The notes: generated by a model not told the origin, from the sequence alone. Positions 1-64,000 are shown, counted from the first letter of the stretch. The stretch: 64,000 bases of DNA from a virus (IMGVR_UViG_2816332256_000001:19827-83826), one strand, 5' to 3'. Made by a program: numbers and translations.

Positions 1-189
1 GGCGCGGCCAGTGTGCGTGACTGGTCACAGTCGGTCCCGCAGCAGGCCGCTGGTCAGCAGAAATTCAGCGGCGCACTGACCGTGCGTTTCGACAATCCGC
101 CGCCGGGGCTGCGCGTCGACCAGGCGCGCGGCACGCAGGGGCTGACGATCACGCCACAGGTGGGCTATCGCTCGCTCGCGGGAGGCTAA
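1..189 (+). CDS. C-terminal end of probable tape measure protein (partial)
   Basis: Frame 1 is open to TAA at 187-189 (...LTVRFDNPPPGLRV...VGYRSLAGG*), directly before the DNA circularisation gene, the usual position of the TMP. Confidence 0.6.
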   Translation, partial: GAASVRDWSQSVPQQAAGQQKFSGALTVRFDNPPPGLRVDQARGTQGLTITPQVGYRSLAGG

Positions 190-1476
190 ATGACTACATG
201 GCGCGACAGGCTGCAGCCGGCGTCGTTCCGCGGTGTGCCGTTCGACGTCGAGGCCGATTCGATCGGCGTCGGCCGGCGCACCCAGACGCATGAATTCGTC
301 AATCGCGACAAGCCGTATGTCGAGGATCTCGGGCGTGCGACGCGCGAGCCGAACCTGACGGGCTTCCTCGTCGGCGACGATTGTTTCGAGCAGGCCGACC
401 GCCTGATCGCGGCATTCGAGGCCGAGGGGCCGGCCGAGCTGGTGCATCCGTGGCTCGGCCGCATGAAGGTCAGCATCGTCGGAAAGTCGACCTTCAAGCG
501 CGATCGGCGCGAGGGCGGCGTCATCCGCTTCGATGCATCGTACGTCGAAGCGGGTGAGCTGTCGTTTCCGGCGACGACGGCCAACACGTCACAGCAGGTG
601 GCGAGCGCGGCGGACGCAATGAAGGCTGCGTCGAAAAGTAACTTTGCGACGCTGCTGGAACGCGTCAATGCGGCGCGCGTCGGCATCGCGTCGTACATGG
701 CGACGGCGTCGCGGCTGTATTCGGCGTTCAGCGACCAGCTGTCTCCGTTCGTGGACCTGTTTACCGACGCGGCTGACTTCGCCCGCCAGCTGATCAATGC
801 GCCGTCGTTCATCGCGGAGGAGCTGTTCAGCGCGCTGGACGCCGTGAAGTATTCATTCACCGGCACGGCGTCGGCGTTGGCGTCGGTCGGTGGGCTGCTG
901 TCCGGTATCCGGGGGCTCGACGATGGCCCGGCCGCGCAAGGCGCGGATGCGCTTGCGCTGCAGGGCGCGACCGTGCAGCTGGCGCAGGATGCGCTGCTGA
1001 TCGATGCCATGCGCACGCTCGCGACCGTCGACGTGCCGGTTGTCGATGCGGGCACGCCGGTCACGCCACGCGATCCGGTCTCGGTGGTGGGCGTGGGATC
1101 GCAAACCGGGACACCCGCCGTCGAGTACGACGAGGCTGGTGACGCGATTGTCCCGGTCGATACGCCGGTCGTTGACGACGTGATCGCCGTGCGCGACGGC
1201 GCGAGCGACCTGATCTGGGACATGGGGCTCGATACCTCGTACGAGCGGTTTCAGGCGCTGACGGGGGCGCGGCAGGCGATCGTGCGGCACCTCAATGCCA
1301 TCGCGAAGAACGGCGTGCGGATCGTCACGATCCAGCCGCTGGAGCCGACCGCGTCGCTGGTGCTCGCGTATCGGCGCTACGGTGACGCGACGCGGGCCGA
1401 TGAAGTCGTGGCGCGTAATCGCGTTCGACACCCCGGCTTCGTGCCGGCGACTGAATTGCAGATGGCGGAGCGATAG
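190..1476 (+). CDS. DNA circularisation / tail-tube initiator protein (Mu gp43/N-like)
   Basis: N-terminus WRDRLQPASFRGVPF...HEF..RDKPYVEDLGR and C-terminal LAY..YGDATRADE...RN...HPGF motifs. Confidence 0.85.
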   Translation: MTTWRDRLQPASFRGVPFDVEADSIGVGRRTQTHEFVNRDKPYVEDLGRATREPNLTGFLVGDDCFEQADRLIAAFEAEGPAELVHPWLGRMKVSIVGKSTFKRDRREGGVIRFDASYVEAGELSFPATTANTSQQVASAADAMKAASKSNFATLLERVNAARVGIASYMATASRLYSAFSDQLSPFVDLFTDAADFARQLINAPSFIAEELFSALDAVKYSFTGTASALASVGGLLSGIRGLDDGPAAQGADALALQGATVQLAQDALLIDAMRTLATVDVPVVDAGTPVTPRDPVSVVGVGSQTGTPAVEYDEAGDAIVPVDTPVVDDVIAVRDGASDLIWDMGLDTSYERFQALTGARQAIVRHLNAIAKNGVRIVTIQPLEPTASLVLAYRRYGDATRADEVVARNRVRHPGFVPATELQMAER

Positions 1477-1479
1477 CGG

Positions 1480-2592
1480 ATGGCCGAGGCAAACGAAATC
1501 GCGACGCTGAGCGTCAATGGCCGGAACTATGGGGGCTGGAAGTCGGTGTCGATCGGCGCCGGCATCGAGCGCTGCTCGCGCGACTTCAACCTGTCGGTGA
1601 CGTGGAAATGGCCGGGGCAGTCCACCGCGATCGGCATCCATCAGGGCGATCGGGCCGAGGTGCGCATCGGCAACGACCTGGTGCTGACCGGCTGGGTCTA
1701 TGCGACGCCGATTCGCCATGACGCATCGGCGATCGAGTTGTCGGTGTCAGGGCGCTCGATCACGTCGGATCTCGTCGACTGCGCGGCGGACAACAAACCG
1801 GGCCAGTGGCGCAACCAGACGGTCGCACAGATCGTCAGCGCGCTGGTGGCCCCGTACGGCATCACGGTGATCGACCAGACCGGGGATAGCGGCACGCTCG
1901 CGGATCACACGATCCAGCCGGGCGAGACGATTTTCGAGTCGATTGACCGGCTGCTGACGCTGTCGCACCTGTTTGCGACCGATGACGGTCGCGGCCGGCT
2001 GATCATCGCGAACCCGGGCAGCGCGGGGCGGGCGGTGGACCGCCTGGTGGTCGGCGAGAACGTGCTGAGCGGCGATGCGCCGCTGGATTTCTCGGGCGTG
2101 TTCTCCGAGTACAAGTGCAAGGGGCAGCACGTCGGCAGCGACGATGCGTTCGGTGCCGATACGAGCGAGGTGTCGGCGAGCGTCACGGACGCCCGTGTCC
2201 GGCGCAAGCGCGTGAAGGTCATCCAGGAGTCGGGAAACATCACGGCGTCGATCGCGCAGGGGCGGGTCCAGTGGGAGCGCGACAACCGGATCAGCAAGGC
2301 GCTTGCGACCACGTACGGCGTGCAGGGCTGGCGCCAGTCGAACGGCCGGCTCTGGATCCCGAACCAGACCGTGCGGGTGGTCGATCCGATCATCGGCTTC
2401 GATCGAGACATGCTGATCGTCGAGGCGACCTATGTGAAAGGCGAGCAGGGAACGACCACGACCATGAAAGTGGCGCCGCCGGACGGCTACATGCCGGAGC
2501 CGGACGATCCGCACAAGCGGCGCAAGCTGAAGAAAGGCAAGAAGGGCGACAACTTCGAATACCTGTTGCCTGCTGACTGGGAGAAAAACTGA
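1480..2592 (+). CDS. Baseplate hub (Mu gp44/P-like)
   Basis: YGGWKSVSI..GIER, DLVDC, QPGET motifs; gene order. Confidence 0.85.
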   Translation: MAEANEIATLSVNGRNYGGWKSVSIGAGIERCSRDFNLSVTWKWPGQSTAIGIHQGDRAEVRIGNDLVLTGWVYATPIRHDASAIELSVSGRSITSDLVDCAADNKPGQWRNQTVAQIVSALVAPYGITVIDQTGDSGTLADHTIQPGETIFESIDRLLTLSHLFATDDGRGRLIIANPGSAGRAVDRLVVGENVLSGDAPLDFSGVFSEYKCKGQHVGSDDAFGADTSEVSASVTDARVRRKRVKVIQESGNITASIAQGRVQWERDNRISKALATTYGVQGWRQSNGRLWIPNQTVRVVDPIIGFDRDMLIVEATYVKGEQGTTTTMKVAPPDGYMPEPDDPHKRRKLKKGKKGDNFEYLLPADWEKN

Positions 2593-3143
2593 TGCATGCG
2601 CGAGAGATGGCGCAACGGATCATGGGCACGCTGGTGCGCTGCACGGTCAAGCTCGTGAATTCGGGCGCGAAGATGCAGTCGCTGCAGTTGGGGCTACTGT
2701 CGGACGAACCCAAGGATGCGATGGAGCACTTCGAGCCGTATGGCTTCACGTCGCGTCCGAAGGCCGGTGCGGAAGGCGTGGCCGGCTTCTTCGGCGGCGA
2801 CCGCTCGCACGGCGTGGTGCTGGTGGTCGCCGATCGCCGTTACCGGCTGACGGGGCTGGCCGAGGGCGAGGTCGCGATCTACACCGACGAGGGCGCGAAG
2901 ATCGTGATGAAGCGCGGGCGGGTGATCGACGTCGAGTGTGACGAATATCGCGTCGTGACGAAGCACTACAGCGTGACTGCGGACGCGTACGACGTGACCG
3001 CGCAGGCGGCGTCGATCGACGCCGATCACGCGTCGTCGACGTGCCCGATCACCGCACCTGACGTCGTGCTCGACGGCAAGAGCATGGTCGTGCATCACCA
3101 CCTCGAGCACGACGGGCCGCCGACCGGAGGGCCGCTGTCATGA
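2592..3143 (+). CDS. Baseplate spike (Mu gp45 / assembly protein V)
   Basis: EHFEPYGFTSRP, GDRSHGV...DRRYR motifs; C-terminal HxH tip. Confidence 0.85.
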   Translation: MHAREMAQRIMGTLVRCTVKLVNSGAKMQSLQLGLLSDEPKDAMEHFEPYGFTSRPKAGAEGVAGFFGGDRSHGVVLVVADRRYRLTGLAEGEVAIYTDEGAKIVMKRGRVIDVECDEYRVVTKHYSVTADAYDVTAQAASIDADHASSTCPITAPDVVLDGKSMVVHHHLEHDGPPTGGPLS

Positions 3144-3544
3144 CGGTGCTGGCTGACACCGAGCGCGCGGCGCTGCTCGAGCGGGCCGTGAACATCAGCC
3201 TCTTCACGTGGCGCCGTGCGGAGCCGACCGACCAGCTCGACGACGACAACCGGGAGGGCTGGTGGGGCGACAGCTTCCCGGCGCTGGATAACGATCGGAC
3301 CGGCTCGCGGCTCTGGTTGCTGCGCCGGCGCAAGCTCGATGCGCAGGCCGTGGCCGATGCGCAGCAGTATGCGGCCGAAGCCTTGCAGTGGCTGGTGGAC
3401 GATGGCTTGGCGGCATCGGTGTCGGCGCTGGCGACGCGCACCGAGATGGATGCGATGCGGCTCGTCGTCACGCTGATCGACGCGTCGGGCGCTCAACTCC
3501 GATTTACCTTCGACAACATCTGGCAGGTGATCCATGCCGTTTGA
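3140..3544 (+). CDS. Mu gp46-like baseplate protein
   Basis: SLFTWRRA...GWWGDS...GSRLWLL...YA.EALQWLV.DG signature. Confidence 0.85.
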   Translation: MTVLADTERAALLERAVNISLFTWRRAEPTDQLDDDNREGWWGDSFPALDNDRTGSRLWLLRRRKLDAQAVADAQQYAAEALQWLVDDGLAASVSALATRTEMDAMRLVVTLIDASGAQLRFTFDNIWQVIHAV

Positions 3545-4586
3545 CGTTCCTACCTTGCCGACGCTGATTCAGCGCGCGGTTTCCGATCTCGCTGGCAGCG
3601 CATCGGATGCGCTGCGGCGATCCGACGCCCAGGTGCTTGCGCGCGTGCATTCGGGCGCCACGCATCTCGGTTACGGCTACCTGAAGTGGATTTCGAAGCA
3701 GCTGTTTCCGGACGAGTGTGACGAGGACATGCTGATCCGGCAGGCGAATCTGCGGTTGCGTGCCGGTCGCAAAGCGGCACAGGCGGCGACCGGGCTGGTC
3801 GGCGTGACCGGCCAGCCGCGCGCACCGGTCGGCGCGGATGCGTTGCTGCAGACGGCTGACCAGATCCAGTACAGGACGACGGCGGACACCACGCTCGATG
3901 CGAACGGCACGGGGGCGGTATTGGTGCGGGCCGTCGTGCCGGGCAAGGCCGGCAATCTGGATGGCGGGACGCGGCTCACGTTCGTATCGCCGGTCGACGG
4001 CGTGTCGAGCGACGCCGTGGTGTCGGCCGCCGGCATTCGCGGCGGCAGCGATATCGAGTCGATCGACGAATTGCGCAAGCGGGTCAAGGCCTCGTACCGG
4101 CGCACGCCAATGGGTGGCAACGGCGACGACTACGAGGACTGGGCGCTGGAGGTGCCGGGTGTGACGCGCGCGTGGGTGCGGCGTCGCTACATGGGGCCGG
4201 GCACGGTGGCCGTGTTCTTCATGCGGGATGACGACGACGATCCGTTCCCGGGTGAACCGGAGATCGCCGCCGCGACCGCGCATATCGAGGCACAGCGACC
4301 GCTCGGCGCCGAGTTGTATGTGCTGGCGCCCGTGGACCGGCCGGTCAAGTACCGGATCCGGCTGTCACCGGACACGGCGACGACGCGTGCCGCGGTGATC
4401 GCGTCACTGAAGGATCTGCATGCGCGCGAGGCGGATCTGGGTGTGACGTTTCTGCGCAGCCATATCGACGAAACGATCAGCACCACGGCCGGCGAGACCG
4501 ATCACGACCTGGTCGAGCCGGCCGTGAGCGTCGAGCTGGCGGTCAATGAGCTGCCGACATTCGGGGGCGTCGCATGGGTGACGTGA
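3534..4586 (+). CDS. Baseplate J / Mu gp47
   Basis: AVVPGKAGN, GG.DIES.DELR, GG..DY..WALEVPGV.RAWV motifs. Confidence 0.9.
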   Translation: MPFDVPTLPTLIQRAVSDLAGSASDALRRSDAQVLARVHSGATHLGYGYLKWISKQLFPDECDEDMLIRQANLRLRAGRKAAQAATGLVGVTGQPRAPVGADALLQTADQIQYRTTADTTLDANGTGAVLVRAVVPGKAGNLDGGTRLTFVSPVDGVSSDAVVSAAGIRGGSDIESIDELRKRVKASYRRTPMGGNGDDYEDWALEVPGVTRAWVRRRYMGPGTVAVFFMRDDDDDPFPGEPEIAAATAHIEAQRPLGAELYVLAPVDRPVKYRIRLSPDTATTRAAVIASLKDLHAREADLGVTFLRSHIDETISTTAGETDHDLVEPAVSVELAVNELPTFGGVAWVT

Positions 4587-5176
4587 GAACGGCAAGCGAC
4601 TACCTCGCGCAGCTGCGCCAGCTGTTGCCGCCGGGGCCGGCGTGGGACGTCGAGCTTGCGGCCGACGTCGACGCGGTGCTGCGCGGCTTGTCGGGCGAGT
4701 TCGCGCGGCTCGACGCCCGCGCGAGCGATCTGCTGAACGAGATCGATCCGGCGACGATGCGCGAGCTGGTGCCCGACTACGAGCGCGTGATGGCGCTTCC
4801 GGATCCGTGCCTCGGCGACGCGCCGACGTTCGACGCCAGAAAGAAGGCGGTGATCCGGCGACTGGTTGGAATGGGCGGGCAGAACGCGGCGTTTTTTGTC
4901 GGCGTCGCGGTCGAGCAGGGCTATCCCGACGCGTACGTCGTCGAGCATCGCGCGCCGCGTTTTGGCCGCTCGCGGTTTGGCGTCGCGCGGTTCGGGACAT
5001 GGGCGGCGCAGTTCTTCTGGGAGATGCATCTCGGTGCGCGGCGGCTGGGCGGCGCCCGGTTCGGCGTGACGCATTTTTCGGAGCGGTTCGGCAGCAACCC
5101 GAATAGCGGGATCGAGTGCCTGGTGCAGCGATGGATGCCGGCGCACACCGTGGTTGATTTCAAATACGGCGATTGA
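4574..5176 (+). CDS. Mu gp48 / YmfQ (DUF2313) baseplate protein
   Basis: LLPPGPAW, ERVMALPD.C, IEC....PAHT motifs. Confidence 0.85.
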   Translation: MGDVRTASDYLAQLRQLLPPGPAWDVELAADVDAVLRGLSGEFARLDARASDLLNEIDPATMRELVPDYERVMALPDPCLGDAPTFDARKKAVIRRLVGMGGQNAAFFVGVAVEQGYPDAYVVEHRAPRFGRSRFGVARFGTWAAQFFWEMHLGARRLGGARFGVTHFSERFGSNPNSGIECLVQRWMPAHTVVDFKYGD

Positions 5177-5185
5177 GGGGGGTTC

Positions 5186-5965
5186 ATGGATTTTCCACGT
5201 GCGGATGACGTCGGGCTCGTTAATGGCGAGTTCGTCGACGAGAACGCGGCGACGGGGCAGCCGGGGTCGTTGATCCCGGCGCGGTGGGGTAATGCGGTCA
5301 CGAAGGAATTGCTGGCGATTCAGGCTGCGGCGGGTATCGAGGCCGACGAGGCGGATACCTCTCAGGTGCTGCGGGCGCTCAATGGCCTTTTCCCGCGAAT
5401 CTACAGCATCGCGCAATTGCCGACCAAGAATGCCGGCCCGGTCATGGTGGCGGAGGTCGGGGAGATCTGGACGTGGTCGGCAAGCGCGTGTTTCACGGGC
5501 TACCGTTCGCAGTTGTGCGGTGACCCACTTTTCAGCGCGCGCGCCACGCCGCTCGTCCAGCATCTGGACGCTGTCGGCGGCTCGGTTAGCAAGGCCGCCT
5601 ATCCGGGCCTGTGGGGCTGGGCGCAGGAGCAAGGACTGGTTGTAACGGCTGCGAACTGGCTTGCTGGCACGCACCACTTCGTGGACAACGGCGACGGCAC
5701 GTTCAGGCTGCCCGATCTTCGCAACCAGTTTTTCCGGGCAACCGGAACTAACGCTGACACTACAAATGCTCGGGCCATCGGTTCAGATCAAGACGATTCC
5801 TTCAAATCTCACAATCACGGCATCACCGTTTCGTATACGGCGGCCGCAGGAGGTGTTGGCAACCTCATCGGTGGATCGACTATTTCGGCGACCGCTATCG
5901 CAAGTGCTGGCGGTTCAGAAACCCGCGGTCAGAACGTAGCCTATGCACCTCGCATCCATATCTGA
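5186..5965 (+). CDS. Tail fibre, collar domain plus currently expressed C-terminal cassette A
   Basis: Collar motif YP.LW...GDG.TFRLPDLR..F.R; tip with H-N-H and ETR..N.AYAPRIHI end. 191-aa constant part plus 68-aa cassette. Confidence 0.88.
   Translation: MDFPRADDVGLVNGEFVDENAATGQPGSLIPARWGNAVTKELLAIQAAAGIEADEADTSQVLRALNGLFPRIYSIAQLPTKNAGPVMVAEVGEIWTWSASACFTGYRSQLCGDPLFSARATPLVQHLDAVGGSVSKAAYPGLWGWAQEQGLVVTAANWLAGTHHFVDNGDGTFRLPDLRNQFFRATGTNADTTNARAIGSDQDDSFKSHNHGITVSYTAAAGGVGNLIGGSTISATAIASAGGSETRGQNVAYAPRIHI
5758..5769 (+). repeat. Putative crossover site 1, CACTACAAATGC
   Basis: In frame within the fibre gene just after the collar domain (codons T-T-N-A). Confidence 0.8.
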
Positions 5966-5971
5966 CCGCTG

Positions 5972-5983
5972 CACTACAAATGC
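5972..5983 (+). repeat. Putative crossover site 2, CACTACAAATGC
   Basis: Identical 12-mer beginning 6 bp after the fibre stop codon; opens cassette B in the same reading register. Confidence 0.8.
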
Positions 5984-6245
5984 ACTGGTGCTGGGTTCGG
6001 GCCAAGCCGACGCTCTTCAGAGAATCGTCGGCAACTTGTTCCCGACGATTCTCGGGTCCTCCGGATCCTCAATTCAATCTAGTGGCGTGTTCCAGTTCAT
6101 TAACCCATGGGAATTTCAGATTCCGCAGGGAGCGGGGGGCACGTGGACCGGAGCATTGACGAAATTCGACTCATCGCTCGTCACGCGTGCGTCGCCCGAA
6201 ACGCGCAGTACCAACACCGCTTACGCGCCTCGAATCCATATTTAA
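5973..6245 (+). other. Silent tail-fibre C-terminal cassette B (90 aa, no start codon of its own)
   Basis: TTNALVLGSGQADALQRIVG...FDSSLVTRASPETRSTNTAYAPRIHI*. Confidence 0.82.
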
Positions 6246-6451
6246 ATGTGGATGCGCGGCGCATATGCGGTGTTGGTCGGTCTAGTTTCGGCGCCCCCAG
6301 CCGATCCGCTCTGCGTGGTCTGAGTGCTTTGCCATTGATTAGGTTGGCCACCGGAGGACGTGCCAGACCATGTGATGTAAGAGGCGTAACCGTGGGTGTG
6401 CGCTCTAAACGCATCGGTTTGGGCTGAACCAATCACTCGCGCATTTGCAGT
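6242..6451 (-). other. Silent tail-fibre C-terminal cassette C (69 aa, inverted)
   Basis: TANARVIGSAQTDAFRAHTHG...GGAETRPTNTAYAPRIHI* on the minus strand; stop overlaps cassette B stop inside the palindrome ATTTAAAT (6240-6247). Confidence 0.82.
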
Positions 6452-6452
6452 G
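6441..6452 (-). repeat. Putative crossover site 3, CACTGCAAATGC (inverted)
   Basis: Plus strand GCATTTGCAGTG; 11/12 match to sites 1 and 2, opposite orientation. Confidence 0.8.
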
Positions 6453-6480
6453 CAAGATTCATTAACTAATTGAGATCGTT

Positions 6481-6843
6481 ATGAAAACGATGACGGTGTA
6501 CCAAACGGACCACGACGGGTGCTATCTATACCCGGTGGTTGCAAACGAGCTGGCACTTCAGCCCGACAGCTTCAACATTCCGTACGGGGCGGTGGAAACG
6601 GAGCCGCCGGAAGCTGCTTCGGGCACGGTTGCCCAATGGGCGGATGGCGCGTGGCAACTCGTGGCCGACAACCGCGGCACCGTGCTGTACGTTGCTGCGA
6701 CCGGTGTGCAGTATGAGTTCGGCTGCACAGTCGAGATCGACAGTGCGAGCGTCAGCTACAACGGGCTCGGCCCGATCCCTGCATGGCTGAGCGCAACCGC
6801 ACCGGCGGCGCAGCCTGCTGCCGATGCCGGCGCAGTTGCATGA
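6481..6843 (+). CDS. Tail fibre assembly chaperone-like protein
   Basis: Follows the fibre locus; YQ.D..G.Y..P...IP.GA....PP...W..G.W.LV.D.RG pattern. Confidence 0.75.
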   Translation: MKTMTVYQTDHDGCYLYPVVANELALQPDSFNIPYGAVETEPPEAASGTVAQWADGAWQLVADNRGTVLYVAATGVQYEFGCTVEIDSASVSYNGLGPIPAWLSATAPAAQPAADAGAVA

Positions 6844-6960
6844 CCCGGAGGCTTGCCGATTTCGCGAGTCACCAATAGCTGGTGCTGTGCGGCGCAGCCT
6901 TGTTTGCTTCATAAAAATTCGTGATGGTCTCCGGCCGCGCGGGGATGCATTGCAGGAAAT

Positions 6961-6987
6961 AACGCCGCTGCTTCAAGCGGCGTTTTT
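6961..6987 (+). terminator. Intrinsic terminator before lysis genes
   Basis: AACGCCGCT-GCTTCA-AGCGGCGTT followed by TTT. Confidence 0.65.
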
Positions 6988-7005
6988 CGTTTACGGGGAG
7001 TGGGG

Positions 7006-7290
7006 ATGCAGGAACACGAAAAAACGTTTCTGGAGCTGATCGTCATGGGCGCTTTCATCGGTGTGGCAAAGCTGCTTGTCAGCAGCGAGCAGCTGACGTT
7101 CCGCGTGGTTGCCGGCCGCGCATTGCTCGGATCCGCGACATCGATGGTGGCGGGCGTTGCGTTGTTGCAGATCCCGGATCTGCCGCCGCTCGCGCTGCTC
7201 GGTATCGGCAGCGCGCTCGGCATTGTCGGCTCGCAGTACATCGAAATCCTACTGCGTCGAAAGACGAAGGCAATTCTTGGGAAGGAGTAA
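7006..7290 (+). CDS. Holin
   Basis: 94 aa, 2-3 hydrophobic segments, basic C-terminus, upstream of endolysin; RBS GGGGAG. Confidence 0.75.
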   Translation: MQEHEKTFLELIVMGAFIGVAKLLVSSEQLTFRVVAGRALLGSATSMVAGVALLQIPDLPPLALLGIGSALGIVGSQYIEILLRRKTKAILGKE

Positions 7291-7295
7291 GCCGT

Positions 7296-7532
7296 TTGAA
7301 GCTGAGATTGATTGACGATTGGCGCCAGGCGCACAAGCTCGCATCCGTGCGCGCTTCGAGCGTGCTGGCGTTCGCATTCGGGGCGGGGCCGGCGCTGCTC
7401 GACGCGTGGCGCCAGATTCCGGCCGACCTGAAGGATGCGCTCCCGCACGGCTGGGCGCGGTGGATCACAACTGCCGGCTTCGTGCTGGTGCTGCTGGCGC
7501 GGATGACGCGCGTGGAGAAGGCCGATGGCTGA
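7296..7532 (+). CDS. Second small membrane protein (holin/antiholin-like)
   Basis: KLIDDWR.A.K..SV..., two hydrophobic segments, inside the lysis cassette. Confidence 0.6.
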   Translation: MKLRLIDDWRQAHKLASVRASSVLAFAFGAGPALLDAWRQIPADLKDALPHGWARWITTAGFVLVLLARMTRVEKADG

Positions 7533-8022
7533 TGCGAAGAAGAAGACGCTCGTCGGGGTAGTAGGGGCCGCAACTGCGGCCCTTTTATTTTCCTATGTCC
7601 CGCAGTTCGAGGGTGTCGTACACCGCGGGTATCTCGACCCGGTCGGCATTCCGACGAAATGCAGCGGCGATACGCACAACGTGGTTGTCGGCCGCGCCTA
7701 CAGTGATGCCGAGTGCCGCGCGTCGCTCGAGCAGCAGCTGATCGGTCATGCCGAGCCGGTGCTGAGGTGCACGCCGGTCCTGCAGGGCCATACGTACCAG
7801 CTCGCAGCCGCAGTGAGCTTCGCCTACAACGTCGGCACCGGTGCGTACTGCGCCAGTTCGACGGCACGCCGATTCAACGCGGGCGACTGGAAGGGCGCAT
7901 GCAAGGCGATCAACGAATCGGATGCCGGTAAGCCGCAATGGGTGACCGCGGCCGGTCGCGTGCTGCCCGGGCTGGTGAAACGGCGTGCTGACGAGCGCGC
8001 GCTATGCGAAAGGGGGCTGTGA
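7525..8022 (+). CDS. SAR endolysin (GH24 lysozyme)
   Basis: KKK followed by a Gly/Ala-rich SAR segment; FEG...YLDPVGIPT catalytic E-D-T; AAVSFAYNVG; GLVKRR. Confidence 0.92.
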   Translation: MADAKKKTLVGVVGAATAALLFSYVPQFEGVVHRGYLDPVGIPTKCSGDTHNVVVGRAYSDAECRASLEQQLIGHAEPVLRCTPVLQGHTYQLAAAVSFAYNVGTGAYCASSTARRFNAGDWKGACKAINESDAGKPQWVTAAGRVLPGLVKRRADERALCERGL

Positions 8023-8083
8023 TGCTGACGATCGCCATTCTGTGCCGATTGGCCGCGCGCTCGGCCGATGGGGAGGTGACGAC

Positions 8084-8569
8084 ATGAACTGGATCGATCC
8101 GCGCATCTGGCTGGTCGTCGTGGCCGGCCTCGTGGCCGGCTCGGCCGGCGGGTATTTCAAGGGACACCGGGACGCCGATCAGTCGGCCAAGGTCGCCGAT
8201 CAGGCGAGGCAGATCAAGGATCTGACCGCCGAGCGTGACACATTCCGCCGCCGCACGGCGGCTCAACAGGAGATCGCAACCGATGCTGCGAAAGAACGTG
8301 ATCAGGCGCGCGCTGACGCCGTTGCCGCTGCTTCTGCTGCTGACGGCCTGCGCCGGCAGGTCGTCATCCTCGTCGACGGCGCCCGACATTCCGCCGCTGC
8401 GGCCGGAGGCCCGCCAGCCGGCGACGCCCTCGATCTGCTTGCCGACGTGCTCGGCCGCGCTGACCAGCGCGCGGGCGAGCTGGCTGAATACGCCGACCGT
8501 GCCCGCATCGCCGGCCAGCAGTGCGAGCGCGACTACGACGCCTTGACCATTTCCCACAACGAGAAGTGA
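8084..8569 (+). CDS. Rz-like i-spanin (DUF2514 type)
   Basis: N-terminal TM, coiled coil, LA..AD.ARIAG..CE..YDAL end. Confidence 0.85.
   Translation: MNWIDPRIWLVVVAGLVAGSAGGYFKGHRDADQSAKVADQARQIKDLTAERDTFRRRTAAQQEIATDAAKERDQARADAVAAASAADGLRRQVVILVDGARHSAAAAGGPPAGDALDLLADVLGRADQRAGELAEYADRARIAGQQCERDYDALTISHNEK
8283..8546 (+). CDS. Rz1-like o-spanin lipoprotein embedded in Rz
   Basis: Alternate frame inside Rz; lipobox LLTAC; Pro-rich mature part. Confidence 0.7.
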   Translation: MLRKNVIRRALTPLPLLLLLTACAGRSSSSSTAPDIPPLRPEARQPATPSICLPTCSAALTSARASWLNTPTVPASPASSASATTTP

Positions 8570-8573
8570 CATC

Positions 8574-9492
8574 ATGAAACGAATTTTCGCGGCTGCGCTG
8601 TGCGCGCTTTCAACCTTCGCTTTCGGCGCTACGCTTGCGCCAATTCAACTGCTCAACCCGGCGGGATCGACGAGCGGTCAGGTCATCGCGTCGAATGGTC
8701 CTACCGCGGCGCCATCGTGGCAGAGCGTGACGTACGGGATTCTGCCGACGATCGCGGCGAATTCAGTTCTCGGGAACAGGACAGCCAGTACGGCCGCGCC
8801 TGGCGCAGTATCGTTGCCGAGTGGCAGCACCACCAACAGCGCGCTGCAATACTCGAGCGGAACCGGGTTTTCGTGCGGAAGCGCGTTCGCTCTCACGAGC
8901 GGCACGCTCGCGCAATTTGCGTCGACCACGTCCGCGCAACTCGCGGGCGCGGTGTCGGATGAGACGGGAAGCGGAGCACTCGTATTCGGGACGTCTTCGA
9001 CGATTTCCAGCCCGACGCTCACCCGCACCACGACGGCCGCCGCCGTTACAGCGAGCGGTCTGATTACGCCCGCGAGCGCGGTCGGCATTAAGGGCACGAC
9101 GACAAACGATAGCCCGGCCGCGGGGAGCATGGGGGAGAACCCATCTGCCGGACCTACCACGACCGGAAACCTCACGACGGGTATCGCCGCCAACATAACG
9201 TCGCTGTCGTTGACCGCCGGTGACTGGGTTCTCACGGGAACATGCGCATGGTCGCCCTCTGGCGGCGCAAGTTTGACCGTGCAGCAGTGCGGCATCAGCA
9301 CGATGTCCGCGACATTCGGCGTGTTCGGTACCACTACCAGCTTGATGATTTCGGGGGGCAGCGCATCGGGAAGTGGAATTCCGACCCCAACAGTCGACCT
9401 GAAGCTCGCAGCGCCCACCACGGTGGAACGCAGGGTTCGGATCGGGAACCGTCACCGCTACAGGGCTAATCCGCGCTCGCCGCCCCCGGTAG
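8574..9492 (+). pseudogene. Secreted Ser/Thr-rich phage protein, frameshifted near the 3' end
   Basis: Signal peptide MKRIFAAALCALSTFAFG. The frame loses its composition after PTTV (~9425); the +1 frame continues AGFGSGTVTATGLIRARRPR* to TAG 9490-9492, which also removes the overlap with the next gene. Confidence 0.6.
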
Positions 9493-9556
9493 ATCGCCGG
9501 CTACCTACGGCCCGTGTTATGAGATATATTCCGCACTCTAACAACGGGGAAATATT

Positions 9557-10582
9557 TTGGACCGCCGGTTCGATTTGTTGCGGGTGCTTGCCTGCTTTAT
9601 GGTGGTTGTCGTTCACGTCTCAGGCGCCGATACGCTTTCGTTCGGTCCGAACTGGTGGGCCGGGAATCTCTACGACTCGCTAGCTCGTGCGTGCGTCCCC
9701 ATCTTCTTCATGCTTTCGGGCGCTACCTTGCTTCCGAAAGCAGAGCCGCTTTTTGTGTTTTTCAAAAAGAGGTTTGTAAAAGTTATCCCGCCTCTCGTTG
9801 TCTGGTCGTCCTTTTATCTCTGGTGGCTGTGGTACAACGGCGCACCGGTAGGGGGCGTACTCGATTGGGTCGCTGCTATTTTGCGCGGGCCGACCATGTT
9901 CCACCTGTGGTTCTTTTACGCGATCGTCGGCATTTATTTGTTCGTGCCAGCTATGCGTCGCCTGTATCAAGGATCAACACCTGTCGAGAAGTGGCTCGTT
10001 TTGGTGCTCTGGTTTATGTGGGTGTGCGTGTACCCGATGGCGCACACATTTCGAACCGGAGCCCCACTTGAAGGGCCGTCGAACAACCCACATTCGATTG
10101 GATATTTTGCGCCATATCTCGGCTACGTATTGCTTGGTGCTGTTCTAAGTGAGCGTACATGGCGCAAGACCACGGGCGCAATAATATTTGCGATCGGTAT
10201 ATCGGCAACTGCAATATTTACGTGGGCGCGATCCGCATACATCGGAACGCCGGTTGATGTCTTTTACCTCTACCTTTCTCCGACCGTAACCGTTGCTGCT
10301 GTCGGGCTGTTTATGTTTTTTCTCGGGATAAAACGGGGCGCACCATCTCGATTCCTCAGCAGCATGGCGCAATACACCGTGGCGATCTACGGCTTGCACG
10401 CCTTCGTTATCGATCCAGTCGCTTCCCGAATTGGCCTAAGCACCGTATCTGGAATCGGCTGGATCGACATTCCGCTCACGTCAGCATGCGTTTTCGTGGC
10501 GTCTGCTGTTGCGGTTCATGCTTGGCACCAGTGCAAACGTCTGGCGTATCTTTTTCGGCGTCGAGGCGCTCATCCTGCGTGA
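9557..10582 (+). CDS. Acyltransferase-3 family O-acetyltransferase (WecH/YiaH-like) moron
   Basis: DLLR..ACF.VV..H, VP.FFMLSG..LL, KKR, HLWF.Y...GIYL..P; about 10 TM segments; AT-richer than flanks. Confidence 0.85.
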   Translation: MDRRFDLLRVLACFMVVVVHVSGADTLSFGPNWWAGNLYDSLARACVPIFFMLSGATLLPKAEPLFVFFKKRFVKVIPPLVVWSSFYLWWLWYNGAPVGGVLDWVAAILRGPTMFHLWFFYAIVGIYLFVPAMRRLYQGSTPVEKWLVLVLWFMWVCVYPMAHTFRTGAPLEGPSNNPHSIGYFAPYLGYVLLGAVLSERTWRKTTGAIIFAIGISATAIFTWARSAYIGTPVDVFYLYLSPTVTVAAVGLFMFFLGIKRGAPSRFLSSMAQYTVAIYGLHAFVIDPVASRIGLSTVSGIGWIDIPLTSACVFVASAVAVHAWHQCKRLAYLFRRRGAHPA

Positions 10583-10901
10583 GCTCTTGCTTAACGGCCG
10601 CTGCGCCCTTGCCAACCGCCAAGTGCCAAGCGGGGACGGAATAAGATGCGGCCCGTATAATCGCCCGGCGGCGCGCGGCCGCCGCATCGCTCTGGCGCAC
10701 GAAACACTCTTGGACTTTGGCTACTGCTAGATTCTGCCCGACAGTAATCACGATCCGGTGGTCTAGCGATTCGATGCTCATGCCGTATTTTTCGACAAGC
10801 GTGTCCGCGTCTGCGTCATTGAGAAGCGGATCCCACCCACGCGTGTACGGTAATCCAGACGCCTTTTCTGAAAGCGCCAAAAGGTCTTGATAGTCGATCA
10901 T
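10476..10901 (-). CDS. Phage hypothetical protein
   Basis: W.PL.NDADA...AARRAI.RAA pattern typical of small phage proteins; 3' end overlaps the acyltransferase, so the true end is uncertain. Confidence 0.5.
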   Translation of the reverse strand: MIDYQDLLALSEKASGLPYTRGWDPLLNDADADTLVEKYGMSIESLDHRIVITVGQNLAVAKVQECFVRQSDAAAARRRAIIRAASYSVPAWHLAVGKGAAAVKQELTQDERLDAEKDTPDVCTGAKHEPQQQTPRKRMLT

Positions 10902-10969
10902 TTACAAATCGCTCCTTCGTGGTCGGGCCGACATTCTTACATTATTCTCACGCCGCTACGTGAATTTCG

Positions 10970-11068
10970 TCAGGCCGCCACACCGAGCGCCGCGCGGATT
11001 GGAATGACGTCGGCTGCGCGGCCATCTGCGCACGCGCCGACGAACTCGGCCCACTGCTCGAGCGCGGC
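10970..11068 (-). pseudogene. Possible C-terminal remnant of a second tyrosine integrase
   Basis: AALEQWAEFV...DVIPIRAA...* resembles the C-terminal helix and VIP tail of P4/phage integrases; no upstream body. Confidence 0.4.
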
Positions 11069-11127
11069 GCTGCCGTTCCCGAACATCAAGGATCACGCGA
11101 TCGCGCGCGTGATCAACGCGCTGACTC

Positions 11128-12201
11128 TCACTGCGTCTGCTTAGGCGCGAGCCGATCCAGCCACTCCCACCCGGCCCAGCGGTCGCCGGTGTGGCGCAGG
11201 TGGGTGTACCGCTTCAGGGACGCCCAACTGCGATGGCCTGTGACCGCAGCTACGTGCGGGATATTCCATCCCATCTCGAATAGGCGTGATGCGCCTTCAT
11301 GCCGCAGGTCGTGAAAGTGCAGGTCGTCGATCGCGAGGAATTCGCATGCCCGCGTGAAGCTCGCGCTGATCGACCGGTGGTTATAGGGAAAGATGCGCCC
11401 CTTGGCCGGCTTCACGGCATCAATAATGCGTGCTGCCTCCGGCGGCAAGTCGCACCATGTGTCGTTACCAATTTTCTGCCCCGGGTGCTTCATGTCGCGG
11501 ACCAGCACCCGGTCGCCCTGGTAGTCCTCGACGGCGATCGTCGTGATTTCCTCCTGCCTGCGTGTCGAGAAAAGCGCGAAAACGATGATCTCGCGCATTG
11601 GGATCTCGGCGCGCTCGCGCGCCTCCATATCGGTGTAGTAGGAGAGGATCCGATTGAGCTCGTCGGGGGCAGGGCGCCGGTCGCGCTGCCTTGAGCGGCC
11701 AGTCACGCCGAGATTTTTCAGGACCACTGTCGCGTCATCAAGCGCTTGCGCATCCAGCGGGTACCCCCATGCTGGCCGCGCGATGCGCACGACGGCGGCC
11801 AGGTGCGACATATAGTTCCCAACCGTCTGAGGCTTTACATCGAGGGACTGGGCGAACTGGACGTATTCACTGCTCCCGATCGCCGAGCTGCGCATCGCGC
11901 CAATCTCGGCGGCAGAGATTGTCCGCAGCACCTGCTCCTTTGTGCGCCCCATGTCTTTTTTCGATTCCCGGATGTACCGGTCGATCACGTCGGCGAGCGG
12001 CGGATCTTCCAGCTTCGCTGACTCGAGCGCGCCGGGGCGCGACAGCTCGCGCTCCCGCTTATCCAGCCATGCGCGCGCAGCGGCCTCGCGGTCGAACGTC
12101 TGAGCCTGGGTGAAAACAACCCTCCCATCCTCCTTTCGGCGGATCTGGGCGGTGTAGCCTATACTTCCATCCTTGCGTTTTCTGGGGGTGATCGTGCCCA
12201 T
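11128..12201 (-). CDS. int: Tyrosine integrase, dusA-associated (DAI) type
   Basis: Catalytic set R (STRRQEEI), K (DMKHP), HxxR (HDLRH), H (TGH), Y (KRYTH); divergent from and adjacent to dusA. Confidence 0.88.
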   Translation of the reverse strand: MGTITPRKRKDGSIGYTAQIRRKEDGRVVFTQAQTFDREAAARAWLDKRERELSRPGALESAKLEDPPLADVIDRYIRESKKDMGRTKEQVLRTISAAEIGAMRSSAIGSSEYVQFAQSLDVKPQTVGNYMSHLAAVVRIARPAWGYPLDAQALDDATVVLKNLGVTGRSRQRDRRPAPDELNRILSYYTDMEARERAEIPMREIIVFALFSTRRQEEITTIAVEDYQGDRVLVRDMKHPGQKIGNDTWCDLPPEAARIIDAVKPAKGRIFPYNHRSISASFTRACEFLAIDDLHFHDLRHEGASRLFEMGWNIPHVAAVTGHRSWASLKRYTHLRHTGDRWAGWEWLDRLAPKQTQ

Positions 12202-12210
12202 GGTGTCCCG

Positions 12211-12247
12211 GTGCTACGCGGAAAAAATTGGAGCTACATCGTAGCAC
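12211..12247. repeat. Inverted repeat GTGCTACG...CGTAGCAC upstream of the integrase
   Basis: 8-bp arms at 12211-12218 and 12240-12247; possible integrase or Xis binding site near att. Confidence 0.5.
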
Positions 12248-12322
12248 TCGGCCGCAAAAACCGGCAAAAACCACCGAAAACGGCGTCGAATCACACATGC
12301 CTAAACATGGCGTAAATGCTTG

Positions 12323-13363
12323 ATGCAACAGAATTTTTCAACGAAATCAACGGGTAGGCGCGTTTCCGTTGCGCCGATGCTCGACTGGACCGATCGTCAT
12401 TGCCGCTCGTTCCATCGCACGCTGACGCGCGACACGTGGCTGTATACGGAAATGATCACGACGGGCGCGCTGCTGTTCGGCGACGCGCAGCGGCATCTCG
12501 CGTTCACGCCGAACGAATCGCCGGTCGCGCTGCAACTCGGCGGCAGCGAACCGGACGATCTCGCCCGCGCCGCGAAGCTCGGCGAGCAGTGGGGCTACGA
12601 CGAGATCAACCTGAATTGCGGGTGCCCGTCCGAGCGCGTGCAGCGCGGCGCATTCGGTGCGTGCCTGATGAACGAGCCGCAACTCGTCGCCGACTGCGTG
12701 AAGGCGATGCGCGATGCGGTGTCGGTGCCCGTGACGGTCAAGCACCGGATCGGGGTCGACGCAGTGGAGGACTATGCATTTGTGCGCGACTTCGTCGGCA
12801 CGGTTGCGCAGGCAGGCTGCGACACGTTCATCGTGCATGCCCGCAATGCGATCCTGAAAGGGCTGTCGCCGAAGGAGAACCGCGAGATCCCGCCGCTCAA
12901 GTACGACTATGCGTATCGGCTGAAGCGCGATTTCCCGGCGCTGGAGATCGTGATCAACGGCGGGATCAAGACGCTCGACGAGGTGGCGGAGCATCTCGAG
13001 CACGTTGACGGCGTGATGCTCGGCCGCGAGGCGTATCACAACCCGTACGTGCTCGCGGGCGGCGATGCGCGCTTTTACGGATCGACTGCGCCGGCGCCGA
13101 CGCGCGAAGAGGCCGAGGCGAAGCTGATCGAATATTGCGCGGCGGAGTTGAAGCGCGGCACCTATCTCGGCGCGATCGTCCGGCACGCGCTCGGGCTGTA
13201 TCGCGGTGTCGCGGGCGCACGTGGCTGGCGGCGCGTGCTGTCGGACAACAAGAAGCTCGCGCGCGGCGATCTGAGCGTGTTCGACGAGGCGCGCACGCAT
13301 CTGAACGACGCTATCGAAAATTTTGAAAAAAATGCTTTGCAAGATGGAAAAGTGTTCGTATAA
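12323..13363 (+). CDS. dusA: tRNA-dihydrouridine(20/20a) synthase DusA
   Basis: SVAPMLDWTDRHCR, EINLNCGCPS.RVQ.G.FGACLM, VHAR, GVMLGREAY.NP motifs. Confidence 0.97.
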   Translation: MQQNFSTKSTGRRVSVAPMLDWTDRHCRSFHRTLTRDTWLYTEMITTGALLFGDAQRHLAFTPNESPVALQLGGSEPDDLARAAKLGEQWGYDEINLNCGCPSERVQRGAFGACLMNEPQLVADCVKAMRDAVSVPVTVKHRIGVDAVEDYAFVRDFVGTVAQAGCDTFIVHARNAILKGLSPKENREIPPLKYDYAYRLKRDFPALEIVINGGIKTLDEVAEHLEHVDGVMLGREAYHNPYVLAGGDARFYGSTAPAPTREEAEAKLIEYCAAELKRGTYLGAIVRHALGLYRGVAGARGWRRVLSDNKKLARGDLSVFDEARTHLNDAIENFEKNALQDGKVFV

Positions 13364-13364
13364 T
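13337..13364 (+). promoter_or_regulatory. Sigma70 promoter of tRNA-His
   Basis: TTGCAA-16 bp-TATAAT overlapping the dusA stop codon. Confidence 0.75.
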
Positions 13365-13421
13365 CTTGTTCTTCGCTGCTGAACACGAAACGAAACAGCG
13401 AAGACGCAAAGCAGTATCAGT

Positions 13422-13498
13422 GGTGGCTGTAGCTCAGTTGGTAGAGTCCAGGATTGTGATTCCTGTTGTCGTGGGTTCGAGTCCCATCAGCCACCCCA
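13422..13498 (+). tRNA. tRNA-His (GUG), with G-1 and encoded CCA; likely attB of prophage 2
   Basis: GTGGCTG/CAGCCAC acceptor stem, D-loop AGTTGGTA, anticodon loop TTGTGAT, GTTCGAGTC T-loop. Confidence 0.98.
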
Positions 13499-13588
13499 AC
13501 AAATTCAAGCACTTGCAGCAGAAACAAGCTGGCGTGTTACAGGTTTTGGAAGATGAGATTCCAAAATTTGGAAGATTAAGACAAAATG

Positions 13589-13613
13589 AAAGCCCGCCAT
13601 GTGCGGGCTTTTT
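13589..13613 (+). terminator. Intrinsic terminator after tRNA-His
   Basis: AAAGCCCGC-CATGT-GCGGGCTTTTT. Confidence 0.75.
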
Positions 13614-13656
13614 GTCGTCGAGCAGAACCAGAAAAAGAATCGGGTTGGGGGCCAAC

Positions 13657-14235
13657 ATGGGCTATGTGCCGCAGGTGCAGCAGATCGCAAATCTCGTTGA
13701 GTATCACAACTACTGGATTGACGACGGACAAGGCAATCGAGTCGTCAACCCTGCGTTCGACGGCAACTGTAGGATGCTGTTGGACCTGAAAAGGGATACG
13801 GAACGTGGCCACAACGCCGCTGTCACGCATTTCAGTCGTGAAGTCGAGGCGTTCCTTGCGGCACATGGGGTACCGCCACCAAACTTGCAGGTCCTCATCG
13901 CGATCGTTCCCTCCAGCAAGCAGGGGACGTGGGGCGCAGGCCTTGAAAAGATCGCGGCAAATCTGATCCGGAGAAATGCGAACTTCATCGACGCAACGCG
14001 TGTGCTCGAGCGCACGACAACAATCCAGAAGCTCGCAGCTGGGGGCAATCGGAACCAGGCAGTGCACCAAGCGTCTATTCGAATCGGAAATGGAGGCGCA
14101 AAGATCGCGCAGAAGACGATTCTTCTCCTCGACGACATCACTACGACAGGTAACTCACTTGTGGCTTGCGCCGATCTTCTTTGCCGAGCGGGTGCTGCAA
14201 CGGTGATGCCTCTCGCACTTGGGCGGACAACATGA
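13657..14235 (+). CDS. Type I phosphoribosyltransferase (ComF/ShosT-like), 192 aa
   Basis: PRPP-binding motif ILLLDDITTTGNSL; IVPSS motif; no ComF zinc finger. Confidence 0.85.
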   Translation: MGYVPQVQQIANLVEYHNYWIDDGQGNRVVNPAFDGNCRMLLDLKRDTERGHNAAVTHFSREVEAFLAAHGVPPPNLQVLIAIVPSSKQGTWGAGLEKIAANLIRRNANFIDATRVLERTTTIQKLAAGGNRNQAVHQASIRIGNGGAKIAQKTILLLDDITTTGNSLVACADLLCRAGAATVMPLALGRTT

Positions 14236-15176
14236 CGAATTCTGATCTGTCTATTTGTGTTGTCGCACAGCTCCTTCTTCGTGCTTGCCGTATGAGCCCT
14301 GGCGCGGTATCGGCATTGCTCCTGAAGGCTCCAGTTGCGCAGATGGTCGACGAACTGGACCTCATCGAATGGTGTGAGAGTCAGGGGATGTCGCGCGACA
14401 AGGTGGGTGACGAGGCAGCGTTGGCATCCTGCAGAAAGTCCATTAGCGAGACGGTAGAGGCCGGGATCGACGTCGTTCCGGTGACATCGGATCACTACCC
14501 TGTTCATCTGAAGCTCATCGAAGATGCACCGCCTGTGATTTATTCGAAAGGGAATATAGAGCTGCTTTCTGCGAAACCCGGCGTTTCGGTCGTAGGTACG
14601 CGCAAGGCGTCGCCAAACGGTCTGCGGATAGCGGAGCGTATAGCAGGTTATTTTGCTGAGCGGCATTGGACGATTGTGAGTGGCCTTGCATTAGGAATCG
14701 ATGCGGCTGCGCACCGGGGCGCTCTCGGAGTATCGGGTGCGACAATCGCAGTGCTTGCACACGGATTGCACCATGCGACGCCGAAAGCGAATGCGCATCT
14801 GGCAAACGATATTTTGGCGAATGGTGGTGCATGGGTTTCTGAGCATCCCATCAACGTTCCCGCGCTGCCAGAGCAGTTCGTGCAACGCAATCGGATTCAG
14901 ATTGGGCTGTCCGCTGGATCTATCATCGTCGAAGGAGAGGAGCGAAGCGGAACCATGACGCAGGCGGAGTTTTGCTTACGTAATCGCAGGCAACTATTTG
15001 CGGTTCTTCCTGAGAAAGCTGACGAGTTGAGGCTCGTATCGAAAGGGCCTCTGATACTAATTAATCGTCGAGGAGCTACGCCGCTGCGATCACGTGACGA
15101 CTACGAGTCGGCTGCACATCTGATGGAAGTGAAGCGCGCGATGTTGGCTACTCTGCCGCTTACGAGCCCAGATTGA
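14232..15176 (+). CDS. dprA: DprA/Smf-like Rossmann-fold protein (ShosA-like)
   Basis: PPVIY.KG, VVGTRK.S..G, VSGLALGIDAAAH.GAL, RNRIQ.GLS...VEG...SGT; ATGA overlap with the PRTase. Confidence 0.88.
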   Translation: MTNSDLSICVVAQLLLRACRMSPGAVSALLLKAPVAQMVDELDLIEWCESQGMSRDKVGDEAALASCRKSISETVEAGIDVVPVTSDHYPVHLKLIEDAPPVIYSKGNIELLSAKPGVSVVGTRKASPNGLRIAERIAGYFAERHWTIVSGLALGIDAAAHRGALGVSGATIAVLAHGLHHATPKANAHLANDILANGGAWVSEHPINVPALPEQFVQRNRIQIGLSAGSIIVEGEERSGTMTQAEFCLRNRRQLFAVLPEKADELRLVSKGPLILINRRGATPLRSRDDYESAAHLMEVKRAMLATLPLTSPD

Positions 15177-15219
15177 GCCGGACTTATCTGTCGCGCCCGA
15201 CGGCTTGGTCTCGCTCGCG

Positions 15220-16341
15220 TCAGCGTGTCGCACGCACTTTTCGTTGTCTGCGGCGATCGTATGTCTTTCGTACCATCCGTTCGTCCGCATGGCCAGTCGC
15301 ATCGATAATCCGGTCGTCGCCTTCCTCCTGGCGATCGGTCACGGCGGCCGGCCGCATGTCACGCAGCGCGAACCGTTCGAACGGCACGCAGCGCGCCTGC
15401 GCTTCCTTCTCGCAATAGCCCATCAGCCGGGACCAGTTCGTGTTCCAGCCGCTGCGCGTGTACACCTGGCCGGCGGTGTTGCCGAACACGTGGACGCTCG
15501 ATGTGCGCTGCAGCGCGAGCGCCTCGTCGATCACGGCCTTCAGCTCGGGCGACCACAACACGAGTTTTACGCGCTGCTGCTCGCCGGCCTTGCGCTTCCC
15601 GATCGGCACCTCGACGCCTTCCGGCCTGATGCTCTGGCGGTGCAGCTCGCGCATCTCGGTCGGCCGGCTGACGGTGAGGTATGCCGCCTGCACGCAGAGC
15701 GCCAGAATCAAGTATGCGGAGCTGGGATGCTGATCGCCGACGCTGCGGCGCGAGCGCGCGACTTCGACCGCGAGATCGATCTCGTCCTGACGCACGTAGC
15801 GCTGGCGCGGCCGGGTCGGGTTGTACTCGATGCCGCGGCACGGGTTCGTTTCGAGGTCGCCGCGGCGCCGGCCGTATTCGAGGATCGCGGACAGGAGGGC
15901 GATTTCCTTGTTCGCCTTCGCCGGCGCGCCGAGCTGCGCACGTTTGTCGAGGTAGCCATAGACGTGCTTCGGCTTGATCGCGGCCGGCGCCATCTTCCCG
16001 AAGACCTTGACCAAGCGCTTCGACTCGACGCGGTTCTCGTCCAGGGTGGACTGCGCCTTGCGGCGCTCGTCGGTGTGCGGTAATCCGTCCTGCCATTCGA
16101 AGTACCGCGCGACGAGCGCCTCGACCGTGCCAGGTTCGATCGCATTCCCGTTGAGAGCTTCCGCACGCTCGATCGCCTGCTTGCGGATCTCGGCGAGCGC
16201 TTCCTTGTTGTGGGCAGGCGCCGACAGGCGGAACGCCCAGCGGCCGTTCGGCAGCTTGTAGCCGAAGCTGACCTTGTGTTTCCCGTAGTGGGCGTAGAGC
16301 CGGAAGGGTAACCCGTCCGGCCGCTTGCGTCGTCCGATCAT
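15220..16341 (-). CDS. int: Tyrosine integrase of prophage 2
   Basis: SRPTE, RDMRP, TGH, KTYDR catalytic motifs; points toward the tRNA att site. Confidence 0.9.
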   Translation of the reverse strand: MIGRRKRPDGLPFRLYAHYGKHKVSFGYKLPNGRWAFRLSAPAHNKEALAEIRKQAIERAEALNGNAIEPGTVEALVARYFEWQDGLPHTDERRKAQSTLDENRVESKRLVKVFGKMAPAAIKPKHVYGYLDKRAQLGAPAKANKEIALLSAILEYGRRRGDLETNPCRGIEYNPTRPRQRYVRQDEIDLAVEVARSRRSVGDQHPSSAYLILALCVQAAYLTVSRPTEMRELHRQSIRPEGVEVPIGKRKAGEQQRVKLVLWSPELKAVIDEALALQRTSSVHVFGNTAGQVYTRSGWNTNWSRLMGYCEKEAQARCVPFERFALRDMRPAAVTDRQEEGDDRIIDATGHADERMVRKTYDRRRQRKVRATR

Positions 16342-16343
16342 GA

Positions 16344-16583
16344 TTAGAGTGCGGCGAAGTTCGGTTCTTCTGAGGCGGCAGCGCGCTGCCGGCGCGCGGA
16401 TGATGGCGCTGCGGTGCCGTTCATGCGGGCTTCGTAATACTCGCGCGCGACGAGCGGCACGCCGGCGATGTTGACCGCGAACGGCCAGTGATTGCGCTCG
16501 AGCCAGCGTTTCATGCAGGCGTGGCTGCGCGGCTTGCAGCCCACCAGCTCGGCCAGCTCTGGCGTGGTGAGGTAGATGCTCAT
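16344..16583 (-). CDS. Excisionase-like (DUF4224)
   Basis: YLT..EL.ELVG.K....WL...W.F...AG.P.V.R; directly upstream of int. Confidence 0.75.
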   Translation of the reverse strand: MSIYLTTPELAELVGCKPRSHACMKRWLERNHWPFAVNIAGVPLVAREYYEARMNGTAAPSSARRQRAAASEEPNFAAL

Positions 16584-17266
16584 GGTGAGATCCTGCGAAA
16601 TTCAACGACCCAGACCCAGGGATTGGTGTCCCAGCCATGCCCACGCGCCGCGTTCAGGCTGTCCCACAGGTCATGAAAGGCGCGGATGCTGGGCGGCCGG
16701 TATGCGCCGGCGCAGTAACCGCGCATGTGATGGTCCTCGATCGTCACGCCTTCGGCGCGCGCGTCCGACTCGCTGATGCTCTGCAGGCGCTCGGCGCGCA
16801 CGCGCGTGATTTCCAGCGTGATGCGCGACGCCCAGCGCGGCATGTGGATCGATGGCGTCCAGCGCTGGTAGTTGTAGAGCGTGGGGTTGTATCCCGGCGG
16901 TGCGATGACTTCGAATTGACCTCCTGCGGCATATGCGATGTTCCAACGTGTGGCTTGCGGCTGTTTCGGCGCCGCGTCAAACGGCGCCGGCATGAACGCT
17001 TCGCGCACCCACATCCGGTCGCCAATCTCGCCGAACGGCGATTTGCATCCCCATTCGCCGTCATCGCTGAATGCGCCGAAGATCTCCGGGCCGGGCGCCT
17101 CGTCGCCGCGCCGGTCGATGATCGTCGGGTGGTAACGCGCGGCGGTGATCGGCGTGACATCGACGGGCGGCTGGTGCTTCATCGCGCGGCGCGTCTGCGT
17201 CTTGCGGCCTTCGAGGATGGCGCGCACCATCGGGCCGCTGAAAAGGATCGGGCGCTCTTTCATCAT
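16580..17266 (-). CDS. Phage protein, ASCH/PUA-like family
   Basis: ERPILFSGPMVRAILEGRKTQTRR...W.PSIHMPRWASRI.LEIT.VR.ERLQ. Confidence 0.7.
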   Translation of the reverse strand: MMKERPILFSGPMVRAILEGRKTQTRRAMKHQPPVDVTPITAARYHPTIIDRRGDEAPGPEIFGAFSDDGEWGCKSPFGEIGDRMWVREAFMPAPFDAAPKQPQATRWNIAYAAGGQFEVIAPPGYNPTLYNYQRWTPSIHMPRWASRITLEITRVRAERLQSISESDARAEGVTIEDHHMRGYCAGAYRPPSIRAFHDLWDSLNAARGHGWDTNPWVWVVEFRRISP

Positions 17267-18315
17267 GCCTCCGGGAATTCATCATGCGTGCGGCCGTCGA
17301 GCAATCGGCCGGCGGCGCGCTTGCCTGCGCGGTGAACCATAGACCAGCTATCGCCGCTCGCGGCGCCGCGCGGGTAGTTGTCGACGCGGTAGCCGCCGGC
17401 CGCGATGCGCCCGTCAAGTGAGATCGCGGCCGTTTCGACGCGGCCTGAGCTGAAGTCGCCCGAGCCTGGTGCCCATTCGCCGTGCTGTTTGAACAAGAAC
17501 GGCACGCCGTAAGCCGCGCACTGGTCGCGCAACGAGCGAGCCCAGTCTGGATGCATCGGCCGCGCGCCGCGGCCGCTTTCGCCGCCGACGATCACCCAGT
17601 CGATCTCGGGTGAGCTAAATCCCGTCCCATCCTCCGCGTACTCCGTCGTGGGCCCATGAATCCATGGCGCGTCGGCAGGGCAGTCGGCACAGGACTGCAT
17701 TTCCTGCATGCAGCACACACCAGTCGGATCGAACCAGGCTCGAAGATCAACCGGCCCGAGCAACGGCTCCATGGACAGGAACCGGCGGCGCGCCGGCGTC
17801 ATGAGCAGCTTCTCGATGTCGCGATCTGCCTCGGCCTGGTCGACGATCGTCGCGCCGAGCCAGACGTTTGCCCACGGCCACGGCGTGTTGACGCGGCGGC
17901 CAGCGAGCTCGAGTGCACGGGCGATCATCGGTCCGGCATTGCCGATGCGTTTCGTCAGCAGCAACCAGTCGAGGTGCGGGGTGTTCCAGATCAGATCGAA
18001 CAGGTCGGCGCGCCACGCATCCGGAACGGCGTTATCGAACACGTCGGCGAGCGACGCGCAGAACACGCGCTGGCGCCGGCCGTGTGCGGCGAAGAACTCA
18101 GCATGTGCAGCTTCCCACGCGAGCGGCTTCCGCCAGTTCGCGGCCGACGTGCGGCGACGCGGCGCGCCGGTCCCCCAGTTCACGGCCGTGCCGCCGGCGA
18201 AGCGCGCGTTGCGCGACTCGGCGTAGCAGTGGTCGCAGCCCGGGCTGACCTTCGCGCAGCCCTCCCACGGGTTGAAAGTGTGGTCGCACCACTCGATTTT
18301 TGTGTTCTCGCTCAT
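17263..18315 (-). CDS. DUF5131 (Gp37/Gp68) protein
   Basis: TKIEWCDHTFNPW.GC.KVSPGC.HCYAE; WVIVGGESG..ARPM. Confidence 0.88.
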   Translation of the reverse strand: MSENTKIEWCDHTFNPWEGCAKVSPGCDHCYAESRNARFAGGTAVNWGTGAPRRRTSAANWRKPLAWEAAHAEFFAAHGRRQRVFCASLADVFDNAVPDAWRADLFDLIWNTPHLDWLLLTKRIGNAGPMIARALELAGRRVNTPWPWANVWLGATIVDQAEADRDIEKLLMTPARRRFLSMEPLLGPVDLRAWFDPTGVCCMQEMQSCADCPADAPWIHGPTTEYAEDGTGFSSPEIDWVIVGGESGRGARPMHPDWARSLRDQCAAYGVPFLFKQHGEWAPGSGDFSSGRVETAAISLDGRIAAGGYRVDNYPRGAASGDSWSMVHRAGKRAAGRLLDGRTHDEFPEA

Positions 18316-18872
18316 GCGGCAAGCTCCTCGTCGTTGTTGTCCATGGGCTGCTGAAACACGCGGCCGCGCTCGCCGGCCGGGATCGTCACAAGGCCGGCCG
18401 CGGCGAGGAACGGATTGCGCTTCATGGCGTCGCGCGCCGCGCGAGCAGCTGCAGTTTTGATGGCGGCCGGGCACGGTACGTCCGGCCCTGTGCCGACTGC
18501 CCACACCGGCCGCCACTGGGCTCGGCCGACGGGCGGGATCCACTCGACGATATGCACTTCGGCCCGGTGAATCGTCAGCAGCTCGCTGACGCGCTGCTGC
18601 GATACGCCGCAACGCGTCACCAGATCGCGAACGGACAGTTGCTCACGCTCGAGGATGGCGCGCATCCTGTCCCATGCAGGCGTCGCGTGCGACTTGTAAT
18701 CGCGTTGCGCCCGCTTGAGCTTGAGCACCCTGGTGGCGAAGGTCTGGACTGACTTACGCGAATGCCGCGGAAACGCGGCGTACAGAGCCTTGGATGGGAT
18801 AGGCGATGGGTAGAGGCGTGCGAGCAGGCGCGCCTCGCCGGTCGTCCACAGGTTGTGTGTCGACGTCGACAT
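18312..18872 (-). CDS. Phage hypothetical protein with HTH-like segment
   Basis: WT..E..LL..LYP N-terminus; translationally coupled within the early operon. Confidence 0.6.
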   Translation of the reverse strand: MSTSTHNLWTTGEARLLARLYPSPIPSKALYAAFPRHSRKSVQTFATRVLKLKRAQRDYKSHATPAWDRMRAILEREQLSVRDLVTRCGVSQQRVSELLTIHRAEVHIVEWIPPVGRAQWRPVWAVGTGPDVPCPAAIKTAAARAARDAMKRNPFLAAAGLVTIPAGERGRVFQQPMDNNDEELAA

Positions 18873-18960
18873 GCTTCGATTTCTCCGGATCCTTGCAGAT
18901 GGTCGAGCCGCTGTTACTCAGCGAACTCAAGTTCGAGATGGGGTTGTCGATAACTGGGGG

Positions 18961-19179
18961 ATGAAGACGACAATCACCAAGGCGGAAGCCCACGAAGTCC
19001 TGGAAGCAGCTACCAAACTAGTCGAGGCGCTGGCGGCCGCGAACGGCGTCGCGGTGGACTCACAAGAGGGACAGGTGCTGTACGACAAAATCGTGTTCGG
19101 CGCGCTTAACGAGTGCATGCCGAATGCAACGATCGAGCAGCTCTTCGAGCTGCTTGAAAAGCCGGACGGCGGCCATTAA
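18961..19179 (+). CDS. Small hypothetical protein antisense to the early operon (72 aa)
   Basis: ATG after GGGGG, occupies an otherwise empty gap, convergent 4-bp overlap with the next gene. Confidence 0.55.
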   Translation: MKTTITKAEAHEVLEAATKLVEALAAANGVAVDSQEGQVLYDKIVFGALNECMPNATIEQLFELLEKPDGGH

Positions 19180-19616
19180 CCGCTGATTGCGTGGCTCGTC
19201 GGACCGTCTGACTCAACACGTTCGGCAGCGCGGACCGGCGTACCCAGCGGTTTCCAGTGCGTGTACGGCGGCTGTTCGGGCGGCAGTCGGCTGCCGGCCG
19301 GTGCAACCGAGTGGGCCCACTCGTAGTGACTGGTCCACACCGTCCAGCAGTCATCCTCGATCATGTCGAAGTCGTATCGCTCGGGGTGTTGCTCGTCTTC
19401 GCCGTCGAGCCAGAAAACGACTACGAGAACATCGGTGGGAGCGGTCGAGATTGGTTGCCACTGGTCGATGCCGAGCTCGCGCAGGCGCGCAGCAACGTAC
19501 GCTGCCAGTTCCAGCGCCGCCGCATAGCTCGCTCCATCCATGCACGTGCCGCGCTCGCGAATCCACTGCGACACGATCGGCTCCGTCTCGGTCAACATGC
19601 CGTCGCTGATCTTCAT
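19176..19616 (-). CDS. Phage hypothetical protein (WQPI.TAP motif)
   Basis: WQPISTAP...THW.PL motif common in phage early proteins. Confidence 0.6.
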   Translation of the reverse strand: MKISDGMLTETEPIVSQWIRERGTCMDGASYAAALELAAYVAARLRELGIDQWQPISTAPTDVLVVVFWLDGEDEQHPERYDFDMIEDDCWTVWTSHYEWAHSVAPAGSRLPPEQPPYTHWKPLGTPVRAAERVESDGPTSHAISG

Positions 19617-19855
19617 GCTCGCACCCATCCTTTCGACGTCGAGCGGATCTTCCCAGCCTTGCGCAGCGCCTGCAGACGGCGCTCTAGAACACGCCAGTCG
19701 TCGACGCCGTAGCGTGATCGCTTGGTGCCGGCCACTTTGGCGTGTCGTTCGCATTCAGCCATCAGCGCGCGGCAGCCGCGCAGATACGTGAATGACTTTG
19801 GAGATTCGTCGATCGCACCAACGATCAGCGCGTCGAGTTTTTCGTATTTGCTCAT
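19613..19855 (-). CDS. Phage hypothetical protein
   Basis: Coupled overlaps on both sides; R..DRRLQALRKAG.I-like motif. Confidence 0.65.
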   Translation of the reverse strand: MSKYEKLDALIVGAIDESPKSFTYLRGCRALMAECERHAKVAGTKRSRYGVDDWRVLERRLQALRKAGKIRSTSKGWVRA

Positions 19856-21291
19856 TGCTTTTCTCCTGCTCGGGCGGCGTCGATCTGCGCGCGTAGGTCA
19901 GACGGGGAGTGACCACTGTCGTCGTCGGTCGGAGAGGCCCAGAACATGTCGCGTGAACCGTACAGCAGCGGATGGCGAACATTGACGACGCGCTCGCAAA
20001 GCCAGTCGAGCCGTGCAGTGTCCGTCACCTCGGCGTGCGGCTCCGGCAGGTTCAGTTCTCCGCGCTGGATCTTGATGGAGTTGTCGAGCGCGTCGATGTG
20101 GTCGGTAGTGAGTGCCTGAGCGCGGTCCGCCTCGATGACGGCGAGCGCGGCGGAGATTACGCCCGACGATGCGCGCGGCTCAGGCTGGGCCGGATGCGCG
20201 GCGTCTTGTTCCTTGAGCGCTTCCACGCGTAGTGCGAGCGATGCGTCGATCCCGACTGCGATCCGGTGTGCGAGCCCGAGACACCACGCCGGCATGTCAG
20301 TCTCGCCGCAGCCGCGCAGCAACCCTGCGTGTCCGATCAGCGTGAAAACGTCGCTTTCCGTCAGTCTCTCCCGAGCAGCTGCCGGTGCGGGAGGCTGCGG
20401 GGCGGCCGGAATTGCACGAAGCATTTCCCCCCAAACGGATTTGGCGCCGCGTCCTTGCGTGCATGGCCAGTAGCCACGATCGAGCATCGCTTGTGTCGGC
20501 TCGACCGGAACGAGCACGTAACCAGTCTTGCGCGGCACCGGTTCCGCCGCCGGCGCGAGTGCGGCGGCGCGGTCCCGCCGGCAGGAGTCGTCCGTGCGCT
20601 TTTCGCACGGGCCTGCGCCGCTGCACATGCACGGCGCAGGCACACCAGCAAGCCGCGCGCGCAGCCACGTCGCGACGTCTTCGCCCTGCGGGCAACCGAA
20701 CTCGCTGCAGATCCCGTGCAGCAGGTCGAGGTTCACGCGCACCGCGTTGTAGACCCAGCGGGCGATCGGGCGCAGCAGATCGCCGTCCTGCTGCGGCTCA
20801 ATGACGTCGAGCAGATCGCGCACGATCTTGACGCTCGCCGAACTGTCGTTCGTGAGTTCGTCGATGCGCGCCTCGAGCGCCGCGGCGTTCGCGCGCCACG
20901 TGTCCGCCTTCAGCTGCGCGGCGTCGCGCTCGGCGGTGAGGCGCTCAACGTCGGCGCGCAGGCCTTCGATGATCTGCGCGACGTCGATGACGCGGGCGTT
21001 CGGATCCAGCGACTTCTCGACGAGGCCGACCGACACCAGCGTTGGAGCGGCATCGTCCGGTGCTGTGTCGCTGGTCGGCGCGGCTGGCGTGGTCGGCTGC
21101 GCTGCGCGCGCGAGCCAGTACACATATTCGTTGCCGCCGCCGGCCCGCTTTTCGCGCTCGACGATCGCCTCGCCGAGCATCCGGTTCAGCTCCTTCGTCA
21201 CGTCGAGATGCGGGAGCCCGGTTCCGATCGCCACGGCCTTCGCCGTGGCTTCCGATGTCGCGGCGAGATACTTCTCGATGTCCTCTCTCAC
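19852..21291 (-). CDS. Mosaic phage protein (N-terminal wHTH-like, coiled coil)
   Basis: GTG start with RBS GGAGG; GY.LVP.EPT..M and DTARLDWL modules. Confidence 0.65.
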   Translation of the reverse strand: MREDIEKYLAATSEATAKAVAIGTGLPHLDVTKELNRMLGEAIVEREKRAGGGNEYVYWLARAAQPTTPAAPTSDTAPDDAAPTLVSVGLVEKSLDPNARVIDVAQIIEGLRADVERLTAERDAAQLKADTWRANAAALEARIDELTNDSSASVKIVRDLLDVIEPQQDGDLLRPIARWVYNAVRVNLDLLHGICSEFGCPQGEDVATWLRARLAGVPAPCMCSGAGPCEKRTDDSCRRDRAAALAPAAEPVPRKTGYVLVPVEPTQAMLDRGYWPCTQGRGAKSVWGEMLRAIPAAPQPPAPAAARERLTESDVFTLIGHAGLLRGCGETDMPAWCLGLAHRIAVGIDASLALRVEALKEQDAAHPAQPEPRASSGVISAALAVIEADRAQALTTDHIDALDNSIKIQRGELNLPEPHAEVTDTARLDWLCERVVNVRHPLLYGSRDMFWASPTDDDSGHSPSDLRAQIDAARAGEKQ

Positions 21292-23054
21292 GCTGCCTCC
21301 CTGATTGCGTGCTGCGCGGCCGGCGCGACCTGACCGTCCTCGACCCAGAATGCTTCGATGGCTTCGGGCAGGCCGCCGGGCGGCGTCTTCAGGCTCATGA
21401 ACACGAGCGCCGTGTCGATCTGTTCGGTGTAGGCCAGGTCGTCGAGCCAGTAGAGCAGTCGGTCGCGCTCCGGGCCGACCAGGACGTCGGCGCGATCGAG
21501 CACGAGGAGCTTCAGGCCCGAGAAGTGGCTGATCGCCGCGGCGATGTGCGCGTCGACGCGCCAGCGCTCGGATTCGGACAGCAGGGCATAGGCGCGCCCG
21601 TCGGCGAAGATTTCCATCTCCGGCGTGATCGTCACGTCGGCCCATTCGGACATCTCTGCGAGCGCTACGAGGCGCTCGTTCATCGGTGTGAGCGCTTCGC
21701 TGAGCAGGTCGGCCGGGATGCCATTCGGCGCGAGCGCGTCGGCGATCGCCTCGTAGGCGGCAACGTCCTCGTGCAGCGCCGCAGCCTGCTTCGTCAGATC
21801 GGCGGCGCCGGCGGCGCGCCGTTCGATTTCGCGGAGCGTCGCGATGTCGGTGTCGAGCTGCTTTCGGCTGCGTTGAAGGTCGGCCAGTTCGGAGCGCGCG
21901 GCGTCGCCGCTCTCGCGCGCGGCGGCCGCGCCGCTGTCCTCCGCGTCGTCCTCGAGCGCCCGCAGCTGCGTCGCAGCCGCATCGGCCGCTTCGACGTCGC
22001 GTTTGCGGTTCGCGGCCGCGTTTTGCAGCGTCTTCAGGCCCTGCTCGTACTCGGGCAGCTTCGCGGCCGCGTCAGCGTCGCGCGCGCCGGCTGCGGCCGC
22101 CGCGGACAGAACGCCGTTGAGGTAGCGCAGGAGCGCGCCGCATTCAGGGCAGCTGCACTCGGTGCCGGCCGGCGCCGCGCCGGCTCGCACACGAAGCGCT
22201 TCGACCTTGGGCAGAAATTCGGCGACCTGCTCGTCGGCGAGCTGCGCGAGCTCGACCGCCTTCGCGTAACCGGCGGCGCGCGTGCGCAGGTCGGCGATTT
22301 TCGTTGCGCGCGCACGTGCCGCGGTGTCCGCCGCGTCAGCCGCGCCGATCTGCTGCTGCAGTTCGCCGATCCGGTCGTCGAGCGTCGCGCGATCGCCCGT
22401 GAGCTTCCGCAATGCTGCCTCGTCGAACTCGACCGCCGCCGGCCGCCACGTCGCACCCTTCTGGCTGCCGTACGTCTCGCCGGTCGCGTTGCGCCACGAC
22501 TGCTTCGCGCCGCGCGCGCGGTCGGCCGCTTCCTTCTGCGCTGCCTCAAAGCCGGCACGCAACATCGGCGTGATGGCTGCGAGCCGCGCGGCGGCCGGTG
22601 CCGGCACCGCGTCGGCGCGGAACCCGAGCTTGCCCAGCAGCCGAGCGCGCATTTCCTCGACGCCGATCTTCACGCCCATCAGGTCGTACAGAAACGCCCG
22701 GCGCTCGGCCGCGCCGAGGTGCGCGAACCGCTGCGCGTCGAGCACCAGCGGCAAGCGCGGATCCTCGACGAGCTCGCGCTTCAGCTTGCCGGACGGCAGC
22801 GTGACGCTGTTTGCCTGCTCGCCGCACGCGACCACGATCTGGCCGGCGTCGGCTCCTTCGGTGACGAGCGAGCCATATTCCTTCTTCAGCGCGACGCGCA
22901 CGGTGTCGCCGGTGAGCGCCATGCGCACGGCTTCCTGCAGGCTGCTCTTGCCGGCGCCGTTCGGGCCGGTGAAGAGGGCGACCGGCTTTGCGAGCCGGAG
23001 GTCCGCCGTGCGGATTCCGAGAACGTTCGCTACGTAGATGTCGGTGATTTTCAC
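21288..23054 (-). CDS. SMC/Rad50-like AAA ATPase
   Basis: Walker A GPNGAGKS, long coiled coil with CxCPxC, LSESE signature, Walker B LLVLD. Confidence 0.85.
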   Translation of the reverse strand: MKITDIYVANVLGIRTADLRLAKPVALFTGPNGAGKSSLQEAVRMALTGDTVRVALKKEYGSLVTEGADAGQIVVACGEQANSVTLPSGKLKRELVEDPRLPLVLDAQRFAHLGAAERRAFLYDLMGVKIGVEEMRARLLGKLGFRADAVPAPAAARLAAITPMLRAGFEAAQKEAADRARGAKQSWRNATGETYGSQKGATWRPAAVEFDEAALRKLTGDRATLDDRIGELQQQIGAADAADTAARARATKIADLRTRAAGYAKAVELAQLADEQVAEFLPKVEALRVRAGAAPAGTECSCPECGALLRYLNGVLSAAAAAGARDADAAAKLPEYEQGLKTLQNAAANRKRDVEAADAAATQLRALEDDAEDSGAAAARESGDAARSELADLQRSRKQLDTDIATLREIERRAAGAADLTKQAAALHEDVAAYEAIADALAPNGIPADLLSEALTPMNERLVALAEMSEWADVTITPEMEIFADGRAYALLSESERWRVDAHIAAAISHFSGLKLLVLDRADVLVGPERDRLLYWLDDLAYTEQIDTALVFMSLKTPPGGLPEAIEAFWVEDGQVAPAAQHAIREAA

Positions 23055-23932
23055 GATTCCTCTCCCTGCTGCCTGCGCGGCCGCAGCACCGTGCGGCCGC
23101 CGTCCGAATCCATCGCACTCACGATGCCCTTCGCTTCGAGCAGCTCGACCAGCCGTGCGGCGCGGTTGTAGCCGATCTTGAACTGACGCTGCACGCTCGA
23201 GATCGTCACTTTCTGCTGCTCGATCACGAACGCTTCGACTTGGGGGTACAGCGGATCCTCGTCGCCGGCGGCGGCCTGTTGCTCGTGCCACTCCTTCCAG
23301 CCCTTCACCCATGCGATGCACAGTTCGCCAGCCATCACGGGGCATTCGCTTTCGGGCTTGCCTTCGGCGGCCGCCTGCCGGCCGGCATGATGCTGTTCGT
23401 CGATCTGCGCTTGCGTCGGACCGTCGCCGAGCTTCGGCACCTCGCGGAACTCGGCGTCGACGACGTCACCGTCGGATTTGTCGCCGTCCATGCCATCGCC
23501 ATCGCCGTCCGTGTACTCGCGGCCGAGGTCGAAACCGCGCTGATCCGATTCGCCGCGGATCTCGTCCATGCCGCCGGTGTGCTCGCCCGGGTTTGCGACG
23601 ACGACCAGAACGGTTTTCCCGCTTGCTTCGTAGAGCTCGTGCAGGTTCGGCTGAGAACCGCCGAATTTCACGACCGCCTTGACGCCGTCTTTGATCGTGA
23701 TCTGGTCGAGGTCACCCTGGACGACGATGCGGCCATCGCTCGCGATCAGATGCGTCGCCATCTTCACGTTGTGCTCGACGCGCGCACGCAGCCGGTCGAT
23801 GACGTCGTTTTGCTTCTTCTCGGACAGCTTCACCCAGATGTCGGGCATCAGCTTCATTTCGGTCACCAGCGCGGAAAGCAGGTCTTTGCCGATGCTGTCG
23901 GCGGTCATCTGGAGGACGTTCTTGTCGGTCAT
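23051..23932 (-). CDS. Phage protein with C-terminal FtsK gamma domain
   Basis: DPLY......V......SSVQRQFKIGYNRAARL.E.LE..GIVS. Confidence 0.85.
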   Translation of the reverse strand: MTDKNVLQMTADSIGKDLLSALVTEMKLMPDIWVKLSEKKQNDVIDRLRARVEHNVKMATHLIASDGRIVVQGDLDQITIKDGVKAVVKFGGSQPNLHELYEASGKTVLVVVANPGEHTGGMDEIRGESDQRGFDLGREYTDGDGDGMDGDKSDGDVVDAEFREVPKLGDGPTQAQIDEQHHAGRQAAAEGKPESECPVMAGELCIAWVKGWKEWHEQQAAAGDEDPLYPQVEAFVIEQQKVTISSVQRQFKIGYNRAARLVELLEAKGIVSAMDSDGGRTVLRPRRQQGEES

Positions 23933-23962
23933 GTCGAAATCCTTGGCGGCGGAAGGCGCGCG

Positions 23963-25162
23963 TTAGTCGGCGTTGATCGGGCCGCGCGGCCGACGGCCGG
24001 CCGGCGCGGTCGTTTGGGAAGATGCCTTGCCAGCGGCCGCCTGTTCGGCTGCCGCCGTGATGGCGCGCATGCGTGCGGAGGCGAGGGCGTTCAGTTCGGC
24101 CTTGGCGGTTTCGTCCGGCACGCCGCTGATCGCGCTGCGGGCGAGGTCGAGGTCTTCGGGCGACTTGGCGGACTCGATGTCCTCGCGGATGCCGCGCACG
24201 AGGCCGGCGACGTCGAAGTCGAAACCGCCTTGGCCGCCGTCATCGTCATCGCCCGGTTCGCCCTGGTCGTCGACGGGGTCTGCGTGCGCGTCCGACGGCG
24301 GCGCGGCGTTTTCGTGCGATTCGGTGGCGGGGCCGGTTTGCGCCGGCGTGGCGCGCGAGACTTCCTCGGCCGGCTGCGCGCGTCCGGCGCGCAGCTCGTC
24401 GAGCGTCGAGCGGTTAACCGAGTAACTGCCGTCTTCGTGCACGTCGACGATGTCCGCCACTTCCTCGACGCTCGTCAGGCCCATTAGCAGCTCGGGCGCG
24501 TACAGCTTCCCGAAGAACGACGCGGTGCGATAGCGCAGCATGACCTCGTCCATCGTCTGCCACTTGCTGCCGTTCTTCGTGTACCAGCCTTCCTTGACGG
24601 CCATCTCGATCGACACGGCAGGCGAGTCGATCCGCTCGCCGGTCTCTTTCTCGATGGCCCACGCCACGCAGACCTTGTCGACGATCGGCACGCGCTTCGT
24701 GACCGTGCTGCGGTTGCCGTTCTCCCAGACCGTTTCGACGCGTTCGACTGTCTTGTCGCCGAGCACCTTGATGTCGAAGCGCAGGGGCGAGAAGCGGCCG
24801 CAGCCGTTCACCGCGGCGATGATCCACTGCGACGACCAGGACGGCCGGCCCTCGACGATGTACAGGTTCTGCATCACCATCAGCGGATCGGCGCCCATGC
24901 GCTGCGCCATATTCAGCGCAACGACGGCGTTCGCGAGCGCGTTCGGGTTCTCACGCGATTCCTTCACGTTGCCGTACTTGTCGAGCTTTTCGATGACCTT
25001 GCGATACGCGGCAGGCACGAGCGTCGACGACGCAAGAAGGTTCGCAGCGCGCTGCATCAGCTCGAACGACTGCAGCGAGCCGAAGCCGGGAGCCACGGCG
25101 GGCATGTTGGCCTCGCGCGGCAGCGGCGAGCGGACGGATTCGAGAGTGGTAGGCGTGGACAT
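23963..25162 (-). CDS. RecT/ERF-like ssDNA annealing protein
   Basis: A.NMAQRMG.DP..VMQN.YIV.GRPSWS...EVML.YR.ASFF; adjacent to an exonuclease. Confidence 0.7.
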   Translation of the reverse strand: MSTPTTLESVRSPLPREANMPAVAPGFGSLQSFELMQRAANLLASSTLVPAAYRKVIEKLDKYGNVKESRENPNALANAVVALNMAQRMGADPLMVMQNLYIVEGRPSWSSQWIIAAVNGCGRFSPLRFDIKVLGDKTVERVETVWENGNRSTVTKRVPIVDKVCVAWAIEKETGERIDSPAVSIEMAVKEGWYTKNGSKWQTMDEVMLRYRTASFFGKLYAPELLMGLTSVEEVADIVDVHEDGSYSVNRSTLDELRAGRAQPAEEVSRATPAQTGPATESHENAAPPSDAHADPVDDQGEPGDDDDGGQGGFDFDVAGLVRGIREDIESAKSPEDLDLARSAISGVPDETAKAELNALASARMRAITAAAEQAAAGKASSQTTAPAGRRPRGPINAD

Positions 25163-25173
25163 GGATATCTCGG

Positions 25174-25983
25174 TTATTCGTGGAATTGGCAGGTGCCGTA
25201 GCGCGGGCAGTACTTCTTGTCGCACAACAGCGATTTCGGGTTGGGGTAGAAGCGACCAGAGCGGAACATGTCGGCGGCAAACTGGATCAGCCCCGGCGTT
25301 TCCTCGGTGCCAAGCATCACGCGCTTGGCGTTCTTGACCGGTGCGGTCGCGACCTCAGGCGTACCCTTCGTTTTCAGGCCGATGATCTCGGCGGTGTCGC
25401 CGATCTGCTCGCCCGTCGTGTGCTCGTACAACAGCTCGTATGTCCCGATCTGCGGGCCGTGGCCCTTCGTGACAGCGACGCCCTGCGCGACGGCCTTCGA
25501 TCCGCTCTTCAGGTCGGCGATGCCCGGGCCGAGCGCCGTGCGACGGACACGTGCGCGGTCCATCGTGCCGGTGAGGCGGACCACGATCCCACCGCCGCAG
25601 TCGATGTCGAGCGGCTTCGTTTCCATCTCGACCGCGACGAAGTTGTACCGCGGCGTGATTTCGAGGCAGTACTTCGTCGTGAGCGAGATACCGATGCGCT
25701 CGGCTTCCTTCAGGTTGAGATCGTCGCTCGCCGGGTTGTACTCGTTCGACGGGTCGTGCAGCTTGTCGACGAATGCTCCGGCCGCGTCGTCGACGGTCAG
25801 GCCGGAGCCGTCAAGCATGCTCTGGTCATAGGCAGCCGTGCCGGCGTGGATCGCGGTACCGAGCGCGGCGCGCAGACCAACGACGTTCCGCATCTTCAGG
25901 AGGTGGGTTGCCTCCCACCGGTAGGCGCACTCGAAAAGTGCGCCCCAGCTCGACGCCCGCACGGTGTAGACCGAGGGGGTCAT
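25174..25983 (-). CDS. PD-(D/E)XK exonuclease (RecB/RecE-like)
   Basis: GTAIH, LTGT.D, IADLKSG, QI..Y, terminal LC..KYCP....C. Confidence 0.8.
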   Translation of the reverse strand: MTPSVYTVRASSWGALFECAYRWEATHLLKMRNVVGLRAALGTAIHAGTAAYDQSMLDGSGLTVDDAAGAFVDKLHDPSNEYNPASDDLNLKEAERIGISLTTKYCLEITPRYNFVAVEMETKPLDIDCGGGIVVRLTGTMDRARVRRTALGPGIADLKSGSKAVAQGVAVTKGHGPQIGTYELLYEHTTGEQIGDTAEIIGLKTKGTPEVATAPVKNAKRVMLGTEETPGLIQFAADMFRSGRFYPNPKSLLCDKKYCPRYGTCQFHE

Positions 25984-26279
25984 GCCGCACCTGCGATTTC
26001 GGCGTCGACGTCGGCGGCCGGTACCGGCATCTTCTCGATGCACACGTACGGGAAGCGGTCGGGGAACGGCTTGATGTGCTTGTAGAAGTGCGAGCCGAGC
26101 GAGTCGGCGCCCTTGAGCGCATCGAAGTTCGCCTGCGTGAAGCCGGTGTAGTGGTACAGCGACGTCGGCGCATTCGTCTTGCGATCCTTGAAGCGGACCG
26201 CAAGCGTTTCGGATTCGGCGTCGTAGCCGATGCTATGGATCTGCGACGACTCGACCGGTTGGGTGTCGATGGTTTTCAT
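25980..26279 (-). CDS. KTSC domain protein
   Basis: VESSQI.SIGYD.....L.V.F.....Y.Y.......F..L..A.S.G..F...IK. Confidence 0.85.
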   Translation of the reverse strand: MKTIDTQPVESSQIHSIGYDAESETLAVRFKDRKTNAPTSLYHYTGFTQANFDALKGADSLGSHFYKHIKPFPDRFPYVCIEKMPVPAADVDAEIAGAA

Positions 26280-26372
26280 GTCTTGGAACTCCAGATAGAA
26301 CGACGAGAGACGCGCATCGAACGGCGCGGCATGTGGCGGACAACGTTGCGTCGATGGGTGCGACGGCGGCGC

Positions 26373-26516
26373 TTAGAGGATTCCGAAGCGCTTGCAGGTG
26401 TAGTCGATCGCGATCGCGATAACTGCAACTGCGATGAAGGTCGCGAGAACGAGTGCACGTGCGGCGCGCGGATGCCGGCGCTCGAAGAGGTCGGCGTGAT
26501 CGGTGAAGCGGCTCAT
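26373..26516 (-). CDS. Small membrane protein (47 aa)
   Basis: Single TM; ATGA-type coupled overlap. Confidence 0.55.
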   Translation of the reverse strand: MSRFTDHADLFERRHPRAARALVLATFIAVAVIAIAIDYTCKRFGIL

Positions 26517-26662
26517 GATGGCCTCGTGGGAGCGATGACAGGCGCGTCGTCTGGCGCACTGATCAGCGTCGGCACGACAAGCCAGACGAAGACGAACAGG
26601 ATCGTCGCGACGACGAACCACAGGCCGACCAGCTCGCCGACCTTGCGCAGAAAGGACTTCAT
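26513..26662 (-). CDS. Small membrane protein (49 aa; not in ORF track)
   Basis: MKSFLRKVGELVGLWFVVATILFVFVWLVVP...; coupled overlaps. Confidence 0.55.
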   Translation of the reverse strand: MKSFLRKVGELVGLWFVVATILFVFVWLVVPTLISAPDDAPVIAPTRPS

Positions 26663-26835
26663 CCGAGGCTCCGCAGATACGGGCCGGCCAGATCAGCGCC
26701 GAACCAGAGCGCGCCGATCGCGGCGCCGTATGCGACTGCCCATGCCGAGCCTTCGATTACGTAGCGCAGGCGCGATACAGGCGATTGCCTGTATTCGCGA
26801 AATACAGGCTGCAGGCTGTTGAGGGGCGAGCGCAT
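26659..26835 (-). CDS. Small membrane protein (58 aa; not in ORF track)
   Basis: MRSPLNSL...AWAVAYGAAIGALWFGA...; coupled overlaps. Confidence 0.55.
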   Translation of the reverse strand: MRSPLNSLQPVFREYRQSPVSRLRYVIEGSAWAVAYGAAIGALWFGADLAGPYLRSLG

Positions 26836-27080
26836 CAGTGGTTCCTCCGCAGCGTCCGCTCGGCGAAAGTCGCGACGTTGTGCTTCGTACGGTCGAGGAT
26901 CTGCTGCGCGATCGCCTCGCCGCCGACCATCGCGATGCCGAGCGCCGCCTTGCTGATCAGCATTTCCATCACGTTCGCGAGCGCGTTCGGATTGCCATAC
27001 GCACCGGATTCACGCACGTAGTCGGCGATCAGCTTTTCAGCGAGGTCGCCGCATTGCGTGGGGGATTTGAGATTGCTCAT
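26835..27080 (-). CDS. Phage hypothetical protein
   Basis: RBS GGAG, operon context. Confidence 0.6.
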   Translation of the reverse strand: MSNLKSPTQCGDLAEKLIADYVRESGAYGNPNALANVMEMLISKAALGIAMVGGEAIAQQILDRTKHNVATFAERTLRRNH

Positions 27081-27427
27081 CGGTCGACTCCGGCGATGGT
27101 GATGTGGCGAACGGGATAGGACGCTGGCATGGGTGCGGCGAAGCCTGCCTTCGCCAGCGCGTCATCGACAACGGCGCGGATGCCTGACGTGAGCACGGTC
27201 TTGGACGCGACCAGGTGCAGTGCGTCGATCAGGTGCGCCATCGGTTGAAGGTGTGCGTCGAGAGAGCGGTCGGCCGCGAGCGAGCGCGCATAGGCATCGG
27301 CCGACGCACTGTCGTCGACATCCGGGGGCAGCTCGCCATACGCGAAGCTCGAGTCGGCCCGCTCCTGCGCGAGCTCCTTCGCGCGCTGCAGCCACGCCTG
27401 ACCGAGCGTGTGCTTGATCTCGTTCAT
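27077..27427 (-). CDS. Phage hypothetical protein
   Basis: MNEIKHT... start with coupled overlaps. Confidence 0.55.
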   Translation of the reverse strand: MNEIKHTLGQAWLQRAKELAQERADSSFAYGELPPDVDDSASADAYARSLAADRSLDAHLQPMAHLIDALHLVASKTVLTSGIRAVVDDALAKAGFAAPMPASYPVRHITIAGVDR

Positions 27428-27651
27428 GCTTTGCCTCGAGCGCGGAGCATGGCGTCGGCCACGCTGTACGCGAGAACGGCAACTTTGTCGGTTCGATCCT
27501 CGCCCAGCTTCACGTTCGGGTCGGCGAGCAAGCCGGCGATTGCCTTCGCCGCAAAGTAGTCGCGCAGCTTCATGCCGGGTTGGCCTTCGTATCCGTTGCA
27601 GTCGCCGGGAACTTCCGGAAACGCCGGGCCACCGCCGTTGATCTCGTTCAT
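27424..27651 (-). CDS. Phage protein (GGPAFP...GM.LRDYFAAKA family)
   Basis: Characteristic motif, ends ADAML.AR. Confidence 0.75.
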   Translation of the reverse strand: MNEINGGGPAFPEVPGDCNGYEGQPGMKLRDYFAAKAIAGLLADPNVKLGEDRTDKVAVLAYSVADAMLRARGKA

Positions 27652-27699
27652 GTGGTCTCTCAGTGTGGTGTGATCGCCAGCCGAAGCCGGCGCGGTTGC

Positions 27700-28116
27700 T
27701 CAGTCGTCGAGCGCGCGACGCCCGGCGTGATCGGTGCAGCTGGAGAACCCGGCGTTGGCCGGGCCGAACTTCTGGCCGCATCCCGAGCAGTAGACGTTGG
27801 CGAAACTCGGCACGGCGCCGGCGAGATCGGCGGCCGTGATACGCCGCGCAATTTCCGCTTTCAGAACGTCTTGGCAGATGTTCCAGACCTCGTACACGTC
27901 CTCGATCCGACCGCGGCGCAGTGCCGCGTCGAGTACGGCGATCTGTTCGGTCGAGAACGGCAGCACGTCGAACGTGACGTGCTCGGCGATCGCTTCGTTG
28001 CGCTCGTCGCGCGCTAACGCGGCGTCTTCGGCCGCGGCCTGCAGCTGCTCGGCGCGTCGGTCGACCAGCGCGGGCAGTGCGCGGACGTTGTGGTGATGAG
28101 GTCGAGGAGTGTGCAT
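27700..28116 (-). CDS. First gene of the leftward early operon, C-terminal Zn ribbon
   Basis: RBS GGAGG; CSGC...C..H. Confidence 0.65.
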   Translation of the reverse strand: MHTPRPHHHNVRALPALVDRRAEQLQAAAEDAALARDERNEAIAEHVTFDVLPFSTEQIAVLDAALRRGRIEDVYEVWNICQDVLKAEIARRITAADLAGAVPSFANVYCSGCGQKFGPANAGFSSCTDHAGRRALDD

Positions 28117-28451
28117 CGCGCCCTCCGTTGAAAGTAGGATTGCTAATCAAATGTCCGTCTTGAATTGCGGCGGTACATGCGCAGCTCTCACTGGTGACGC
28201 CTCAGAAGAAGAACCGCCACCGGTCAGAACTGCATTACTCGCGCGCCCGACTACTCCCGGCCGTGCCGGCTCCGGGCCGCGCGAGGTTTGTGCCGATTAC
28301 GACGCCATCGGTCACGTGTTGCTGGCTGTCTTGTGTCAGGTTCACTCGGGTATTGCATGCCGCTGCGGTCTTCCGCAGCGTCCGTCCTGACTCACGACGC
28401 TGATCGCGCCGGCCGGTTGCTCCGCAAGTGCGGTCCCGGCTTACCTTCGAT

Positions 28452-28463
28452 TGTTAGAGAGCG
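28452..28463 (-). promoter_or_regulatory. boxA-like element in the pL leader (CGCTCTCTAACA)
   Basis: One mismatch to the CGCTCTTTAACA boxA consensus, ~45 nt downstream of pL. Confidence 0.5.
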
Positions 28464-28508
28464 ATCCGCTCGGGGCGGTGGCGCGGCGTCGGTGTCGCGT
28501 TGAGAAGA

Positions 28509-28549
28509 ATTATAACTAAGGTTATCGGTGTGTCAACAACCAAAGTTAT
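28509..28549 (-). promoter_or_regulatory. pL promoter with operators OL1/OL2
   Basis: Minus strand TTGACA-16-TATAAT; ATAAC-N4-GTTAT sites at 28512-28525 and 28536-28549. Confidence 0.8.
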
Positions 28550-28645
28550 TGTGAGCGACGAAAATTTGTAACAGGCTGCTCTATGGCGGTTTGTTAAGCG
28601 CCTGCTGACAGCAGTTGAAAGTATTCGGGAACTGGCGCTAAACTG

Positions 28646-28661
28646 CTGTACATGCATACAG
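28646..28661. promoter_or_regulatory. LexA (SOS) box CTGTACATGCATACAG
   Basis: CTGT-N8-ACAG, just downstream of TTGAAA-18-TAAACT. Confidence 0.8.
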
Positions 28662-28692
28662 TATCGTGGCAAACAGAAGACGAGGGCGGCCA

Positions 28693-29016
28693 GTGAAAGA
28701 AGAATCGAAGACGAGCCTGCGCTGCAGGCCTGGGGACTTGGCAAGGGTGGTGGCAAGCAGGAACCCGGCGCTGGTCGGCACGATCGTGGCGATTCAGCGG
28801 CTGCGGTCGGATGGTCGATGGGATGTGCTGCTCGAGAAACCCGCGTTTGGTTTCACGGAGCGGATGAAGCGACCGGTCGTGACTCGAGAGTTTTCGTTCT
28901 GGGATGCGTCGCTGGAACCGCTCCCTGAAGTCGCGCTGCGACTCAGTCGCCAGGCGGCCTGTCTTCGTCCTGACTTGACGAAAGGCGGGGAGCTGACTGG
29001 GCTAGTAGCCCACTGA
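28693..29016 (+). CDS. SOS-boxed hypothetical protein convergent with cI (alternative start 28666)
   Basis: RBS GAGGG before GTG 28693; RCRPGDLA.V motif; overlaps the cI 3' end by 74 bp. Confidence 0.65.
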   Translation: MKEESKTSLRCRPGDLARVVASRNPALVGTIVAIQRLRSDGRWDVLLEKPAFGFTERMKRPVVTREFSFWDASLEPLPEVALRLSRQAACLRPDLTKGGELTGLVAH

Positions 29017-29287
29017 TGTACGCCTCGACTTTGGCGCGGCCGATCTCGTCGAGCCGATCGTAGCCCGGCGGAACCGGTTGGGCTGCGTCGCCGAATTCGA
29101 GCCACTCCAGTGTGGTTTGCAGTGCGCGCGCGAGCGCGAACCCATTCGTGGTCGTGGTGCTGCCGCCTCGTTCAACCTTGGCTATCGCCGGCTGCGATAC
29201 GCCGACAAGTTCCGCGATGTGCTTCTGGGACAGGCCCAGTGCCTCGCGACGCTCCTTTGCCCGGCGCCCGAATTCAGGATTTTCCAT
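28943..29287 (-). CDS. cI: Phage repressor (XRE HTH, no S24 peptidase domain)
   Basis: R.KERREALGLSQ..IAELVGVSQPAI.K.E.G; only ~114 aa; divergent from cro. Confidence 0.85.
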   Translation of the reverse strand: MENPEFGRRAKERREALGLSQKHIAELVGVSQPAIAKVERGGSTTTTNGFALARALQTTLEWLEFGDAAQPVPPGYDRLDEIGRAKVEAYISGLLAQSAPRLSSSQDEDRPPGD

Positions 29288-29299
29288 AGCGGGCATCGT

Positions 29300-29365
29300 A
29301 TAACCTTGGTTGTAGCCGGGCAAATAACCAAAGTTCTTGCGGATGAATAACTTTGGTTATAGTAT
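29300..29365. promoter_or_regulatory. OR1-3 operators with pR and pRM
   Basis: ATAAC-N4-GTT(A/G/C)T at 29300, 29324, 29347; pR TTGCGG-17-TAGTAT; minus-strand pRM TTGCCC-17-TACGAT. Confidence 0.8.
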
Positions 29366-29371
29366 TGCCGC

Positions 29372-29683
29372 ATGAAACCGACCAATTGCTCCGTGCCGGC
29401 TCTGCAGGCAGCGATCCAAAAAGCTGGGTCGCAGTCCGCACTTGCCCGCCTGATCGGCAAAAAGCAGCCGCACATCCACAAGTGGCTGCATTCCCCCAAT
29501 GCAATGAGACCCGAGAACTGCGTCCTCGTGGGGAATGCCGTCGGCATCCCGTACAGGGACTTTCGCCCCACCGATTGGCATCTGATCTGGCCTGATCCCG
29601 CGGTAGCTGCCTCGACGGGGCGCTTGGACGCGTGCATGTCAGAAGGAGGGCAGCGCGACGTGCTTCGCGCAGGCGTCGACTGA
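29372..29683 (+). CDS. cro: Cro/YdaS-like regulator
   Basis: AI..AGSQSALARLIG..QP.I.KWL...FRP.DW..IWP. Confidence 0.8.
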   Translation: MKPTNCSVPALQAAIQKAGSQSALARLIGKKQPHIHKWLHSPNAMRPENCVLVGNAVGIPYRDFRPTDWHLIWPDPAVAASTGRLDACMSEGGQRDVLRAGVD

Positions 29684-29750
29684 TCGCAATGGTTTGCATT
29701 CGTTGATAGCTGGCCAGGTGTTGTCCTGGCCTTTATTTCGCCCCGGCGCC

Positions 29751-29784
29751 AACTGGGTAAGCAAGTGGGTAATCAACTGGGTAA
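29751..29784 (+). repeat. Three direct TGGGTAA repeats, 12-bp period
   Basis: At 29754, 29766 and 29778, just upstream of the CII-like gene. Confidence 0.55.
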
Positions 29785-29799
29785 CGATTGATTTTGCGT

Positions 29800-30174
29800 A
29801 TGAACCAGACCGAATTCAGGATGTTCGCGCCGTGGGTGCAGGCCGCAACGCTGCCGGACGGGGAGATCGAAGCGATGAGCTTCGAGGATTGCCTCGCGCA
29901 CGCGCTCGAGCTCGGGCTGCGACGCTTCGATCGCAAGACGCTCGCGCGCAACTGCGACATTCACTATCCGCACTTTGGCGACCTGGTTGCCGGCCGCCGG
30001 CCGTTTCCGGCGACGAAGCTGCACCTGTTCTGCATGTTCACCGGCTGCGATTACCCGCGGCAGTGGCTCGCGATCCAGGAGCGCAAGGCGATCGAGGAAT
30101 ACCGGCGGCTCAGCCAGCAGGCGATCGGCGAGTTCGTTCAGCAGGCATTCGGCCAACGGCAGGCGGCGGCATGA
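29800..30174 (+). CDS. CII-like regulator
   Basis: Position after cro; HTH-like KTLARNC.I.YPHF.DL..GRR.FP. Confidence 0.6.
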   Translation: MNQTEFRMFAPWVQAATLPDGEIEAMSFEDCLAHALELGLRRFDRKTLARNCDIHYPHFGDLVAGRRPFPATKLHLFCMFTGCDYPRQWLAIQERKAIEEYRRLSQQAIGEFVQQAFGQRQAAA

Positions 30175-30395
30175 CGTTGACGCTCAGCCACCGCGACGTC
30201 GGCAAGCACTTCGCCCGCAAGCTCGGGCGCCCCATGACCTACCTCGGCCTCATCGAGGAAAAGCACCTTTTCATCTTCCGCGATCCACCGCAGGACTACC
30301 TCGCGTTCCGGGCCGACCAGCTCTGGATGCTCGAGCGCATGCGGCCGGAGGCGGCGCCGATCGACAGCAACAAGAAGGAGGGCGGCTCGTGCTGA
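30171..30395 (+). CDS. Phage hypothetical protein
   Basis: ATGA coupling. Confidence 0.55.
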   Translation: MTLTLSHRDVGKHFARKLGRPMTYLGLIEEKHLFIFRDPPQDYLAFRADQLWMLERMRPEAAPIDSNKKEGGSC

Positions 30396-30616
30396 CCCAA
30401 CTGTTCGAGCGCGCGGCGTTCCGCGCAGGCTGGCGCGCCGCGCGCGCCGGCGTCCCGTTCCATGAGAACCCGCTGCGCGGCCCGCTCGCAAACTTCGCGC
30501 GGCAGTGGGGGCGCGGCTGGGCTGCGGCGAACGACTGCCCGCGTTGGTACAGCGTTTTCGATTGGGAGGCAGGGATTCGCCCGACATCCGCTGAATTGGC
30601 GTTGGAGGCGGCATGA
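30389..30616 (+). CDS. Phage hypothetical protein (Rmf/CrpP-like G..AA..G....NP...W..GW)
   Basis: RBS AGGAGG; motif as stated. Confidence 0.5.
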   Translation: MLTQLFERAAFRAGWRAARAGVPFHENPLRGPLANFARQWGRGWAAANDCPRWYSVFDWEAGIRPTSAELALEAA

Positions 30617-31482
30617 CCTGGGCCCACGATGACCTCGCCAAGGATCTCGCCGCGCATCTTCGCGGCGCATCCGATCGCCTCGTATGGACCGACATGCAGC
30701 TCGGGCCGGCCGGCTCGCCGCGGCCTGACGTCTACACGGTGCCGTGCTCCTTCGCACGGTTTCAACCGGTCGCCTACGAATGCAAGATCAGCGTCGCCGA
30801 TTTCCGGCGTGACGTGACGGCCGGCAAATGGACGTCATACCTGCGCTTCGCCGCCGGCGTGATCTTCGCCGCGCCGGCCGGCCTGCTGAAGAAAGAGGAC
30901 GTTCCGGCCGGTTGCGGGCTGATCGTACGCGGCCCGGACGGCTGGCGCTCGTTGAAGGGCCCGACGCTGAAGAACATGGAGAACCTGCCGCGCGACGCGT
31001 GGATCAAGCTGATCATCGACGGCATGGCCCGGCTCGCGGATCAGGGCCGCGAGCAGCTGCGGGCCGGACTCTGCAACGAATGGACGCTCGAGAAGAAGCT
31101 GCGCGCGCGCTTCGGCGACATTGTCGCGGATGCCGTGCGGGACCAGCTGCATGCGGAACGCCGACTGAAGGTCGCCACCGAGCGGCTTGAGAACCTGGCC
31201 GAAGAGGCGGAAAAGGAGCGCCGGCTGATCCTCGATCGGGCGAAGGAGCATGCGGAGCGCGACGCGATGCAAATCGACAGCACGCGCGGCGAGCTCGCGC
31301 GTGCGCTTGGGCTGCCGGCGAGCGCCGGCGCATGGGAGATCGCCAGCGCCTGCAAACAGGCCGCGCGCCGGGTCAGCGTCGATCTTGAGGTCAAGAGACT
31401 CCGTCAGCAGCTGGAGCGCATCCAGGTTGCGATCGAATCGGCCGCCGAGCCGCTGCCACACATCGCGCGGGAGGTGGCGTGA
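30613..31482 (+). CDS. MmcB-like PD-(D/E)XK nuclease plus coiled coil
   Basis: RPDV...[13 protein letters not shown]...KW..Y. Confidence 0.7.
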
Positions 31483-32564
31483 ACTGGCTCGACCGTTCCC
31501 ACCGCGGCGACTGCCGCGACCTGATGCGCGCGATGATCGCCGACGGCGTGCGCGTGCAGACGATCGTGACGTCGCCGCCGTACTGGGGCCTGCGTTCGTA
31601 TCTGCCCGACGGCCACCCGGACAAGGCGCGCGAGATCGGGCAGGAGCCGACGCTGCGCGAGTTCATCGACACGCTGGTCGGCGTGTTCGATCTGGCGCGC
31701 GAGCTGCTCGCCGACGACGGCACGCTCTGGCTGAACATGGGCGACAGCTACGCGGGGTCGCGCGGCGCGCCGTGGGGCCCGTCACCGGCGTCCACCGAGG
31801 CGCGCGCGATGACGGCCAGCCGCCGCCGCGATGATGCGCCGGTACCGCGCTCCGACGTGCGCATTGCAGGGCTGAAGCCGAAGGATCTCGCCGGCCAGCC
31901 GTGGCGCCTCGCGTTCGCGCTTCAGGACGCCGGCTGGTATCTGCGGCAGGACATCATCTGGCACAAGCCGAACCCCATGCCGGAGAGCGTGCGTGACCGC
32001 TGCACGAAGGCGCACGAATACCTGTTCCTGCTCAGCAAGAGCGATCGGTACTACTTCGACACCGATGCGATGCGCGAGCCGCGTGCGCAGGACGAAGACA
32101 GCGCGATCTTCCGAGGCGGTTGCTACGTCGGCGGGGCAGCCGATAACGGAACTCTCGGGAAACGTAAGGTACCCGGCAACAAGTCACACAAGGGCACGGC
32201 GGCATCATCGTCCGACGAGAAGCACCGGACGAAAGCGGGGCTCGTCGCATACGCGGAACGAGAGCGTGCCGCAAATCCATCCGATCTCGGCACGCGCAAT
32301 CGGCGCAGCGTCTGGACGATCGCGACGCAGCCCTACGCGGCCGCGCATTTCGCGACCTTCCCCGAGGCGCTCGTCGAGCCCTGCGTGCTCGCCGGCAGCC
32401 GTCCGGGCGACGTCGTGTTCGACCCGTTCTTCGGCAGCGGCACGACGGGCCAGGTCGCGCAGCGGCTCGGCCGTCGCTTCCTCGGCTGCGAGCTGAACCC
32501 CGACTACGAGCAACTGCAGCGCGATCGCCTGCGCCAGCCCGGCCTCGTGCTGGAGGTGTCGTGA
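31479..32564 (+). CDS. Amino-DNA methyltransferase (beta class, SPPY)
   Basis: [35 protein letters not shown]. Confidence 0.92.
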
Positions 32565-33535
32565 CGGACCGGCCGACCCTTCACGTCGTCTCGCTGTCGG
32601 GCGGGAAGGACAGCACCGCGACACTGCTCGTCGCGCTCGAGCTGCACGGCCGCGAGAACGTCCGCGCCGCGTTCGCCGACACCGGCAACGAGCACGAGTC
32701 GACGTACGAATACGCGCTTGAATACCTGCCGCGCGCGCTCGGCATTACCGTCGACGTGGTGCGCGCCGACTTCGCAGACGAGTTCGCGACGAAGCGCGCG
32801 AACCTCGCGCGGATCGCGGCCGGCGAGCCGGAATCGGCAGTCTACGGAAAGCGCGAGTTCATGTACGCCTGGACGCCCGAGGCGGCCGCTCGTGCGCTAG
32901 ACCTGCTGCACCCGACCGGAAACCCGTTCCTTGACCTGTGCATGGTTCGAGGCGGTTTCCCATCGCGCAAGCGCCAGTTCTGCACCGAATACCTGAAGCG
33001 GAATCCGTTGACGGAATACGCGCTGCATCAGATCGACGCGGGGTATTTCGTCGAGTCATGGCAGGGCGTTCGCGCGGACGAGAGTGAGGCGCGCCGGTGG
33101 CTCCCGCATTACGAATGGCGCGGGGGGCATTACGCCGTGTTCCGTCCGATTCTGCGCTGGAACGTTGCCGACGTGTTCGATGCTCACGCGGCTGCTGGCA
33201 TCACCGCGAACCCGCTTTACCGCGAAGGCATGACGCGCGTCGGGTGCATGCCCTGCATCAACGCGGGGAAGCTCGAATTGCGCGAGATCGCGCGCCGCTT
33301 TCCCGAGCACGTCGAGCGCATCGCCGCGTGGGAGAGCCTCGTTTCGGAGGTGTGTCGACCCTTGAGCCCCGTCTCATTCTTCCACATGGGTACAACGGGG
33401 CATTCGGGCCAAGCCACAACAGTGCATCAGGTCGTCGAGTGGTCGAAAACGACGCGCGGCGGCCGCCAATACGACCTACTCGCGGACGCCGAGCCGGCGA
33501 CCGCATGCGCTTCGGCGTACGGATTGTGCGAATGA
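32561..33535 (+). CDS. PAPS reductase-family protein
   Basis: [15 protein letters not shown]....[22 protein letters not shown]. Confidence 0.88.
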
Positions 33536-34641
33536 ATCAACTCCCGAATCCTCTCACCCCAGCGGACTGCAACCTCCGCGATTTCCCGTTCATGCCGCTC
33601 GAGGTGAAGCGTCTGCTGACGTCCGAGACGTGGATCCTCGGCAGCGGTGACGAGCGCGCGGCCGCGATCACGTTGTGGCTCGAAAGCTGGCATCAGATCC
33701 CGGCCGCGAGCCTGCCGGCCGACGACCGCATGCTCGGCCATCTGTCCCAGTCGAAGAACTGGAAGCGTGTGAAGGAACACGCGCTGCGCGGATGGGTGAA
33801 GTGTGCCGACGGCCGTCTCTATCACCCGGTCGTCGCCGAGAAGGTGCTCGAAGCGTGGGTCTCGAAGCTGACCAGCAGCTTGTCCGGCACCACGGGCAAC
33901 GCGAAGCGCTGGGGTATCGAGGTCGACACGGTGGCAGTGCGTGCGCAGATCGTCGAGGCCGCGAACCTCCTGAAAGCGATCGCCCCGCAATCTGAATGGC
34001 TGAGAAAAAAGCAGGTCCGGGAGATCGTATCCGATTCGCGTCGCGATCCCGATCCGATCGCCCCCCGATCACCAACGCAATCGCCCCCCGATTCGCCCCC
34101 CGATCGCAAGAGAGAGGGAGAGGGAGATGTAAACACAGCAAGCGGCGGCGGCACAGCACAGGGAGAGGGGGAAGAACCGCCGATCGCCGCCGCCGCTTTC
34201 GTCGAAATCCTCCGCTCGTCGGGCGTGGGCTTTGCCGCCGATGACGCACGATTGGCGGGCTGGCACGGCCGCGGCGTGACGGCCGACGACCTGCGCGCGG
34301 CGATTGCCACGGGGCGCAAGCGCCGAGAGCGCGAGCGCTCCGAGCAGCCGCTGAACCTCGGCTTGCTCGAGCTGATCCTCGGCGATCTGCTCGCCGCGCG
34401 CGCCGCGAAGCCAGCGCCCGGGACACGCACCGTCGGTGACTGGTGGCGGTCGTGGACCGGAATCGTCGAGCACGGCGGCACGCTCGGCGTCGAGCAGGGC
34501 CGCGACGAACCTCCGTTCGATTTCAAGCTGCGCGTGTTCGACGCCGCGGGCGACGGCCCGTGGTGGGACGACCACAACCGCGCATTTCGCAACACTGCCG
34601 GCCCCGTCGCGGCCGGCGCTTTGATGGGGGAAGGGCGATGA
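33532..34641 (+). CDS. Replication initiator (DUF1376/YdaU-like)
   Basis: FMPLEV.RLL.SE.W...LW..SW.Q.P..SLP.DD..L; internal iterons. Confidence 0.8.
   Translation: MNQLPNPLTPADCNLRDFPFMPLEVKRLLTSETWILGSGDERAAAITLWLESWHQIPAASLPADDRMLGHLSQSKNWKRVKEHALRGWVKCADGRLYHPVVAEKVLEAWVSKLTSSLSGTTGNAKRWGIEVDTVAVRAQIVEAANLLKAIAPQSEWLRKKQVREIVSDSRRDPDPIAPRSPTQSPPDSPPDRKREGEGDVNTASGGGTAQGEGEEPPIAAAAFVEILRSSGVGFAADDARLAGWHGRGVTADDLRAAIATGRKRRERERSEQPLNLGLLELILGDLLAARAAKPAPGTRTVGDWWRSWTGIVEHGGTLGVEQGRDEPPFDFKLRVFDAAGDGPWWDDHNRAFRNTAGPVAAGALMGEGR
34058..34104 (+). repeat. Probable ori iterons: three exact TCGCCCCCCGAT copies
   Basis: At 34058, 34081 and 34093 inside the initiator gene, followed by a purine-rich tract; lambda-O-like layout. 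Confidence 0.7.
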
Positions 34642-34898
34642 ACTGCAAACCGGGGGATCTGGCCGTGATCACGCATGGTACGGCTCGCGATCGCATCGTC
34701 GAGGTGAAGGGGCCTTACGGCGACTACCTGCACCTCGGCTTCTGCTGGTACGTCGAAGCGCCTACGCCGGTCCCAGCAATGGACGCGAAGACCGGCTTGA
34801 CCTGTCACATCACGAACGGCTGGTGTCCGGACATGTGGCTGCGGCCGATCAGTGGCGTGCCGGTGATGGATGACATCGAGGACGAGGTGACGGCATGA
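34638..34898 (+). CDS. Phage hypothetical protein (CKPGDLA family)
   Basis: MNCKPGDLAVIT...PD.WLRPI. Confidence 0.65.
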   Translation: MNCKPGDLAVITHGTARDRIVEVKGPYGDYLHLGFCWYVEAPTPVPAMDAKTGLTCHITNGWCPDMWLRPISGVPVMDDIEDEVTA

Positions 34899-35065
34899 CG
34901 AAGCCCCGCATTTTCCGCGCGATCTTTCGCTCGCACATCGGTTTCGAGTGGGTTTGTCGCTCGAACGGTGCAACGGGCTTGGGCAGCACGCCGCAAGAGG
35001 CATACGAGCGTTGGAAGGCGGCGTATTGGGAGCCTGCCGAGCAATACGGGAGGGGCGTGAAGTGA
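34895..35065 (+). CDS. Small phage protein (56 aa)
   Basis: W.C...G..G.G.TP.EAY..W motif; coupled overlaps. Confidence 0.55.
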   Translation: MTKPRIFRAIFRSHIGFEWVCRSNGATGLGSTPQEAYERWKAAYWEPAEQYGRGVK

Positions 35066-35532
35066 CCCAGCGATCCCTCATCACTGCGTCGCCGATCGCG
35101 CAGCGCGTCGAGTTCGTCGTTCCCGGTACGCCGGTCGCGAAGGGGCGCCCGAAGTTCGCGCGCCGCGGCGCACATGTCACGACCTACACGCCCGAGAAGA
35201 CCGAGCGGTACGAGAACCTCGTGAAGATGGCCGCCCGCGCGGCGATGCGCAGCGCGTCGCCGTACGCCGGCCCGATCCGCCTGATCGTGCACATCGGTCT
35301 GCCCATCCCGGCGAGCTGGTCGATGAAGCGTCAGGGCGAGGCGGCCGCCGGCGCGATCGGCGCGACGAAGAAGCCGGACGCCGACAACGTTGTCAAGGCG
35401 TTGAAGGACGGCATGAACGGAGTGGTGTACGTCGACGACGGCCAGGTCGTCGACCTGTGGGTGTCGAAGCGCTACGCGCGCACGCCGGGCGTGCGGATCG
35501 AGGCGATCGAGTTGAATCTGAAGTCAGCATAA
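35062..35532 (+). CDS. rusA: Holliday junction resolvase RusA
   Basis: G.PVAKGRP, KPDADN..KA..D..NG.VY.DD.QV. Confidence 0.9.
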   Translation: MTQRSLITASPIAQRVEFVVPGTPVAKGRPKFARRGAHVTTYTPEKTERYENLVKMAARAAMRSASPYAGPIRLIVHIGLPIPASWSMKRQGEAAAGAIGATKKPDADNVVKALKDGMNGVVYVDDGQVVDLWVSKRYARTPGVRIEAIELNLKSA

Positions 35533-35543
35533 GGAGCGGGGCC

Positions 35544-35870
35544 TTGAAAGCAAAAAGCAAACTCACCATCAACGCGATGATCGCGGCCATGAAGCCCGGC
35601 ATCCGCTATTCGGCGCACGACCTCGCACGCCGCCTGAAGCACCCCGTTTCGTCGGTGCGCCAGCTGCTGTCGCTTGATGTCGCGCTCGCACGCCTCGACT
35701 GCCATTCTGAGAACCGAGGTCGGATGTACTCGCTCGCCGGCACCAGCCGCTCGCCCGGGACGCACGTTGACACGCGGATCCGCCCGGACTTCACGAGCAA
35801 TCTGTCGGGCTACATGGCCGAGATCAACACGCGCCAGGCGTTGGCGATGACGACGCGGGGTGCGCGATGA
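35544..35870 (+). CDS. Phage hypothetical protein (wHTH-like)
   Basis: RBS AAGGAG before TTG. Confidence 0.55.
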   Translation: MKAKSKLTINAMIAAMKPGIRYSAHDLARRLKHPVSSVRQLLSLDVALARLDCHSENRGRMYSLAGTSRSPGTHVDTRIRPDFTSNLSGYMAEINTRQALAMTTRGAR

Positions 35871-36460
35871 GCGATGTCGTTGAGTTCAAGTCCGCGTTCG
35901 ACGCGGTGCGTTTCGCACTCTGCTACTCGTCGCAGCAGTACGGCGAGACGATGATGGCGAAGCGCCTGCGCGGCGAGTCGATCGGTACCGGCATGGGGCT
36001 GGTCGGGCTCGATGGCGCGGGGCAGGCCGGGGAGATTCGCCGGCACCTCTGGGAGCTGCCCGAATTGCACCTGTCCGTGATTGTCGCGCGCGCGGCGCCG
36101 CACGACCTGCCGTGCTCCTGCGGTGCAGCGTGCTGCAGCGGCCGGACGCCGAATCTCGAGTGGCAGGCGGCGATCGGCTGGCTGATTCGGGCGTCCGCCG
36201 CGTACTGCTCGGGCTTCTCGCACTACCGTGTGCGTCGAGCGATCATCGAGCGTCTGTTCGGGGTGAAGTGCGACCTGGTCGACATCGCGCATGACTGCGA
36301 CGCGCACGTGAACACCGTCAGCAAGCAGAACGCTGCGGTGCGCCGGTGGATCGAAGGCGACAAGAAGGCCGGAGAGACGGGCGTCGAGGGGCTCGCATGG
36401 TCGGTGATCGAACGACGGTTCAGCGAGCTCGGTTTGCTGCAGGAACGATCGACCGCTTGA
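35867..36460 (+). CDS. Late antiterminator Q-like protein
   Basis: Last early gene, CxC..CC motif and C-terminal HTH, directly followed by a promoter-terminator pair. Confidence 0.6.
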   Translation: MSDVVEFKSAFDAVRFALCYSSQQYGETMMAKRLRGESIGTGMGLVGLDGAGQAGEIRRHLWELPELHLSVIVARAAPHDLPCSCGAACCSGRTPNLEWQAAIGWLIRASAAYCSGFSHYRVRRAIIERLFGVKCDLVDIAHDCDAHVNTVSKQNAAVRRWIEGDKKAGETGVEGLAWSVIERRFSELGLLQERSTA

Positions 36461-36485
36461 CAATGTGTGTTTGGCACACAATAAT
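36457..36485 (+). promoter_or_regulatory. Late promoter pR'
   Basis: TTGACA-17-AATAAT overlapping the Q stop codon. Confidence 0.7.
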
Positions 36486-36523
36486 CCGCAATATTCGATA
36501 CACGTCATACGTGCGTCCAAAGC

Positions 36524-36551
36524 AAAAAAGCCCGCGAAAGCGGGCTTTTTT
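36524..36551. terminator. Bidirectional intrinsic terminator (tR')
   Basis: AAAAAGCCCGC-GAAA-GCGGGCTTTTT. Confidence 0.85.
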
Positions 36552-36567
36552 GTTGGCGGCTGCGGGA

Positions 36568-37011
36568 TTATTTGGGGCGCGACGTCGTGTTCTGGAAGGA
36601 ATAGATGGCGCGGTTCTGTGCGTCTTTACGTTCGAACGAGATGAAACCCTTCGGAAAACCGTCGGGACCCGTCATCACCGGCGTACGCGCTTCAGCCAGC
36701 TTGCGGAACGCTTTGCCGAGTGCGATGCGCTGGCCAGCCGTCAGTGCTTTCCACTCGGGCGTGCCAAAGCCGATGCGATGCAGTTCTTCGACGGTGAACT
36801 CGTCGTTGACCTTGAAGTTGCGAGCACACTGATAGACCGATTGGGCGACTTCTTCCGGGTTGTATTGGACGATTGCGGGTTCTTCCTCCTGGTCCGCACT
36901 CGCAGTGATGCGCGTGAGCAGGAGTTCCTCGAGTTCGATCTCTGCGGCGGCGGCAGCTTGCAGGGCTTCGAGCAAAACGGGGTCCGGAATGTTGAGCGTG
37001 ATGGTAGTCAT
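36568..37011 (-). CDS. Moron: RHH-like N-terminus plus DUF1413-like domain
   Basis: TTITLNIPDPVL beta-strand/helix start; F.VEEL...EW..L....RI.LGK.F pattern; AT-richer, antisense to the late operon. Confidence 0.6.
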   Translation of the reverse strand: MTTITLNIPDPVLLEALQAAAAAEIELEELLLTRITASADQEEEPAIVQYNPEEVAQSVYQCARNFKVNDEFTVEELHRIGFGTPEWKALTAGQRIALGKAFRKLAEARTPVMTGPDGFPKGFISFERKDAQNRAIYSFQNTTSRPK

Positions 37012-37031
37012 GATGAGTTCTCTACGGTTAA

Positions 37032-37099
37032 TAGCTATCGCGTGATTGCGATTAGCTTGGAGTAACTATACATAGCTAACGATAGCTATGCAATAGCTA
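37032..37099. promoter_or_regulatory. Leftward promoter covered by a phased TAGCTA palindrome array
   Basis: TAGCTA-like hexamers at 37032, 37053, 37063, 37073, 37083, 37094; minus-strand TTGCAT-17-TATAGT (37093..37065). Confidence 0.7.
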
Positions 37100-37116
37100 T
37101 TAATTGGGGCCTTACC

Positions 37117-37782
37117 ATGGGGTGCGATCGTGATCGGATTGCTCGCCGTGACGCATTGCGCCATCGACCGTCGCCGCCTGAAGTGCTTTTCGACGACTCG
37201 AACTGGATCAGGTGCATCGTGCCGGCCGACGGCGTTGCCGAGTGGGTGAACGAGACGCTCTTGCGCGCCGGTGCGCCGCTGCACAACCCTGATCACGAGC
37301 ATCTGATCGACGCTGATGTCGCCTACCTCTGGGCGGCCGTCGAGAACGTTCGCCAGATGCGGCGGGTGGTCGGCCAGTGCGAAGAGGTGACGATCCGCGC
37401 AGGCGGCTGGCAGCGCGCCCGGCAGGAACAGCAGTACCTCGAATGGTTCGGCCGCGTGCCGGCGTTCCTGATCACGCTCGACGCGCACTATGCTCGCGAG
37501 TGCAACGACCTACAGTGGTGTGCGCTCGTCGAGCACGAGCTGTATCACATCGGCCAGCGCACCGACGAGTTCGGCGCGCCGGCCTTCGCGAAGGACGGCA
37601 TGCCGAAGCTCGGTATCCGCGGGCACGACGTCGAGGAATTCGTTGGCATCGTCCGGCGCTACGGCGTGGCCGGCGGCGCGGGCGATACCGCGAAGCTCGT
37701 CGCTGCTGCCCAGCGCGCGCCTGATGTCGGCCACGTCGACATCGCGCGCGCCTGCGGCACCTGCATCCTGCGGGCCGCATAA
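37117..37782 (+). CDS. Putative phage metallopeptidase-domain protein
   Basis: LVEHELYHI, HDVEEFVGIVRRYG; position before terS. Confidence 0.8.
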   Translation: MGCDRDRIARRDALRHRPSPPEVLFDDSNWIRCIVPADGVAEWVNETLLRAGAPLHNPDHEHLIDADVAYLWAAVENVRQMRRVVGQCEEVTIRAGGWQRARQEQQYLEWFGRVPAFLITLDAHYARECNDLQWCALVEHELYHIGQRTDEFGAPAFAKDGMPKLGIRGHDVEEFVGIVRRYGVAGGAGDTAKLVAAAQRAPDVGHVDIARACGTCILRAA

Positions 37783-37800
37783 CCCGACCGTTTTCCCGCT

Positions 37801-38280
37801 ATGGCAGCACTTCCCGACACGATCAAGGTGTTCATCGTGCAGTCGCTGGCTTGCTTCGACACGATCGCGCGCACCGTGAAGGACGTGCGCGAGGTGTTCG
37901 GCGTCGAAGTGTCGTCGCAGCAGTGCGAGCGCTACGACCCGACGAAGCGGGCCGGCGCGACGCTCAGCAAGAAGTACCGCGAGATCTTCGAGCGCACGCG
38001 CGAGGAGTTCCTCAACGACACATCGCGTATCGGCGTGTCGCACCGCGCGGTACGCCTGCGCGCGCTCGACCGTGCCGTCGCGGAAGCGGAGCGACGCAAC
38101 AACCTGCCGCTGATGGCGCAGCTGCTCGAACAGGCTGCGAAGGAATCCGGCGACGCCTACACGAACCGGCGCCGCCTCGAACACACTGGGGAGAACGGCG
38201 GCCCGATCGAGAACAGGACGGTCGTCGTCGATGAAAGCCAGGTCGCAGCCGCCGTCGCCAAACTCGAAGACGAGTATTGA
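37801..38280 (+). CDS. terS: Terminase small subunit (DUF2280)
   Basis: [13 protein letters not shown]...YDPTK...A.RLR.L...LEQAAKE.G. Confidence 0.88.
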
Positions 38281-39784
38281 CCCCGCCATCGAGCGGGCCG
38301 TCCTGAAGGCGAAGTGCGAGCGGGATCACCTGTTCTTCAGCCGGTACTTCTTCAAGCACCGACAGGCGATCAAGTTCCGCGTCAACTGGCACCACGTGTT
38401 GATCGCCGACACGGTGCAGCGCGTGATCGACGGCACGCTGAAGAACGTCGTCATCAATGTGCCGCCGGGCTCGTCGAAGACTGAGCTGGTCGCGATCAAC
38501 CTGATCGCGCGCGGCCTCGCGCTGAACCCGCGCGCGCGATTCCTGCACATCAGCTACTCGGACGACCTCGCGCTGCTGAACAGCGAGACGGCGCGCGATA
38601 TCGTCGCATCCGACGAGTACCAGGCGCTCTGGCCGCTGAAGGTGGCTGACGACGCGAAGTCGAAGAAGCGCTGGAACGTGCTCGTCGACGGGAAGAAGGC
38701 CGGCGGCGTGTACGCGGTTTCGCTCGGCGGCCAGATCACTGGCTTCCGGGCCGGGCACATGGCCGAGGGTTGGCAGGGCGCGATCATCATCGACGACCCG
38801 CTGAAGGTCGAGGACGCGTACAGCAAGACGAACCGGGACAAAGCCAACCGCAAGCTGCAATCGACCGTGAAGAGCCGAAAGGCGAGTCCGGACACGCCGA
38901 TCATCGTGATCATGCAGCGGCTCGCGGAGGAAGATCCGACGGGCTTCATCAAGGCGCGCAAGCTGCCGGGCGACTGGGAGTTCATCGAGATCCCGGCGCT
39001 GATCACGGACGAGTACGTCGCGAAACTGCCGGCGCACATCCGCGAACGCGTCGAGCGCGACGAGCGTGACGAGGACGGCCGGTACAGCTACTGGCCGTAC
39101 AAGGAACCGCTGCAGGAACTGCTCGCGTCCGAGAAGGCCGACGCGTACGTCTTCAACGGCCAGTACATGCAGCGGCCGTCGCCGCTGGGCGGCGGGATCA
39201 TCCAGAGCGGCAAGTTCCTGCGCTACGGTGCGCTGCCGCAGCTACAGTACCGCAAGATTTTCGCGGACACGGCGCAGAAGACCGCCGAGCGGAACGACTA
39301 CAGCGTGTTCGAGTGCTGGGGTCTCGGGTACGACAACCGTGTGTACCTGATCGACCTGGTGCGCGGGAAGTGGAAGGCGCCCGAGCTGAAGCGCCGCGCG
39401 ATCGACTTCTGGAACAAGCACGCGGCCATCGGCGCCGACGACCCGGGCGCGCCGGTGCTGCGCCAGATGAAGGTCGAGGACAAGTCCAGCGGGACCGGGC
39501 TGATTCAGGACATTCAGGCCGAGGGCGGCATCCCGATCGAAGGCATCGAGCGCGTGAAGGACAAGCTGACGCGCGTCATGGACGTCGTCAGCCACATCGA
39601 CGCCGGCAACGTCGGTGTTCCGATGGATGCCCCGTGGGTTAGCGACTTCTTGACCGAGTGCGACTCGTTCACGGCTGACGATACGCACATGCACGACGAC
39701 CAGATCGATCCGATGGTCGACGCAATCAACGACATGCTGGGAGGCGCGAAGGACCTGTCGGTCTGGGAGCGGCTTGCCGGTTGA
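38231..39784 (+). CDS. terL: Terminase large subunit
   Basis: [10 protein letters not shown] (Walker A), IIIDDP, nuclease DTA.K...NDYS, HDDQ.D. Confidence 0.93.
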
Positions 39785-41271
39785 GCACGACAGGATTTCC
39801 CGGAATGTCGAAACGGAAGCAACAGACCCGGCCGCCGCGCGCGCCGGCGGCTACGCACGCCCATCGCACGGCCGACTCGTTCGCCAACTTCGAGGCGCGG
39901 CTCGGCTGGGGCGCCGACAACCAGGCGTCGGCGGCGCAGTACACGCTGTCGTACCAGAGCCGCAACCGCGTCTGGCTGGAAGCGGCGTATCGCGGATCGT
40001 GGATCGTGCGCGCCGCGGTGGACGCGATTCCGGAGGACATGACCCGCAAGGGCATCGAGATGTCCGGGCTCGATCCGACCGACGTGTCGAAGATGGAGAC
40101 GGCGCTCACGCGCAAGGCGATCTGGGACCAGCTCTGCGACACCGGCAAGTGGGCGCAGCTGTACGGCGGTGCGATCGCGGTGATGCTGATCGACGGCCAG
40201 GACATGTCGCAGCCACTTCGGCGCGAGACCATCGGGAAAGGCCAGTTCAAGGGCCTGCTCGTGCTCGACCGCTGGATGGTTGCGCCGCCGGTCGGCGAAG
40301 TGGTGACCGAGTTCGGCCCCGATCTCGGCATGCCGAAGTACTACGACGTGCTGCCGACGACGATCGGCTTGCCGCAAGGACGCATTCACCACTCGCGCGT
40401 GCTGCGCATGGACGGCGAAGCACTGCCGTACTACCAGCGCATCAGCGAGAACGGATGGGGCCTGTCGATCCTCGAGCCGATGTGGGACCGACTCATCGCG
40501 TTCGACAGCGCGACGGTCGGCGCCGGCCAGCTCGTCTACAAAGCGCATCTGCGCACGCTGAGCGTCGAGAAGCTGCGCGAGATCATCGCGATGGGCGGCC
40601 CGGCGCTCAACGGGCTGCTGAAGCAGGTCGAAATGATCCGGCTCGGGCAGTCGAACGAGGGCATCACCCTCATCGACTCGACCGACAAGTTCGAGACGCA
40701 CCAGTACGCATTCAGCGGGCTGTCCGATGTCTTGCTCCAGTTCGCGATGCAGCTCAGCGGCGCGACGGGCATTCCGCTCGATCGCCTTTTCGGCCAGCAG
40801 CCGGCCGGGTTGAGCGATACCGGCGAAGGGTCGCGCCTGCTGTATCACGAGAAGGTGCACACGCGGCAGGAGCGCCGGATGCGCAACCCGCTGCACGGCC
40901 TGCTCGACGTGATGTGCCGGTCGGAAATCGGGCAGCCGTTGCCCGAGGACTTCTCGTACGAGTTCAACCCGCTGCAGGAGATGTCGGCCGCCGAGAAGGC
41001 AGAGATCGGCAACAAGACGGTCGACTCTGTGACGAAGGCCGTCGACGCCGATCTGATTCCGCGCAGCCAGGGCATGCGCGAGCTGAAGGCGTCGTCGCCC
41101 GACACCGGCATGTTCGGCGACATCCCGGACGAAGCGATCGAGCAGGCCGAGCGCGACGAACAGGGCGAGGATCCGCCAGGAATTGATTCAGCGCTTCCGC
41201 TCGGCCCGGCGCCAAGCGCGGCCGCGCGCACGAACGATTCTCTGCTTCGCAGGCTTTTCCGACGTCGATGA
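39781..41271 (+). CDS. Portal protein (DUF1073); start may be 39805
   Basis: L...YR.SW.....VD.I.EDM.RKG, ATGIP..RLFG..P.G. Confidence 0.88.
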
Positions 41272-42023
41272 TCCTCACCCTCGATCGAAAGCGCGACCGG
41301 CGCAAGAACCCGGTTCGGCTGAGTGGTCCCGAGCGGCAGTACGGCGGCCAGTTGCGAAAGATCGCCCATCAGGTCGGCGTGCTCGTGAACGGCTTTCCGG
41401 CCGATGACGCGTCGTATGCGCCGACGATCGAGGAACTGCTGCGGCGGTATGCCGAGGCGCTCGCGCCGTGGGCCGAGGCGACCGCGGCGCGCATGATCGC
41501 CGACCTGAACCGGCGCGACGAGCAGATGTGGATGAAGCAAGCCGCAGACATGTCGCGCGCGCTGCGCGACGAGATCCGCGGTGCGGCCACCGGCGAGACG
41601 ATGCGCGCGCTCCTGTCCGAGCAGGTGCGGCTGATCAAGTCCATCCCGCTCGACGCGGCCGAACGCGTGCACCGGCTGACGCTGGAAGGAATCGTCGACG
41701 GCGCGCGCGCTGCGCAGATCTCGAAGGCGATTCAGGAGTCGGGGCAGGTCGCGAAGAGCCGGGCCGACACGATCGCGAGAACTGAGGTCAGTCGTACGGC
41801 CGCGACGCTCACCGAGGCGCGCGCGCTCGATGTCGGAAGTCCCGGCTACTTCTGGCGGACGTCGGGTGACTCGGACGTCCGCGAGGACCATCGGGAGTTG
41901 GAAGGCAAGTTCTTCACGTGGGACAAACCGCCGATCGCGGATAAGCGGTCGGGCGCGCGGGCCCATCCGGGCTGCATCTACAACTGCCGGTGCTGGGCAG
42001 AAGTCGTCCTTCCGAAGGGCTGA
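41268..42023 (+). CDS. Head morphogenesis protein (SPP1 gp7 / Mu gpF)
   Basis: A.TIARTE, W.TSGD..VR.DH, HPG..YNCRC. Confidence 0.9.
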   Translation: MILTLDRKRDRRKNPVRLSGPERQYGGQLRKIAHQVGVLVNGFPADDASYAPTIEELLRRYAEALAPWAEATAARMIADLNRRDEQMWMKQAADMSRALRDEIRGAATGETMRALLSEQVRLIKSIPLDAAERVHRLTLEGIVDGARAAQISKAIQESGQVAKSRADTIARTEVSRTAATLTEARALDVGSPGYFWRTSGDSDVREDHRELEGKFFTWDKPPIADKRSGARAHPGCIYNCRCWAEVVLPKG

Positions 42024-42024
42024 T

Positions 42025-42318
42025 ATGGCGAAGATGAAACGGGACAGTAGTGGATCGCTGCTGTTCGAGTGTCCGTGTGGTGAGCTGCATGTCGTCTATC
42101 CGCATGGCTGCGATTCTCCGAACCCGGCGCGATGGAGTTGGAACGGCAGCGTCGATGCTCCGACGTTGTCGCCATCGATCCTCGTGTCGTGGCCCGGCCC
42201 CGACGATCGGCAGAACGTCTGCCATTCATTTATCACGGATGGCCGGATCCAGTTCTGCGGCGACTGCACACACGAACTGGCCGGGCAGACGGTCGAGATT
42301 CCGGACTGGACGGACTGA
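42025..42318 (+). CDS. Cys/His-rich protein (DUF6527-like)
   Basis: FECPC...H...W.WNG....PTLSPSIL...CHSFITDG.IQFC.DC.H. Confidence 0.7.
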   Translation: MAKMKRDSSGSLLFECPCGELHVVYPHGCDSPNPARWSWNGSVDAPTLSPSILVSWPGPDDRQNVCHSFITDGRIQFCGDCTHELAGQTVEIPDWTD

Positions 42319-42320
42319 GC

Positions 42321-42488
42321 ATGACGACACATCGAACGACGTTGCGCGTGCGAGTGCGCACCGCGTGGTGGTTGCCGCTGTACCTCCGATCCCTGGCCGT
42401 CTGGTGCCGGGTCACGCGCACCGAGCCCGATTACGAGCGAGTCCGCGGCGTCATCGCGCGCGGTGTCCGAACCAGCATCGAAGACTGA
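42321..42488 (+). CDS. Small phage protein
   Basis: V.V.TAWWLP.YL motif; operon context. Confidence 0.55.
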   Translation: MTTHRTTLRVRVRTAWWLPLYLRSLAVWCRVTRTEPDYERVRGVIARGVRTSIED

Positions 42489-42489
42489 T

Positions 42490-43947
42490 ATGCGGATTTT
42501 CACCACTGACCATGCGTGCAACTGCGGTTCGCACACCGCGCGCGCTCGCGCGCATACCCGCGACGGCATCACTGCATCGGGCGTGTACGCGGCCGAACAA
42601 CTCGGCGAGCGGCAGTCGATCACGCCTGAAGGCTTCCTGCTCTGCGAGGCCGTGCCGATCGCGCGCGTCGGCGCGCAGGACTACGCCTATTTCGAGCTGC
42701 CGGAGATCGAGGCGAAGGACGGCGTCATCGTCGCCGAGCGCACGGCCGACGTGCTGTTCAGCCCCGAGACGCTTGCCAGCTTCGAGGGCAAGCCGATCAC
42801 GATCGACCATCCGCCGGATTTCGTGACGCCGGCGAACTACATGTCGGTGGCGCGCGGCACGGTTCGCAACGTACGGCGAGGCGAAGGCGACCAGTCTGAG
42901 CTGATGCTCGCTGACCTACTGATCACCGACGCCGAGGCGATCCGGCGCGTCCAGAGCAAGGGCGCCGACGCGCTCACGCAGGTCAGCAACGGATACGACG
43001 CCGACTACGAACAGATTGCGCCTGGGCGGGCGCGACAGGTGGTGATCGTGGGGAACCACGTCGCCCTCGTGAAAAGCGCCCGCTGTGGCCCCGTGTGTTC
43101 GATCGGGGATAGCAGTTCCAACCTACTCCCGACAGGAGATGCAAGCATGGCAACCAAGAAAGGCTCCAAGTTCGTCGACGCGTTGCGCAAGGCGTTCATG
43201 ACGCGCGATTCCGAGGCGTTCGAGAAGGTCGCGAACGAGATGACCGGCGACGAAGGCGGCGAGGGTGGCGACGGCCAGCCCCAGATTCACATCCACATGC
43301 CCGGTACCGGCACCGATCCGAAGGCGGGTGCCTCCGCGACGGGTGACGACGGCGCCGGCGGTGGTGAAGGCGATCCGCTCAAGCAGGTCCTCGACGCGAT
43401 CCAAGCCACCATCGGCAAGATCGACGCGCTCGCCGATCGCGTGACGAAGCTCGAAGGCGGCGGCACGCCGACCGGTGACGGTGACGGCGAGGACGACGAT
43501 CAGGACGGCACCGGCACGATGGACGGCGACGGTGCCGGCGAAGGCGACGATAAGGGCGTCGCTCGGACCGGCGACAGCACCGCGCTGCGTGACCAGTTCC
43601 AAGACGCGCTCTCGCGCGCCGAGATCCTCGCGCCGGGTGTGCGGCTGCCGACGTTCGATGCGAAAGCGGTCCGCAAGAAGACGGTCGACGCCATCTGCGT
43701 GCTGCGCCGCCGCGCGCTGCGCGCCGCGCTGGAGAACGAGAACGCCGAACTCGTCAAGTCGGTGGTCGGCGGCGCGAACGTGGCCAGCATGACATGCGAT
43801 TCCGTCGCGGCGTTCTTCAACGCGGCGTCGGAGGTCGTGCGCAGCAAGAACTCCAGCGTCACGCAGCGCCGGACGAACGATTCCGCTCAGACCGAGCGGA
43901 AAGACATCAATGCAATCCACGCGGAATTCTGGAAGGTCCGCAAGTAA
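42490..43947 (+). CDS. Prohead protease/scaffold (DUF2213)
   Basis: TPEGFLLC..VPIAR.G, SFEGKP.T.DHP, S.GYD, NHVA.V...RCG. Confidence 0.88.
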   Translation: MRIFTTDHACNCGSHTARARAHTRDGITASGVYAAEQLGERQSITPEGFLLCEAVPIARVGAQDYAYFELPEIEAKDGVIVAERTADVLFSPETLASFEGKPITIDHPPDFVTPANYMSVARGTVRNVRRGEGDQSELMLADLLITDAEAIRRVQSKGADALTQVSNGYDADYEQIAPGRARQVVIVGNHVALVKSARCGPVCSIGDSSSNLLPTGDASMATKKGSKFVDALRKAFMTRDSEAFEKVANEMTGDEGGEGGDGQPQIHIHMPGTGTDPKAGASATGDDGAGGGEGDPLKQVLDAIQATIGKIDALADRVTKLEGGGTPTGDGDGEDDDQDGTGTMDGDGAGEGDDKGVARTGDSTALRDQFQDALSRAEILAPGVRLPTFDAKAVRKKTVDAICVLRRRALRAALENENAELVKSVVGGANVASMTCDSVAAFFNAASEVVRSKNSSVTQRRTNDSAQTERKDINAIHAEFWKVRK

Positions 43948-43956
43948 GGAGCCGAC

Positions 43957-44463
43957 ATGTCCTCGTATCAAGCCTATCAGTACCGCATGCCGGCGGGCTT
44001 CGCCGGAGACCTTCAGCGCGCCGAAGTCGCCACGATCGAGACGCAGCTGATCGACCCGGCGGCACCGCCGACGGCGTTCGGCGTTCCCGTGAAGATGGTG
44101 AACGGCAAGATCCAGCCGATCAACAACGCGGCCGACACGGCGGCGCTCGTCTACGGCGTGAACCTGCGCGCGTATCCGATCCAGGGCAACGGCACGGATC
44201 CGCTCGGGACGTCGACGCCGCCGACGAGCGGCGTGACCGACATCCTGAAGCGCGGCTACTTCAACGCCGCGCTCGGCGGCACCGCGCCGGCCACGAAGAA
44301 CGGTACGGTGTACGTGCGCGTCGCGGCGGCCGCCGCCGGCAAGCCGCTCGGTGGTTTCGAAGCGGCAGCCGACGGGACGAACACCGTTGCGATGCCGGCC
44401 AACTGGTACTTCACCGGCCCGGCCGACGCATACGGCATCGTCGAAATCGCCGTCAACATCTGA
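43957..44463 (+). CDS. Capsid decoration/cement protein
   Basis: Y.YRMPAG.AG...; between scaffold and MCP. Confidence 0.75.
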   Translation: MSSYQAYQYRMPAGFAGDLQRAEVATIETQLIDPAAPPTAFGVPVKMVNGKIQPINNAADTAALVYGVNLRAYPIQGNGTDPLGTSTPPTSGVTDILKRGYFNAALGGTAPATKNGTVYVRVAAAAAGKPLGGFEAAADGTNTVAMPANWYFTGPADAYGIVEIAVNI

Positions 44464-44491
44464 TCCGGCGCTGAACAGCGCTTCACCCGAG

Positions 44492-44513
44492 GCCCCGCAA
44501 TCGCGGGGCTTTT
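44492..44513 (+). terminator. Intrinsic terminator-like hairpin
   Basis: GCCCCGC-AATC-GCGGGGC-TTTT. Confidence 0.6.
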
Positions 44514-44532
44514 GCATTTCTGGAGCCATTAC

Positions 44533-45624
44533 ATGGACATGTCCGAACTGAAGCACCTGCGCCGGGCCGGGGCCTCGATCCCGATGTCGGCGGCCGTCGC
44601 GGACGCGACGCGCCGGCTGATCCGCGCGCGTACGCAGGACCAGCAGTACACGTACGATCGCCAGACGATCGACTCGACCGGCGCGTTCCTCGTCGGCCAG
44701 CTCGAACGCCTCGACCAGACGCTCAACGAGCCGCTCGTCGAGTACACCTGGTCGCGCGACATCTACATCCGCAGCGACGTGTCGGCGGCCGACGAAGTCG
44801 CGTCGTTCACGAACTCGGCGTTCGGGATGAGCGGCGGTATCAACCCGAACGGTCTGAACTGGATCTCGAACGAGGGCAACGCGATCGCTGGTCCGTCGGT
44901 CGACATCGGCAAGACGCCGCAGCCGATGCGCCTGTGGGGTGCCGAGGTCAAGTACACGGTGCCCGAACTCGTGAAGTCCCAGGCGCTCGGCATGCCGATC
45001 GACTCGCAGAAAGTCGAAGCCATGAACATGAAGCGCAACATGGACCTCGACCAGATCGTCTACTATGGCGATCCGCAGCTGAACTTCACCGGCCTGGTGA
45101 ACTCGATCGGCGCCGTCGGCAGCGTTTCGAACGTTGCGAACGGAGCGGCTGGCACGCCGCAGTGGAACACGAAGACGCCGGACGAAATCCTGAAGGACGT
45201 CAACGAAATTCTGACGTCAGCGTGGCAGGCCACCGGCTGGAAGGTGAAGCCCAATCGGCTGATGCTTCCGCCGGCCACGCTCGGCGGTATCGCATCGCGC
45301 ATCATCAGCTACGCCGGCAGCAAGTCGATCCTGACGTATCTGCTCGAGAACAATATCTGCACGCAGCAGGGCACGCCGCTGGAGATTCTCGAGCTGAAGT
45401 GGCTGATCGGCGCCGGCGCGGGCGGCACGCAGGGCCAGCTCAACACAGTGGACCGGATGGTCGCCTATAACAGCGACAAGAAGTATGTCCAGTTCCCGAT
45501 GACGGACTTGCAGCGCACGCCGCTCGAGTACCGCTCGCTCTATCAGATCACGACCTACTGGTCGCGGATCGGTCAGGTCGAGTGGCGCTACGGCACGACG
45601 GCTGCTTACCGGGACGGGATCTGA
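44533..45624 (+). CDS. Major capsid protein (DUF2184)
   Basis: FL..QLERLD..LNEPL...TW.RDI; RBS GGAG. Confidence 0.88.
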   Translation: MDMSELKHLRRAGASIPMSAAVADATRRLIRARTQDQQYTYDRQTIDSTGAFLVGQLERLDQTLNEPLVEYTWSRDIYIRSDVSAADEVASFTNSAFGMSGGINPNGLNWISNEGNAIAGPSVDIGKTPQPMRLWGAEVKYTVPELVKSQALGMPIDSQKVEAMNMKRNMDLDQIVYYGDPQLNFTGLVNSIGAVGSVSNVANGAAGTPQWNTKTPDEILKDVNEILTSAWQATGWKVKPNRLMLPPATLGGIASRIISYAGSKSILTYLLENNICTQQGTPLEILELKWLIGAGAGGTQGQLNTVDRMVAYNSDKKYVQFPMTDLQRTPLEYRSLYQITTYWSRIGQVEWRYGTTAAYRDGI

Positions 45625-45625
45625 C

Positions 45626-46102
45626 ATGGAGACGATGGCGAAAATCAACGTTCTGACGGCGTTCACGATCCGGCTGGTCCATGAGGGCGAGGAAGTCGTC
45701 CGGCGCGTGGAAGCCGGCGTGCAGGAGGTCGAGGACTTCATCGCCGAGCACTGGTACGCGAAGGCGCACACCGGCCCGCTGCCGGAGAAATCCGGCGATA
45801 CGGGTGGATTGCAGGGCGACGCGACCGATCAGGCGGCGGTAGCTGCAGCGGCGAAGGCCAGTCTCCAAGCCGAGTCCGATCGTCTCGACAAGCTGCGTGC
45901 TGAGCTCGATGCGTTCGGCAAGGGCCTCGACGACCGCGCTGCGGCGCTCGACACGCGCGAAGCTGCGGTTGCGGCGAGCGAGCAGGATCTCGCCGCGCGG
46001 GTCGCGGCTTTCGAGGCAGCCCAGAAGGACGCCGCGGCGGCCGCGAAGGATGCCGCAACCGACGGCGCGACGCAGAAGTCCGGCGGCGGGAAGAAGGCAT
46101 AA
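45626..46102 (+). CDS. Virion-associated hypothetical protein
   Basis: Follows MCP; A.HWY..AH motif, coiled coil. Confidence 0.65.
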   Translation: METMAKINVLTAFTIRLVHEGEEVVRRVEAGVQEVEDFIAEHWYAKAHTGPLPEKSGDTGGLQGDATDQAAVAAAAKASLQAESDRLDKLRAELDAFGKGLDDRAAALDTREAAVAASEQDLAARVAAFEAAQKDAAAAAKDAATDGATQKSGGGKKA

Positions 46103-46165
46103 TGGCCTCCCGGCGACGCGCCGCGCAGGCGCGCGCCGGCCATCTGCATTTAGGCAAGGTGACAC

Positions 46166-46549
46166 GTGGATATCGCCCAGTTCCGACAGTCCTTCCCCGA
46201 ATTCAGCGACACGACGACATACCCCGACTCGCTCGTCCAGTTCTGGATGACCGTGGCGGTATCGCTCGTCAACGCAGACCGGTGGGCCGAGCTGAGAGAT
46301 CTGGGAGTCGCGCTCGTCACCGCGCACCACCTAGCGCTCGCCGTGAAGGACCAGAAGATGGCCGCCGTCGGCGGCGTGCCGGGCCAGGTGAGCGGGCCGC
46401 AGTCGTCGAAGTCCGTCGACAAGGTGAGCGCGAGCTACGACACCGCGGCCGTCGCGATCAAGGACGGCGGTTTCTGGAACGCCACGATGTACGGCGTCCG
46501 CTATCTCAGCCTGGCGCAGATGATGGGCTCGGGCGGCATTCAGCTGTAA
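46166..46549 (+). CDS. Head-tail adaptor (DUF4054)
   Basis: FR..FPEF.D...YPD, AH.L.L, WN.T.YG..Y. Confidence 0.85.
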   Translation: MDIAQFRQSFPEFSDTTTYPDSLVQFWMTVAVSLVNADRWAELRDLGVALVTAHHLALAVKDQKMAAVGGVPGQVSGPQSSKSVDKVSASYDTAAVAIKDGGFWNATMYGVRYLSLAQMMGSGGIQL

Positions 46550-46577
46550 CGCTGCCGCCGCCCATCGGGAGAATCCC

Positions 46578-47060
46578 ATGGACGGCATGAAAATAGACCG
46601 CCTCGACGAGGTGTTGAAGTCGATTAGCGGGCTCGTGCAGAAGGAGGTGCTTGTCGGCGTGCCCGACAGCACCGCCGGCCGCAAGGACGAGGGCGAGTCG
46701 CTCAGCAACGCCGAGATCGGCTACATCATGGAAAACGGCTCGCCGGCGAACAACATCCCGGCGCGCCCGCACCTGGTGCCCGGCGTGCAGGACGCGCGGA
46801 CGAAATTCGAGCCGCACCTGCAGAAGGGCGTCGAAGCAGCACTCGACGGCGACCTCGATAAGGTCGACCGCAGCCTGAACCGCGCCGGCGTCATCGCACA
46901 GAATTCCGTGCGCGCGAAGATCGACAGCAATATCCAACCCAAACTCGCCGACTCGACGCTGGCCGCGCGCCGGCGCCGCGGCGTCACGCGTGAGAACACG
47001 CTCGTCGATACTGCTCAGTATCGGAACGCGACGACGTACGTCGTGCGCCGCAAGAAGTAG
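46578..47060 (+). CDS. Neck/tail completion protein
   Basis: VLVG.P, NA.IG...E.G....IP.RP, L.DT.Q.R...TY.V. Confidence 0.75.
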   Translation: MDGMKIDRLDEVLKSISGLVQKEVLVGVPDSTAGRKDEGESLSNAEIGYIMENGSPANNIPARPHLVPGVQDARTKFEPHLQKGVEAALDGDLDKVDRSLNRAGVIAQNSVRAKIDSNIQPKLADSTLAARRRRGVTRENTLVDTAQYRNATTYVVRRKK

Positions 47061-47081
47061 TTTCCCGTCTTCCCGATCCAA

Positions 47082-47105
47082 GGGCCGCCACACGCGGCCC
47101 TTTTT
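47082..47105 (+). terminator. Intrinsic terminator-like hairpin
   Basis: GGGCCGC-CACAC-GCGGCCC-TTTTT. Confidence 0.6.
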
Positions 47106-47121
47106 CGTTGGTGCGCTCGCT

Positions 47122-47493
47122 ATGGCCTTCCTCGACGTAACCGAGGTCCTGCTCGACCCGGATTTCATGGATACCGGCCTGCTTTGCAATCGCATGACGC
47201 AGACGGTCGACGGTCACGGCCGCGCACAGAACACCGCGGCATCGACCCCGTTCGCTGCCGTCGTGACGAGCGACAAGGGCGACATCCTGCACCGCAACGC
47301 AGACGGCAGCCGAATCATCGGCTCGATCACGCTGCACACGATGTTCCGGCTGATGGACGGCAGCGCAGGCTACGACGCCGACGAGGTCGAGTGGTCTGGC
47401 CGCACGTACACGGTCGTGAACGTGAACGACTACTCCCACTTCGGCCGCGGCTTCGTCTGCGCGACGTGCGACCTGAAACCTCTCTCGGGATGA
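47122..47493 (+). CDS. Head closure/joining protein
   Basis: LDVTEVLLDPDF, D.V.W.GR.Y.V..V.DYS.FG.GF. Confidence 0.75.
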   Translation: MAFLDVTEVLLDPDFMDTGLLCNRMTQTVDGHGRAQNTAASTPFAAVVTSDKGDILHRNADGSRIIGSITLHTMFRLMDGSAGYDADEVEWSGRTYTVVNVNDYSHFGRGFVCATCDLKPLSG

Positions 47494-47497
47494 TCCC

Positions 47498-48088
47498 ATG
47501 ACCGACAGCTCGACCGGCGGATACCTGGCGCCAGCCGTCGATGTGCCGCCGGCCGAGGACGACGCCCTCGACGATCTAGTCCACGACCTGATCGCGGGCG
47601 TCACGGCGCTGCCGCCCGACCTCGTGCGGCCGCGTTGGCAGGTGAAGGTGCCGAAGCAACCGGAGCCGTCCGTCGACTGGTGCGCGTTCGGCGTCCAGGA
47701 GCAAGTGCCGGACGCCGGCCCCGCCATCCAGCACGACGGCACCGGCGACGGCCACGACACGTACATCCGGCACCAGGACATCGACGTGCCCTGCACGTTC
47801 TACGGGCCGCGCGCGAAGGGTTATGCGCAGTGGCTCGCCGACGGCCTCGCGATGCCGCAGAACCGCGAGCAGCTCCAACTGCAGGACATGGCATTCGTCG
47901 GCGTCGGCCCGATTCGGGCGGTGCCCGACTTGGTCAACCAGCAGTGGGTGCGGCGCTACGACATGACCGTGACGCTGCGCCGCAAGATCACCCGGACCTA
48001 CGCGGTCCTAAACCTCAAATCGGCCACCGTGGCGACGACGACCGACTCGTCGACGCCAGTGGCTGGCGTTTCGAACATCCACTCGTAG
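47498..48088 (+). CDS. Neck/tail terminator protein
   Basis: LVRPRWQ...P, TFYGP, W.RRYD; precedes the sheath. Confidence 0.7.
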   Translation: MTDSSTGGYLAPAVDVPPAEDDALDDLVHDLIAGVTALPPDLVRPRWQVKVPKQPEPSVDWCAFGVQEQVPDAGPAIQHDGTGDGHDTYIRHQDIDVPCTFYGPRAKGYAQWLADGLAMPQNREQLQLQDMAFVGVGPIRAVPDLVNQQWVRRYDMTVTLRRKITRTYAVLNLKSATVATTTDSSTPVAGVSNIHS

Positions 48089-48097
48089 GGGACCAGC

Positions 48098-49573
48098 ATG
48101 TCCAACGGATTGCCGGTATCGCGTCTGATCAACGTGTCGATCAATCTCGCCGCGCTGGCGGCGCAGGGCGCGAATTTGAACACCGGGCTGATTCTCGGCC
48201 CGTCGGCCATCATCGACACCAATGAGCGCGCGCGCTCGTACGGCGGCATTGCCGATGTGACGGCCGATTTCGGCACCAACACGCCCGAGTACTACGCTGC
48301 TGCGCTGTACTTCAACCAACTGCCGCAGCCGCAACAGCTGATGATCGGCCGCTGGGCGAAGACGGCGACGTCCGGCTCGCTGCGCGGTGGCGTGCTGTCG
48401 GCTGCGCAGCAGGACATCGCCGTGTGGAAGGCTGTCACGACGGGCGCGTTCAGCATCACAATCGACGGCGTGGCGAAGTCGGTCACTGCACTCGATTTCT
48501 CCGCGCAGACGAACCTCAACGGCGTTGCCACCGTCATCAACGCGAAGCTCACCGGTGCGACGATCGCCTGGACCGGCTCGCAGTTCGTCGTGACGTCGAA
48601 CACGACCGGCACGAGCTCGAAGGTCGGTTATGCGACCGCGCCGGGCAGCGGCACCGACATCTCGACGATGCTCGGCCTGACCAGCAGCCTCGCCGGCGTG
48701 CCGGCGGACGGAATCGCGCCCGAGCAGCCGGTTGACGCGGCCGCGCTGTTCTTCGATCGCTTCTCGAACAAGTTCCTCGGTTTCGATTTCGCGGATGCTT
48801 CCATCACGGACGATCAGCACGTCGCGGTCGCGAACCTCACCGAGGCCGACCAGCGGCACATCTACGGCATCACGACGCAGAATCCGCAGGTGCTCGACTC
48901 GACCGTGACGACCGACATCGCGAGCAAGCTGAAGGCGCTCAACCTGAAGTACACGATCCTGCAGTACTCGAGCTCGACGCCATACGCGGTGTCGTCGCTG
49001 CTCGGCCGCTTGCTGACGGTGAACTTCGACGGCAACAACACGACGATCACCCTGATGTTCAAGCAGGAGCCGAGCGTGGCCGCAGAGCAGCTGACCAGCA
49101 CGCAGGCGAACACGCTTCAGGCGAAGAACTGCAACGTGTTCGTCGACTACAGCAACGACACGTCGATCATCCAATACGGTGTGACGCCGAGCGGCATCTA
49201 CATCGACTCGGTCTACAACGCGATCTGGTTCCGCACCCGTATCGAGACGGACGTCTACAACCTGTTGTACCAGAGCCCCACGAAGATCCCGCAGACCGAC
49301 GGGGGCAACGCGCAGATTGCGGCGACGATCGCGGCGGCCTGCGAGGCTGGCGTGAACAACGGGTATCTCGCGCCTGGCGTCTGGAACTCGGCAGGCTTCG
49401 GCGCGCTGAACCAGGGCGACACGCTCGCGAAGGGCTACTACGTGTACCAGCCGGCGATCGCGACGCAATCGCAGGCCGACCGCGAGGCGCGCAAGTCTGT
49501 CGTGTTCCAGGTCGCGGGCAAGGAAGCCGGCGCGATCCATGGCGCTGACATCCTCGTCAACATCAACCGCTAA
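48098..49573 (+). CDS. Tail sheath (DUF3383)
   Basis: DFG..TPEY.AA..YF.Q.PQP..L.IGRW; IPQTD.G; G.LAPG.W. Confidence 0.9.
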
Positions 49574-49588
49574 CAGGGGCATCCCAAC

Positions 49589-50029
49589 ATGACGACTTAC
49601 AGCTTTCAGGACGTCGCGGCGACGCTCGTCGGGCCGGGCGGTGCGTTTTCGCTCGGCTACGGTGAGGCCACTGCGGAAGAAGGCATCACGATCGTGCGGG
49701 CGGGCGACAAGAACACGATGACGATCGGCTCGGACGGCGAGGGCATGCACAGCCTGCACGCCGACAAGTCCGGGCAGGTCACGCTGCGTTACCTCAAGAC
49801 CGCGCCGATCAACGCGAAGTTGATGGCGCTGTACGACGCGCAGTCGCTCGACAGCCGGCTGTGGGGCAAGAACCTCATCGAGGTTCGACAGACGGCGGCC
49901 GGCGACGTGACGACCGCGCGCAGCTGCGCGTTCAAGAAGGCGCCGGACCTGAAGTATGCGAAGGACGGAGACGTCGTCGAATGGGTCTTCGACGCGATCA
50001 AGATCGACAACATCCTCGGGACGTACTGA
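49589..50029 (+). CDS. Tail tube (DUF3277)
   Basis: YSF.DV.AT..G, IG.DGEGMHSL.A.KSG. Confidence 0.88.
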   Translation: MTTYSFQDVAATLVGPGGAFSLGYGEATAEEGITIVRAGDKNTMTIGSDGEGMHSLHADKSGQVTLRYLKTAPINAKLMALYDAQSLDSRLWGKNLIEVRQTAAGDVTTARSCAFKKAPDLKYAKDGDVVEWVFDAIKIDNILGTY

Positions 50030-50031
50030 GC

Positions 50032-50598
50032 ATGACGACCGAAGTGCAACTCAACGGTGGCCGGTACGTGATCGGCAAGCTGAACGCGATGCAGCAGTTC
50101 CACGTGTCGCGTCGCATCGCGCCGATCATCCCTCCGATGATCCCGGTGCTGATGAAGTTCTACGCCGAGATCGAGCAGGCCGATGTTGCGCGCGAGCAAG
50201 CGCGCGCGAACGCCGCGCTCGCAGCTATGGCGGGAGGGGTCGAGCTCGCCGCGCTCGCCTCAAGTGAGGCCGCCGTCGACGCCGCTGGCGACCGTTCGCG
50301 CGAGCTTCTGTCGATGGTCGACGCGATCGCGCCCGTACTGCAACCGTTCGCGGACGCGCTGGCCGGCCTGAAGGACGAAGACGCCGAATACGTCTTCGGC
50401 ACGTGCCTGTCCGTTGTCGAGCGCTGGCAGGGCACCAGCTGGGCGAAGGTGTGGAACATCGCGCACAAGACGTCGATGTTCGACGACATCGGCATCGACG
50501 TGATGCTGCCGCTCGTCGTGCGCGTCGTGGTGGCGAACCTCGGCCCTTTTATCAACGGGCTGCTTACCAGCCAAGCGAGCAGCCCGGCGACGACCTAG
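50032..50598 (+). CDS. Tail assembly chaperone G
   Basis: KL.AM.QFHV.RR.AP; between tube and TMP. Confidence 0.8.
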   Translation: MTTEVQLNGGRYVIGKLNAMQQFHVSRRIAPIIPPMIPVLMKFYAEIEQADVAREQARANAALAAMAGGVELAALASSEAAVDAAGDRSRELLSMVDAIAPVLQPFADALAGLKDEDAEYVFGTCLSVVERWQGTSWAKVWNIAHKTSMFDDIGIDVMLPLVVRVVVANLGPFINGLLTSQASSPATT

Positions 50599-50789
50599 GC
50601 TGGATTCGCACGCTGCCCGGCGGCGAGGATTGGCTGCTCGCGCCCGTACATGCGCAGATGTGCCGGTACGAGTCACTGCTCGACGGAACGCTCGGCCTTG
50701 CCGACGTCGCGCTGATGAACGATTCCCTCGCCGTCCTGGCGGACAACGACGCGGCGTACCGCCGCAAGATGGAAAGAGAAAATGGCTGA
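50544..50789 (+). other. -1 frameshift site C CCT TTT and GT extension (DUF6889-like)
   Basis: X XXY YYZ heptamer at 50544-50550 in the G frame; the -1 frame stays open (PFYQRAAY...EDWLLAPV...YESL.DG.L.LAD.ALMND) to 50789. Confidence 0.75.
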
Positions 50790-52731
50790 TTCGGTCGTCA
50801 TCCGCGAGTTCTTGGTCGCGCTCGGCTTCAAGGTCGACGAGAAGGGCCTGAAGAACTTCAAGGAAGGCGTCGAAGGCACGACGAAGGGCGTCAAGCAGCT
50901 GATCGCGACGGTGTCTGGCGCCGCGCTCACCGTGAGCGCCGGCGTCGCGGCGTTCGCGTCGAAGCTCGAGCGCCTCTACTTCGTGTCGCAGCGCACGGGC
51001 GCGTCGGCGGCCAATCTGCGCGGGTTTGAGTTCGCCGCGCGCAACATGGGCGTTTCGGCCGAGGCGGCGACAGGCACGATCGAGAACCTCGCGCGCTTCC
51101 TGCGCAACAACCCGGCCGGTGAGGGTTACCTCGCGACGCTGGGTGTGCAGACGCGCAACGCAAACGGCGAGCTGCGCGATACGGTCGACATCATGTCGGA
51201 CCTGGGCAAGTCGCTGGCGAACAAGCCGACGTGGCTTGCGAGCCAGTACGGCAATATCCTGGGCATCGACGAGAACCTGCTGCTCGCGATGCGTAACGGG
51301 GACTTTGAGAAGTTCCTGAAGCAGTACCGCGAGATGTCGAAAACGACGGGCCTCGACAAGGCTGCGGACGACTCGCACCGCTTCATGACGCAACTGCGCG
51401 GGCTCGGCGCGACGTTCGAGAACCTCGGCATCCGCGTCGAGGGTGCGATGCTGCAGAAGGTCGGGCCAAGTCTCGATCGCTTTCAGCGCTGGATGGACGA
51501 GCACGGCGATGAGATTGCGAACAGAATCGCCAACATCGCGAGTGCCATCCTGAAAGTCGCCGAGGTCGCAGGGCCGGCGCTCGCAAAGATAGCAGACGCG
51601 TTCATTGCGCTCGATCACGCGACGGGCGGCTGGTCGACGAGGATCCTGCTGCTCGGCGTGGCGCTGAAGGCGCTCGGCGTTTTCAGGATCGCTGGCGGCA
51701 TCCTGAAAATGGCAGGCGCGCTGCGCGCTGCGGGCGCCGCCACTACTGCAGCCACCGCTGCTGGCGGCGGCCTGCTCGCGGTACTCGGGAGTCTCGCTAC
51801 AGCAGTTTCTGCAGTTGGCGCCGCATTCGCCGGCTGGAAGATCGGTGATGCGCTGCGCGACAAGGTGGATAGGCTGATTTCCCAGCTTTCTGGCGGGAAG
51901 TACCGGTCCCTATGGGATGCCCTGACGGGAACAGATCGTCGCGGCCTGGGTGCTACTGGCGGCTACACGCAGGCCGAGATCGATAGCGTGAAGGACGACG
52001 GGGGCGCGAAGCTGACGCCGCCGCGAGGCGCCGCTCCGGCTGCATCACCATCGTCTGGAACGCCGGCGGCGTCAGGCGGCAGCAACCTTTCCGCGCCGGG
52101 TTTTATTGATCGCGTGCGCGCGGCCATTGCCGCAGCCAAGGAATCGGAGCGCAAGTATGGCGTACCGTGGCTGGTGACGTTCGCGCAGTGGGCTCTGGAG
52201 AGTGGGTTCGGTAGCAGCGGCCTGTCGAAGCGGAGCAACAACCCGTTCAGCATTCAGGCGACCAAGGGCCAGGACTTCGTGTTGGGCTTGGATCATCGCG
52301 CGGATGGCACGCCTTATCAGGCGAAGTTTCGGCGATTCAAGACGCTCGAGGATGCGTTTGACGCGCATGCGCAGTTGCTGGCTAAAGGCCGCCCGTACGC
52401 GAACGCTCGTCGACACATGGGCGATGCATTTTCATTCGCCGATGCGTTGACAGGTGTCTACGCGGAAGACCCTCAGTATGGGGCCAAGCTCAAGTCGATC
52501 ATGATGCGAGCCCTGGGCAACAGCGAGTGGCTGGCGCAAGGGCCGCGCGCTCCGGCTGGCGCCATGAATTCGTCTGCAACAGGCGGTCCGACGAAGGTCG
52601 AGATGCATCAGTCCACGCAGATCCACGTGAACGGCTCGGGCGATCCCGCGGCGGCCGGCCGCGCGGTCGAGCGCGAGCAGCGCGCGGTGAACGCCGACAT
52701 GGTGCGCAATCTACAGGGGGTGATCTCGTGA
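50782..52731 (+). CDS. Tape measure protein with C-terminal glucosaminidase (GH73/FlgJ-like) domain
   Basis: I.EFLV.LGF.VD start; AQ.ALESG.G...NN.F.I.A...FR.F....DA...YA.DP.Y..KL. Confidence 0.88.
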   Translation: MADSVVIREFLVALGFKVDEKGLKNFKEGVEGTTKGVKQLIATVSGAALTVSAGVAAFASKLERLYFVSQRTGASAANLRGFEFAARNMGVSAEAATGTIENLARFLRNNPAGEGYLATLGVQTRNANGELRDTVDIMSDLGKSLANKPTWLASQYGNILGIDENLLLAMRNGDFEKFLKQYREMSKTTGLDKAADDSHRFMTQLRGLGATFENLGIRVEGAMLQKVGPSLDRFQRWMDEHGDEIANRIANIASAILKVAEVAGPALAKIADAFIALDHATGGWSTRILLLGVALKALGVFRIAGGILKMAGALRAAGAATTAATAAGGGLLAVLGSLATAVSAVGAAFAGWKIGDALRDKVDRLISQLSGGKYRSLWDALTGTDRRGLGATGGYTQAEIDSVKDDGGAKLTPPRGAAPAASPSSGTPAASGGSNLSAPGFIDRVRAAIAAAKESERKYGVPWLVTFAQWALESGFGSSGLSKRSNNPFSIQATKGQDFVLGLDHRADGTPYQAKFRRFKTLEDAFDAHAQLLAKGRPYANARRHMGDAFSFADALTGVYAEDPQYGAKLKSIMMRALGNSEWLAQGPRAPAGAMNSSATGGPTKVEMHQSTQIHVNGSGDPAAAGRAVEREQRAVNADMVRNLQGVIS

Positions 52732-53303
52732 TCCTCGACATGATCATGATCTCGCCGAAGAAGATCGGCAGCATCACGGTGCAGGTCGCGATCGAGGAGA
52801 TCTACAACGACGAGCTGGTGATCACCGAACATCCGGTCGAGCAAGGGCCGCAGATCAGCGATCATGCGTTCAAGCGTCAGCCGGATCTTTCGATGCAGTG
52901 CGGCTGGAGCAACGCCGATTACGAGGCGCTGCTCGGCGCGGCAGAGGCGACGTTCGACGGCGGCGGTCTTCCGTCGGCTCAGTATGTCAATGCGATTTAC
53001 TCGCAGCTGCTCGCGCTGCAGCAAGCACGCACGCCGTTCGACGTCACGACGAGCCGCCGCACCTACCAGAACATGCTTCTGCAGGGGCTGCGGCTTACGG
53101 TTGACGCGAAGACGTCGAGTGCGTTGATCCTGACGGCGACGCTCAAGCAGATCAAGATCGTGTCGACGCAGGTCACGACGCTGCCGCCGCGCGAGAACCA
53201 AGCCGACCCAGCGTCGACGGCAGAGACGGGGAACGGCGGTACGAAAGCCGCCATGCCGGCGACGCCGGCGCCGGGCGGCGCGGTGCCGCCGGGGAGTATG
53301 TGA
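52728..53303 (+). CDS. Baseplate/tube-initiator protein
   Basis: ITEHPVEQG..ISDHA...P, F.V.T..R.Y.NML. Confidence 0.8.
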   Translation: MILDMIMISPKKIGSITVQVAIEEIYNDELVITEHPVEQGPQISDHAFKRQPDLSMQCGWSNADYEALLGAAEATFDGGGLPSAQYVNAIYSQLLALQQARTPFDVTTSRRTYQNMLLQGLRLTVDAKTSSALILTATLKQIKIVSTQVTTLPPRENQADPASTAETGNGGTKAAMPATPAPGGAVPPGSM

Positions 53304-53620
53304 TGCCGAGTTTCTTCGAGATTCCGTTTTCGCCGCGTCCGGAGCGCTTCACGGTGACGCTGAGCGGGACCGACTATCGCCTCACGGTCCAGTACCGCAA
53401 GACTGGCGGTGCGGGGTGGGTGCTCGATATCGCAGACGCCTCGGACAACCCGCTGGTGTCAGGCATCCCGCTGGTGACCGGCGTCGACCTGCTCGCGCAG
53501 TACAAGCACCTGGGGTTCCAAGGGCGCCTGTGGGTGCAGGGCGCCGCTGATCCTGATGACGTTCCGACGTACGAGGATCTCGGCATCGGATCGCATGTTT
53601 TCTGGGTGACGGACCAATGA
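53303..53620 (+). CDS. Baseplate protein (DUF6983-like)
   Basis: W.LDI.D.....L..GIPLV.G.DLL.QY. Confidence 0.75.
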   Translation: MPSFFEIPFSPRPERFTVTLSGTDYRLTVQYRKTGGAGWVLDIADASDNPLVSGIPLVTGVDLLAQYKHLGFQGRLWVQGAADPDDVPTYEDLGIGSHVFWVTDQ

Positions 53621-54585
53621 GCATTGAGCAGTTCGGCCGGAAGGTATCGCTGATCATCGGCTTCGACAGCGGAGAGGCTCTCGACCTGTCCGAGTTGCGG
53701 ATCGTGTTCCGTGTGCAGCGGGGCGACCTGCAGACGCCGAACTCGGCGCGCATCCGCGTCTACAACGTGTCCGAGACGACAGCGCGGCGCGCGCAGAAGG
53801 AGTTCACGCGAGTCGTGCTGCAGGCTGGGTACGAGGGCAACTACGGGATCATCTTCGACGGCTCGATCAAGCAGGTGCGTCGCGGGCGCGAGAGCCAGAC
53901 CGACACGTACCTCGACATCACCGCGGCGGACGGCGACTCGGCCTACAACTTCGCCGTGGTCAACACGACGCTTGCGGCAGGGTCAACGCCCGCGGATCAC
54001 GTGGCGGCAGTCTGCGCCGCGATGAATCCATACGACGTGCGGCAGGGTTATCTGCCCGACTTGCCGTCGAACCCGCTGCCTCGAGGCAAGGTGATGTTCG
54101 GCATGGCGCGGGACTTCATGCGCTGGACCGCCCGCACCACGCAGACGGTCTGGAGCATCCAGGACGGAAAGGTCGTTATGGTGCCGGAGACCGCATACAT
54201 CCCCGGCGACGTCCCCAAGATCACGTACGAGACGGGCATGGTCGGGCTGCCACAGCAGACAGCGAACGGCATCGAGGTGAAGATGCTGCTTAACCCGAGT
54301 GTGAAGATCGGCCGGCTGATCTGGTTCGACAACGCGAGCATCCAGCAGTACGAGTACAGCCTGAACGTCGGCCAGCAGGCCGAGAACGAGCGGATCGAGA
54401 TGCAGGCGAAGTTGCAGGACGATGGCTTCTACTACGTGATGCTTGCGGAAATCAGCGGCGATACGCGCGGCCAAGAGTGGTACACGAGCGTGACGTGCCT
54501 TGCGGCCGATGTGACGGTGCTGCCCGATTCGTTCAGGGACAAGGCGGCGGTGCCAACCGCTGACGTGATCAAGCGGTTCGGTTAG
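53617..54585 (+). CDS. Baseplate hub
   Basis: PN.A.I.VYN.S, L.AGY.G..G.IF.G, TGM.G.P. Confidence 0.82.
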   Translation: MSIEQFGRKVSLIIGFDSGEALDLSELRIVFRVQRGDLQTPNSARIRVYNVSETTARRAQKEFTRVVLQAGYEGNYGIIFDGSIKQVRRGRESQTDTYLDITAADGDSAYNFAVVNTTLAAGSTPADHVAAVCAAMNPYDVRQGYLPDLPSNPLPRGKVMFGMARDFMRWTARTTQTVWSIQDGKVVMVPETAYIPGDVPKITYETGMVGLPQQTANGIEVKMLLNPSVKIGRLIWFDNASIQQYEYSLNVGQQAENERIEMQAKLQDDGFYYVMLAEISGDTRGQEWYTSVTCLAADVTVLPDSFRDKAAVPTADVIKRFG

Positions 54586-54959
54586 CGGCCGTACGTCGGA
54601 AGTGCCTTGATGGTCATCGTCGTGTTCTCGCCGTTGCGCTTCACGTCGGCGCGCGCGAGCACGTTGAGCGGCATCGACTTCGTCGGCATCTGCGGCACGA
54701 TGATCACGGCGTCGCCGTCGATCGTTTCGCCCCAGCAGCCGATGTCCCACACGCCGCGGTAGGACTCGTAGCGCCGCATGTTCCTCGCGTTCGCGAGCGG
54801 CAGGTCGCACTTTTTCCGCGTGTACAGGATGGTCGGGAATTCGTTCTCGACAGTCACGCCGACCTTCATGCCGGCGAACGGGTAGACGTAGGCGTCGTCA
54901 GCGACGGCGGCGAGCGGCGCGAGCAGCGCGGCGATCAACAGCAGTTTTTTCATTTTCAT
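54582..54959 (-). CDS. Secreted hypothetical moron, antisense within the baseplate operon
   Basis: Signal peptide MKMKKLLLIAALLAPLAAVA-DD; two Cys; exactly fills the hub-spike gap. Confidence 0.7.
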   Translation of the reverse strand: MKMKKLLLIAALLAPLAAVADDAYVYPFAGMKVGVTVENEFPTILYTRKKCDLPLANARNMRRYESYRGVWDIGCWGETIDGDAVIIVPQMPTKSMPLNVLARADVKRNGENTTMTIKALPTYGR

Positions 54960-54962
54960 CCC

Positions 54963-55712
54963 ATGGATCGACGTGAAAGGGTGGGCGACCCGGAGGTCGC
55001 ACTGCGTGAAGCGTTCGACGGCATGCGCGCGGGCGTCTGGACAGCACTGCCCGGCATCATCCAGTCGTTCGAAAGCGCCGCCGACCGGCCGCCGACGTGC
55101 AGCGTACAGCCGGCGATCAAGGCGCTCGTGCGCGGCATCGACGGCACGATCCAGAGCGTCGCGCTGCCGTTGCTGGTTGACTGCCCGGTCCAGTTCCCTG
55201 CTGGCGGGGATTGTACGTTGACGTTCCCGGTGGCGCCCGGCGACGAATGCCTCGTCGTGTTCGCATCGCGCTGCATCGACGCCTGGTGGCAGTCGGGCGG
55301 CGTGCAGGAACAGGCTGAACTGCGCATGCACGACTTGTCGGACGGGTTCGTGCTGTTGGGCTTTCGATCGCGGCCGCGCGCGCTCGCCGGCGTGAGTGGC
55401 ACCTCGACGCAGCTGCGCAGCGACGACGGCGCGACGTACATCGACCTGAACCCGACGCTGCAAAAGGTGAAGATCGTTGCGCCGGGCGGCTTCGATGTCG
55501 TAGCGCCGCTGTCGACGTTCTCGGCGGCCGTGACGATCACCGGGCTGCTGACGTTCGTCGGCGGCATGGTCGGCAGCGCGATGAGCGGCGCTGCGGCAGT
55601 CTTCAACGGCGTGCTGAACGTGATCGGCCAGATCACGGCGAACGGCAAGCGCGTCGACGATACGCACACGCACTCCGATCCGCAGGGCGGCAACACCGGC
55701 CCGGTCAACTGA
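54963..55712 (+). CDS. Baseplate spike (Gp138 N-terminal family)
   Basis: TALPGII.SF, L.D.PV.FP.GG...LTFP...GDEC.VVF..RC.D.WW, HD.SD; HTH tip. Confidence 0.88.
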   Translation: MDRRERVGDPEVALREAFDGMRAGVWTALPGIIQSFESAADRPPTCSVQPAIKALVRGIDGTIQSVALPLLVDCPVQFPAGGDCTLTFPVAPGDECLVVFASRCIDAWWQSGGVQEQAELRMHDLSDGFVLLGFRSRPRALAGVSGTSTQLRSDDGATYIDLNPTLQKVKIVAPGGFDVVAPLSTFSAAVTITGLLTFVGGMVGSAMSGAAAVFNGVLNVIGQITANGKRVDDTHTHSDPQGGNTGPVN

Positions 55713-55719
55713 GATTCCC

Positions 55720-56073
55720 ATGCGATACCGACAACTCGACGCTGACGGCGATTATGTCTTCGGCGGGGGCGCGGCCGACTTCCTTGTGAACACGCCGGAG
55801 ACGGTCGCGCAGGCCGTGCTGACGCGCCTGCGCCTGCTGCGCGGCGAATGGTTCCTCGACACGACGGCCGGCATGCCGTGGGCGACTGACGTGCTCGGCA
55901 AGTACACGAGCGGCAAGTATGACGCTGCGATCCGCACGTGCATTCTCGGCACGCAGGGCGTGACCGAGCTGACGAGCTACTCGAGCACGGCCGATCCCGA
56001 GACGCGCGTGCTGTCCGTCACCGCGACGATCAACACCATCTACGGCCCCACCACGGTACAGGCGACATTGTGA
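55720..56073 (+). CDS. Baseplate wedge (gp25-like)
   Basis: RYR.LD.DGDY.FG, GEWFLD...G.PW. Confidence 0.82.
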   Translation: MRYRQLDADGDYVFGGGAADFLVNTPETVAQAVLTRLRLLRGEWFLDTTAGMPWATDVLGKYTSGKYDAAIRTCILGTQGVTELTSYSSTADPETRVLSVTATINTIYGPTTVQATL

Positions 56074-57251
56074 CTCTCACGACCATCGCACCCACCATCG
56101 ACGCAAGCGGCATCACCGCGCCGACGTACGCTGACGTGCTCGCGTATCTGCAGGACCAGTACCGGTCGATCTACGGTGCCGACACGTACCTCGAGCCGGA
56201 CAGCCAGGACGGCCAGATGCTCGGCGTGTTCGCAAAGGCGATCGGCGACGTCAACTCGGTCGCGATCGCAATCTACCGGTCGTTCAGCCCGGCGACAGCG
56301 CAGGAGGATGCGCTATCGAGCAACGTCAAGATCAACGGCATCGCGCGCAAGGTCGCATCGTACTCGAGCGCCGATCTGGTGTTGGTGGGCCAGGCCGGCA
56401 AGACGATCACGAACGGCGCGGCGAAAGATAGCAACGGCGTGCAGTGGTTGCTGCCGGCCACCGTGACAATCCCGCCGAGCGGGACGATCACCGTCACCGC
56501 CACGTGTGCATCGATCGGCGACGTGTCCGCGCGCGCGGGCACGATCAACCAGATCGCGACACCTGCGCTCGGCTGGCAGTCGGTGACGAACCCGGCGGAC
56601 GCCGCTGAGGGCGCGCCAGTCGAGAAGGACGCGGTGCTGCGGCAGCGGCAGACGGTGTCGACCGCGCTGCCGTCGCTCACGGTGCTCGACGGCATCATCG
56701 GCGCGGTGGCGAACGTTCCGGGCGTCACGCGGTATGTGGCCTACGAAAACGACACCAGTGCGACGGACGCGAACGGCATCCCGTCGCACTCGATTTCGCT
56801 GGTCGTCGAGGGCGGCGATGCTACGGCAATCGCAAACGCGATCGCGGCGAAGAAGACGCCGGGCTCCGGGACGTACGGCACGACTGCCATCATCGTCGCG
56901 GACATCTACGGCCGTCCGATCACGATCAGGTTCTTCCGGCCGGTGGACGCGCCGATCACGGCGACGGTCACGCTGAAGGCGCTCACCGGCTATACCAGCC
57001 AGGCGGGGCAGCAGATCCAGCAGGCCGTGTCGGACTACATCAACGGCGTGCAGATCGGTGGCGGCCTGTCCGGCAGCGTCGAATGGGGTGACGCGCTTAC
57101 CGCAGCGAACGGCGTGGGTGGTGGCGTCACGTTCAAGCTGTCCGGCCTGACGCTCACCGGCCCGCGCGGCGCCGGCGCGCCGGACGTCGCGCTGCTGTTC
57201 AACGAGGCCGCGTCCTGTACGCCGGCGGATGTGACTCTGGTGGTGACGTGA
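56070..57251 (+). CDS. Baseplate J-like protein
   Basis: YG.D.Y..PDS.DGQ, E.D..LR.RQ, NGIP.HSI..VVEGG. Confidence 0.88.
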   Translation: MTLTTIAPTIDASGITAPTYADVLAYLQDQYRSIYGADTYLEPDSQDGQMLGVFAKAIGDVNSVAIAIYRSFSPATAQEDALSSNVKINGIARKVASYSSADLVLVGQAGKTITNGAAKDSNGVQWLLPATVTIPPSGTITVTATCASIGDVSARAGTINQIATPALGWQSVTNPADAAEGAPVEKDAVLRQRQTVSTALPSLTVLDGIIGAVANVPGVTRYVAYENDTSATDANGIPSHSISLVVEGGDATAIANAIAAKKTPGSGTYGTTAIIVADIYGRPITIRFFRPVDAPITATVTLKALTGYTSQAGQQIQQAVSDYINGVQIGGGLSGSVEWGDALTAANGVGGGVTFKLSGLTLTGPRGAGAPDVALLFNEAASCTPADVTLVVT

Positions 57252-57913
57252 TGTCCGAGCTGACCGATTACACCGCGCTGATTACGTCGGAGCATCGCGA
57301 CAAGCCGCGGTTCATGGGCACCGTCGGCGCACTCGTGCAGCCCATTGTCGACCAGATGAACGTGCTGCAGAGCATGCCGGCCAAGTTCGACCTCGACAAC
57401 GCGGTGGGCGTGCAGTTGGACGATGTTGGCCTCTGGGTCGGCGTGTCGCGGAAGATCCGCATCCCACTGACCGGCATCTACTTCTCGTTCGACATCGCCG
57501 GACTCGGGTTCGATCAGGGTACGTGGAAAGGTCCATTCGACCCGGATACTGGCCTCACAGTGCTCGACGACGACACGTACCGGCTCATCATCCGCGCGAA
57601 GATCGGCGCGAACCACTGGGACGGGACGCTCGCTTCGAGCGCGGCGATCCTGAACAGCATCTTCGGCGCGGACACGCGCGTGTTTATCGAAGACCACCAG
57701 GACATGTCGATGACGATCGGGATCGCGGGCAAGGTGCCATCGGCCGTATTCATCGCGCTCCTCGCGGGCGGTTACATCCCGCTGAAGCCGGAGGGTGTGC
57801 GCGTCGCCTACACGATCGTGACGACTGTCGACGGCACGCCGATGTTCGGGTTCGACATGTCGGGCCCCTACGTCGCGGGCTTCGACGCCGGCGCCTGGGG
57901 AAAGCCAGTCTGA
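57248..57913 (+). CDS. Baseplate protein DUF2612
   Basis: FD.D.AVG.QLD..G.WVG..R, L.DD.YR..I.AKI..N.WDG. Confidence 0.88.
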   Translation: MMSELTDYTALITSEHRDKPRFMGTVGALVQPIVDQMNVLQSMPAKFDLDNAVGVQLDDVGLWVGVSRKIRIPLTGIYFSFDIAGLGFDQGTWKGPFDPDTGLTVLDDDTYRLIIRAKIGANHWDGTLASSAAILNSIFGADTRVFIEDHQDMSMTIGIAGKVPSAVFIALLAGGYIPLKPEGVRVAYTIVTTVDGTPMFGFDMSGPYVAGFDAGAWGKPV

Positions 57914-57939
57914 TCCACCCAACGCAATCCACGTTTTGA

Positions 57940-57962
57940 GCCGCCTTCGGGCGGCCTTTTTT
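57940..57962 (+). terminator. Intrinsic terminator-like hairpin before the fibre gene
   Basis: GCCGCC-TTCG-GGCGGC followed by a T run. Confidence 0.6.
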
Positions 57963-57977
57963 ATGCTCGGAGCATAG

Positions 57978-58976
57978 ATGGCGAACAACAATTTCAAGGC
58001 GTTTGCGGCGGCCGCTGGCGCGAACGTGATGACGCAGGCCGACTACGAGGCGCTTGCCGCGCTGCTGACGGGTTTCGTGAGCGGCACGGCTCAGTCGGAT
58101 CAGCTCAACAAGGTCTGGCGTCAGAGCTCGATCATGGCCGCCGTGCTTGCACAGTTCCTCGTCGACATCACGGGGCAAGACGCGATCGACGACGGCACAA
58201 CAGCGACACTGCTCGCGAACCTGAAGGCGGCCGTGTTGGCTCAATCCGTTGGCGTCGTGGGCGCAGTGCGGAACGGCCGGATGTACGTTGCTGCAGCCTC
58301 GGCGAGCGCGACGTACACGGCCGACGAGGTCATCGTCGAAACTGCGCTGGGTGGCCTGCGCTACGGCATCGCGAGCCTCAACAAGACGGTCAACCTCGCG
58401 ACGACCGGTGCAGGCGGCATGGATACCGGCAGCGCGCCGGCAAACGGCTATGTCGCGCTGTACGCGATCTACAACCCGGTGACGAAGGTGCCGGCGCTGC
58501 TCGCGACGAACGCCACAAGTGCCGTCGCTCCGAGCGTCTACGGCGGCGCGAATATGCCCGCCGGCTACACCGCTTCGGCGCTTCTGACGGTGGTGCCGAC
58601 GAACGGGAGCGGGCAATTCAAGTCAGTGCTTGTCAATGATCGAAGCGTCAGCATTGCGCTCGCAACTGCGCTCTCCACATCTACTACGCAGGTTAGTCTG
58701 ACCGCGCTCTCCATCTCGAGCATCGTCCCGACCAATGCGAAATCGATCCGAGGCGAACTGCAGGCGACGAGTAGCACGGCGTCTCAACTTACCATTACCG
58801 TTGTTGCGGACAGTGCGGCCCAGTTGTCTCAGCAGAACATCACTGGACAAGGCGGTAACGCATATACGGGGAACTACTCGATGGACCTCGCAACACCGCA
58901 GCAGATTTATTACACGGCAAATAGCACGGCTGGCACGCCCAGCTTCGCAATCTATATCACGGGCTACAATATCTGA
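57978..58976 (+). CDS. Tail fibre / receptor-binding protein
   Basis: N.F..FA...ANV..QA.Y...G.A.S.Q.NKV.RQ baseplate anchor; AT-richer beta-rich C-terminus. Confidence 0.82.
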   Translation: MANNNFKAFAAAAGANVMTQADYEALAALLTGFVSGTAQSDQLNKVWRQSSIMAAVLAQFLVDITGQDAIDDGTTATLLANLKAAVLAQSVGVVGAVRNGRMYVAAASASATYTADEVIVETALGGLRYGIASLNKTVNLATTGAGGMDTGSAPANGYVALYAIYNPVTKVPALLATNATSAVAPSVYGGANMPAGYTASALLTVVPTNGSGQFKSVLVNDRSVSIALATALSTSTTQVSLTALSISSIVPTNAKSIRGELQATSSTASQLTITVVADSAAQLSQQNITGQGGNAYTGNYSMDLATPQQIYYTANSTAGTPSFAIYITGYNI

Positions 58977-58985
58977 AGGAACGAG

Positions 58986-59168
58986 ATGCAGATCAATGTC
59001 CAGTTTTTCGACTCGTCCAATGCAACGGTTGTCTCGTATTTTTCCGGCCCCCAAGATGAGGTCGAATTTCCGAATCAAGGGCAAATCGACTCGGGTGATG
59101 CGCGATGGAAGACCTATTACAACAGCCTTCCATCGCTGTCTCAACGATCGCTGCCTACGCCGGCCTGA
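58986..59168 (+). CDS. Small tail-fibre assembly protein
   Basis: VQF.D......YF..PQD...N.G......D.R...YY. Confidence 0.65.
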   Translation: MQINVQFFDSSNATVVSYFSGPQDEVEFPNQGQIDSGDARWKTYYNSLPSLSQRSLPTPA

Positions 59169-60346
59169 TCTTTTGCGAGCGCTATAAAAGGGGCGTCGGC
59201 AGTTCGTGGGCTTGTCGCTCTTTCGCTGATTCGCTTCGCGAGCATCTGTCCGAAGCGCCGACCAGGTGTCTCGACAAAGCGAAAGTTCAGCTCCGCGAGC
59301 AAAAACAAAAGCGGGAATGCCGTGAGAGCGGCGCGTAACGTATAGGTGCCATCAAGCGAGTGACCAGGCAGCAGTGTTCGATGCCAAAGTTCACTCGTTG
59401 CATGAAAGACCGGGTAGTGAATGAGATACAGGGCGTACGACCGTGATCCAACCCACTGAAGCACCTGGGACACGACTGGAACCGGAAAAATATATCCCTT
59501 GTTGTACGACGCCGCAAACACGAGCATCGCGCTCACGACAGAAAGAAGCCCGGTAGTGAATGGGACGATGAAAATGCTGTGCGTAGGAAGCGCTGCCAAG
59601 GTGAAAAATGCAATGCCCGACACAACTGAAGCCACAGTCTTAGACCGTAGCCATTTTGGTTCCGCAAGTGCATAGCTTGGTCGGCGCTGCGCCATTGCGA
59701 GCAATACGCCGAGCGATATTGCATCAGTCCGGAATGCCCAGCCTACCGACCAGATCGGCCGATCCAGCAGGATCTGGGCCGCGACGATGGCAGCGAACAG
59801 CCACGTTCTCCATCGCGCGGGAACGAAGAACATGATGAACGGGAAGATAAGATAGAACTGTTCTTCTAGCGACAGGCTCCAATACTGTCCATTACCTCCA
59901 CATACCTGCGTTTTATCGTGCAGGCACTTCAAGAAGTGGAAATTGGACACTTGGAACAGAATCGAGACGGCATCGCCAAGGTTTGCTCGAAAGTTAACGA
60001 ATGCGCCGCTCTTGTTCGCAAAAGCGGAAAATGCCAACGTCACCACGAGCCAAAGCCACGCACTCGGCAGTAGGCGCCACGCACGCCGCACCCAAAAAGG
60101 AAGGCTGACAGCAAGGAAGGATTTCGGCTGTCCGTCGAAGATCGGCAGCATCGATCGCGCAATGACATAGCCCGAGATGCAGAAGAACAAATCGACGCCG
60201 CTCCACCCTGGAACGGCGTTCCACAAGCGTTCGACGGTGGGGCTTCCCCAGAAAAATAGTATTTCGAGGTGCGTCCATAGCACCATGATCACGGCGACAC
60301 CCCGCAGTGCCTCGATTTCCAGATTTTTTTCGTTCCGATCAGCCAT
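59141..60346 (-). CDS. Acyltransferase-3 (OafA-like) moron
   Basis: IEALRG.AV..V...H, GVDLFF.ISGY.I, RR..RL.P, WSLS.EEQFY, G..SY.LYL.H. Confidence 0.9.
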   Translation of the reverse strand: MADRNEKNLEIEALRGVAVIMVLWTHLEILFFWGSPTVERLWNAVPGWSGVDLFFCISGYVIARSMLPIFDGQPKSFLAVSLPFWVRRAWRLLPSAWLWLVVTLAFSAFANKSGAFVNFRANLGDAVSILFQVSNFHFLKCLHDKTQVCGGNGQYWSLSLEEQFYLIFPFIMFFVPARWRTWLFAAIVAAQILLDRPIWSVGWAFRTDAISLGVLLAMAQRRPSYALAEPKWLRSKTVASVVSGIAFFTLAALPTHSIFIVPFTTGLLSVVSAMLVFAASYNKGYIFPVPVVSQVLQWVGSRSYALYLIHYPVFHATSELWHRTLLPGHSLDGTYTLRAALTAFPLLFLLAELNFRFVETPGRRFGQMLAKRISERATSPRTADAPFIALAKDQAGVGSDR

Positions 60347-60376
60347 ATCGGGATTCGTTCATGAGAGTTGCGAATT

Positions 60377-61141
60377 CTACCGCAGCAGGGATTGGACCAT
60401 TGGCGCGACCACCTGCGCAGCCCGCTCAGCGTTGTACCGGTAGAGCGCGTCGACCGGGTGCACGCCGTCGCTCAGCAGTGATGGGTAGTCGGCTAGACCC
60501 TGCGAGTACTCCCAGTTGAACACGACGGGCACCTGCTGAGCGACCACGACCTTCTTGAGCTGATCGAGGTACGCGAGCATCGCGGCGTTGCCTTCGGGAA
60601 ACGCAACGGGGTTCGGCTCGTAGAGCACAACCTGTTTGCCGTGGACGCGCGCGACCTGGACGAGCTGCGCGAGGATCCGGCCGTATTCCTCCGGTGACTC
60701 CTGCGGCGGGCCGGCCTGCGGGACGCTGTTGTAGAACGAGTCGTTGCGCATGAAGTTCAGCGTGATGATGTTCGCCTTGGACGCGGCCATCTGCTGATCC
60801 CAGGGTGCATGCTTCTTGTCGGTGCCGTTCAGCAGTTGGGCCGCTTCCGCACCGTCGACGCCCTCGTTGCTGACGGTGACGGCCGCCCCGAACTGCTGCT
60901 GCAACAGCTGCTGCAGAACGGCCGGCTCGCTGTTGGGCGTCACGCCGGGGGCACCGTTGAAGATCTGGAGGCCGTGGGTCGTCGAATCGCCGTATTCCTC
61001 GATCAGCACGGTTTTCGTCGGCGCGGGAGTAGGCTGCTTTGCCACGGTGGGCGCGGTTCCACCGTCTCCACCTCCGCCACATGCCGACAGTGCGCAGACG
61101 AGCGCCATCCCCGCGGCGAGCGCGGCGAGCTTCATTTTCAT
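60377..61141 (-). CDS. SGNH/GDSL hydrolase-fold lipoprotein
   Basis: Lipobox LSAC; blocks GDS, NEGVDG, N...ND, DGVHP all intact. Confidence 0.85.
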   Translation of the reverse strand: MKMKLAALAAGMALVCALSACGGGGDGGTAPTVAKQPTPAPTKTVLIEEYGDSTTHGLQIFNGAPGVTPNSEPAVLQQLLQQQFGAAVTVSNEGVDGAEAAQLLNGTDKKHAPWDQQMAASKANIITLNFMRNDSFYNSVPQAGPPQESPEEYGRILAQLVQVARVHGKQVVLYEPNPVAFPEGNAAMLAYLDQLKKVVVAQQVPVVFNWEYSQGLADYPSLLSDGVHPVDALYRYNAERAAQVVAPMVQSLLR

Positions 61142-61199
61142 GATTTACCTCAGGTGGTAGATGCCCAGAACGGGCGAGAACAGATCAAGGTTTGTAACC

Positions 61200-61221
61200 A
61201 ACCGCCTTCGGGCGGTTTTTT
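61200..61221 (+). terminator. Intrinsic terminator-like hairpin before the holin
   Basis: AACCGCC-TTCG-GGCGGTT-TTTT. Confidence 0.6.
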
Positions 61222-61236
61222 CGTTTCGGGGACTCG

Positions 61237-61419
61237 ATGAAGAGCGATCTCGCAACAAGCGCTGCGAAGGTGGCGCCGGCGGTGGGAAGCAATTTCTGGT
61301 TGTGGTTGACCAACCACGACATCAACTGGTGGGTAGCCGTCGCGACGATCGCGTACATCGGGCTGCAGGCGTACTACCTGGTCAAGAACAAGGGAAAGAG
61401 GGCGCTGCTCGATGGCTAA
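61237..61419 (+). CDS. Holin
   Basis: 60 aa, TM segment, basic tail, overlaps the endolysin start. Confidence 0.7.
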   Translation: MKSDLATSAAKVAPAVGSNFWLWLTNHDINWWVAVATIAYIGLQAYYLVKNKGKRALLDG

Positions 61420-61909
61420 CGTACCGAAGAAGACACTCGCTGGTGTTGTGGGGGCTGCTGCGGCAGCCCTTCTTTTTTCCATGGTCCCGAAGTTCGAGGG
61501 GCTCGAGCTGGTCGCGCGGCCGGATCCAATCGGGATCATCACGGCGTGCAACGGCGACACGAAGGACGTGCGCGCCGGCCAGCGCTTCACGCCGGACGAG
61601 TGCCGCGCGCGGCTTGAACAACGGCTGATCGAGCACGCCGAGCCCGTGCTGAAGTGCACGCCCGGCCTGAAGGGCCACACGTACCAGTTCGCGGCCGCCG
61701 TGAGCTTCGCCTACAACGTCGGCGCCGGCGCGTATTGCGGCAGCACGACGGCGAAGCGCTTCAATGCTGGCGACTGGAAGGGTGGCTGCCGCGCGATGAA
61801 TGAGGCCGACAACGGCCGGCCGCAGTGGGTAACGGCCGGCGGCCGTGTGCTGCCGGGTTTGGTGAAACGGCGCGCCGAAGAGCGCGCATTGTGCGAGCGC
61901 GACCTATGA
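61412..61909 (+). CDS. SAR endolysin (GH24 lysozyme)
   Basis: SAR segment; FEG...DP.GI.T; homologous to 7525..8022. Confidence 0.92.
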   Translation: MANVPKKTLAGVVGAAAAALLFSMVPKFEGLELVARPDPIGIITACNGDTKDVRAGQRFTPDECRARLEQRLIEHAEPVLKCTPGLKGHTYQFAAAVSFAYNVGAGAYCGSTTAKRFNAGDWKGGCRAMNEADNGRPQWVTAGGRVLPGLVKRRAEERALCERDL

Positions 61910-62454
61910 CGACCACGAAAACGCATGAGACGCGGCGCACGCTCGCCGAGGACGTGTTCTATCCCGATCACGAGCCGCGCACCGAGTCGGCGACGTTCCG
62001 CGCGAGCAAGCGCGCGATGAAGGCGGCCGGCGGCTACGTCTGCGCGGTGTGCGGCGATGACAAGGCGGTCGAGTCGCATCACCGGTTCTTCGAGTGGGCG
62101 TTCTCGCACGCGATCGACTGGAAGTGGATCCGCGAAGTCGCGATCAACAAGTGCGACACGATGTTCAGCCACAAGCTGCGGCGCATCGTGCCGATCCCGC
62201 TCCAGCACCCGGTCTGGGACGTCATCAAGCTGACGCAGGGCTTCGACTGGGAGGCGTTCGACCCGGCGCGGCCGGAGGCGTTCGTCGACTCGACCTACAA
62301 CCAACTGCTGCTGTGCGCGCTCCATCACCGGGGCAAGGATCACGGCCGGCACGAGGAAAGCGATCCGGTCTGGAGCGTGCAGGCGTTCCTGCTGCCGGGC
62401 TTCGTCTACTCGCCGGATGAGCTCAAGCAGCTGCACGCGAAGGAGCAGAAATGA
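61906..62454 (+). CDS. HNH-like protein inside the lysis cassette
   Basis: CAVC...ESHH...N..LLC..HH...H pattern. Confidence 0.6.
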   Translation: MTTTKTHETRRTLAEDVFYPDHEPRTESATFRASKRAMKAAGGYVCAVCGDDKAVESHHRFFEWAFSHAIDWKWIREVAINKCDTMFSHKLRRIVPIPLQHPVWDVIKLTQGFDWEAFDPARPEAFVDSTYNQLLLCALHHRGKDHGRHEESDPVWSVQAFLLPGFVYSPDELKQLHAKEQK

Positions 62455-62930
62455 CCTGGCTCGATCCCCGTGTCTGGCTCGTCGTCATCGCAGCCACTGT
62501 CGGCGGCCTCGCCGCCGGGTACTTCAAGGGGCACGCCGACGGCACGCGCACGACGGTCGTCGCCGCGCAGAAGGCGCAGCTCGCCGCTGTCGCAGCCGCG
62601 CGTGCCGAAGAACAACGCCGCACTGCGGCTCAATCGGAGATTGCGAAAGATGCGAACCAACAACGAACGGCCGCGCTCGCGGATGCTTTTGCTGCTCGCG
62701 CTGCCGCTGGCAGCCTGCAGCAGCGTGTCGACCAGCTCGTCGCAGCCGCCCGCCATCCCGCCGCTGCCGCCGGAGGCCCGGCAGCCGGAGACGCCATCGA
62801 TCTGCTTGCCGACGTGCTCGGCCGCGCTGACCAGCGCGCGGGTGAGCTGGCAGAATACGCTGACCGTGCCCGCATCGCCGGCCAGCAGTGTGAGCGCGAC
62901 TATGACGCGCTGACGGCGGCGGCACGCTGA
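62451..62930 (+). CDS. Rz-like i-spanin (DUF2514 type)
   Basis: Homologous to 8084..8569. Confidence 0.85.
   Translation: MTWLDPRVWLVVIAATVGGLAAGYFKGHADGTRTTVVAAQKAQLAAVAAARAEEQRRTAAQSEIAKDANQQRTAALADAFAARAAAGSLQQRVDQLVAAARHPAAAAGGPAAGDAIDLLADVLGRADQRAGELAEYADRARIAGQQCERDYDALTAAAR
62650..62913 (+). CDS. Rz1-like o-spanin embedded in Rz
   Basis: Lipobox LAAC, Pro-rich. Confidence 0.7.
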   Translation: MRTNNERPRSRMLLLLALPLAACSSVSTSSSQPPAIPPLPPEARQPETPSICLPTCSAALTSARVSWQNTLTVPASPASSVSATMTR

Positions 62931-63226
62931 CGTCTTCGCTCTGCGCGTTTCGTCAGCCACTCAACGATCCGGCCGTGCCGTGCGACCGCCTCGTGATACC
63001 CGTACGTATCGACTGTCCGATACTGCCATCCCGGCTCGTACACGTAGTGCACAAAGTACGGTTGCGCCGGAGGATCGTGATCAACCGTCATCCCCAGAAA
63101 GACCGTCCAGACGCGCGTGTTCTCAGCGACCGTCGTGTCCGCGATGTTCTTGTCGAACGCGCAGAACGTCCCTAGATCGACCTCGACCGGTTCGTGTTGG
63201 GCGTTGAGGATGAAATAGTGCTGCAT
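62900..63226 (-). CDS. Hypothetical protein divergent from SRAP
   Basis: Y.IL....EPV.VD...V.TVFLG...P..F pattern; start 15 bp from a LexA box. Confidence 0.6.
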   Translation of the reverse strand: MQHYFILNAQHEPVEVDLGTFCAFDKNIADTTVAENTRVWTVFLGMTVDHDPPAQPYFVHYVYEPGWQYRTVDTYGYHEAVARHGRIVEWLTKRAERRRQRAAAVSAS

Positions 63227-63241
63227 GGCCGTGCGCGAGTA

Positions 63242-63257
63242 CTGTATGGATATACAG
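63242..63257. promoter_or_regulatory. LexA (SOS) box CTGTATGGATATACAG
   Basis: CTGT-N8-ACAG overlapping the -35 of TGGATA-17-TAAGAT. Confidence 0.85.
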
Positions 63258-63307
63258 TTTATCGCGGGGTAAGATGGGACCGTCAACTCGAAAAATTGGG
63301 GACGGCG

Positions 63308-64000
63308 ATGTGCACAAACTACGTGGCGCCCGGCGAAGACCCGGGCTTGAGCGAGTTGCGGATCGACAGCTTCGTCGAACTCTACCGGTGGCACCCATGG
63401 AAGCCAGAGATCTACCAGGACTACGAGGCCCCGATCGTCGGCTATGTCGACGGGCAGTTCAAGCCGCTGATCGCCGGCTTTGGCTTCTGGCCGCGCGCGC
63501 TGCAGAAGGCCAACGTCGAGAAGGCGAAGGAGCAGGGCAAGAAACCGCCGATCATCCGCAGCACGATGAACGTGCGCGACGACAATCTGGGCAGGTCGCC
63601 GCTGTACGGGCCGGCGTGGCGCGCCGGGCGCCGCTGCCTGATCCCCGCAAAATGGATCTACGAGCCGAACTGGGAGACGGGGAAGCACATCCGATACCGG
63701 ATCGGGCTGGCCGCCTGGCGGCCGCTATGCGTCGCGGGCATCTGGCGCACGCTGCAGTATCCGGACGGCGTCGAGCGTCACACCATGGCGATGATCACGG
63801 TGAACGGCGACGAGCACCCGATCATGAAGCACATGCACCGGCCCAGCGACGAGAAACGGGCGGTCGTGATCCTGCGGCCGGGCGACTGGGAAGAGTGGCT
63901 GACGACCTCGAACGTCGAAGCGGCGAGGGCGATGCTGCAGCTGTACCCGGCGGAGGACATGGCTGCCGAGCCGGCGGGAGGCGATTCGCAGAATCGCTGA
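63308..64000 (+). CDS. SOS response-associated peptidase (SRAP/HMCES family)
   Basis: N-terminal MC catalytic Cys, RCLIPA..IYEP, M.T.N...HP.M..MH, KR.VVIL. Confidence 0.9.
   Translation: MCTNYVAPGEDPGLSELRIDSFVELYRWHPWKPEIYQDYEAPIVGYVDGQFKPLIAGFGFWPRALQKANVEKAKEQGKKPPIIRSTMNVRDDNLGRSPLYGPAWRAGRRCLIPAKWIYEPNWETGKHIRYRIGLAAWRPLCVAGIWRTLQYPDGVERHTMAMITVNGDEHPIMKHMHRPSDEKRAVVILRPGDWEEWLTTSNVEAARAMLQLYPAEDMAAEPAGGDSQNR

Follow-up and report, generated by a model that had tools for sequence, protein, structure and literature searches.

The fibre locus considered here raises the question of whether a Burkholderia prophage that carries one complete tail-fibre gene and two silent fibre tips, each tip behind a copy of the same 12-bp site, can exchange one tip for another, and which enzyme would do so. 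The first-pass annotation had described the locus as a three-state switch and had named no enzyme for it. The window, that is, the whole 64-kb stretch of DNA that was analysed, is part of an 83.8-kb provirus record in IMG/VR, and the same fibre protein is encoded on chromosome CP013453.1 (3.32 Mb).

Anatomy of the fibre locus

The locus consists of the following features, with positions counted from the first letter of the window.

5186-5965 (+): fibre ORF, 259 aa, stop codon at 5963-5965
5186-5757 (+): constant part of the fibre gene (residues 1-191), which extends to just past the collar motif FRLPDLRNQF
5758-5769 (+): site 1, CACTACAAATGC, at the constant/variable junction, residues 191-195
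5758-5965 (+): cassette A, the expressed tip, 68 aa, with an HNH motif and the C-terminal sequence AYAPRIHI
5972-5983 (+): site 2, CACTACAAATGC, a direct repeat of site 1 that starts 6 bp past the stop codon
5972-6245 (+): cassette B, a silent tip read from 5973 to 6245, 90 aa, without HxH, C-terminal sequence AYAPRIHI
6242-6452 (-): cassette C, a silent inverted tip read from 6451 to 6242, 69 aa, with an HTH motif and the C-terminal sequence AYAPRIHI
6441-6452 (-): site 3, CACTGCAAATGC, the consensus of the family in inverted orientation, with the assembly gene starting 28 bp further on
6481-6843 (+): single tail-fibre assembly (chaperone) gene, matching PHROG assembly families, outside the invertible DNA
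6844-6999: spacer of 156 bp between the assembly gene and the holin gene, with a terminator-like hairpin at 6961-6984

A pattern search of the 64 kb that allowed one mismatch found exactly three matches to the 12-mer, against a chance expectation of 0.07 matches on average; three were reached in none of 100 shuffles. The sites lie at the positions and in the orientations given by the first-pass annotation, and its 191-aa constant part and 6-bp spacing of site 2 from the stop codon also hold. The orientations (+,+,-) provide at least one inverted pair, with each copy opening a cassette. The extended pattern 12-mer-N10-GGTTC-N4-CAA is present at all three sites, and the tips of 68, 90 and 69 aa lie in one codon register when they are counted from the ACT of each site, both as originally described. 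When the three site contexts are aligned, likeness begins at the site and there is none upstream of it, which agrees with the earlier statement that similarity ends at the sites. Cassettes B and C are convergent, their stop codons overlap at TTAA, and their ends form the 48-nt inverted repeat I2.

The Pfam Collar domain covers residues 161-182 of the fibre protein. PHROG profiles place the whole fibre protein, and also B and C separately, in tail-fibre or tail-collar fibre families, and the three tips are only 30-50% identical among themselves. B and C are fully open and retain the conserved C-terminal motif; AYAPRIHI ends all three tips and nearly all of the tips of relatives. A sequence-profile search of solved structures gave no match. 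The division of the tips into an HxH type (A and C) and another class (B) was correctly drawn, and the class of B is the one expressed in two related loci, L050 and L051, to whose tips B is 37-40% identical.

The claim that neither B nor C has a start of its own is right for C, which has no start codon upstream of its site. It needs qualification for B, where an in-frame ATG at 5943, within the end of cassette A, opens a 100-aa ORF; no ribosome-binding site was recognised by eye at this ATG. No promoter-like site was found in 5100-7100. The locus has one constant 5' coding part and start-less alternative 3' cassettes in one register, which is the arrangement expected of a shufflon, and judged from its sequence the architecture is that of a real one. 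The proposed inversion logic is sound, in that one inversion would join C to the constant part and two successive inversions would join B.

A family of fibre-tip shufflons in the Burkholderiales

The same 12-mer family occurs in prophages of Burkholderia, Paraburkholderia, Pandoraea, Achromobacter and Bordetella, where 2 to 6 cassettes accompany the 12-mer (L007, L008, L010, L014, L050, L053, L078-L090, L095-L097, L099, L100 and L104-L106). The nearest fibre homologue, which is 80% identical, is that of a Burkholderia multivorans prophage (L007). Between the tape-measure region and position 5784, 15 bp past site 1, the DNA of this prophage matches the window at 94.7% identity, and beyond that point the relationship is mosaic. 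L007 has four copies of CACTGCAAATGC (+,+,-,-) that bound four cassettes, then the assembly gene, and between the assembly gene and the holin gene a 331-aa PF00589 recombinase is encoded on the opposite strand. Cassette C is 59% identical to the expressed tip of L007. The assembly protein encoded in the window is 62% identical to that of L007 and 82% identical to that of L104.

Elsewhere, Paraburkholderia saeva (L008) has three sites, Pandoraea pnomenusa (L010) has two and Achromobacter (L078-L087) has up to six. The module is also present in Pandoraea captiosa (L014), in IMG/VR contigs (L050 and L053), in soil-metagenome phages (L104-L106), in six more genomes of the bacterial family (L091, L095-L097, L099 and L100) and, together with a P2-type baseplate, in a Bordetella bronchialis prophage (L088-L090). 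Two loci, L051 and L052, have the variant site CAGTGCAAATGA. GenBank phage records contain no close relative of the fibre region, and scans with the fibre protein found one weak viral locus and none in genome contigs.

Is the 12-mer conserved as DNA or because of the peptide that it encodes? In 57 distinct sites from 21 loci of relatives, conservation is 98-100% at every position of the 12-mer except position 3, where it is 92%; the flank upstream of the 12-mer is not conserved and the downstream flank is partly so. The genes of this phage use the three whole codons of the site sparingly: ACT, GCA and AAT stand for 3%, 13% and 29% of the codons in their respective synonymous sets. Since rare codons stand in a near-invariant 12-mer, conservation acts on the DNA and not just on the protein. 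L011, a locus with one tip on its related fibre, is a natural control: recombinase and site are both missing from it, and GC-rich codons encode the same peptide.

The recombinase that accompanies the family is a PF00589 protein of 331-340 aa encoded directly after the tail-fibre assembly gene, and it is present in all of the relatives that have at least two cassettes and readable DNA past the assembly gene. The L007 enzyme (P0076) serves as the reference for the family, and the other recombinases share 50-77% identity with it. More than 2,900 homologues (E 1e-20 or better) are present in the database, and 2,293 plasmids, for the most part conjugative plasmids of enterobacteria, give a match to the L007 recombinase. 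On ColIb-P9 the matching protein is Rci, the recombinase of 384 aa whose gene adjoins that of the pilV shufflon adhesin, and P0076 is 37% identical to it over 323 aa (E 1e-47). The phage enzyme is without the ~85 C-terminal residues of Rci, an extension that the literature ties to the handling of asymmetric sites. In L007 a separate P4-type integrase lies 8 kb further on, at the prophage end, and therefore the Rci-like enzyme is not the integrase there. Homologues are also found in other settings. For example, L092 (745-2487, -) encodes a recombinase 75% identical to the fibre invertase as the first 325 aa of a 580-aa ORF. Neither L092 nor L098 has a fibre gene, an assembly gene or the 12-mer within 1.5 kb, which implies that this recombinase clade is not exclusive to fibre loci.

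The first-pass annotation had suggested that cassette order be compared in related prophages, and this comparison shows that the family does shuffle. Four Achromobacter loci from one study (L083, L085, L086 and L087) have an identical recombinase and flanks that are 100% identical over 2-3.2 kb on each side. One set of six cassettes is common to the four, but no two arrange it alike in order and orientation, and three of its tips are found fused to the constant part. Three Bordetella bronchialis loci (L088-L090), which are 99.6-100% identical, have three arrangements, and their left and right flanks are exchanged exactly at the 12-mer. Because these prophages are nearly identical apart from re-assortment at the 12-mer, the relatives do shuffle there. 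Achromobacter loci with an identical recombinase protein (L078-L082 compared with L079 and L083-L087) have three, four or six sites, and this variation may reflect deletions between direct sites.

Contigs often end inside shufflon loci (L014/L049, L090 and L009), and some database fibre proteins are cut off at the site or within the shufflon and annotated as "partial" (P0008 and P0009). Both observations fit mixed populations; short-read assemblies tend to break at these loci, which is a source of truncated annotations. In L007 the expressed cassette is present again, inverted, beside the assembly gene (6573-6815 and 7270-7512), and the two copies encode the same tip and share flanking DNA. 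L105 is similar, with its expressed cassette at 3000 (+) and again, inverted beside the assembly gene, at 3972 (-). These second copies are either true duplications or the product of assembling a mixed population.

The cassettes move from phage to phage as well. Two metagenome contigs (X5 and X9) match 5751-5983, which includes cassette A, at ~95% and have other DNA on both sides, and P0006 and P0012 have as their expressed tips sequences that are silent cassettes in L007. The 12-bp site also marks the places where unrelated phages trade tips.

These observations suggest a simple scheme for the family. The Rci-like recombinase encoded after the assembly gene would be the catalyst and would recombine inverted copies of CACTGCAAATGC, which opens every tip cassette, and in this way the constant part, with its baseplate-attachment region and collar domain, would be joined to one of several receptor-binding tips. 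One assembly protein, encoded outside the invertible DNA, would presumably serve every tip. The tips probably differ in receptor specificity, and a temperate phage with such a shufflon would hedge its host range.

The missing recombinase and the state of this copy

Upstream of the fibre gene in this prophage are the Mu-type baseplate genes gp45, gp46, Baseplate_J and gp48. Downstream, the order is holin, endolysin, an Rz-like gene, a 369-aa Ser/Thr-rich ORF, an acyltransferase and a tyrosine integrase. The 369-aa ORF (8574-9683, +) has a signal-peptide-like start, a Ser/Thr/Gly-rich body and weak matches to virion proteins; the reading frame seems wrong over its last ~90 residues, where it overlaps the beginning of the acyltransferase gene, and the ORF may be frameshifted. 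The acyltransferase (9557-10582, +), a member of the Acyl_transf_3 family (E 2e-36) that lies between the lysis genes and the integrase, is likely to be a lysogenic-conversion gene and could modify surface polysaccharides. The end of the prophage and its neighbour are as follows.

11128-12201 (-): DusA-type tyrosine integrase, PF00589, the only recombinase in the prophage
12320-13363: dusA, Pfam Dus (E 2e-84), head to head with the integrase and 118 bp from it
15220-16644 (-): second tyrosine integrase, of a neighbouring element just past dusA

An Rci-like tyrosine integrase that adjoins the 5' end of dusA is the mark of a DusA-associated integrase element, and the earlier view of a dusA-integrated prophage is borne out by this head-to-head arrangement; a search of the 83.8-kb record for the attachment-site repeats of the element gave no convincing repeat. 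The integrase at 15220-16644 is unrelated to the fibre invertase family.

A shufflon should also have an Rci-clade recombinase beside its invertible DNA, and here the window differs from its relatives. The two PF00589 matches in the record are the DusA-type integrase and the integrase of the second element, neither of which belongs to the family, and when the 83.8-kb record is searched by tblastn with three family recombinases, the sole hit is the DusA-type integrase (26% identity). Between the assembly gene and the holin gene, 167 bp in the window (6810-6976) stand in place of 1.4 kb with the recombinase in L007. In L104, which has the closest assembly protein, the recombinase follows directly after the assembly gene. 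The window is the sole locus without the enzyme among the loci that have at least two cassettes and readable downstream DNA. A remnant of the gene was looked for between the assembly gene and the holin gene, and none was found by tblastn or short-word blastn.

Two other kinds of variation system were considered and rejected. A serine-invertase switch of the Gin/Cin/Pin/Min type is ruled out, as the record has no match to PF00239 and control genomes do match. A diversity-generating retroelement is rejected because there is no PF00078 reverse transcriptase and the cassettes are not near-copies of one another.

Two of the sites also differ from those of the family. Position 5 of the 12-mer is A in sites 1 and 2 and G in site 3, as it is in all 57 sites of the relatives. 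It follows that 1x3 and 2x3, which are the only pairings able to invert, each contain an internal mismatch. With tyrosine recombinases, a mismatch within the strand-exchange region impairs recombination, and the one at position 5 would do so if it lay in that region. The same G-to-A change is found in both direct sites, at a position that is otherwise invariant, and simple decay does not explain such a paired change.

The three-state switch of the first-pass annotation therefore survives in its architecture and its family; present-day switching among three states in this prophage is doubtful because the recombinase is missing and sites 1 and 2 are mismatched with site 3 at position 5. The one sequencing run that contains the whole locus is probably that of the source strain. 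Its contigs include one that is collinear across the locus with no joints, and rare forms are invisible in contigs. The junctions that inversion would produce (constant part with C, and assembly-gene flank with A) did not appear in metagenome and viral contig collections, which is uninformative for so rare a phage.

The reading that we prefer, to which we assign a probability of roughly 0.6, is that this is a genuine member of the shufflon family that has lost its recombinase and is most likely locked on tip A. The recombinase gene would have disappeared as the stretch from the assembly gene to the holin gene was replaced in mosaic fashion; tip A alone would be expressed, and B and C would be intact but stranded cassettes. 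Their intactness speaks against locking, and it would mean either that the loss was recent or that selection is still acting on them. Two further points could also count against a locked state: the prophage's own integrase is Rci-like, and a family enzyme could be encoded beyond the searched 83.8 kb of a multi-replicon genome.

The last point leads to the proposal that a family recombinase encoded at another place in the host genome, such as a second prophage, drives switching in trans. The intact cassettes would be accounted for, the 12-mer is universal across phages with Mu-like and with P2-like tail modules, so that one enzyme could serve foreign sites, and one Pandoraea genome does carry two copies of the family. 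We nevertheless consider action in trans unlikely. Of the 301 sampled genomes of the bacterial family, as few as 9 were found to have the gene at E 1e-80 or better, a figure that is a lower bound, and position 5, at which the relatives never vary, distinguishes sites 1 and 2 from site 3. None of the best 120 database homologues is listed on the 3,322,910-bp contig of the host, although this is weak evidence.

Another candidate is the integrase of the prophage itself, which as an Rci relative might also invert the fibre DNA and so have made a dedicated invertase dispensable. It is the sole recombinase of the prophage, its 242-aa alignment with Rci shows 32% identity and a strong resemblance in the catalytic C-terminal region, and Rci is the closest characterised relative of the DusA-associated integrases (Farrugia et al. 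2015, PMC4482086). Set against this, its identity to the family invertase is just 26%, and the window contains no other copy of the 12-mer with up to one mismatch, the integrase-dusA junction included. In all of the relatives examined, the site goes with the P0076 family and not with DusA-type integrases, and the closest relative, L007, keeps its invertase separate from its integrase. A dual role of this kind is therefore quite improbable. We attach even less weight to a variant in which the DusA-type integrase took over the inversions after the loss, so that one enzyme would carry out integration, excision and host-range switching and the A-variant sites would reflect its specificity.

Finally, it is scarcely credible that the cassettes never switched in this lineage and are debris of horizontal tip exchange, with the 12-mer a mere coding motif, DT(A/T)NA. 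In favour of this view, tips are exchanged among phages with different constant parts (X5/X9, P0006 and P0012) and the likeness to L007 is interrupted at the site. Against it, rare codons are an invariant feature of the site, L011 has the same peptide without the site, and the start-less, in-register cassettes are arranged as in actively shuffling relatives; at the level of the family this explanation is largely refuted.

Returning to the locked shufflon, the copy in the window is probably not a working switch itself. Its value would lie in being a natural recombinase-less version of the family, a locked substrate with which to test which enzyme acts. The site and the enzyme of the relatives could also serve as a ready-made means of swapping tips in phages that are studied against these bacteria.

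Relationship to known systems

A search of the available literature found no paper on a fibre-shufflon family in the Burkholderiales, including Achromobacter and Burkholderia, and the 12-mer appeared in no relevant paper.

A close parallel in mechanism is the pilV shufflon of R64 and ColIb-P9. The comparison with R64 in the first-pass annotation is apt, since the relatives have a true, full-length Rci homologue and re-assort exactly at the 12-mer. Both systems combine a constant 5' portion of a gene with several 3' cassettes, which occur in convergent pairs, and both use a short, asymmetric site whose conservation is confined to the cassette side. The six sites that are all kept across the cassette orders in the near-identical Achromobacter contig sets are a further likeness. 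The differences are that the variable protein here is a phage tail fibre with a collar domain instead of a conjugative pilus adhesin, that the family site is CACTGCAAATGC and the R64 site is sfx, and that the family enzyme is without the Rci C-terminal extension (~85 aa), while the window is without the enzyme gene altogether. Through this family a plasmid enzyme, Rci, is linked with tail fibres in phages of Burkholderia, Pandoraea, Achromobacter and Bordetella.

The Mu G (Gin), P1 C (Cin) and p15B Min segments resemble this locus in that inversion selects among fibre C-termini and the crossover lies inside the fibre gene. These systems use serine invertases, none of which is encoded in the 83.8-kb record, and so the parallels that were drawn with them earlier stand as analogies only. 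In Mu G, P1 C and p15B Min each invertible segment carries its own assembly gene, whereas here one assembly gene outside the invertible DNA is common to all of the tips.

The DusA-associated integrases (PMC4482086) have the same head-to-head arrangement with dusA and are likewise Rci-like. They are known for integration and excision at dusA, and no role in inversion has been described for them.

A counterpart among phages is the Rin shufflon of Bifidobacterium breve and Bifidobacterium longum prophages (Mavrich et al. 2018, PMC6109161), in which a receptor-binding protein is varied and a tyrosine recombinase adjoins it. As in the family described here, a constant N-terminal part is followed by several C-terminal cassettes, each behind a short asymmetric repeat; the Rin system differs in its actinobacterial hosts, in its tail type and in its site, TTCCCTAACCC. 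Programmed inversions in tail-fibre genes have also been catalogued already (PMC9881135). In conclusion, the principle is a known one, with R64 and Rin as precedents, and Rin is an example of a shufflon in which a tyrosine recombinase varies a phage receptor-binding protein.
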